NCBI GenBank assembly: GCA_964016885.1
Contig: OZ024742.1
Span: 224,378,001-224,442,000 of the forward strand
DNA length: 64,000 nucleotides
From: Eledone cirrhosa
Lineage: Eukaryota
Direction of reading: 5' to 3'
The position numbers and the translations under genes were made by a program. Each line of letters opens with the position of its first letter. Positions within the stretch are counted from its first letter, which is position 1. The notes below the pieces were generated by a model, which saw nothing but the letters and a program-made list of their open reading frames with translations, had not been told where the DNA came from and did no database searches. Of the stretch, positions 1 through 64,000 are shown piece after piece.

Positions 1-15
1 ATGCTTATTCATGTG

Positions 16-88
<73 letters not shown>

Positions 89-2208
89 ACACGTACATAT
101 ATTAGAATATGAAGCTTTTTGGATTATTATTCTTGAAGTTTACACTGCCGGTTATTCGAACGACTGAAAGCGGAAAATTTGCTCCAGAAGAAAACTTTAC
201 CCCGATATACTAATGCTTTAGAAAGACATATAACTTTAATGGTGTTATTGCTCGACTTGTTAGAAGTAGTATATATCTCTCAGTGAAATCCCATTCTACC
301 TTCTCAATAAAAAAAAAAATGAAGGACACTTTAAATAACGTAGTCCTATATATTCCCTAGATATTTCCCTGGTTGTTCATAGCTGGAACGATATTGATAA
401 GAAGTCTGCTGTATTATAGTTTACATCAACCCGCCGAGGCTAAGTTTGCCTTTCATCCTTACGAGGTTGATAAAATAAAGTACCAGTAATGCACTGGGAT
501 AATTGCTGGCCTTGTGCCAAAAGTAGAAACAATTATAGTTTACATCAGTAGTTTCCAACCATTTCGTTACCAAGTACCTCGTTTACTTAAATACATTTCC
601 TCCATGGAGCCCTAACTATAAATGCTTCTTCGACTTCCCGGATTATTATACGGCGAGAAATATCATCATTGCTCGACTGCTGTAGCAGACAGTCACAGTC
701 CTCCTTCATAATTAGTTGTAGTCCCATGGTCGGGTGATTAACTGTGGACGTTCGTGAGATTTGAACTCACACTTCACAGTGCCAGAACAGATACTACAAT
801 ACTCTAACAATTCCACCATATACCGGTATTTTATTGACCTCGAATGGATGAAAGACAAAGCCTGTTATGGCAGGATTTGGACTCAGAACACAGAAAGACA
901 GAACAAATAGCACAAAATATTCTGTCCGATGTTTTAACGACTCTGCCAATTCGCTGACAAAAGAAAACAATTATATGAGAGAACTTATTGGAGCGTGTAT
1001 AGTGTGTATATATTATGCTTATAACAAAATACTTGAAATTGTTATACAATGATAAAGACAGAAAAATCTTTATATTTAGAGAATAATAGACACCCAGTGT
1101 GTATATATTATGTTTATAACAAACTATTTGAAATTGTAATACAGTGAGAATAACATGTTTATATTTAGAGAAGAATTAATAACCAATAGTGTGCGTATAT
1201 TTTCTACTTGAACTTCAATTTTAGGCCACAATACTACCTTTACAGAGGTGGCAAATTGGCAGAGTTGTTAGAACATTGGATAGAATGCTTCATGGTGTTC
1301 ATTTTCGTTGTGGTCAACTTTGTCTTTCATCCTTTTCAGGCCGATAAGGAATGTACCAGTCCATTCCTGGGGTTGATTCTTTTCTTTTTCACTTCCTCAA
1401 CCCCGCCTCTCTCTCTGTTTCTCTCTGTGACTCCCGCCCCCCACTCTCTCATTCACCATCTCCTTGTCTAGAAGAAATTGACCATATTCAGACCTGGACA
1501 CGCCGTGCATCACTAAGGACACGGCAACGACACCATCATGAGATATAGGTCCAAACTTATAACTTTTCCATACCCTGCAGGGTCAGCAGACTCGAGTTAG
1601 AGAACCACTGGCTTTCATGGAGCTAAATTACCAAAGCAACAGAACATTTTATATAAAAATATATATTTATCGCTTTCATTTTCAATAAAATAAATTCTCT
1701 GGAGTAGCAGTTTAAGACCAACTTCTCTTACATTTTCCTTTATTCTAACGTTTTATTATCTGTATACCATTTTAATCTCCAGCCCTCTATTTCTAATTCT
1801 TTCTTACGTGGCTTAACAACAAAAACTACAACATTATCATTATCATCATCATCATCATCAACAACGGAAAAAATAACAGCAATAACAACAATTTCTGCAG
1901 ACAAAATATTTTCTACAGTAAAATATGTTTATATCTTATTTTTTTCTTGATATTATTCTACATCTCCGCCCCTCTCTCTCTAGCTCATGTTCTCTCCCTC
2001 TCTCTCTTTCTCTCTCTGTCTCTCTGTCTCTCTCTCTATATATATATATGGATATATATACTTACACACAAACATACACACATATGTATATATGTACATG
2101 TATATATATATATGTATACACACACACACACATATATATATAATATATTAATATTACATATATATAATGCATATATGCATAAATATATATACATATATAT
2201 GTACATTA

Positions 2209-2264
<56 letters not shown>

Positions 2265-2318
2265 TTATATATGTATATATATACATATGTATATATATAT
2301 ATATATAAATATATAATT

Positions 2319-2352
<34 letters not shown>

Positions 2353-2495
2353 GTACATTATATATGTATATATATATATATATACATTTGTATATATATA
2401 TATATTATATATATAAATATATATGTGTGTGTGTATTATTCACATGTATGTACAGACACACAGAGATGCACACACACACACACACACACGCACAC

Positions 2496-2536
<41 letters not shown>

Positions 2537-3095
2537 TACACACATATGATATTCATTATCGTCTCCATCAATTACTCTACAGAGCAGGAGACAGATATAT
2601 AGATATATTTACAGTTGTTTTCAAGCAGCTCTATAAAATATCTCTTTCTGTAGAATCGATAAAAATATTTGAACACTTAGAAGTCAACCTTCTAGACGTT
2701 TCCTTCCATCTTTGATCTAATATGTTTATTAAAAGTTGTCTGTCCTCAGACAAGATTACCTCACCACCATAAAGATATTATTTATTGAAAGGAGGCCTGA
2801 TTGTTATTATTATTATTAAAAAAAAAAGGAAAAGAAATAGAAAAAAATAATAGAAACAATTATTATTATTATTATTATTATTGAATGCCATGGTTGACGG
2901 AGGCTCGGCTCTGTAAGGTATAGTAATTTTTAACCGTTAAAACAATTGTAAATTGTTTAAAACTTGAACCAAATTGTTGATAAAGACACCCTCCTCCTCG
3001 TGAGAGGGGTCTTTCTGTCCGTTATTTGGCCCTTCGGGGTTAAATAGCCAGTTATTGGGGTTTTGTACCCAAAATTTCATTTTAAACAAAAAAAC

Positions 3096-5195
3096 ATGGC
3101 TACCAAAAAAAAAAAATTTCATACGTCACTCCCACTCATTCCGTCTTCTTCTTCCTCAATCATCACTACAGGAGAGAGAAGATTGTCTCTCTCCCTCCCT
3201 TCTTTAAATGTGTCTCTCTCCCTACCTTCTCTTTCGCAAGCGACGAAAGAAAAGAAAAGTCTCGTGCAAAGCGTGCAAGGTTTCTCCACGACGACGACGA
3301 CAGCGACGAAACAGGTGTGCGGGAAATACGAAAACCCAGTTCATTCGTCTGACGTCAGGAATAATAGCAGTAGCAGCCGTAATAACAACAGCAACAGTGA
3401 CAATGAAAACAACAGTAGCAGCCGCAACAGCATCACCAGCAGCATAAACAACAACAGCATTAGCAGCAGCAACACCAACAACAACCACAGCAACAGCGGC
3501 GGAGGCAGTAGTCGTAGTACCTGCAGCAACAACAAAAGTACCAGCAGCTCTGACGACAACAACAACAGCAGAGAAAAACCAATCTCATTTGCAGGTATTA
3601 CGAAAAACCTGGAAACAATCCTCATAACAAATGAGGAATTAGAGGAAGCGAAGAAGATGGTGACAAAGAACGGACACCGAGCAATCTGCAAGGCAGCGAA
3701 AAATTTTTTCGAAACCCAAGAGCACTGTACGGTCACGTACCGTACAGTAAGTACAAAATCCCGTAGGGTGGAAAGAGCCACAGAGGCCCAAATACAAAAA
3801 GCCTTGGGGTCTGTGTGGCAGAGGAAAACGCACATCACCCGAGGCAAAAAATACGCCACCGTAGACGTACTTTTTGCCACACCCCAGGAGGCAAAGGCCC
3901 AATCAGTAGTGACCCTAAGGAGCGAGGAAATGGTGTTGGTGCCCTCCTACTGCGGGCAAAAAATTGTGAGGGTCAAACTGACCCACGTCCCCCCCGGAAT
4001 GACCCCTTCTTGGCTGGCCGCGTCTGTCCTCGTCGGAATCGAGGACAAAACAACTGTACTGCAAGTACAGAAAAAAGTAAGAGAAGATTGGGTCGGCTCC
4101 TCCATTGAGATGCTAATCCAAACCAACCAGGAGTGCATCGAAGCTATCCCGGATGTGATAGACTTCGATAACGGCACTCAACTGCCCATAAGTGTTGAGG
4201 GCAAACGCCCGAAATGCTTTCGCTGTGGATCGAAGACTCACCTCAGGGCCTTCTGCAACGAGAAGACCATGAGAAAGGAGAAAACCCCCCTCCTCCCGAA
4301 TCCGGTTCCACGGCTACCAGCAACAGGACAAGCGGCAACCAGGAACGATAGGTCCGTGGCACCCATACCCACTCCACGGAAATCAAAGACAGCAGCAGCA
4401 GTGGAAATATTAACAACAACAACAGCAATACCAAATGCAGCTGCAACAGAGACTCCAGTGCAAACATCACCAACAACAACAAGTGAAAGAGTGGAGCTGG
4501 TACCCCTCCCCGACCTTACAGAATCAGACATGGAGTGTGAGGTGGGAGAGGGATGGCAAAAGGTCTCAAGAAGGCACAAACGCAGAAGCAGCGCATCGTC
4601 GCCTTTGAAAAGGGAGGAAAGAAATGAGAAAAGGGTAAAGTCTACTGCAAAGAGACCCACAGCAGCAACACCACCAACACCATCACCACCCACACCAGCA
4701 CCACCATCACCACCGGCGACAACCCCACCGCCAACAACACCTTCAACACCACCACCACAAGCACCAACATCGCAAACACAACAACAAAACACACACACCC
4801 AGCAACAACGACAAGAAAATAGCAGAACCACACCCCACCCCCAGAAAAACAAATGCACGGCAATAAACACACACAACAAGAAACTAATGACTTACATAAT
4901 TGAACACACAGACATTTCACAACAGGACTACATAATACCAGCACCAATCAAAACGCCAACTAACATAAGACTGCTAAAAATAGCACAGAAACAATACACA
5001 AACATTAAAACGAAATTCCCCAACGCAGTTGGTGATTTCAGGGACCTAGGAGGAACCATTAATCGAAGAGTATATTCAGACATTCTCTTAGAAGAGCCGA
5101 CGACCAGCCGAAGGGACGATTCAACGGTCCCTTCACCAGACGATCAAGTGAAAAGGGATGTAAAAACCATCCCTCCTCTACCAAAAATACGGTAA
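3096..5195 (+). CDS. LINE ORF1 (gag-like nucleic-acid-binding protein with CCHC zinc knuckle)
   Basis: Open frame from ATG at 3096 (the track's 3063 start is TTG). Contains CFRCGSKTHLRAFC (CX2CX4HX4C) plus Ser/Asn- and Pro/Thr-rich low-complexity segments. Ends 35 bp before ORF2. Confidence 0.85.
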   Translation: MATKKKKFHTSLPLIPSSSSSIITTGERRLSLSLPSLNVSLSLPSLSQATKEKKSLVQSVQGFSTTTTTATKQVCGKYENPVHSSDVRNNSSSSRNNNSNSDNENNSSSRNSITSSINNNSISSSNTNNNHSNSGGGSSRSTCSNNKSTSSSDDNNNSREKPISFAGITKNLETILITNEELEEAKKMVTKNGHRAICKAAKNFFETQEHCTVTYRTVSTKSRRVERATEAQIQKALGSVWQRKTHITRGKKYATVDVLFATPQEAKAQSVVTLRSEEMVLVPSYCGQKIVRVKLTHVPPGMTPSWLAASVLVGIEDKTTVLQVQKKVREDWVGSSIEMLIQTNQECIEAIPDVIDFDNGTQLPISVEGKRPKCFRCGSKTHLRAFCNEKTMRKEKTPLLPNPVPRLPATGQAATRNDRSVAPIPTPRKSKTAAAVEILTTTTAIPNAAATETPVQTSPTTTSERVELVPLPDLTESDMECEVGEGWQKVSRRHKRRSSASSPLKREERNEKRVKSTAKRPTAATPPTPSPPTPAPPSPPATTPPPTTPSTPPPQAPTSQTQQQNTHTQQQRQENSRTTPHPQKNKCTAINTHNKKLMTYIIEHTDISQQDYIIPAPIKTPTNIRLLKIAQKQYTNIKTKFPNAVGDFRDLGGTINRRVYSDILLEEPTTSRRDDSTVPSPDDQVKRDVKTIPPLPKIR

Positions 5196-5230
5196 GTGGT
5201 CTTTCCCATCTTTTCCACTCTATTTTAAAC

Positions 5231-8200
5231 ATGACCTCACTCAGAATAGGCAGCATAAATGCGCGTGGCTTGGGGTCGTCATGGAAGCAGGGTCACCTGC
5301 TCAACGACCTCAGGTCACTAAACATAGATGTAGTGGCCATCAGCGAGACCAGAATCTCCGAAGCACGGGCCTTCGCACCGATCTTCGGCGGCTACGATGT
5401 GTACGCATCTCCCAGCCGTCCTGGATCGGGTGGAGGAGTTGCTGTGCTTTTTCGGAGAGGTTTGGATCTCGCCATACGGGCCATCTTCCTGGACCCAGAG
5501 GGTAAGCTGGTGGTGCTGGACGTGACCAGCGGAGACGGGCAAGCTTTCAGGCTAGTGGCCGCCTATGCCCCGACAGGAGCAGGGCGGCCTGATTTCTTCC
5601 GGCGTCTGGAGACCTTTCTTGGAACGTCGCGCTCTTTAGTGTTAGTGGGCGACTGGAACGGGATCTTAGATGCACGCTGGGACTGTGTGGGATTAGCGGA
5701 TAGGGGTGGAGGGTGCAAGAGCCTCACCAACCTGCTCAGGCGTTTTGAACTGTCTGACAGGTACCGATTGGATTTCCCGAATGTGCCAATGTGGACTTGG
5801 ACAAACCGCATAGGGTCATCCAGATCATATCTAGATAGAGTATTTTGTAGGGAAATAGATAGGTCTAGCATAGGCTGTCCACAATTCAAGATAGTCAGCT
5901 ACACGGACCACAAATTCGTGATCTGTGTGCTTGACTTAGATAGGCTTCATAGACGAGGACCCGGCTACTGGAAGCTAAACGCGTCCTTACCAGCGCGCAA
6001 GGCCTACAGAGACCGGATTAGCGAACTAGTTAAGCGGGCGTTGACGGGGGCCATCATCAACAACAAGTGGTGGTTTGCTCTGAAAAGAGCGATTAGAATA
6101 GAATCGATTAGGTTTAGTAAGGCTTTAGCAATAGAGAAAAATAGAGCAGAGGGAAAACTAGTTAGAAAATTAGACGAGGCGCTTAGCAAAGGCATTGCGA
6201 CCGACGTGCTTGCGGCGAAATTGGCCCTTGACCAATTCTTCAATGCAAAGCACGAAGGCTGCGTTGTCAGAGCAAGGGTGCGTGCTCTCAGACACGAGGG
6301 GACGAAAGCCGTTCAATGGGCCCGAGTGGCGGAGGCGCGTCATGGCAACAAAGCCACGATCCGGTCTTTGGTGGACCACGACGGGCGCATGCTACTCGAT
6401 CCCGGGCAAATGTGTGAAGCTTTTCAGCGACACTTCGCTCAGCTGTTCGGGGGCAGCGGGGGGCCGGGTAGAGGGATGGACTTTAGTGTCTACCTCGACG
6501 GACTGCCGCGGCTCTCGGCCACTGAGGCGAGGTGTTGCGAAAAGCCGATAACAGCCGCTGAAGTACGGGAGGCAATGACTGGCTGCACAAGGGGTAAATC
6601 GCCTGGTTTGGATGGTCTGCCCTATGAACTTTACGTACAGATGCCAGACTTGTTCGGAGGCCTCTTGGCGGACGTCTACTGCAACTGGCAACAGAACGGG
6701 AGAATTCCCAGTTCTGTGAGCCGAGGAGCGGTGGCACTGCTGAGAAAGGATCCGAACAAGGGGGATAACATAGACAATTTCCGGCCCATAACTCTGCTAA
6801 ACACAGAGTTTAAGATTTTGGCCAAGGTGCTAGCAAAGAGGTTGGCGCTTGTCGTTGGTGGTCTGGTGGGAGAGGCGCAGACATGCGCCATTCCCGACAG
6901 ATCCATCCACGACAACCTCCACCTCATGCGATACATCGTAGAGAGGGTAGCTAGGGAACCTGGCACGGGTGGGTCCTTGATCAATTTAGATCAGTCGAAA
7001 GCTTTCGATAGGGTCGACCATCGTTACCTAGCGGCAGTCCTGAGGGCGGCTGGCTTTGGGCCCGTCTTCAGAGGCTGGATCGCTGCCATGCACAGCGACA
7101 TCTGCTCTGTGGTGAGAGTGAACGGTCACCTGTCGGAACCGTTCAACATCATGCGCTCGGTCCGCCAAGGATGTCCCCTCTCGTCCCTCTTGTACGTATT
7201 GACTCTCGAGCCATTACTGCACAAACTGGAGACGTTGAGGGGAGTCCCGCGCGAACTAGGATGCGGAAGATCCGTGTCAGCATATGCGGACGATGTCACC
7301 GTAGTGGTGTCGAACGCCAAACACATCGAGGCGATCGGCACTACACTAAGAGAATACGAAGCGGTGACAGGAGCAATGATCAACCAGGAAAAGTCAGTGG
7401 GCCTGCAGCTCGGCACCTGGAGAGGCAGGTCCATGCCGTCCAACAGCGTCGTCGGGCGCTGGACGGACGGACCGGTTAAATTGCTAGGGGTCTGGTTCGG
7501 TCCGGACCTCCAGACGGACAAAAACTGGGACGAGGTGACGAGCAGGGTGGCTTCTCTCACCCAGAAATGGGCGGAGAGGAAGCTATCCCTGAAAGGTCGA
7601 GCGGAGGTGGCTAACGCGTACATCGCGTCTGTCATCTGCTACCGCCTAACCGTCGTACCTTGTCCTAAGCCTCGCCTGACTGCGCTGGAGCGTTTGCTCT
7701 TTCGCTTTTTGTGGAAGGGACGTGCTCCGATGGTCAGGCGGTCCATCTGTTGTCAACACCCGCTACGTGGAGGGCTGGGCATGCCGTGGCTGATGATGCG
7801 CAGGCACGCGCTCAGGCTACGACATCTCCACCTCTTCCTCGACGGTGATCAGGTGTGGTCGCCGTTTGCTAGACGCGTTTTTCCCCAGCTCGTTTCCTTG
7901 ACGGAGCTGCAGTCCTGGGTCAAGCGAAGACCGAGAGGGAGCGCCTGGAGACTGGAATGTCTTCAGGCGCTCACAGCCCTCGACCAATCGGGCAATGTGA
8001 TCGGTGGAAACTCCACCTCGGCGTTCTATAGAGGATTAGTGGAGGGGAAGAGCGACGACGTACTTGGGGAAACTCTAGGCGTCGACGAAAATCAACTAGC
8101 CAATCTCTTCGGAAGAACTTTCGGGCCGGGGCCTATGGACAACTTCCAGAAATCTCTGGCCTGGCAGTGCTACCGAGGAGCCTTGCCAGTTCGGGATAAA

Positions 8201-8650
8201 CTCTACAGGCATGGAGGTGCCGTCAATCGGGCATGTCCGAGATGCGCGCAGGGCGACGAAACCGTCCTGCACGCACTCGTCCAGTGTCCGAAAATTGCTG
8301 ACTTGTGGGTTTATGTCGAACACCTGCTGTCGCGTTTAGGACGGATCCAGCTATCATCTGAGTCCATCGTGAGGATTGCCCCGCCCTCCTCCTTTAGCCG
8401 GGAAGGGCAGGCAGTTTTTATCTGTCTGGTGGCCATGGCGAAAGAGATAGTATGGTGGACACGTTTGAAAGGGCTGAAGACGAGCACTTACCTCTTCGGT
8501 GATGCTCTGATTGACTTTTTCAAATTTCATTTGAAAAGGAAAATCAGAGTAGAGAGGGAAGTGCTCTCTTCCCAGCATTTTGTTGAAAGATGGGTGAGAG
8601 AAGCAAGAATGGCCCGAGTGAATGGGCCGACTCTGAGTATATATCTGTAA
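5231..8650 (+). CDS. LINE ORF2: APE endonuclease, reverse transcriptase and C-terminal Cys/His motif (L1/Tx1 clade)
   Basis: 1139 aa uninterrupted. APE motifs SINARGL, SET, GDWN, YLDR, YTDH. RT motifs KSPGLDG, FRPITLLN, KAFDRV, RQGCPLS, YADD. C-terminal CPRC..ETVLHALVQC. Confidence 0.97.
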   Translation: MTSLRIGSINARGLGSSWKQGHLLNDLRSLNIDVVAISETRISEARAFAPIFGGYDVYASPSRPGSGGGVAVLFRRGLDLAIRAIFLDPEGKLVVLDVTSGDGQAFRLVAAYAPTGAGRPDFFRRLETFLGTSRSLVLVGDWNGILDARWDCVGLADRGGGCKSLTNLLRRFELSDRYRLDFPNVPMWTWTNRIGSSRSYLDRVFCREIDRSSIGCPQFKIVSYTDHKFVICVLDLDRLHRRGPGYWKLNASLPARKAYRDRISELVKRALTGAIINNKWWFALKRAIRIESIRFSKALAIEKNRAEGKLVRKLDEALSKGIATDVLAAKLALDQFFNAKHEGCVVRARVRALRHEGTKAVQWARVAEARHGNKATIRSLVDHDGRMLLDPGQMCEAFQRHFAQLFGGSGGPGRGMDFSVYLDGLPRLSATEARCCEKPITAAEVREAMTGCTRGKSPGLDGLPYELYVQMPDLFGGLLADVYCNWQQNGRIPSSVSRGAVALLRKDPNKGDNIDNFRPITLLNTEFKILAKVLAKRLALVVGGLVGEAQTCAIPDRSIHDNLHLMRYIVERVAREPGTGGSLINLDQSKAFDRVDHRYLAAVLRAAGFGPVFRGWIAAMHSDICSVVRVNGHLSEPFNIMRSVRQGCPLSSLLYVLTLEPLLHKLETLRGVPRELGCGRSVSAYADDVTVVVSNAKHIEAIGTTLREYEAVTGAMINQEKSVGLQLGTWRGRSMPSNSVVGRWTDGPVKLLGVWFGPDLQTDKNWDEVTSRVASLTQKWAERKLSLKGRAEVANAYIASVICYRLTVVPCPKPRLTALERLLFRFLWKGRAPMVRRSICCQHPLRGGLGMPWLMMRRHALRLRHLHLFLDGDQVWSPFARRVFPQLVSLTELQSWVKRRPRGSAWRLECLQALTALDQSGNVIGGNSTSAFYRGLVEGKSDDVLGETLGVDENQLANLFGRTFGPGPMDNFQKSLAWQCYRGALPVRDKLYRHGGAVNRACPRCAQGDETVLHALVQCPKIADLWVYVEHLLSRLGRIQLSSESIVRIAPPSSFSREGQAVFICLVAMAKEIVWWTRLKGLKTSTYLFGDALIDFFKFHLKRKIRVEREVLSSQHFVERWVREARMARVNGPTLSIYL

Positions 8651-8929
8651 ACTAAAGGTGGAAAACTGGGAGAGGGCACTTGCCTTGGTGGTCAGGGTCA
8701 TTGTGGCTTTTTACTGGGCTTTCTCCACAAATGTCCCTCCGAAGTCTCCCCCCTATTGGGGAATTTTTCATTGTTATTTTCATTGTTATTTTTGTTACAT
8801 CCTCTGTTTTTGTTTTTTTACACGCAGAAATGCCCATTTGTACCGTCCTGCATTGTCCTGCACTGTCCTTAATGTCTACTTTATGTAAACCCTTGTGGTT
8901 AATAAAGAAATCATTATTATTATTATTAC

Positions 8930-8992
<63 letters not shown>

Positions 8993-9106
8993 TTTTAGTT
9001 CTGAAGCTGTAAATAATGTTTCACAAGTGTTTTAAATACGAAACTATAGGAGTAACGTCCTCTCTAGTACTATAAAATATATGTAAATATATGTATATAT
9101 GCCTGC

Positions 9107-9151
<45 letters not shown>

Positions 9152-9884
9152 TTTGCAGCATAGAGTTACGCCCCTTTATGATCTGAGTTCAAATCCCGCC
9201 GAGGTTAACTTTGCGTTTCATCCTTACAGGGTCGATAAAATAAAGTACCAGTAATACACTGGGATAATTGCTGGCCTTGTGCCAAAAGTAGAAACAATTA
9301 TATATATATAGTTGGATGGTATTCCGTTTAAGGGAATGTAGAGGAACCACAATTAAAGCAAGGTACTCAATACACCTAGTAGAGAAGATTCTGTATTTTA
9401 TTTACAGGATTAGTTCTGTGTCATTCGTGGATTTGCAGTCGATTTCATCATTGAATAAAATCGAATTCGTCCCGATCCTGTAAATGTTACCTCTAAATAA
9501 AATCATCATCATTATAATCCTCCTCATCATCGTCATAATCATTTAATGCAGGGGTGGATTTAGAACTGGTGGCGGGACAGAGGTTTGGGGCGCCCGGGGC
9601 ACTTCAGATTTTGAGGTGGGCCCTCATACACAAAAGAAGTAACATGTACAACATGGCGTGGTGTTTGTAATCGGAAATGTGCACTTTCTACAATTAAACG
9701 TTCTTATGAATATACACAAGCACTCACACATACCCTAGTGTATATATATATATATATATATGAATATAGACATAGAATATTCGAAAATATTCTGTATGTT
9801 TATAATAAACATTTTGAAGACCTAATCGCTATAGAATAGAATACGTCACGTATTACAATTAGATTCTCGATAAAAGCAAGGGAA

Positions 9885-9927
9885 GTAATCTACGCGTTTC
9901 ATTCTTGTTAGAAATCATCAGGACTAC
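9885..9927 (-). ncRNA. Minimal type I hammerhead ribozyme (array copy 1)
   Basis: Reverse complement reads GUAGUC-CUGAUGA-UUUCU AACA AGAAU-GAAA-CGCG-UA-GAUUAC. Confidence 0.8.
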
Positions 9928-10194
9928 ATATCCAGTGCTTTTATCGAGAATGACACAGCTAGAGACTTATAGAATACTTAGCTGTGTACAGGAACTGGTT
10001 TGAAAGAGCGGTTGCCGGTCCGGCAGAAATTAGAAATTGGAATAAATGCTCTGAAATAGCGATATATATGTGAATATAGACATAGAATATTCGAAAATAT
10101 TCTGTATGTTTATAATAAACATTTTGAAGACCTAATCGCTATAGAATAGAATACGTCACGTATTACAATTAGATTCTCGATAAAAGCAAGGGAA

Positions 10195-10237
10195 GTAATC
10201 TACGCGTTTCATTCTTGTTAGAAATCATCAGGACTAC
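10195..10237 (-). ncRNA. Minimal type I hammerhead ribozyme (array copy 2)
   Basis: Same sequence as the 9885-9927 copy, 310 bp away. Confidence 0.8.
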
Positions 10238-10301
10238 ATATCCAGTGCTTTTATCGAGAATGACACAGCTAGAGACTTATAGAATACTTAGCACTGGATA
10301 T

Positions 10302-10344
10302 GTAGTCCTGATGATTTCTAACAAGAATGAAACGCGTAGATTAC
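10302..10344 (+). ncRNA. Minimal type I hammerhead ribozyme (array copy 3)
   Basis: Stem I GTAGTC/GATTAC; core CTGATGA 10308-10314; stem II TTCT/AGAA; GAAA 10329-10332; palindromic ACGCGT stem III; predicted GUA cleavage after 10338. Confidence 0.82.
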
Positions 10345-10611
10345 TTCCCTTGCTTTTATCGAGAATCTAATTGTAATACGTGACGTATTCTATTCTATAG
10401 CGATTAGGTCTTCAAAATGTTTATTATAAACATACAGAATATTTTCGAATATTCTATGTCTATATTCACATATATATCGCTATTTCAGAGCATTTATTCC
10501 AATTTCTAATTTCTGCCGGACCGGCAACCGCTCTTTCAAACCAGTTCCTGTACACAGCTAAGTATTCTATAAGTCTCTAGCTGTGTCATTCTCGATAAAA
10601 GCACTGGATAT

Positions 10612-10654
10612 GTAGTCCTGATGATTTCTAACAAGAATGAAACGCGTAGATTAC
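10612..10654 (+). ncRNA. Minimal type I hammerhead ribozyme (array copy 4)
   Basis: Same sequence as 10302-10344; predicted cleavage after 10648. Confidence 0.82.
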
Positions 10655-10825
10655 TTCCCTTGCTTTTATCGAGAATCTAATTGTAATACGTGACGTATTC
10701 TATTCTATAGCGATTAGGTCTTCAAAATGTTTATTATAAACATACAGAATATTTTCGAATATTCTATGTCTATATTCACATATATATCGCTATTTCAGAG
10801 CATTTATTCCAATATATATATATGT

Positions 10826-11028
10826 AAATAACGAAGGAAATGTGGTAAGGAACCAGGTGGACCATAACGCACCAAAGTACTCAATACTTAGGGTAGTAGA
10901 GTGGGTAATAGGAACGAGTAGGACCCCGACGGCTGAGCTCAAGCCATTTCGACGGCTAATTCTGGACTAAAATGTCCAGAATTAGCCGTCGAAACGGCTT
11001 GAGCTCAGCCGTCGGGGTCCTACTCGTT

Positions 11029-11032
<4 letters not shown>
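10826..11032. mobile_element. TA-embedded PLE-like terminal fragment (family C) with inverted duplication and 3' half of an HHR
   Basis: Inverted arms of about 59 bp around TAAAAT; contains GAAAC-GGCT-TGAGCTC-AGCC-GTC. Related copies at about 19829, 21011, 28020, 35707, 45989 and 59602. Confidence 0.7.
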
Positions 11033-11087
<55 letters not shown>

Positions 11088-11494
11088 CCATATACACATA
11101 TGCACCAAATTTATATGAAATGCCGTAAGTAATTTTATTTTAAAATATTATTCTTGTAACGATTTGATGTCTCTAAAGTAGAAAAATTTCGATGAATTGA
11201 CCACAGAATTGACAATAAGTACATTTTGTTAAAAGAATCATTTTAGTGTATCTAAAAGATGAAACCGATCGGTACCACTGTTCTGAAAGATGAGCTGAGG
11301 GGGGAAGGGGTTGCATCTCACTCATGTACGTTACTACACATTATAGAGGGAAATGAGTACGTTTTATTGTAGCACTAGTTTTAGAGAGGTCATCTTGCCC
11401 TTGGAACAAAAGAAGAGTCCTCTTCTCTCAACTATATGTATATATATATATACACTAATAAAGTTACGATATACATACGTACATACATAAGCAT

Positions 11495-11565
<71 letters not shown>

Positions 11566-11662
11566 AGTGGATCGAAATAAAATTTATTTCAATCATATAC
11601 CATCAATAAACACAGATATGCTTTATACAGTCTAAAATCTATATTTTATGGAGCATTATTTA

Positions 11663-12287
11663 TCCCGCCGAGGTTAACTTTGCCTTTCATCCTTACGGGG
11701 TCGATAAAATAAAGTACCAGTAATGCACTGGATAATTGCTGGCCTTGTGCCAAAAGTAGAAACAATTATTTATTGACTTTGCCTTTCATCCTTACGGGGT
11801 CGATAAAATAAAGTACCAGTAATGCACTGGTTAATTGCTGGACTTGTGCCTAAAGTAGAAACAATTATTTATTCAAAAATTTATTTAGGTACTATACTAA
11901 AGTAGTATAATTGTTTCTACTTTAGGCACAAGGCCAGCAATTGTGCATTACTGGTACTTTATTTTATCGACCCTGTAAGGATGAAAGGCAAAGTTAACCT
12001 CGGCGGGATTTGAACTCAGATCATAAAGGGCCTTTGCTGCAAAGCATGGCGTCCGACCCTCTACCGATACTGCCAATCCACCGTCCATACTAAAGTAGTA
12101 TAATTGTTTCTACTTTTGGCACAAGGCCAGCAATTATCCCAGTGTATTACTGGTACTTTATTTTATCGACCCCGGAAGGTTGAAAGGCAAAGTTAACCTC
12201 GACGGAATTTGAACTCTGACCGTAAAGGGACGTAACTATGCTAGAAAGCCTGGCGCCCGACCCTCTACCGATACTGCCAATCCACCA
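11663..12287. mobile_element. Cluster of four tRNA-derived SINE copies (family S1; two partial plus, two minus)
   Basis: Shared core GCCTTTCATCCTTACGGGGTCGATAAAATAAAGTACCAG, tRNA-like head (TGGCAGTATCGG..GAGTTCAAATCC) and tail GGCCTTGTGCCAAAAGTAGAAACAATT. More than 25 copies in the window, e.g. about 428, 9149, 24370, 36255, 40389, 50410 and 52350. Confidence 0.85.
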
Positions 12288-13119
12288 AGTATTATAATAT
12301 CAATAACATAGCATGGCAAATCATATATTTAAGGAAAAAATATTATTTTATCTGCAAAAATGTCCAGACTAGACTGTATACACATACACACATACACACA
12401 CACACATACGCATACACACACTCACACACACACATATACACACACACACACACGCGCAAACACACACACACCCACAAGCACCCACACACCCACACACACA
12501 CGCACACACACGCATACACACACGCATACACACACACACACGCATGCACACACATACACATATACACACACACATACACACACACGCATACACAGACACA
12601 CATACACACACATACACATATACACACACACACAACACACACAAACACCGACACACCCACACAAACACCCACACACCCACACACACACGCATACACACAC
12701 ATACACATATACACACACACACACGCATACACACACACAAACACACACACACACCCACGCATACACACACACACACGCATACACACACTCATACACACAC
12801 ACACACACGCATACACAAACACACATACACACATACACACAGACACAGATATATATATGTATATAAATATATATATATTTACATAAGCAGACCGTAAACA
12901 GAAATAATAAGACAAACGGCAGAGAACAATGAAGAAATCTATATTAGTTTAACGCTTGATATACTAGAAAAAGTGTCTTAACCGTTTCACACACTAGTCC
13001 GTCATCAGAAAGTGAGAATGAGAAATAAAAGATGAAATAGAAAGACAGAGAGTGAGAAAAGGAAGGTATAAAAAAAAGCCCCCAAAAGAAACACGTGTAT
13101 ATTCACTCAGAGAAACCAC

Positions 13120-13219
<100 letters not shown>

Positions 13220-13238
13220 TACCCCCACCTCCACGCTA

Positions 13239-13308
<70 letters not shown>

Positions 13309-13337
13309 GTATATTAAATACCCCCACCTCCACGCTA

Positions 13338-13395
<58 letters not shown>

Positions 13396-13547
13396 GTGCG
13401 AGAAATATATATATACATGAACGTGTGTGTGCAAGCGGGTACGATGGTGATGTTAATAAACAACATTGACAAAGCGAAAATGGTGGCCCAAAAACACTAA
13501 AAACGTCAACGTTGATGGTGTGTGTGAGTGTGTGTGAGTGTGTGAGT

Positions 13548-13662
<115 letters not shown>

Positions 13663-14080
13663 TGCACGCGTATGCATGTGTCTCTCGCTCTGTTTCTCTG
13701 TATATATATATGTGTGGGGTGTGGAGGAGTTTATTATATATTTTAGGTTGTCTGAAATGAAAAAAATTACATGAACGACAATGGCGAATTATTAAATAAA
13801 TACATAAATAAACAGATGAATAAGCGGATATATACATAAATATAAATATATACATAAATATATCTATAAATATAAAGTATATGAAAGATTTCCATATGAG
13901 AATCGATAGATAAAAGAGTAGAAAGAGGTGGGGAAAATAGAGTGCTGGGATGTTAAAAGTGATTATACCGGAACAGTGAAGTGTGAGAAATAAAGCTCGC
14001 TTATGTAAATAATAATAATGATAATAATGATGATGATGATGATGATAATAATAATAATAACGATGATGATGATGATGATG

Positions 14081-14145
<65 letters not shown>

Positions 14146-14610
14146 CATAATAATAATAAAGAAATAAAAGTCATAGTATTGTAAGTTAAGTGTTGAAGTA
14201 AAGCGCGTGCCTTCACTTCCTGTTGACGTCGCGTCGTTCAGTCAATAAATCGGCCGATAGGTGCCGCTTTGGTTTATATGGCTTTCCAAGAAAAAAAAAA
14301 TTATATATATATATATATATAATTTAAAAATAAAATAATAAAAAAACAAAGTATAAATATAACTGAAATAAAATAGTCCAGTCCTGACTGCATTCGATTC
14401 ACTCATTGACTTAGTTCTAGCTGTAGTTGTTATTGTAGTTGTAGTTATAGTTGTTGTTGTTGTAGCTATTGTTATTGTAGTAGTTGTATTGTTTTTTGTT
14501 GCTGTGACTGTTGTAGTTATTGTATTGTTTGTTGCAGTTGTTCTTATAGCTGTTGTTGTGACTGATGTAATTATTGTTCTAGTTGTTGTATCTGTTGTTG
14601 TTATAGGTGC

Positions 14611-14645
<35 letters not shown>

Positions 14646-14694
14646 CAGTAGTTATAGTTGTAATAGTAGTAGTAGTAGCAGCAGCAGCAGTGGC

Positions 14695-14754
<60 letters not shown>

Positions 14755-16425
14755 TTTTGTTGTTGTATCTGTTGTTGTATCTGTTGTTGTTATAGTAGTA
14801 GTAGTAGTAGCAGTAATAGTGGCTGTTGTTGTTGTTGTTGTTATTGCTGTTGTGGCTGTTGCTGTTGATTAATCGTGATTGAAAGGGGGAGGTGTTCGGT
14901 AAGAAGCGGCCGCCCTTCAACAATAATCAATCAGTTTGACAATGTTGCTACTGTTGCTGGTCATTGTTGGTGATAAAGTAATATTTATCCAAATCTCAAT
15001 TACCAATCAGCATAACAAAAGGAAACAACAATAAGGTTGCCGCCGCCGCCGCCACCTCTACCACCACCACCACCACCACCACCACCACCACCACCACCAC
15101 CACCACCACCACCACCAACACCGTCATCATCATGAAGAACAAAAACAACTGTAATAAAAACAAAAGCAGAAAGGTGGCTCAGCTACTAACTTCCTTCCAA
15201 TAAAACAACAGCACCGGTTACTAAAACATTGCTATGACTGAGTACTAAAACAATAAGTTGAATATTCATATTTATAATAATAATCTGAGAGCGCCCCCAC
15301 AGGAAGTGATGTGGAGGGACGTATTGCAGCAGTAAAGAGCTATAACCACCACCACAATCACTGCAAACGTTCCACACCTATTATTGCGCGTTCAATGTAA
15401 TAGAAGTGTGCCGCTTTATTAACAACAACAGTAAGAAGAACAACAACAACACTTACACTCACTCAGAAATGTCAATAGTTACATGGCTAGTTTACAATAG
15501 ATCCTCACCTCTGCTGTGAAGATGTTGGTTCTTTCAATTAGTGGATGAATGGGCTAAGCTTTAAGTGATTTAGTGTAGAAGTGCTGCTACTAAGATCAGT
15601 TATTTGATTAACCAATCAATATACATTCGTTGTTTAGTTACTGGAAGTGAAGTGTGGTGATTAAGGATTGAACTTTGTCAGTGAGAAACGAAGGATTTAC
15701 TATGATTATTACTGTTGCTTTTGTTACTGTTGTTATTATTGCTGGTGTTGTTACAATTGCAATTATTATTATTGTTGTTATTGTGATTCTTATTGTTAGA
15801 CATAGTTCAAAACCCCACTGAGGATAACTTTGCATTCCATCCTTCCGGGATCGATACAATAAAGCACCAGTCAAGTACTGGGGTCGGAGGTATTTGAATT
15901 CAAAGTATAGAGTACCGGAAGTATTAACGCAAAACATGTTATCCTACGTTCTGACGATCCTGCTAATTCAGTAGGCATTTGAAAAACCTCTACCCCAGTT
16001 GCTCTTTACAAATTCATCTATGAACTCTTAGATCCTGATGGAGTCGTTGACGGCCCCATCTTTGACATTTAAACGTGGCGGAGTCCATCTCTCTCCAAGT
16101 GTCCGAACGTAGTCGATTTCTTTCATTGATAGATAGATAAATAGTTGATTGATAGACAGATATATAGATAGGTAGATAGATGGATAGATAGATAAATAGT
16201 GGGAGAGAGAGGGGGAGGGAGGGGGAATGAGACCCAGTACTGAACTGGGGCTTTATTTTATTGATCTCGAATGGATGAAAGGCAAATTTAACCTCGATTT
16301 GATATGCACTTAGAATGCAAAGAACCGGAAGAATTACTGCAAAGCATTTTATCTGACACTCTAACGACTGCTAATTCAGTATATTTCTTTTGAATTTTTT
16401 TTCTACCACAGTTTCTCTTCATAAA

Positions 16426-16740
16426 ACTCCGTGCTGGGCCTCCGACGGTCCGACGACGAGTGCTGCAGTTGTTCGAACAGCGAAACCGTTTGCACGTAAA
16501 TTTAACATGTACATAGCTGAGTATTCAACAGGCACGTGTATCCTTAATGCAGTTCTCAGAGAGATTCCATATGGCACAGTACGTAACAAGACTGGCCTTT
16601 TGAATTACAGGTATAACTTAATTTTTGCCAGCTGAGAGAACTCGACAAACGCGAGTAAAGAGTCATGCTCAAGGACATAATGCACCGCTGAAATGTGCAA
16701 ACCAAACACTCTAACCTCTAAACCTCACACCTTTACACTT
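16426..16740 (-). mobile_element. tRNA-derived SINE family S2 (diverged)
   Basis: Shares TTGAATTACAGGTA and GAGATTC..GACA motifs with copies at about 27200-27680, 40940-41220, 49760-50062 and 62660-62900; tRNA-like head visible at about 23715-23802 and 49990-50062. Confidence 0.65.
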
Positions 16741-17276
16741 ATATATAAGTATCTAAAGAAATATTATTTTGTCAAGCTATTCAAAATTATTATCGAAATG
16801 AAATACCATCCAAAGAAATAGATATATAGTATAATTCACTCCTTTCAAAAACCGAACTGAAAACGTTACAATTATGTAAGAAGTACACTGACCATTAAAC
16901 CATGAAACTTCACAATGAAACAAAGCTTTAATGCTCAATACACACACTAGCATGTAAGTGTGTCTGGTTGTTTGTTACGTGTATCTGGGTTGTACCTGTC
17001 TACCTAGTAACTAGTTACTTATTTTCGTTGCTTTTAATAATAAGAAATCATTTGTTTGTTTTTTCATCTGACCCGCACCACAGAGGAGAGTACTAAAACA
17101 TCTGAGATGGCAGAGTGGTACGGGGACTACGGAGGGTGGGTCTACTGGGGGGGGGGGTACGATGGATTTGGGAACTATGGGAGAACTTAAGGCTACGGGG
17201 GATATGGCAGCTAAGTGGTCTGCAGAAGCTATGGAGGCCTTAGCCGATCACCAAATATTCTAATAATAATAATAAT

Positions 17277-17807
17277 AATTGTTTCTACTTTTGGCACAAG
17301 GCCAGCAATTAACCAGTACATTACTGGTACTGTATTTTATCGACCGCGTAAGGATGAAAGGCAAAGTTAACCTCGACGGGATTTGAACTCACCGTAATGG
17401 GACGTAACTATGCTAGAAAGCATGGCGCCCAACCCTCTACCGATACTGCCAATTCACCGCCCATTATAATAATTGTTTCTTCAAATCCCGCCGAGGTTCA
17501 CTTTGTCTTTCATCCTTACGGGGTCGATAAAATAAAGTACCAGTAATGCACTGGTAATTGCTGGCCTTGTGCCAAAAGTAGAAGCAATTATAATAATTGT
17601 TTCTTATATAGGCACAAGGCCAGCAATTTTGGGGAAGGAGAAAGTCGATTAAATCGACCCCAGTGCGTGACTGGTATTTTATTTTATCGACCCAGTAAGA
17701 ATGAAAGGCAAAGTTAACCTCGGCGGGATTTGAAAGCATTCCGTAAAGGGACGTAACTCTATGCCATAAAGTATGTTGTCCGACCCTCTACCGATACTGC
17801 CAATCCT
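17277..17807. mobile_element. Cluster of three S1 SINE copies
   Basis: S1 core and tail in minus, plus, minus orientation. Confidence 0.8.
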
Positions 17808-17878
17808 GTACAAATAACAATAGTGTAAACATATTTCTGTATGTCAACACGTCTAATGTATATAGATAAATGCATTTA

Positions 17879-18737
17879 CGAGGTGTGTCAGAAAAGTTCC
17901 AGGACTGATGTCACAAAAGATTTATTTCAAACCCAAACTTCACACGAAGAATTTTCTCCTTCAAAGTAATCCCCCTGGAGTATGTAACTGTAATCTTAGC
18001 TCTCTGCAGCGATCAAACTTTTTTCTTCATAATTTTATATACATTTCCTCTGATTCGTCAAGCAATGAGCACAGAGCAACGAACAAACTTGAAAACTCCG
18101 TCAGAAGCACTGGGATTGCTGCAGCAAGTGTATGGAGATGAGACGATGGTTACGCTCACGTGTTTTTGAGTTGTGCAAGAGGTTTAAAAAAGGACCCGAG
18201 GACGTGGAAGATGACCCCAGGAGCGGAAGGCCCTCAACAACCAGGACTGATGTCAACGTTGAGCACGTCAGGCAGATGATGCGTAGCGATCATCGGCTGA
18301 CGGTTCGACTGATGGCAAATAAGCTGGGCATGAATTTGGACATGCGGAAAGTCTGCGCGAAGATGGTGCCAAAACTGCTGAACGATGACCAGAAGGGTCG
18401 ACGCATGCAAGTGTGCTAGGACATGCTCGAGCGTCTTGAAACCGAACCAGACTTGCTAGGGACAGTCATCACCGGTGATGAGTCATGGATCTTCGAGTAC
18501 GACCCGGAGGGGACCCGTTTTGAAGACGTGGACGACATCAAAAAGGCTGTGACGACGGAACTGCGGAGGATCCCGGAAGAATCCTTCCAGGAGTGCATGC
18601 AAGCGTGGCAGAAAAGGATGGAAAAGTGCATTAGACTCCAGGGAGATTACCTTGAAGGAGAAAACTCTTAGTGTGAAGTTTGGGTTTGAAATAAATCTTT
18701 TGTGACATCAGTCCTCGAACTTTTCTGACACACCTCG
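17879..18737 (+). mobile_element. Internally deleted mariner (Tc1/mariner) DNA transposon
   Basis: TIRs of about 67 bp (CGAGGTGTGTCAGAAAAGTTC...) with TA on both sides. Transposase remnants EDDPRSGRPST, KMVPKLL and ITGDESWIFEYDPE are fused directly to C-terminal GTRFEDVDDIK; in-frame stop at 18417-18419. Confidence 0.93.
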
Positions 18738-18774
18738 TATATATATAAGTATGTATTTATGTATGTATATATAT

Positions 18775-18842
<68 letters not shown>

Positions 18843-18908
18843 AGGGATAACTTGAACTGTTAAGGTATATTACCCTTGGTTATGTCAAAATTTATTAAAC
18901 ACACTTCG

Positions 18909-18970
18909 TATTTTATCTGATGATAGCGTACCAAAATTTTTGGTGCCCTTAAAATATATATAATAGAATA
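18909..18970 (+). ncRNA. Degenerate type I hammerhead (G12 to A) in a TA-embedded element (family E)
   Basis: Stem I TATTTTAT/ATAGAATA, CTGATGA, stem II GTACCAAAA/TTTTGGTGC, AAAA, TATATA, TA. The sister copy at 43279-43327 keeps GAAA. Confidence 0.6.
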
Positions 18971-19009
18971 AATATGGTTTTAGAAATATAGTTTCTATTT
19001 ATTTAATAT

Positions 19010-19052
<43 letters not shown>

Positions 19053-19329
19053 TATATCTAGCCTGATTGTTTTTTCGTTGCTTTGGTATTAAGTGGCTAG
19101 GCTCGCCTGCCGCAGTTTTCAATTTGTCATGTTATCTAACGTATGTTATTACTCTAAGGTGTCACAGCCTAATCGAGTGCTTTGCTGCATATTCCTAATT
19201 GCATATCGTTAGCTTGGCCACGGCCAAAACTTCGATTTTACTAAACTTCCATTTGTATATATTAGAAAGTGAGGTTTTTTTTACAAAATGAAAAATAACC
19301 GAGGTGTCCTACACGAGTGAAAGTATAAA

Positions 19330-19618
19330 AAAAAAAAGTTGAAATCAAAAATACAACTAGAGTCTTATTTAAAAATATATATATATATTTATTTGGTTCC
19401 TTTACCGGTTTCGCAGTTCTTCTGCTTTTCAAAAGTAGAGTTGAGATGGAGGGTCTGTGGTTTTTCTCACATTGTTGATGTGAGAAAAACCACAGACCCT
19501 CCATCTCGACTCTACTTTTGAAAAGCAGAAGAACTGCGAAACCGGTAAAGGAACCAAATAAATATATATATTTAAAAAAAAATAAGACTCCAGTTGCATT
19601 TTCGATTTCATCTTTTTT

Positions 19619-19620
<2 letters not shown>
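19330..19620. repeat. Palindrome with arms of about 140 bp (family D), each arm containing a U3-A8 hammerhead-like core
   Basis: Centre about 19473-19477. Plus arm reads TTGAAAA-GCAG AAGAA CTGC-GAAA-CCGG-TA (19518-19547). Confidence 0.75.
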
Positions 19621-19668
<48 letters not shown>

Positions 19669-19734
19669 TGTTTCAATGCTTTTTGTACATTGGTACATTG
19701 GTATTTAAAGTAAACACGCACACATATAGGCAAA

Positions 19735-19798
<64 letters not shown>

Positions 19799-19947
19799 TC
19801 TATATCTATATCTATCTATATATATATAAATAACGAAGGAAGTGTGGTAAGGAACCAGATGGACCATAACGCACCAGAGTTAGGGTAGTATATTGGGGAA
19901 TAGGAAAATGTTTAACCTCGACGGCAGAGCTCAAGTCGTTTCGACGG

Positions 19948-19995
<48 letters not shown>

Positions 19996-20089
19996 TTACA
20001 AAACCTACACTTTGCTTTCTTAAGTACCAGGTAATACTGAGTAATAGTCTTACGAGTCTAAACTGGGATCACACACACACACAAACACA

Positions 20090-20149
<60 letters not shown>

Positions 20150-20718
20150 CGACTACGACTAACTACTTCAGTTTCAGTCTACCAATGCATTTATTAACCT
20201 ACAGTAGAGTACACTCCCCCCCCCCCCACACACACACATGTATATTGTATGTGTATGTAGTCACGCGTGCTACTTTTTTATTAACTCCGTAACATCCACC
20301 CTCCCTACATGAAAACAGCTCTGCAGGCCCTGCACACGACAGTTGACTCAAACACACATCTGTTGCCATAACAGAGACGATACAACATACAACTGGAACA
20401 ACGACGTTCTCTCGTGTTAATGTCTCCAAATGTGTAAGTGACTCGTGTCTCGGCATATCAGAATACACGCCCAGAACAGACACCATCAACCAACCCCTTT
20501 GTTTAGGGTTGTTGGAGATTTCTCTAAATAAATCTTTATCTATTACAATTAATGATACATATACGTACAAATAGTCAGCCCCTGCACACACTCACATATA
20601 GTACGTATGTATGTATGAATGGATGGATGTCGGCTTGTAGGCATGTATGCACTCACACACACACACACGCACACACATACACACACACTCACACACACAC
20701 ACATATATATATATATAT

Positions 20719-20995
<277 letters not shown>

Positions 20996-21230
20996 ATATA
21001 TATATATATATAGGAAAAGAGTCAGGACCCAGACGACTGAGCTGCGGCCGTTTCGTCAGCTATACCTTAACTAACCTCGTCGGGTTCCTCACTCTTTTCC
21101 TATTACCCACTCTACTGCCCTAAGTATCGAGTACTCTGGTGCGTTATAGTCCATCTGGTTCCTTACCACACTTCCTTCGTTATATATATTATATATATAT
21201 ATATACACAGGCTTCTATGCATGGTTGTCT

Positions 21231-21273
<43 letters not shown>

Positions 21274-21290
21274 TATATGTGTGTGTGTGC

Positions 21291-21326
<36 letters not shown>

Positions 21327-21676
21327 TGAAGTGGGTACTGTAATTACTAGTGTACAAAAAGATATTCAAAGAGTAACTGAATGAGCACTTAATACATGTA
21401 AGCAGAAAAAAAAAATGTGGCATATATATCTTTATAATAAAAGGTGTGATAACATGACAACCACTTTATGTTAAATTTGTTTTTGAAGTGGTAAATTGAG
21501 TTTGTATGTGCTTTCATATCTTCTTCCCTACCTCTCTAACTCAGTGTTGATAAGATGTGTCCAGCTTCTAGGTTGTCATTAATTTAACAATGGCTATCAA
21601 TAGTTATCTACCTATGTATCTAGATACCTTCGGACTATAAAAACAATATCTATCTAACTATCTATCTATCTATCTA

Positions 21677-22794
21677 TTAAGGCTACGGCACCTTCAGGTA
21701 TTCCTCTCCGGTCAACCGGTGTGGGCCCCGTTTGTGAGGCGAGCCTTTCCCAGACTCGTCTCACTCACCGAGCTGCAATCCTGGGTCAAGCAAAGACCGA
21801 GAAAACTGGGCGCCTGGCGCACCGAGTGTGCCCAGGCACTCACGGCTCTCTGGCAGGCGGACCCGGCTGTCAGTGGAGAATCCACCTCGTCATTCTATAG
21901 AGGGCTGGTGGTTAGCAGGTGCGACGACGCCCTCGGAGAAGCCCTAGGCATGGAGGAAGACGAACTGGCCAACCTGTTCGGTAGGACATTCAGCCCGGGA
22001 CCCATGGATAACTTCCAGAGGTCCCTGGCCTGGCAATGCTACAGAAGGGCTCTGCCCGTTCGAGAAAGGCTCTACAGACACGGGCGCCCGGGTAGGGACC
22101 CATCGAAAAAGATCTGTCCCAGATGCGTGTGCGACGAGGAAACCGTTGCACACGCATTGGTACACTGCTCGGGCATTGCCGATCTGTGGGGTTATGTCGA
22201 ACAACTGCTGTCAAGGGTGGGACCAATCCGGTTGACCACCGAGTCTATTGTAACGATCAAGCCGCCTCCCCTCTTCAAAAACGAAGGAGAGGCGGTGTTT
22301 CTGTGCGTAATAGCCATGGCGAAAGAGGTTGTATGGTGGACGCGTCTGAAAGGACTGAGGTCAGACACCTTTCTCTCTGGCCAACAACTGGTCCGTTTCT
22401 TCCGATATCATTTCGGAAGAAGGATCAGGATGGAGAGAGAGGTGCTGCACCCCAGCCGTTTCTATGAAAGATGGGTGAAAGTGGCGAGAATGGCCCGTGT
22501 GAATGGGCCTTCACTCTACATCAGACTATAGGTGAGGAAGATGAAAGACCAAGGGAGCACCCCTTCTCTGTGCTCCTGAGGAGAAGGGTTGCACACTTTT
22601 TTCGGGGGTGTGTGCGACCCCCCAAGGCGCCTCCTCTCTATTGAGGATTTTGTTATAAATTTTATTTTTTGTTATATTTTATTTTATTTTTATATATTGT
22701 TATTGCCTCCTCCTTATTGAGGACGCCTTGTTTTGTAAACTCCCCCCATTGTACTTGTCCCACTTTTGATGCCCTGGTGGCAAATAAAAGAAAC
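21677..22794 (+). mobile_element. 5'-truncated L1/Tx1-clade LINE (ORF2 C-terminus and 3' UTR) in a (TATC)n tract
   Basis: Frame to 22531 is homologous to the C-terminus of ORF2 at 5231 (LVSLTELQSWVK, PGPMDNFQ, MAKEVVWWTRLKGL, RMARVNGP). Ends AATAAAAGAAAC, with (TCTA)n on both sides. Confidence 0.93.
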
Positions 22795-22795
22795 A

Positions 22796-22838
<43 letters not shown>

Positions 22839-23133
22839 TGGGCCTTCACTCTACATCAGACTATAGGTGAGGAAGATGAAAGATCAAGGGAGCACCCTCT
22901 CTCTGTGCTCCTGAGGAGAAGGGTTGCACATTTTTTCGGGGGTGTGTGCAACCCCCCAAGGCGCCTCCTCCCTATTGAGGATTTTGTTATTCAATTTATT
23001 TTTGTTATATTTTATATTTTATATTTTTATATTTTGTTATTGACTCCTCCTTATTGAGGACGCCTTTTTATGTAAACTCCCCCTATTGTACTTGTCCCAC
23101 TCTTTGATGCCCTGGTGGCAAATAAAAAGAAAG
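22839..23133 (+). mobile_element. Second, shorter 3'-end copy of the same LINE family
   Basis: Near-identical to 22504-22794 with several substitutions and indels; followed by (TATC)n. Confidence 0.9.
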
Positions 23134-23197
<64 letters not shown>

Positions 23198-24304
23198 TTA
23201 TCTATCTATTTACCTTTCTATCTATCTATCTATCTAAATAGATAGATAGATATTTACCAATGTATCTATATTCAGTCAAAAGCAACAACAAAGTGCGAAT
23301 GCCAACAGCAATTCGAAGCAGATAGATAGACAGATAGACAGACAGACAGACAGACAGATAGCTAGAGAGACATACTGACGGAGAGATAGATAGATAAATA
23401 GATAGATAGAATAGAATCCTCGTAATTTAGTGGATATATGTTTGATAATAATTAGATGAAAATTAGATAAAGAAATTTACTGTAATTGATTTAAATCAAT
23501 ATAAAATAAAATACGGCAATGGAGAGAATAAGAGAGAGAAGGTTAAAGATAATCAAGGATTCAAGCATCTTTACATAATTTGTTTGTCGATCGACAAGAT
23601 CCCAGACCTCATTCGCTTAACGAGTGGTGTGGAGCTCGTCAAATCAGACCGAAGAAACAATGTTTCCATTGATCTTTCCAATTGCTAATACTATCTGTTA
23701 GTCGCAACTGGAGGCAGAAGGAGAAACGTGAAATAATGTGTCGAAATCACAACCTCAAGATTGCGAATCCCATTTTCTAACCACTCAGTCACGCGCCTTC
23801 ACTTATACTAGTATATATATTTATTATACTATATATTATATATTATTAATACATGCATTAATTTCAACTCTTATTAGTGACTGCATTGTTTCTTTGCAGG
23901 GACTATGTTGAAATATAGACCTCATTTGGTCATTCTATGAGAGTATCATGGTCAGCCTCTTAACTTTTCAGAAATGTTTATACTTAGAGAAGAATGGATA
24001 CACAATAGTTTGTGTATATTATATTTACAACAAGTTATTTGAATAGTAATCGAAAGAAAGAAATGTTCATTCTTAGAGAGGAATGGATACCCAGTAGTGT
24101 GTATATATTGATTGAGCTTGCTTCACATACCTTTACGTACCAACTTTGAGTAAATCAGACTGGGAATTACTGATGTAGAGCTTATAGGCTATGCATATGC
24201 GTATAGGGTGTATATATCTCTTTTACCCTGTTCCAGCCATCCGACTGAAACCATGCTGTGCATAGGATGTATATATGTGCATAGGGTGTATATATATATA
24301 TATG

Positions 24305-24652
24305 CAGACTTGCCAACCTCTAAAAACCCAAACAGGGAGAAATGAGGCAAAACGGGGAGATTTTACATAATTTTTTCTACTTTTGGCACAAGGCCAGCAA
24401 ATACCCAGTGTATTACTGGTACTTTATTTTATCGACCTCGTAAGGATGAAAGGCAAAGTTAACCTCGGCGGGATTTGAACACAGAATGGCAAGGGCCGTA
24501 ACTCTATGCGTCAAAGCATGGCATCCGACCTTCTACCGATACTGCCAATCCACAATGACAGCTATACCCATTTTCACAAGAGAAGACATCTCTCACCTAC
24601 CCCAAAGTGGGTGGGAGACCTCCCCATCAGACGGGGTGAGTTGACAGTTCTG
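24305..24652. mobile_element. Non-autonomous TIR element (MITE) split by an S1 SINE (24370-24553)
   Basis: Ends CAGACTTGCCAAC...GTTGACAGTTCTG. An uninterrupted copy lies at about 40719-40913. Confidence 0.75.
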
Positions 24653-24700
24653 TATATGTGTATATGTGAATGATATTTAATGAATAAAGTCGTTTCTTAC

Positions 24701-64000: not shown

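Follow-up and report, generated by a model that had tools for sequence, protein, structure and literature searches.

The locus at positions 9761–10813 of the analysed window (the whole 64,000-nt stretch of Eledone cirrhosa DNA) is one member of a young family of non-LTR retrozymes. It consists of two inverted, head-to-head arms of about 1.7 units each, flanked by (TA)n tracts. The family is a non-LTR retrozyme by its unit, ribozyme, and copy number, and on sequence grounds it appears to behave like a non-autonomous Penelope-like element (PLE). Mobilisation in the manner of PLEs is very probable. It is also likely, with less confidence, that the insertions are retrozymes with PLE ends, for which a PLE protein copies one circular 310-nt RNA by rolling-circle reverse transcription from both cut strands of the target. 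The fixed short and long ends, the (TA)n target, and the sharing of haplotypes between arms all bear on the mechanism, and all were missed by an earlier sequence-only reading of the window.

Organisation of the locus

The features of the locus are given below, with unit positions numbered from the predicted ribozyme cut site.

9741–9760, no strand: (TA)n target microsatellite, left flank, from the sequence (TA-rich outer flanks also occur at the sampled loci)
9761–10292, minus (RNA sense on minus): left arm, 532 nt, 1.7 units; outer end at unit 130 (short), inner end at unit 219
9863–9951, minus: type I hammerhead 4, complete extended stem I; predicted cut 9891/9890
10173–10261, minus: type I hammerhead 3, complete extended stem I; predicted cut 10201/10200
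10290–10292, no strand: inner junction, a 3-nt microhomology (overlap) joining the arms, as read at the junction
10290–10813, plus: right arm, 524 nt, 1.7 units; outer end at unit 165 (long), inner end at unit 262
10293–10358, plus: type I hammerhead 1, distal stem I shortened by the junction; predicted cut after 10338
10339–10648, plus: 310-nt monomer, cut site to cut site; its ends pair, re-forming stem I
10568–10573, plus: TATA-like box, unit 230–235, a candidate promoter, invariant across three aligned families
10588–10676, plus: type I hammerhead 2, complete extended stem I; predicted cut after 10648
10727–10765, plus: two conserved hairpins, unit 79–95 and 98–117, just upstream of the short end, with compensatory changes in sibling families
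10779–10813, plus: 35-nt "tail", unit 131–165, at the right end only
10814–10823, no strand: (TA)n target microsatellite, right flank, from the sequence

The sequence-only reading had described a tandem array with four apparently identical hammerheads, two per strand, 310 nt apart. The four ribozymes were recovered with this spacing (cores CUGAUGA...GAAA...UA at +10308, +10618, −10231, and −9921), and the proposed monomer on the plus strand (10339–10648) is the exact reverse complement of 9891–10200. The repeat itself is real, but it is not a four-unit tandem: the two 1.7-unit arms are inverted and overlap by 3 nt, with 100% complementarity across 489 nt. The extended stem I that had been assigned to every ribozyme is whole in three of the four, whereas the copy at +10308 misses most of its distal 5′ strand. 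Similarly, the second hairpin (ACACAGCTA/TAGCTGTGT) said to lie beside each ribozyme is complete in only two (10618 and 9921). The unit was rightly described as having no ORF; its longest stop-to-stop frame is 59 aa. As in other retrozymes, the units are tandem, fall within 170–400 nt, each carry a type I hammerhead, are low in GC and ORF-free, and are dispersed in multiple copies.

A small inverted element at 10826–11030 adjoins the array inside the same (TA)n tract, and recurs in L121, L123, L145, and L150. It is very deep in sequencing run X2, and a scan of it for the hammerhead core found none.

Ribozyme and RNA structure

The conserved core of the type I hammerhead (CUGANGA, GAAA, and NUH) is present in full. 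The Rfam model Hammerhead_HH9 matches exactly the four sites with 19.2 bits (E 0.12), which does not reach its gathering score of 52; in the Rfam scan of the whole window, no match was found at or above any gathering score. Matches to miRNA models at the E-value threshold were rejected as generic hairpin matches. The hammerhead pattern is not a chance occurrence, because the exact 43-nt ribozyme has 4,177 matches in the genome and its reversed control has none. The G10.1-C11.1 pair at the base of stem II is absent, with U-U in its place, or A-U in some haplotypes. The U-U had been raised earlier as a caveat; it is present, but it carries little weight as an objection, since it is known from the axolotl HHR_Amex2 (PMC7229834) and is also found in a coding PLE of the same genome.

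The monomer fold is more stable than 100 of 100 shuffles (z = −4.38), and its two ends re-form stem I. Stem III is palindromic in three families (6–12 nt; ACGCGU here), and tandem hammerheads are described to cleave as dimers via such a palindromic stem (PMC4209133). The identification as a retrozyme whose hammerhead is of type I and whose stem III is palindromic was borne out by the sibling families, which keep the palindrome in different letters and have covarying stems. Among 19 sequences of the three families, 11 of 27 base pairs have changed on both sides (in distal stem I, stem II, and the two hairpins). The covariation score of 0.36 was reached by none of 500 shuffles and compares with 0.06–0.16 in slid controls; as the structure was drawn from the same alignment, of three lineages only, this is supportive and carries no probability. 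Pairing in distal stem I and stem II was judged by covariation, and in the proximal part of stem I by inspection only. The two hairpins at unit 79–117 are a candidate RT-binding signal.

Variants fixed across arms fall at N7, in loop II, and in the stems. None of 20 hits the invariant core, versus 3 of 76 sporadic variants, numbers too few for significance. Reads from three sequencing runs of unrecorded kind give a single contig of 340 nt for the unit (310+30, a closed cycle). Tandem DNA at low depth would give this too, and the contig speaks neither for nor against an RNA circle.

Family size and spread

Genome copy counts are pattern matches. An 18-nt anchor tolerating one known variant gave 16,585 matches, which is the minimum unit count, so that the genome-wide count proposed earlier as a check returned a multicopy family of at least this size. 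The unit makes up about 5 Mb, or 0.17% of the 3.0 Gb genome, mainly as long perfect palindromes. The number of insertions was estimated at 1,900–2,100 (about 2,000) from the counts of ends and from how these overlap on contig C1, presuming that both ends are present in every insertion.

Insertion ends, target, and joining

Junctions were read in 53 insertions, and then in 47 more from 60 loci, of which 47 were chosen from unpaired ends; 13 of these 60 loci were single-armed. All sampled insertions come from contig C1, apart from the window's own, and the last four regions of one set were chosen by length. All 100 two-armed insertions are head-to-head, and the target is a TA-rich microsatellite in each except one, which was unreadable. 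One arm ends about 130 nt past the cut site and the other about 165 nt past it in 99 of 99 classifiable insertions; in the remaining one, an arm ran off the stretch. The end classes were assigned by script in 51/53 and 29/47 insertions, and 2 and 17 were reclassified by eye (20/99 is also given) for long ends at 170–172, variant-masked ends, and one interrupted arm. The first 11 two-armed loci, chosen by ribozyme matches alone, each have one end at 130–139 and the other at 165–167. L169 holds two copies with a common junction, probably one event that was duplicated.

The same regularity was observed in the genome-wide counts. TA junction patterns gave 1,294 ends of the short type and 1,225 of the long type. 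The matches listed on contig C1, as far as 201.7 Mb, include 186 ends; all 59 divergent end pairs within 20 kb among them combine a short and a long end, and 6 convergent neighbours and 68 unpaired ends were also found.

PLEs are described to have an inverted 5′-truncated copy, a 30–40 bp tail often at one end only, and a bias for microsatellites (PMC8557442). The Anolis PLE cuts both strands in vitro, and its reverse transcription has two internal start sites, which delimit the tail (PMC11167929). All of these insertion hallmarks (inverted truncated copy, one-sided tail, microsatellite target) are found here, and the match of the 35-nt end difference, the inversion, and the target to the described signature links the family to Penelope. 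Any target-site duplication would be masked by the (TA)n flanks.

Inserts are present at 19 of 53 inner junctions, and the insert-free junctions have microhomology of at least 2 nt in 23 of 34 cases, versus 18% by chance. Foreign sequence was caught between the arms in two cases, 272 nt (L036:3099–3370) and about 54 nt (L277:1030–1083). Such captured DNA suggests template jumps to other nucleic acids.

Related elements in the same genome

Older sibling families gave 1,149 pattern matches, and one copy is 69% alike over 385 aligned nt. Among the loci listed, the sibling families keep both end points and the inversion. The genome also has a coding PLE (L114:3600–7500, L115, L118, L122, L074) with RT and GIY-YIG domains (RVT_1 below the cut-off, GIY-YIG above it) and a U-U hammerhead after the ORF, whose ribozyme has 5,579 matches. 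It ends about 125 and 160 nt past its hammerhead (L118 and L099, read by eye). This same short and long geometry supports the PLE link of the 310-nt repeat; between the coding PLE (L118, L099) and the unit no significant sequence match was found. Many short head-to-head copies of the coding PLE run through the hammerhead and break off 40–50 nt upstream of it, at a point some 30 nt below a TATA-like box. These stops suggest an internal promoter and point to an apparent use of linear uncleaved templates.

A PLE ORF attached to the unit, which the sequence-only reading had proposed to look for elsewhere in the genome, did not appear in the loci read. Among 50 loci with GIY-YIG matches or pairs of a further family, B, none has a homologous terminal repeat on the ORF (150 of 10,596 GIY-YIG candidates were scored). 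Several candidates were rejected. In L117 and L121, family B is present as small insertions of its own and not as ORF termini, the sibling copies near GIY-YIG ORFs in L046 and L111 are likewise separate insertions, and the ORFs beside L234 resemble, by eye, those of an unrelated LINE. Other ORFs near arrays of the second set were judged by position only.

Family B has 8,740 exact matches, and its hammerhead-like core shares stem II with the 310-nt unit. Its copies are tiny head-to-head (TA)n insertions with short and long ends, and each arm breaks off a short way upstream of the core. They were located as follows.

25171–25356, 25422–25480, and 32624–32793 of the window: family B copies
L117:3130–3325 and L121:8005–8205: family B copies

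The stretch upstream of the ribozyme, unit 226–265 (window 10564–10603), looks like the hammerhead region of family B in reverse complement (74% over 80 nt versus B junctions) and was possibly left by an ancient inversion. L123:8200–10000 holds another kind of tandem hammerhead repeat, about 500 nt long; its unit includes its own (TA)n tract of variable length.

Arms, haplotypes, and the template

In 454 full units from 90 arms, the haplotypes are locus-specific. The haplotypes of the two arms coincide in 66 of 71 insertions, where chance would give about 10: 37/39 in the first set (permuted mean 6.1, maximum 15) and 29/32 in the second (permuted mean 3.7, maximum 11). Within agreeing insertions, private variants are fixed through 17–22 units. 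Five insertions are discordant: three involve single-unit arms differing at one or two letters; in L242, the arms differ at one fixed variant; in L185, the two arms share their starting haplotype and 15 units of the long arm then carry a different one, which is likely a template switch between two RNAs, or else assembly mixing. No accumulation of inner ends is seen at the cut site: 5/200 lie within 5 nt of it (6.5 expected if uniform). Their distribution is flat for the first set (chi-square P 0.87); for the second set it leans towards positions below the start sites, a pattern expected of short arms. The arm lengths fit an exponential distribution (KS P 0.28, mean 1,598 nt). One haplotype per insertion, together with the lack of a pile-up at the cut, agrees with target-primed reverse transcription of one circular monomer in rolling-circle fashion.

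The proposed sequence of events is as follows. Transcription would start inside an arm. Tandem hammerheads would then release the monomer, probably as dimers via the ACGCGU palindrome, and ligation would close the circle, as the structure and other retrozymes suggest. A PLE protein with RT and GIY-YIG domains would bind near the two conserved hairpins and cut both strands of the (TA)n tract, which is the observed target. One strand would prime about 130 nt past the cut site and the other about 165 nt past it, in agreement with the observed ends. Each cDNA would make a random number of turns, about five on average, straight through the ligation site of the presumed circle, as the observed lengths and breakpoints indicate. 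The two cDNA ends would finally be joined via the microhomology or small templated inserts seen at the junctions, giving the head-to-head palindrome.

It is unlikely, on balance, that PLE priming from two strands instead has as its template a linear, uncleaved multimer made by transcription of an existing array, with circles, if made, as a by-product. Two observations count for such a template and against the circle: uncleaved linear RNA is the dominant substrate of the Anolis PLE in vitro (PMC11167929), and the short copies of the coding PLE stop below their TATA-like box, upstream of the hammerhead. The TATA-like box is conserved in the 310-nt unit as well, and a homogeneous source array would likewise give both arms one haplotype. 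Genome counts lose 403 matches over unit 258–265 versus 219 over 250–257, as a transcript start would give, and the right arm of the window ends at 262. However, a haplotype variant at 260 (L274) can account for this excess. Positions 259–266 hold only 7 of the 200 inner ends (5.2 expected), and the apparent internal start hotspot there was not reproduced (6/106 in the first loci, 1/94 in the second). A toy model of linear transcripts gives mean lengths of 1.3–1.8 kb only if 78–100% of arms end at the start, versus the 7/200 observed, although it leaves room for outside promoters and for source arrays that are few but very long. Moreover, 37 insertions carry 15 haplotypes, several of them private and fully fixed, which requires a monomer bottleneck.

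A satellite-like origin, as discussed by Li et al. 2026, in which insertions are born short (one or two units per arm) and the arms then multiply their units locally, by slippage or unequal crossing-over, is very unlikely. It also predicts one haplotype per locus, and the sibling families are short-armed at the loci seen. In 52 arms of at least three units, 11 sporadic substitutions are shared among units, as local amplification would produce, but they lie in 5 arms of at least 11 units, and the other 36 are singletons; four arms of 11–44 units have variants in common among their units. Arms exceed two units in 79/102 and 71/94 cases despite mostly identical units, and the older, more diverged families have shorter arms, not longer ones. 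Later local expansion or template switching does occur, as seen in the 5/71 discordant insertions and in the long arms with shared variants. The clearest case of later local expansion is an arm of 45 units (14 kb) in L175 and L176, where variant units recur.

A fold-back artefact of sequencing or assembly, which the complete complementarity of the arms and the lack of any single contig spanning the whole stretch might suggest, and which the sequence-only reading had named as one finding that would overturn it, is hardly credible, because it cannot yield two distinct fixed ends paired short with long in 99/99 insertions, nor asymmetric junctions with microhomology or inserts, and the same geometry is found in older diverged siblings and the coding PLE.

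Comparison with known systems

The family resembles the animal non-LTR retrozymes described in mussel, coral, and axolotl (PMC7229834) in its tandem unit of 170–400 nt, type I hammerhead, short palindromic stem III, low GC, lack of ORFs, thousands of copies, and the U-U of HHR_Amex2. It differs in that the insertions here mostly have two inverted arms with fixed short and long ends in (TA)n; the words "inverted" and "opposite" are absent from the main text of that paper. Circular RNA was demonstrated for those retrozymes, whereas the 310-nt repeat is known from genome sequence. A search of titles and abstract openings returned no report of two-armed retrozyme insertions; a supplementary figure could hold inverted arrays.

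The GIY-YIG PLEs, as described in PMC8557442 and PMC11167929, share the inverted 5′-truncated copy, the 30–40 bp tail, the microsatellite target, a hammerhead upstream of the 3′ ends, and two internal RT starts. Unlike them, the 310-nt repeat is ORF-free, its arms are many head-to-tail turns, and no homologous coding partner was found. MRC1 and other non-autonomous Chlamys elements of Chlamydomonas (PMC8557442) are also PLE dependants with multicopy head-to-tail insertions; however, the Chlamys clade is described there without canonical hammerheads, and its 3′ ends resemble those of autonomous partners.

Retrozymes were likewise regarded as non-autonomous PLE derivatives by Li, Clavereau & Pollet 2026 (10.64898/2026.07.22.740005), on the basis of distribution and phylogeny, mainly in vertebrates, whereas the present argument is based on insertion ends. 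Their Discussion considers local amplification; the data here favour arrays born long. They also describe retrozymes as excluded from introns, while the copy in the window is probably intronic.

These comparisons concern the origin of animal retrozyme arrays and the enzyme that moves them. Tandem cDNA from a circle was put forward as a hypothesis, with PLEs named as candidates (PMC7229834), and the PLE link is phylogenetic (Li 2026). A second question is by which route PLEs make their inverted, tailed insertions (PMC8557442, PMC11167929). The 310-nt family addresses both problems by countable signatures. Its insertion anatomy provides genomic evidence for retrotransposition that is PLE-driven and probably of the rolling-circle kind, and the unit is a substrate with mapped start sites, suited to in vitro work.

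Host gene context

A TALE homeobox exon lies at 24630–25052 on the minus strand. On the other side, an exon 8.4 kb before the window's first base carries what we take to be an IRO-box-like motif. With these two exons on either side, the array probably sits in an Iroquois intron, with its left arm sense to the pre-mRNA. The predicted fold of the whole locus is a single hairpin of −866 kcal/mol, with 1000 of 1053 nt paired. Because the arms are head-to-head, read-through from either side transcribes the antisense arm first. Read-through RNA, including the Iroquois pre-mRNA, is thus predicted to form a 489-bp hairpin masking the ribozymes, which may protect the host RNA from cleavage. The earlier expectation that transcription of either strand would free the monomer is doubtful at this locus for the same reason; with the antisense arm first and the predicted fold-back, release of the monomer would need a transcription start inside an arm.

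A broader scheme can be offered tentatively, with a little more doubt than belief. One PLE complex, one circle made by the ribozymes, and two fixed priming sites might suffice for the whole insertion, the tail and the inversion reflecting two first-strand starts; the resulting palindrome might mask its own ribozymes, permit residence in introns of developmental genes, and supply long dsRNA.

The same presumed Iroquois intron also contains a LINE at 3048–8650 of the window, with frames of 715 aa and 1195 aa (endonuclease, RT, and zf-RVT).

What the first reader, a model, noticed from the sequence alone, without database searches (positions are those of the whole stretch)
19330..19620. Family D: hammerhead core with compensatory U3-A8 in place of C3-G8
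Seen: UUGAAAA-GCAG(aagaa)CUGC-GAAA-CCGG-UA on both arms of a palindrome. Known: positions 3 and 8 form a Watson-Crick pair in the active HHR, so U3-A8 is a covariant that CUGANGA searches miss. Caveat: stem I is only about 3 bp plus a bulged extension.
Basis: partly seen in the sequence, partly recalled or inferred. Interest (0 to 1): 0.7.

Follow-up and report, generated by a model that had tools for sequence, protein, structure and literature searches.

The report
Penelope stub with known U3-A8 hammerhead
This palindrome is a short back-to-back stub of a very abundant Penelope-type jumping gene, and its self-cutting-RNA motif has a swapped core base pair that is already in print; this copy would fold into a plain hairpin, but where the family's copies begin hints that the motif cuts a small share of the element's RNA in living cells.

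Summary
The motif is real, on both arms, and not chance. The palindrome (really ~19255-19627) is two head-to-head, 5'-truncated copies of the pseudo-LTR end of a Penelope-like retrotransposon (RT + C-terminal GIY-YIG; Neptune/Nematis-type motifs), with about 12,000 exact motif matches in this 3-Gb genome. U3-A8 is published for natural hammerheads (PMC3088659) and for Penelope minimal hammerheads, including opposite-strand pairs (PMC4209133). Within the family U3-A8 is fixed by descent (no C3-G8 copy; flanks equally conserved). Support comes from sister families that keep U3-A8 while stem II changes compensatorily. The two arms cannot be dimer partners: a read-through RNA is predicted to be a 145-bp hairpin. 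Side results: 51 of 100 copies start in one 19-nt zone ~30 nt behind a TATA box (likely the RNA start); copies starting at the predicted cut are ~2.7-fold above two flanking control sites (a hint of in vivo cleavage); a sister family with A13C in the core reached 4,167 copies. This scan noted the same kind of element before on other DNA. Verdict: new member of a known kind.

The parts
19255..19327 (-). Tail extension of the left arm (+81 to about +148 after A17). In tandem copies this sequence runs on toward the ORF start, so it is the longer of two 3' end points
   Evidence: 94% identical to copy L128 over 19472-19256; 3' ends at +146..149 in 59 of 100 copies; outer end ambiguous by a few nt within TA repeats
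19328..19472 (-). Left arm: 5'-truncated pseudo-LTR copy starting at -69 relative to A17
19403..19432 (-). Hammerhead motif of the left arm: U3 = 19432, A17 = 19403
19473..19476 (.). Short non-element spacer at the head-to-head junction; junction sequences differ among family copies
19477..19627 (+). Right arm: 5'-truncated pseudo-LTR copy starting at -70 and ending at about +80 (no tail)
   Evidence: 3' ends at +80 in 37 of 100 copies
19515..19550 (+). Hammerhead motif of the right arm: stem I 5' strand 19515-17, core U3-A9 19518-24, stem II 19525-37, G12-A15.1 19538-41, CCGG 19542-45, U16.1 19546, A17 19547 (predicted cut after it), stem I 3' strand 19548-50
19622..19663 (.). (TA)n microsatellite at the right end, likely the insertion target; a target-site duplication cannot be resolved
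   Evidence: 3' ends of family copies run into TA repeats

Best explanation
The palindrome is an insertion stub of a Penelope-like retrotransposon made of two short head-to-head copies of the element's pseudo-LTR end, each carrying a minimal U3-A8 hammerhead motif that likely cleaves only weakly and as a dimer in the parent element's RNA and is predicted to be inert in this copy. Shown: family, copy number, link to an RT + GIY-YIG ORF whose ATG lies 170 nt after A17 in tandem copies, the two 3' end points (+80, +148), the 5' end cluster (-74..-56), and the TA target. Inferred: RNA starts ~30 nt behind TATAAAA at about -71; the element's protein nicks both strands of a (TA)n site and starts reverse transcription internally at +80 and +148 (as shown in vitro for another Penelope-like element, PMC11167929); each cDNA runs off the RNA 5' end after ~150-220 nt; the two cDNAs are joined head to head. 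Most templates were uncut, since the copies run across the cut site; a small share, roughly 1% by a rough correction of the counts, was likely cut at GUA. Catalysis is likely dispensable for amplification.
For: Family: 11,820 exact motif matches, 0 for the reversed control; 12,331 for a downstream anchor. PLE link: GIY-YIG (Pfam E 4e-8) upstream and collinear with the arm in L008, the same junction in many further copies, RVT_1 hits below the curated cut-off, DKG, CX4CxxC and CxxC..H..H motifs; in 9 of 30 N-terminal ORF loci the whole left arm lies collinear upstream of the ORF. Orientation: among 99 neighbouring pairs of the first 100 matches, 24 are outward-facing -/+ pairs within 5 kb against 1 +/- and 1 -/-; 54 of 100 anchored copies have an inverted partner. 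Ends: 51 of 100 5' ends at -74..-56, none at -94..-75, TATAAAA at -101; 3' ends at +80 (37) and +146..149 (59). Sister family G has the same cluster (10 of 29 at -80..-55) behind CATAAAA at the same spacing. Ribozyme constraint: families D, E, F and G (own ORFs at 48-58% aa identity shown for E and G) keep U3, U4, G5, A6, A8, A9, G10.1-C11.1, CCGG and U16.1, while stem II changes on both sides (G-C,C-G,A-U,G-C / G-C,C-G,A-U,U-A / G-C,A-U,U-A,G-C), loop II is replaced, and N7 and H17 vary. The CACCUU form (46-47 of 85 copies) folds as the hammerhead-type dimer within 1.4 kcal/mol of the MFE. Cut footprint: patterns for 5' ends at 0/+1, -10/-9 and +6/+7 gave 115, 58 and 41 hits; true ends were 24, 16 and 24 of the first 30 of each, so ~92-96 against ~31-35 and ~33, with similar probe retention (70, 65, 70 of 86).
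Against: No RNA data and no cleavage assay. U3-A8 never alternates with C3-G8 within the family (0 matches), nor was C3-G8 seen among 30 CCGG-type sister loci (26 U3-A8, 2 U3-G8, 1 U3-C8, 1 C3-A8), so 3-8 covariation itself is not shown here. Family G fixed A13C (97 of the first 100 of 4,167 matches), so core conservation in this clade is not strict. Stem I is only 2-4 bp, and the window's CUACUU form favours an alternative hairpin (active dimer -15.5 against MFE -21.5 kcal/mol; worse for E and G). The arm alone folds no better than shuffles (z -0.65). The cut-site excess rests on two control sites, and junction microhomology is not fully controlled. The start-site reading is from DNA ends only, and the D. 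virilis Penelope promoter is reported as TATA-less (PMC2377424 abstract). The 100 anchored copies are the first 100 on contig C1 and include both arms of some insertions, so they are not all independent.
Confidence: 0.8

Rival explanations
1. Same Penelope-like stub, but the U3-A8 motif is a catalytically dead relic across this clade. It is kept as a protein-binding or structural signal or simply by descent, and the excess of ends at +1 comes from junction chemistry.
For: A13C is fixed in a sister family of 4,167 copies; most copies run across the cut site; active folds are not the MFE for most forms; hammerhead mutants did not affect insertion in vitro in PMC11167929; PMC8557442 section 15 notes that elements lacking hammerheads proliferate well.
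Against: The pattern of constraint across families D, E and F matches the hammerhead consensus position by position, with N7 and H17 free; U3-A8 cores are reported active in vitro; there is a local peak of 5' ends at the predicted cut.
Confidence: 0.25
2. One reading: the palindrome is a functional unit in which the two arms form the active dimeric ribozyme.
For: The motif is intact on both arms and stem III is self-complementary.
Against: The arms are on opposite strands; either read-through RNA folds into a long hairpin (-212 and -222 kcal/mol) with all 30 motif nucleotides paired to the other arm. The TATA box is absent from the stub, which starts at -69/-70 while TATA lies at -101.
Confidence: 0.03
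3. The palindrome is a self-standing foldback or MITE-like element that multiplies as a unit.
For: Inverted arms, TA context and many similar palindromes.
Against: Junctions and arm lengths differ from copy to copy, the arms are asymmetric (+80 and +148), and the sequence is collinear with an RT + GIY-YIG element.
Confidence: 0.04
4. The stub arises by self-priming or fold-back on an antisense template (Arkhipova et al. 2013 model) instead of two independent priming events on the sense RNA.
For: Head-to-head orientation and short palindromic junctions are what PMC3846280 explains this way; several junctions here are symmetric.
Against: It does not by itself explain the sharp 5' edge ~30 nt behind a sense-strand TATA box in two families. 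Partner arms often start at different positions and have different 3' ends.
Confidence: 0.2

Closest known systems
U3-A8 minimal hammerheads in pLTRs of Cercyon Penelope-like elements of Schistosoma mansoni (Cervera and De la Pena 2014, PMC4209133; parts 1-2 of 4 read, 2 supplement files searched, file 1 not available)
   Same: U3-A8 core, type I, short stem I, G10.1-C11.1, palindromic 15.2-16.2 region, location in the pLTR, mostly truncated single copies, opposite-strand pairs ~100-700 bp apart
   Different: Stem II is 4 bp (not 7-8), there is no extra nucleotide between A9 and G10.1, there is a CCGG insert in stem III, the copy number is ~10-fold higher with little sequence heterogeneity, and the host genome differs
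Natural U3-A8 hammerheads (Perreault et al. 2011, PMC3088659; section 8 and passages read)
   Same: C3-G8 replaced by U3-A8; described there as compensatory and active in vitro
   Different: That paper does not tie them to Penelope elements in the section read; this motif has no closed stem III
EN+ Penelope-like elements of the Neptune/Nematis type (Craig et al. 2021, PMC8557442; passages and section 15 read; Arkhipova et al. 2013, PMC3846280; passages read)
   Same: RT with DKG, CX2-5CxxC linker, C-terminal GIY-YIG with CCHH, partial tandem pLTR, inverted 5'-truncated copy, one-sided tail, (TA)n bias
   Different: The tail is ~68 nt (30-40 bp in those papers); the clade is assigned by motifs only, no tree was built
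PAc Poseidon element of Anolis (Frangieh et al. 2024, PMC11167929; parts 1-2 of 4 read)
   Same: Two internal RT start sites define the tail; both strands are cut and extended; AT-rich target; uncut RNA is the main template
   Different: PAc has C3-G8 and its ORF starts within the ribozyme; here the ATG is 170 nt after A17. They saw no RNA-seq ends at the cut, whereas here DNA ends show a small peak
Non-LTR retrozymes (Li et al. 2026, bioRxiv 10.64898/2026.07.22.740005; part 1 of 5 read)
   Same: Type I hammerhead related to PLE pLTRs
   Different: Retrozymes are head-to-tail tandem arrays; this is a head-to-head pair from an element with its own ORF

Membership tests
Minimal type I hammerhead of Penelope-like elements | Core 3-9 and G12-A13-A14-A15.1..U16.1-H17 with a Watson-Crick 3-8 pair | tested here: met
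   UUGAAAA, GAAA, UA with U3-A8; U3 85/85, A8 85/85, A13 86/86 in anchored copies
Minimal type I hammerhead of Penelope-like elements | Stem II closed by G10.1-C11.1 with compensatory changes among families | tested here: met
   Structure-anchored table of families D, E, F, G. The formal pair count on alignment A2 was weak and lost the D/G stem II cells to gaps (covariation 0.127, 11/500 shuffles)
Minimal type I hammerhead of Penelope-like elements | Palindromic stem III region allowing a dimer | tested here: met
   ACCGGU self-duplex -8.3 kcal/mol; CCGG shared by D, E, F, G, though it was part of the search patterns
Minimal type I hammerhead of Penelope-like elements | Stem I of 4-5 bp (2 bp in D. 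virilis) | tested here: inconclusive
   3 bp in this copy, 4 bp in 46-47 of 85 family copies, 2-3 bp in sister families
Minimal type I hammerhead of Penelope-like elements | Extra unpaired nucleotide between A9 and G10.1 (usual in the published consensus) | tested here: not met
   G10.1 follows A9 directly in D, E, F, G; a common trait of the consensus, not part of the catalytic core
Minimal type I hammerhead of Penelope-like elements | Located in the pLTR | tested here: met
   Downstream of the GIY-YIG stop and upstream of the ORF start in tandem copies
Minimal type I hammerhead of Penelope-like elements | Self-cleavage after H17 | not testable with these tools
   Indirect only: ~2.7-fold excess of genomic 5' ends at the predicted site
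Natural C3-G8 to U3-A8 covariation | Both pair types in homologous sequences | tested here: not met
   0 C3-G8 copies of family D; none among 30 sister loci. C3-G8 motifs occur in other repeats of this genome, but their homology was not shown
EN+ Penelope-like element, Neptune/Nematis type | RT followed by C-terminal GIY-YIG in one ORF | tested here: met
   In longer family copies: (RVT_1 below its curated cut-off; the copies seen are broken or partial)
EN+ Penelope-like element, Neptune/Nematis type | DKG, CX2-5CxxC linker, CCHH in the endonuclease | tested here: met
   IKEADKGSTVV, CGRSNCGTC, LYAIKCKGCNEDYIG, H..H; motif definitions; excludes Hydra (DKT, no CCHH), Penelope/Poseidon (no linker) and Naiad (N-terminal EN)
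EN+ Penelope-like element, Neptune/Nematis type | Partial tandem pLTR, inverted 5'-truncated copy, one-sided tail, (TA)n target | tested here: met
EN+ Penelope-like element, Neptune/Nematis type | Placement in the RT phylogeny | not tested
   No reference PLE proteins were fetched; no tree was built
Non-LTR retrozyme | Head-to-tail tandem units each with a hammerhead | tested here: not met
   1 same-strand pair within 5 kb among 99 neighbouring pairs
MITE / foldback DNA element | Uniform ends and interior among copies | tested here: not met
   Variable junctions and asymmetric arms

The most novel reading that the evidence does not exclude
The ends of thousands of insertions record the element's RNA life cycle: a TATA-driven start at about -71, two internal RT starts, and a minor peak exactly at GUA showing that a U3-A8 minimal hammerhead cuts in vivo. 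A sister lineage that fixed A13C in the catalytic core still reached over 4,000 copies. The clade is thus a natural active-versus-mutant experiment: either hammerhead catalysis is dispensable for Penelope amplification, or A13C is an undescribed tolerated core variant in the U3-A8 background.
Probability: 0.35. Interest if true: 0.6.

Novelty: new member of a known kind. Interest (0 to 1): 0.27.

Why it matters
As flagged, little: the U3-A8 variant, its place in Penelope pLTRs and the inverted stub with a one-sided tail are all published. It does confirm that CUGANGA-based and Rfam searches miss at least ~19,000 hammerhead-like motifs in this genome (11,820 + 3,535 + 4,167 exact-pattern hits; one search includes some chance hits and mutated family D copies). 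The useful part is the side evidence on an open question, what hammerheads do in Penelope-like elements (PMC8557442 calls it unclear). A high-copy family whose ends can be counted base by base, beside a sister family with a fixed core mutation, makes that question testable by genome counting and a simple in vitro assay.

Tried and rejected
Rfam scan of the window: no match at gathering thresholds. RNA evidence: no RNA holder listed; the four runs laid were contigs of unrecorded type. Their depth rises about five-fold between 1440-1453 and 1468-1481 of L095, the place of the 5' cluster, but contigs cannot show RNA starts and the best run may be the genome's own sample, so I do not count it. Within-family conservation as a test of function: rejected, since flanks are as conserved as the core. 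Thermodynamic z-score of the arm: not informative (z -0.65, 1.00, -0.64). First cross-family alignment had three sequences on the wrong strand and was redone; the formal pair count is weakened by gaps. Splice-acceptor reading of the 5' cluster (CAG|ATGTG): disfavoured because several TA-flanked copies include the A and G before the junction, and no copy joined to an upstream exon was seen. A hammerhead for the other PLE in L031: no clean match. The ORF link for family F is not secure: the only hit (L158) is inverted and resembles the family G protein. Literature: 'hammerhead + U3-A8' gave 1 paper; 'hammerhead + C3U + G8A' gave 1, whose shown passage did not address this pair; 'hammerhead + A13C' gave 0; a five-term A13 search gave 10 papers, and passages from two showed no fixed A13 change. 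These searches cover only the held library, so 'A13C not in print' is not established. A paper on dimeric cleavage of Penelope-associated hammerhead variants (Lunse et al., recalled, not seen) is not held and may list such variants, as may unseen supplements. A search with a guessed host taxon gave nothing relevant; the host was not determined. One notebook entry says 11 of 30 collinear loci; the recount is 9 of 30.

Full report
Observation. The sequence is as described. An inverted repeat has 145-nt arms at 19328-19472 and 19478-19622, 92% complementary. Each arm, read outward, holds UUGAAAA, a 4-bp stem II (GCAG/CUGC, loop AAGAA), GAAA, CCGG and UA, with U3 at 19518 (+) and 19432 (-) and a 3-bp stem I. 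A strict descriptor finds these 2 hits in the window and none in 300 shuffled windows. Rfam finds nothing in the window at gathering thresholds.

What it belongs to. The window lies in an unnamed 3.0-Gb eukaryotic assembly. An exact 28-nt pattern of the motif has 11,820 matches and its reversed control none; a downstream anchor has 12,331. Longer copies continue upstream through about 1.1 kb of non-coding sequence into a GIY-YIG domain (L008, Pfam E 4e-8) and an RT region (RVT_1 scores are below the curated cut-off). The protein has DKG, a CX4CxxC linker and two cysteines within the GIY-YIG core followed by two histidines, which by the motif definitions in PMC8557442 (passages) points to the Neptune/Nematis type; I built no tree. 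In 9 of 30 loci found with the ORF's N-terminal part, the whole left arm lies collinear upstream of the ORF, whose ATG is 170 nt after A17. The motif therefore sits in the pseudo-LTR, which is both the 3' end of one unit and the 5' leader of the next.

Anatomy of insertions. Among the first 100 motif matches, 24 of 99 neighbouring pairs are outward-facing within 5 kb, against 1 inward and 1 same-strand. I then took the first 100 matches of the downstream anchor, all on contig C1, and mapped their ends on a natural tandem copy. 3' ends fall at +80 (37 copies) or +146..149 (59) after A17. 5' ends fall at -74..-56 in 51, with none at -94..-75; 32 lie further upstream, 5 at -55..0 and 12 at +1..+32. 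54 have an inverted partner. The window copy is typical: arms start at -69 and -70 and end at +148 and +80, so the element spans about 19255-19627 and the left arm has the tail. TATAAAA begins at -101, 30 nt before the edge. Sister family G shows CATAAAA at the same spacing and 10 of 29 ends at -80..-55. I infer that the edge is the RNA 5' end. Inverted truncated pLTRs, one-sided tails and (TA)n bias are described PLE features (PMC3846280 passages; PMC8557442 passages and section 15). Two internal RT starts, extension of both strands and use of uncut RNA were shown in vitro for another PLE (PMC11167929 parts 1-2).

Is it a ribozyme? Within the family U3 and A8 are invariant (85 of 85 each), but the flanks are as conserved, so this is descent, and no C3-G8 copy exists. 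Across families the evidence is better. A pattern that excludes family D's stem II start finds 3,535 matches against 173 for the control; by eye, 95 of the first 100 have A8, 4 G8 and 1 C8. Of 30 such loci, 26 are U3-A8, 2 U3-G8, 1 U3-C8 and 1 C3-A8. Families E and F have a different stem II that still pairs, a different loop, and free N7 and H17. Family E has its own GIY-YIG upstream at 55-58% identity. This is the hammerhead pattern of constraint, with the caveat that parts of it were in the search pattern and that a formal pair count on eight sequences was weak. C3-G8 motifs exist in other repeats here, but I did not show homology, so 3-8 covariation is not demonstrated in this genome.

Against strict catalysis. 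Three copies in this window (U3 at 20959, 36119, 45781, minus strand) belong to family G: U3-A8, stem II GCAU/AUGC, but GCAA instead of GAAA. It has 4,167 exact matches, 97 of the first 100 with A13C (counted by eye), and its own ORF at 48-52% identity. That A13 is a conserved core residue is stated in PMC7151607 and PMC2837043 (passages); the effect of A13C specifically I did not find.

Folding. The ACCGGU duplex is -8.3 kcal/mol. The 4-bp stem I form (46-47 of 85 copies) gives a hammerhead-type dimer at -21.1 against an MFE of -22.5, while the window's 3-bp form gives -15.5 against -21.5. A transcript through the whole palindrome folds into a long hairpin (-212 or -222 kcal/mol) with the motif fully paired to the other arm. 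The two arms cannot be each other's dimer partner, and the stub lacks the TATA box, so this copy is predicted to be inert.

A footprint of cutting. If cut RNA were sometimes copied, 5' ends would pile up at +1. Matched patterns for ends at 0/+1, -10/-9 and +6/+7 gave 115, 58 and 41 genome-wide hits. In the first 30 of each, 24, 16 and 24 were true ends (25 and 18 if distant upstream pieces are ignored), giving ~92-96 against ~31-35 and ~33. Probe retention was similar (70, 65, 70 of 86). The ratio is 2.6-2.8 (nominal p ~1e-7), but two control sites cannot define the background and junction microhomology varies by site. I treat it as a hint that roughly 1% of templates were cut.

What is known. 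PMC3088659 section 8 reports natural U3-A8 cores and prior in vitro activity. PMC4209133 (parts 1-2; supplements searched in part) reports U3-A8 minimal hammerheads in S. mansoni PLEs (~1,300 hits), opposite-strand pairs 100-700 bp apart, and low activity that needs dimers. Earlier notes of this scan describe the same kind of element in this and other genomes, including the 5' cluster and a cut footprint; none near this place, and the word A13C was met in none. These are unchecked AI notes, and I saw them after forming the reading and designing the tests.

Verdict. Real, correctly parsed, and a new member of a known kind. Interest 0.27. The most novel reading, in vivo cutting by the U3-A8 core beside a thriving A13C sister lineage, has about 0.35 probability and would merit about 0.6.

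Noticed in passing
window minus strand, U3 at 20959, 36119, 45781: Three 5'-truncated copies of sister PLE family G: U3-A8 core with A13C (GCAA). 4,167 exact matches genome-wide, 97 of the first 100 with A13C; own GIY-YIG ORF at 48-52% identity.
   Followed up: partly
L139-L166 (e.g. L143, L149, L146, L151, L161): Two more U3-A8 + CCGG families (E: stem II GAUGG/CCAUC, H17 = C; F: GAUG/CAUC, N7 = U), about 3,500 pattern hits together with some noise; E is linked to its own PLE ORF.
   Followed up: partly
family D, stem I positions 2.4-2.5: Two subfamilies: CACCUU (4-bp stem I, 46-47 of 85) and CUACUU (3-bp, 38 of 85; the window's form), which differ in predicted ability to form the active dimer.
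   Followed up: partly
L113 1953 and 2420 (+): C3-G8 hammerhead motifs (CUGAUGA, stem II GUUG/CAAC, CUAG, 7-bp stem I) 467 nt apart on one strand, retrozyme-like.
   Followed up: no
L075, L047, L080, L032, L125: Further C3-G8 minimal hammerhead motifs with CG, AT or UAUAUA stem III regions in other repeats.
   Followed up: no
L031 3537-5069 (+): A 511-aa RT + GIY-YIG frame of another PLE family with an inverted copy at 2205-3480; no clean hammerhead match found in its 3' region.
   Followed up: partly
L150: The hammerhead 5' half and stem II start are tandemly triplicated upstream of a U3-G8 motif.
   Followed up: no
window 17870-18740: Broken transposase-like frames (HTH_32, E 1.5e-6, below cut-off) between ends that look like inverted repeats; resembles a mariner element (recalled, not tested).
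   Followed up: partly
window 19836-19950, 21060-21150, and next to the family G copies near 35800 and 45900-46130: A recurring short repeat in TA runs containing 'GACGAAAC/GTCGAAAC..GCTCAGYCGTC' segments, possibly another pLTR remnant or ribozyme-like motif.
   Followed up: no
window 11677-12286, 26503-26674, ~35900-36400: A dispersed SINE-like repeat (CATTACTGGTACTTTATTTTATC...) with local tandem duplications.
   Followed up: no
window 19340-19360 against 19590-19610: Four of the few differences between the arms are G-to-A on the + strand of the left arm, clustered within about 15 nt; too few to interpret.
   Followed up: no
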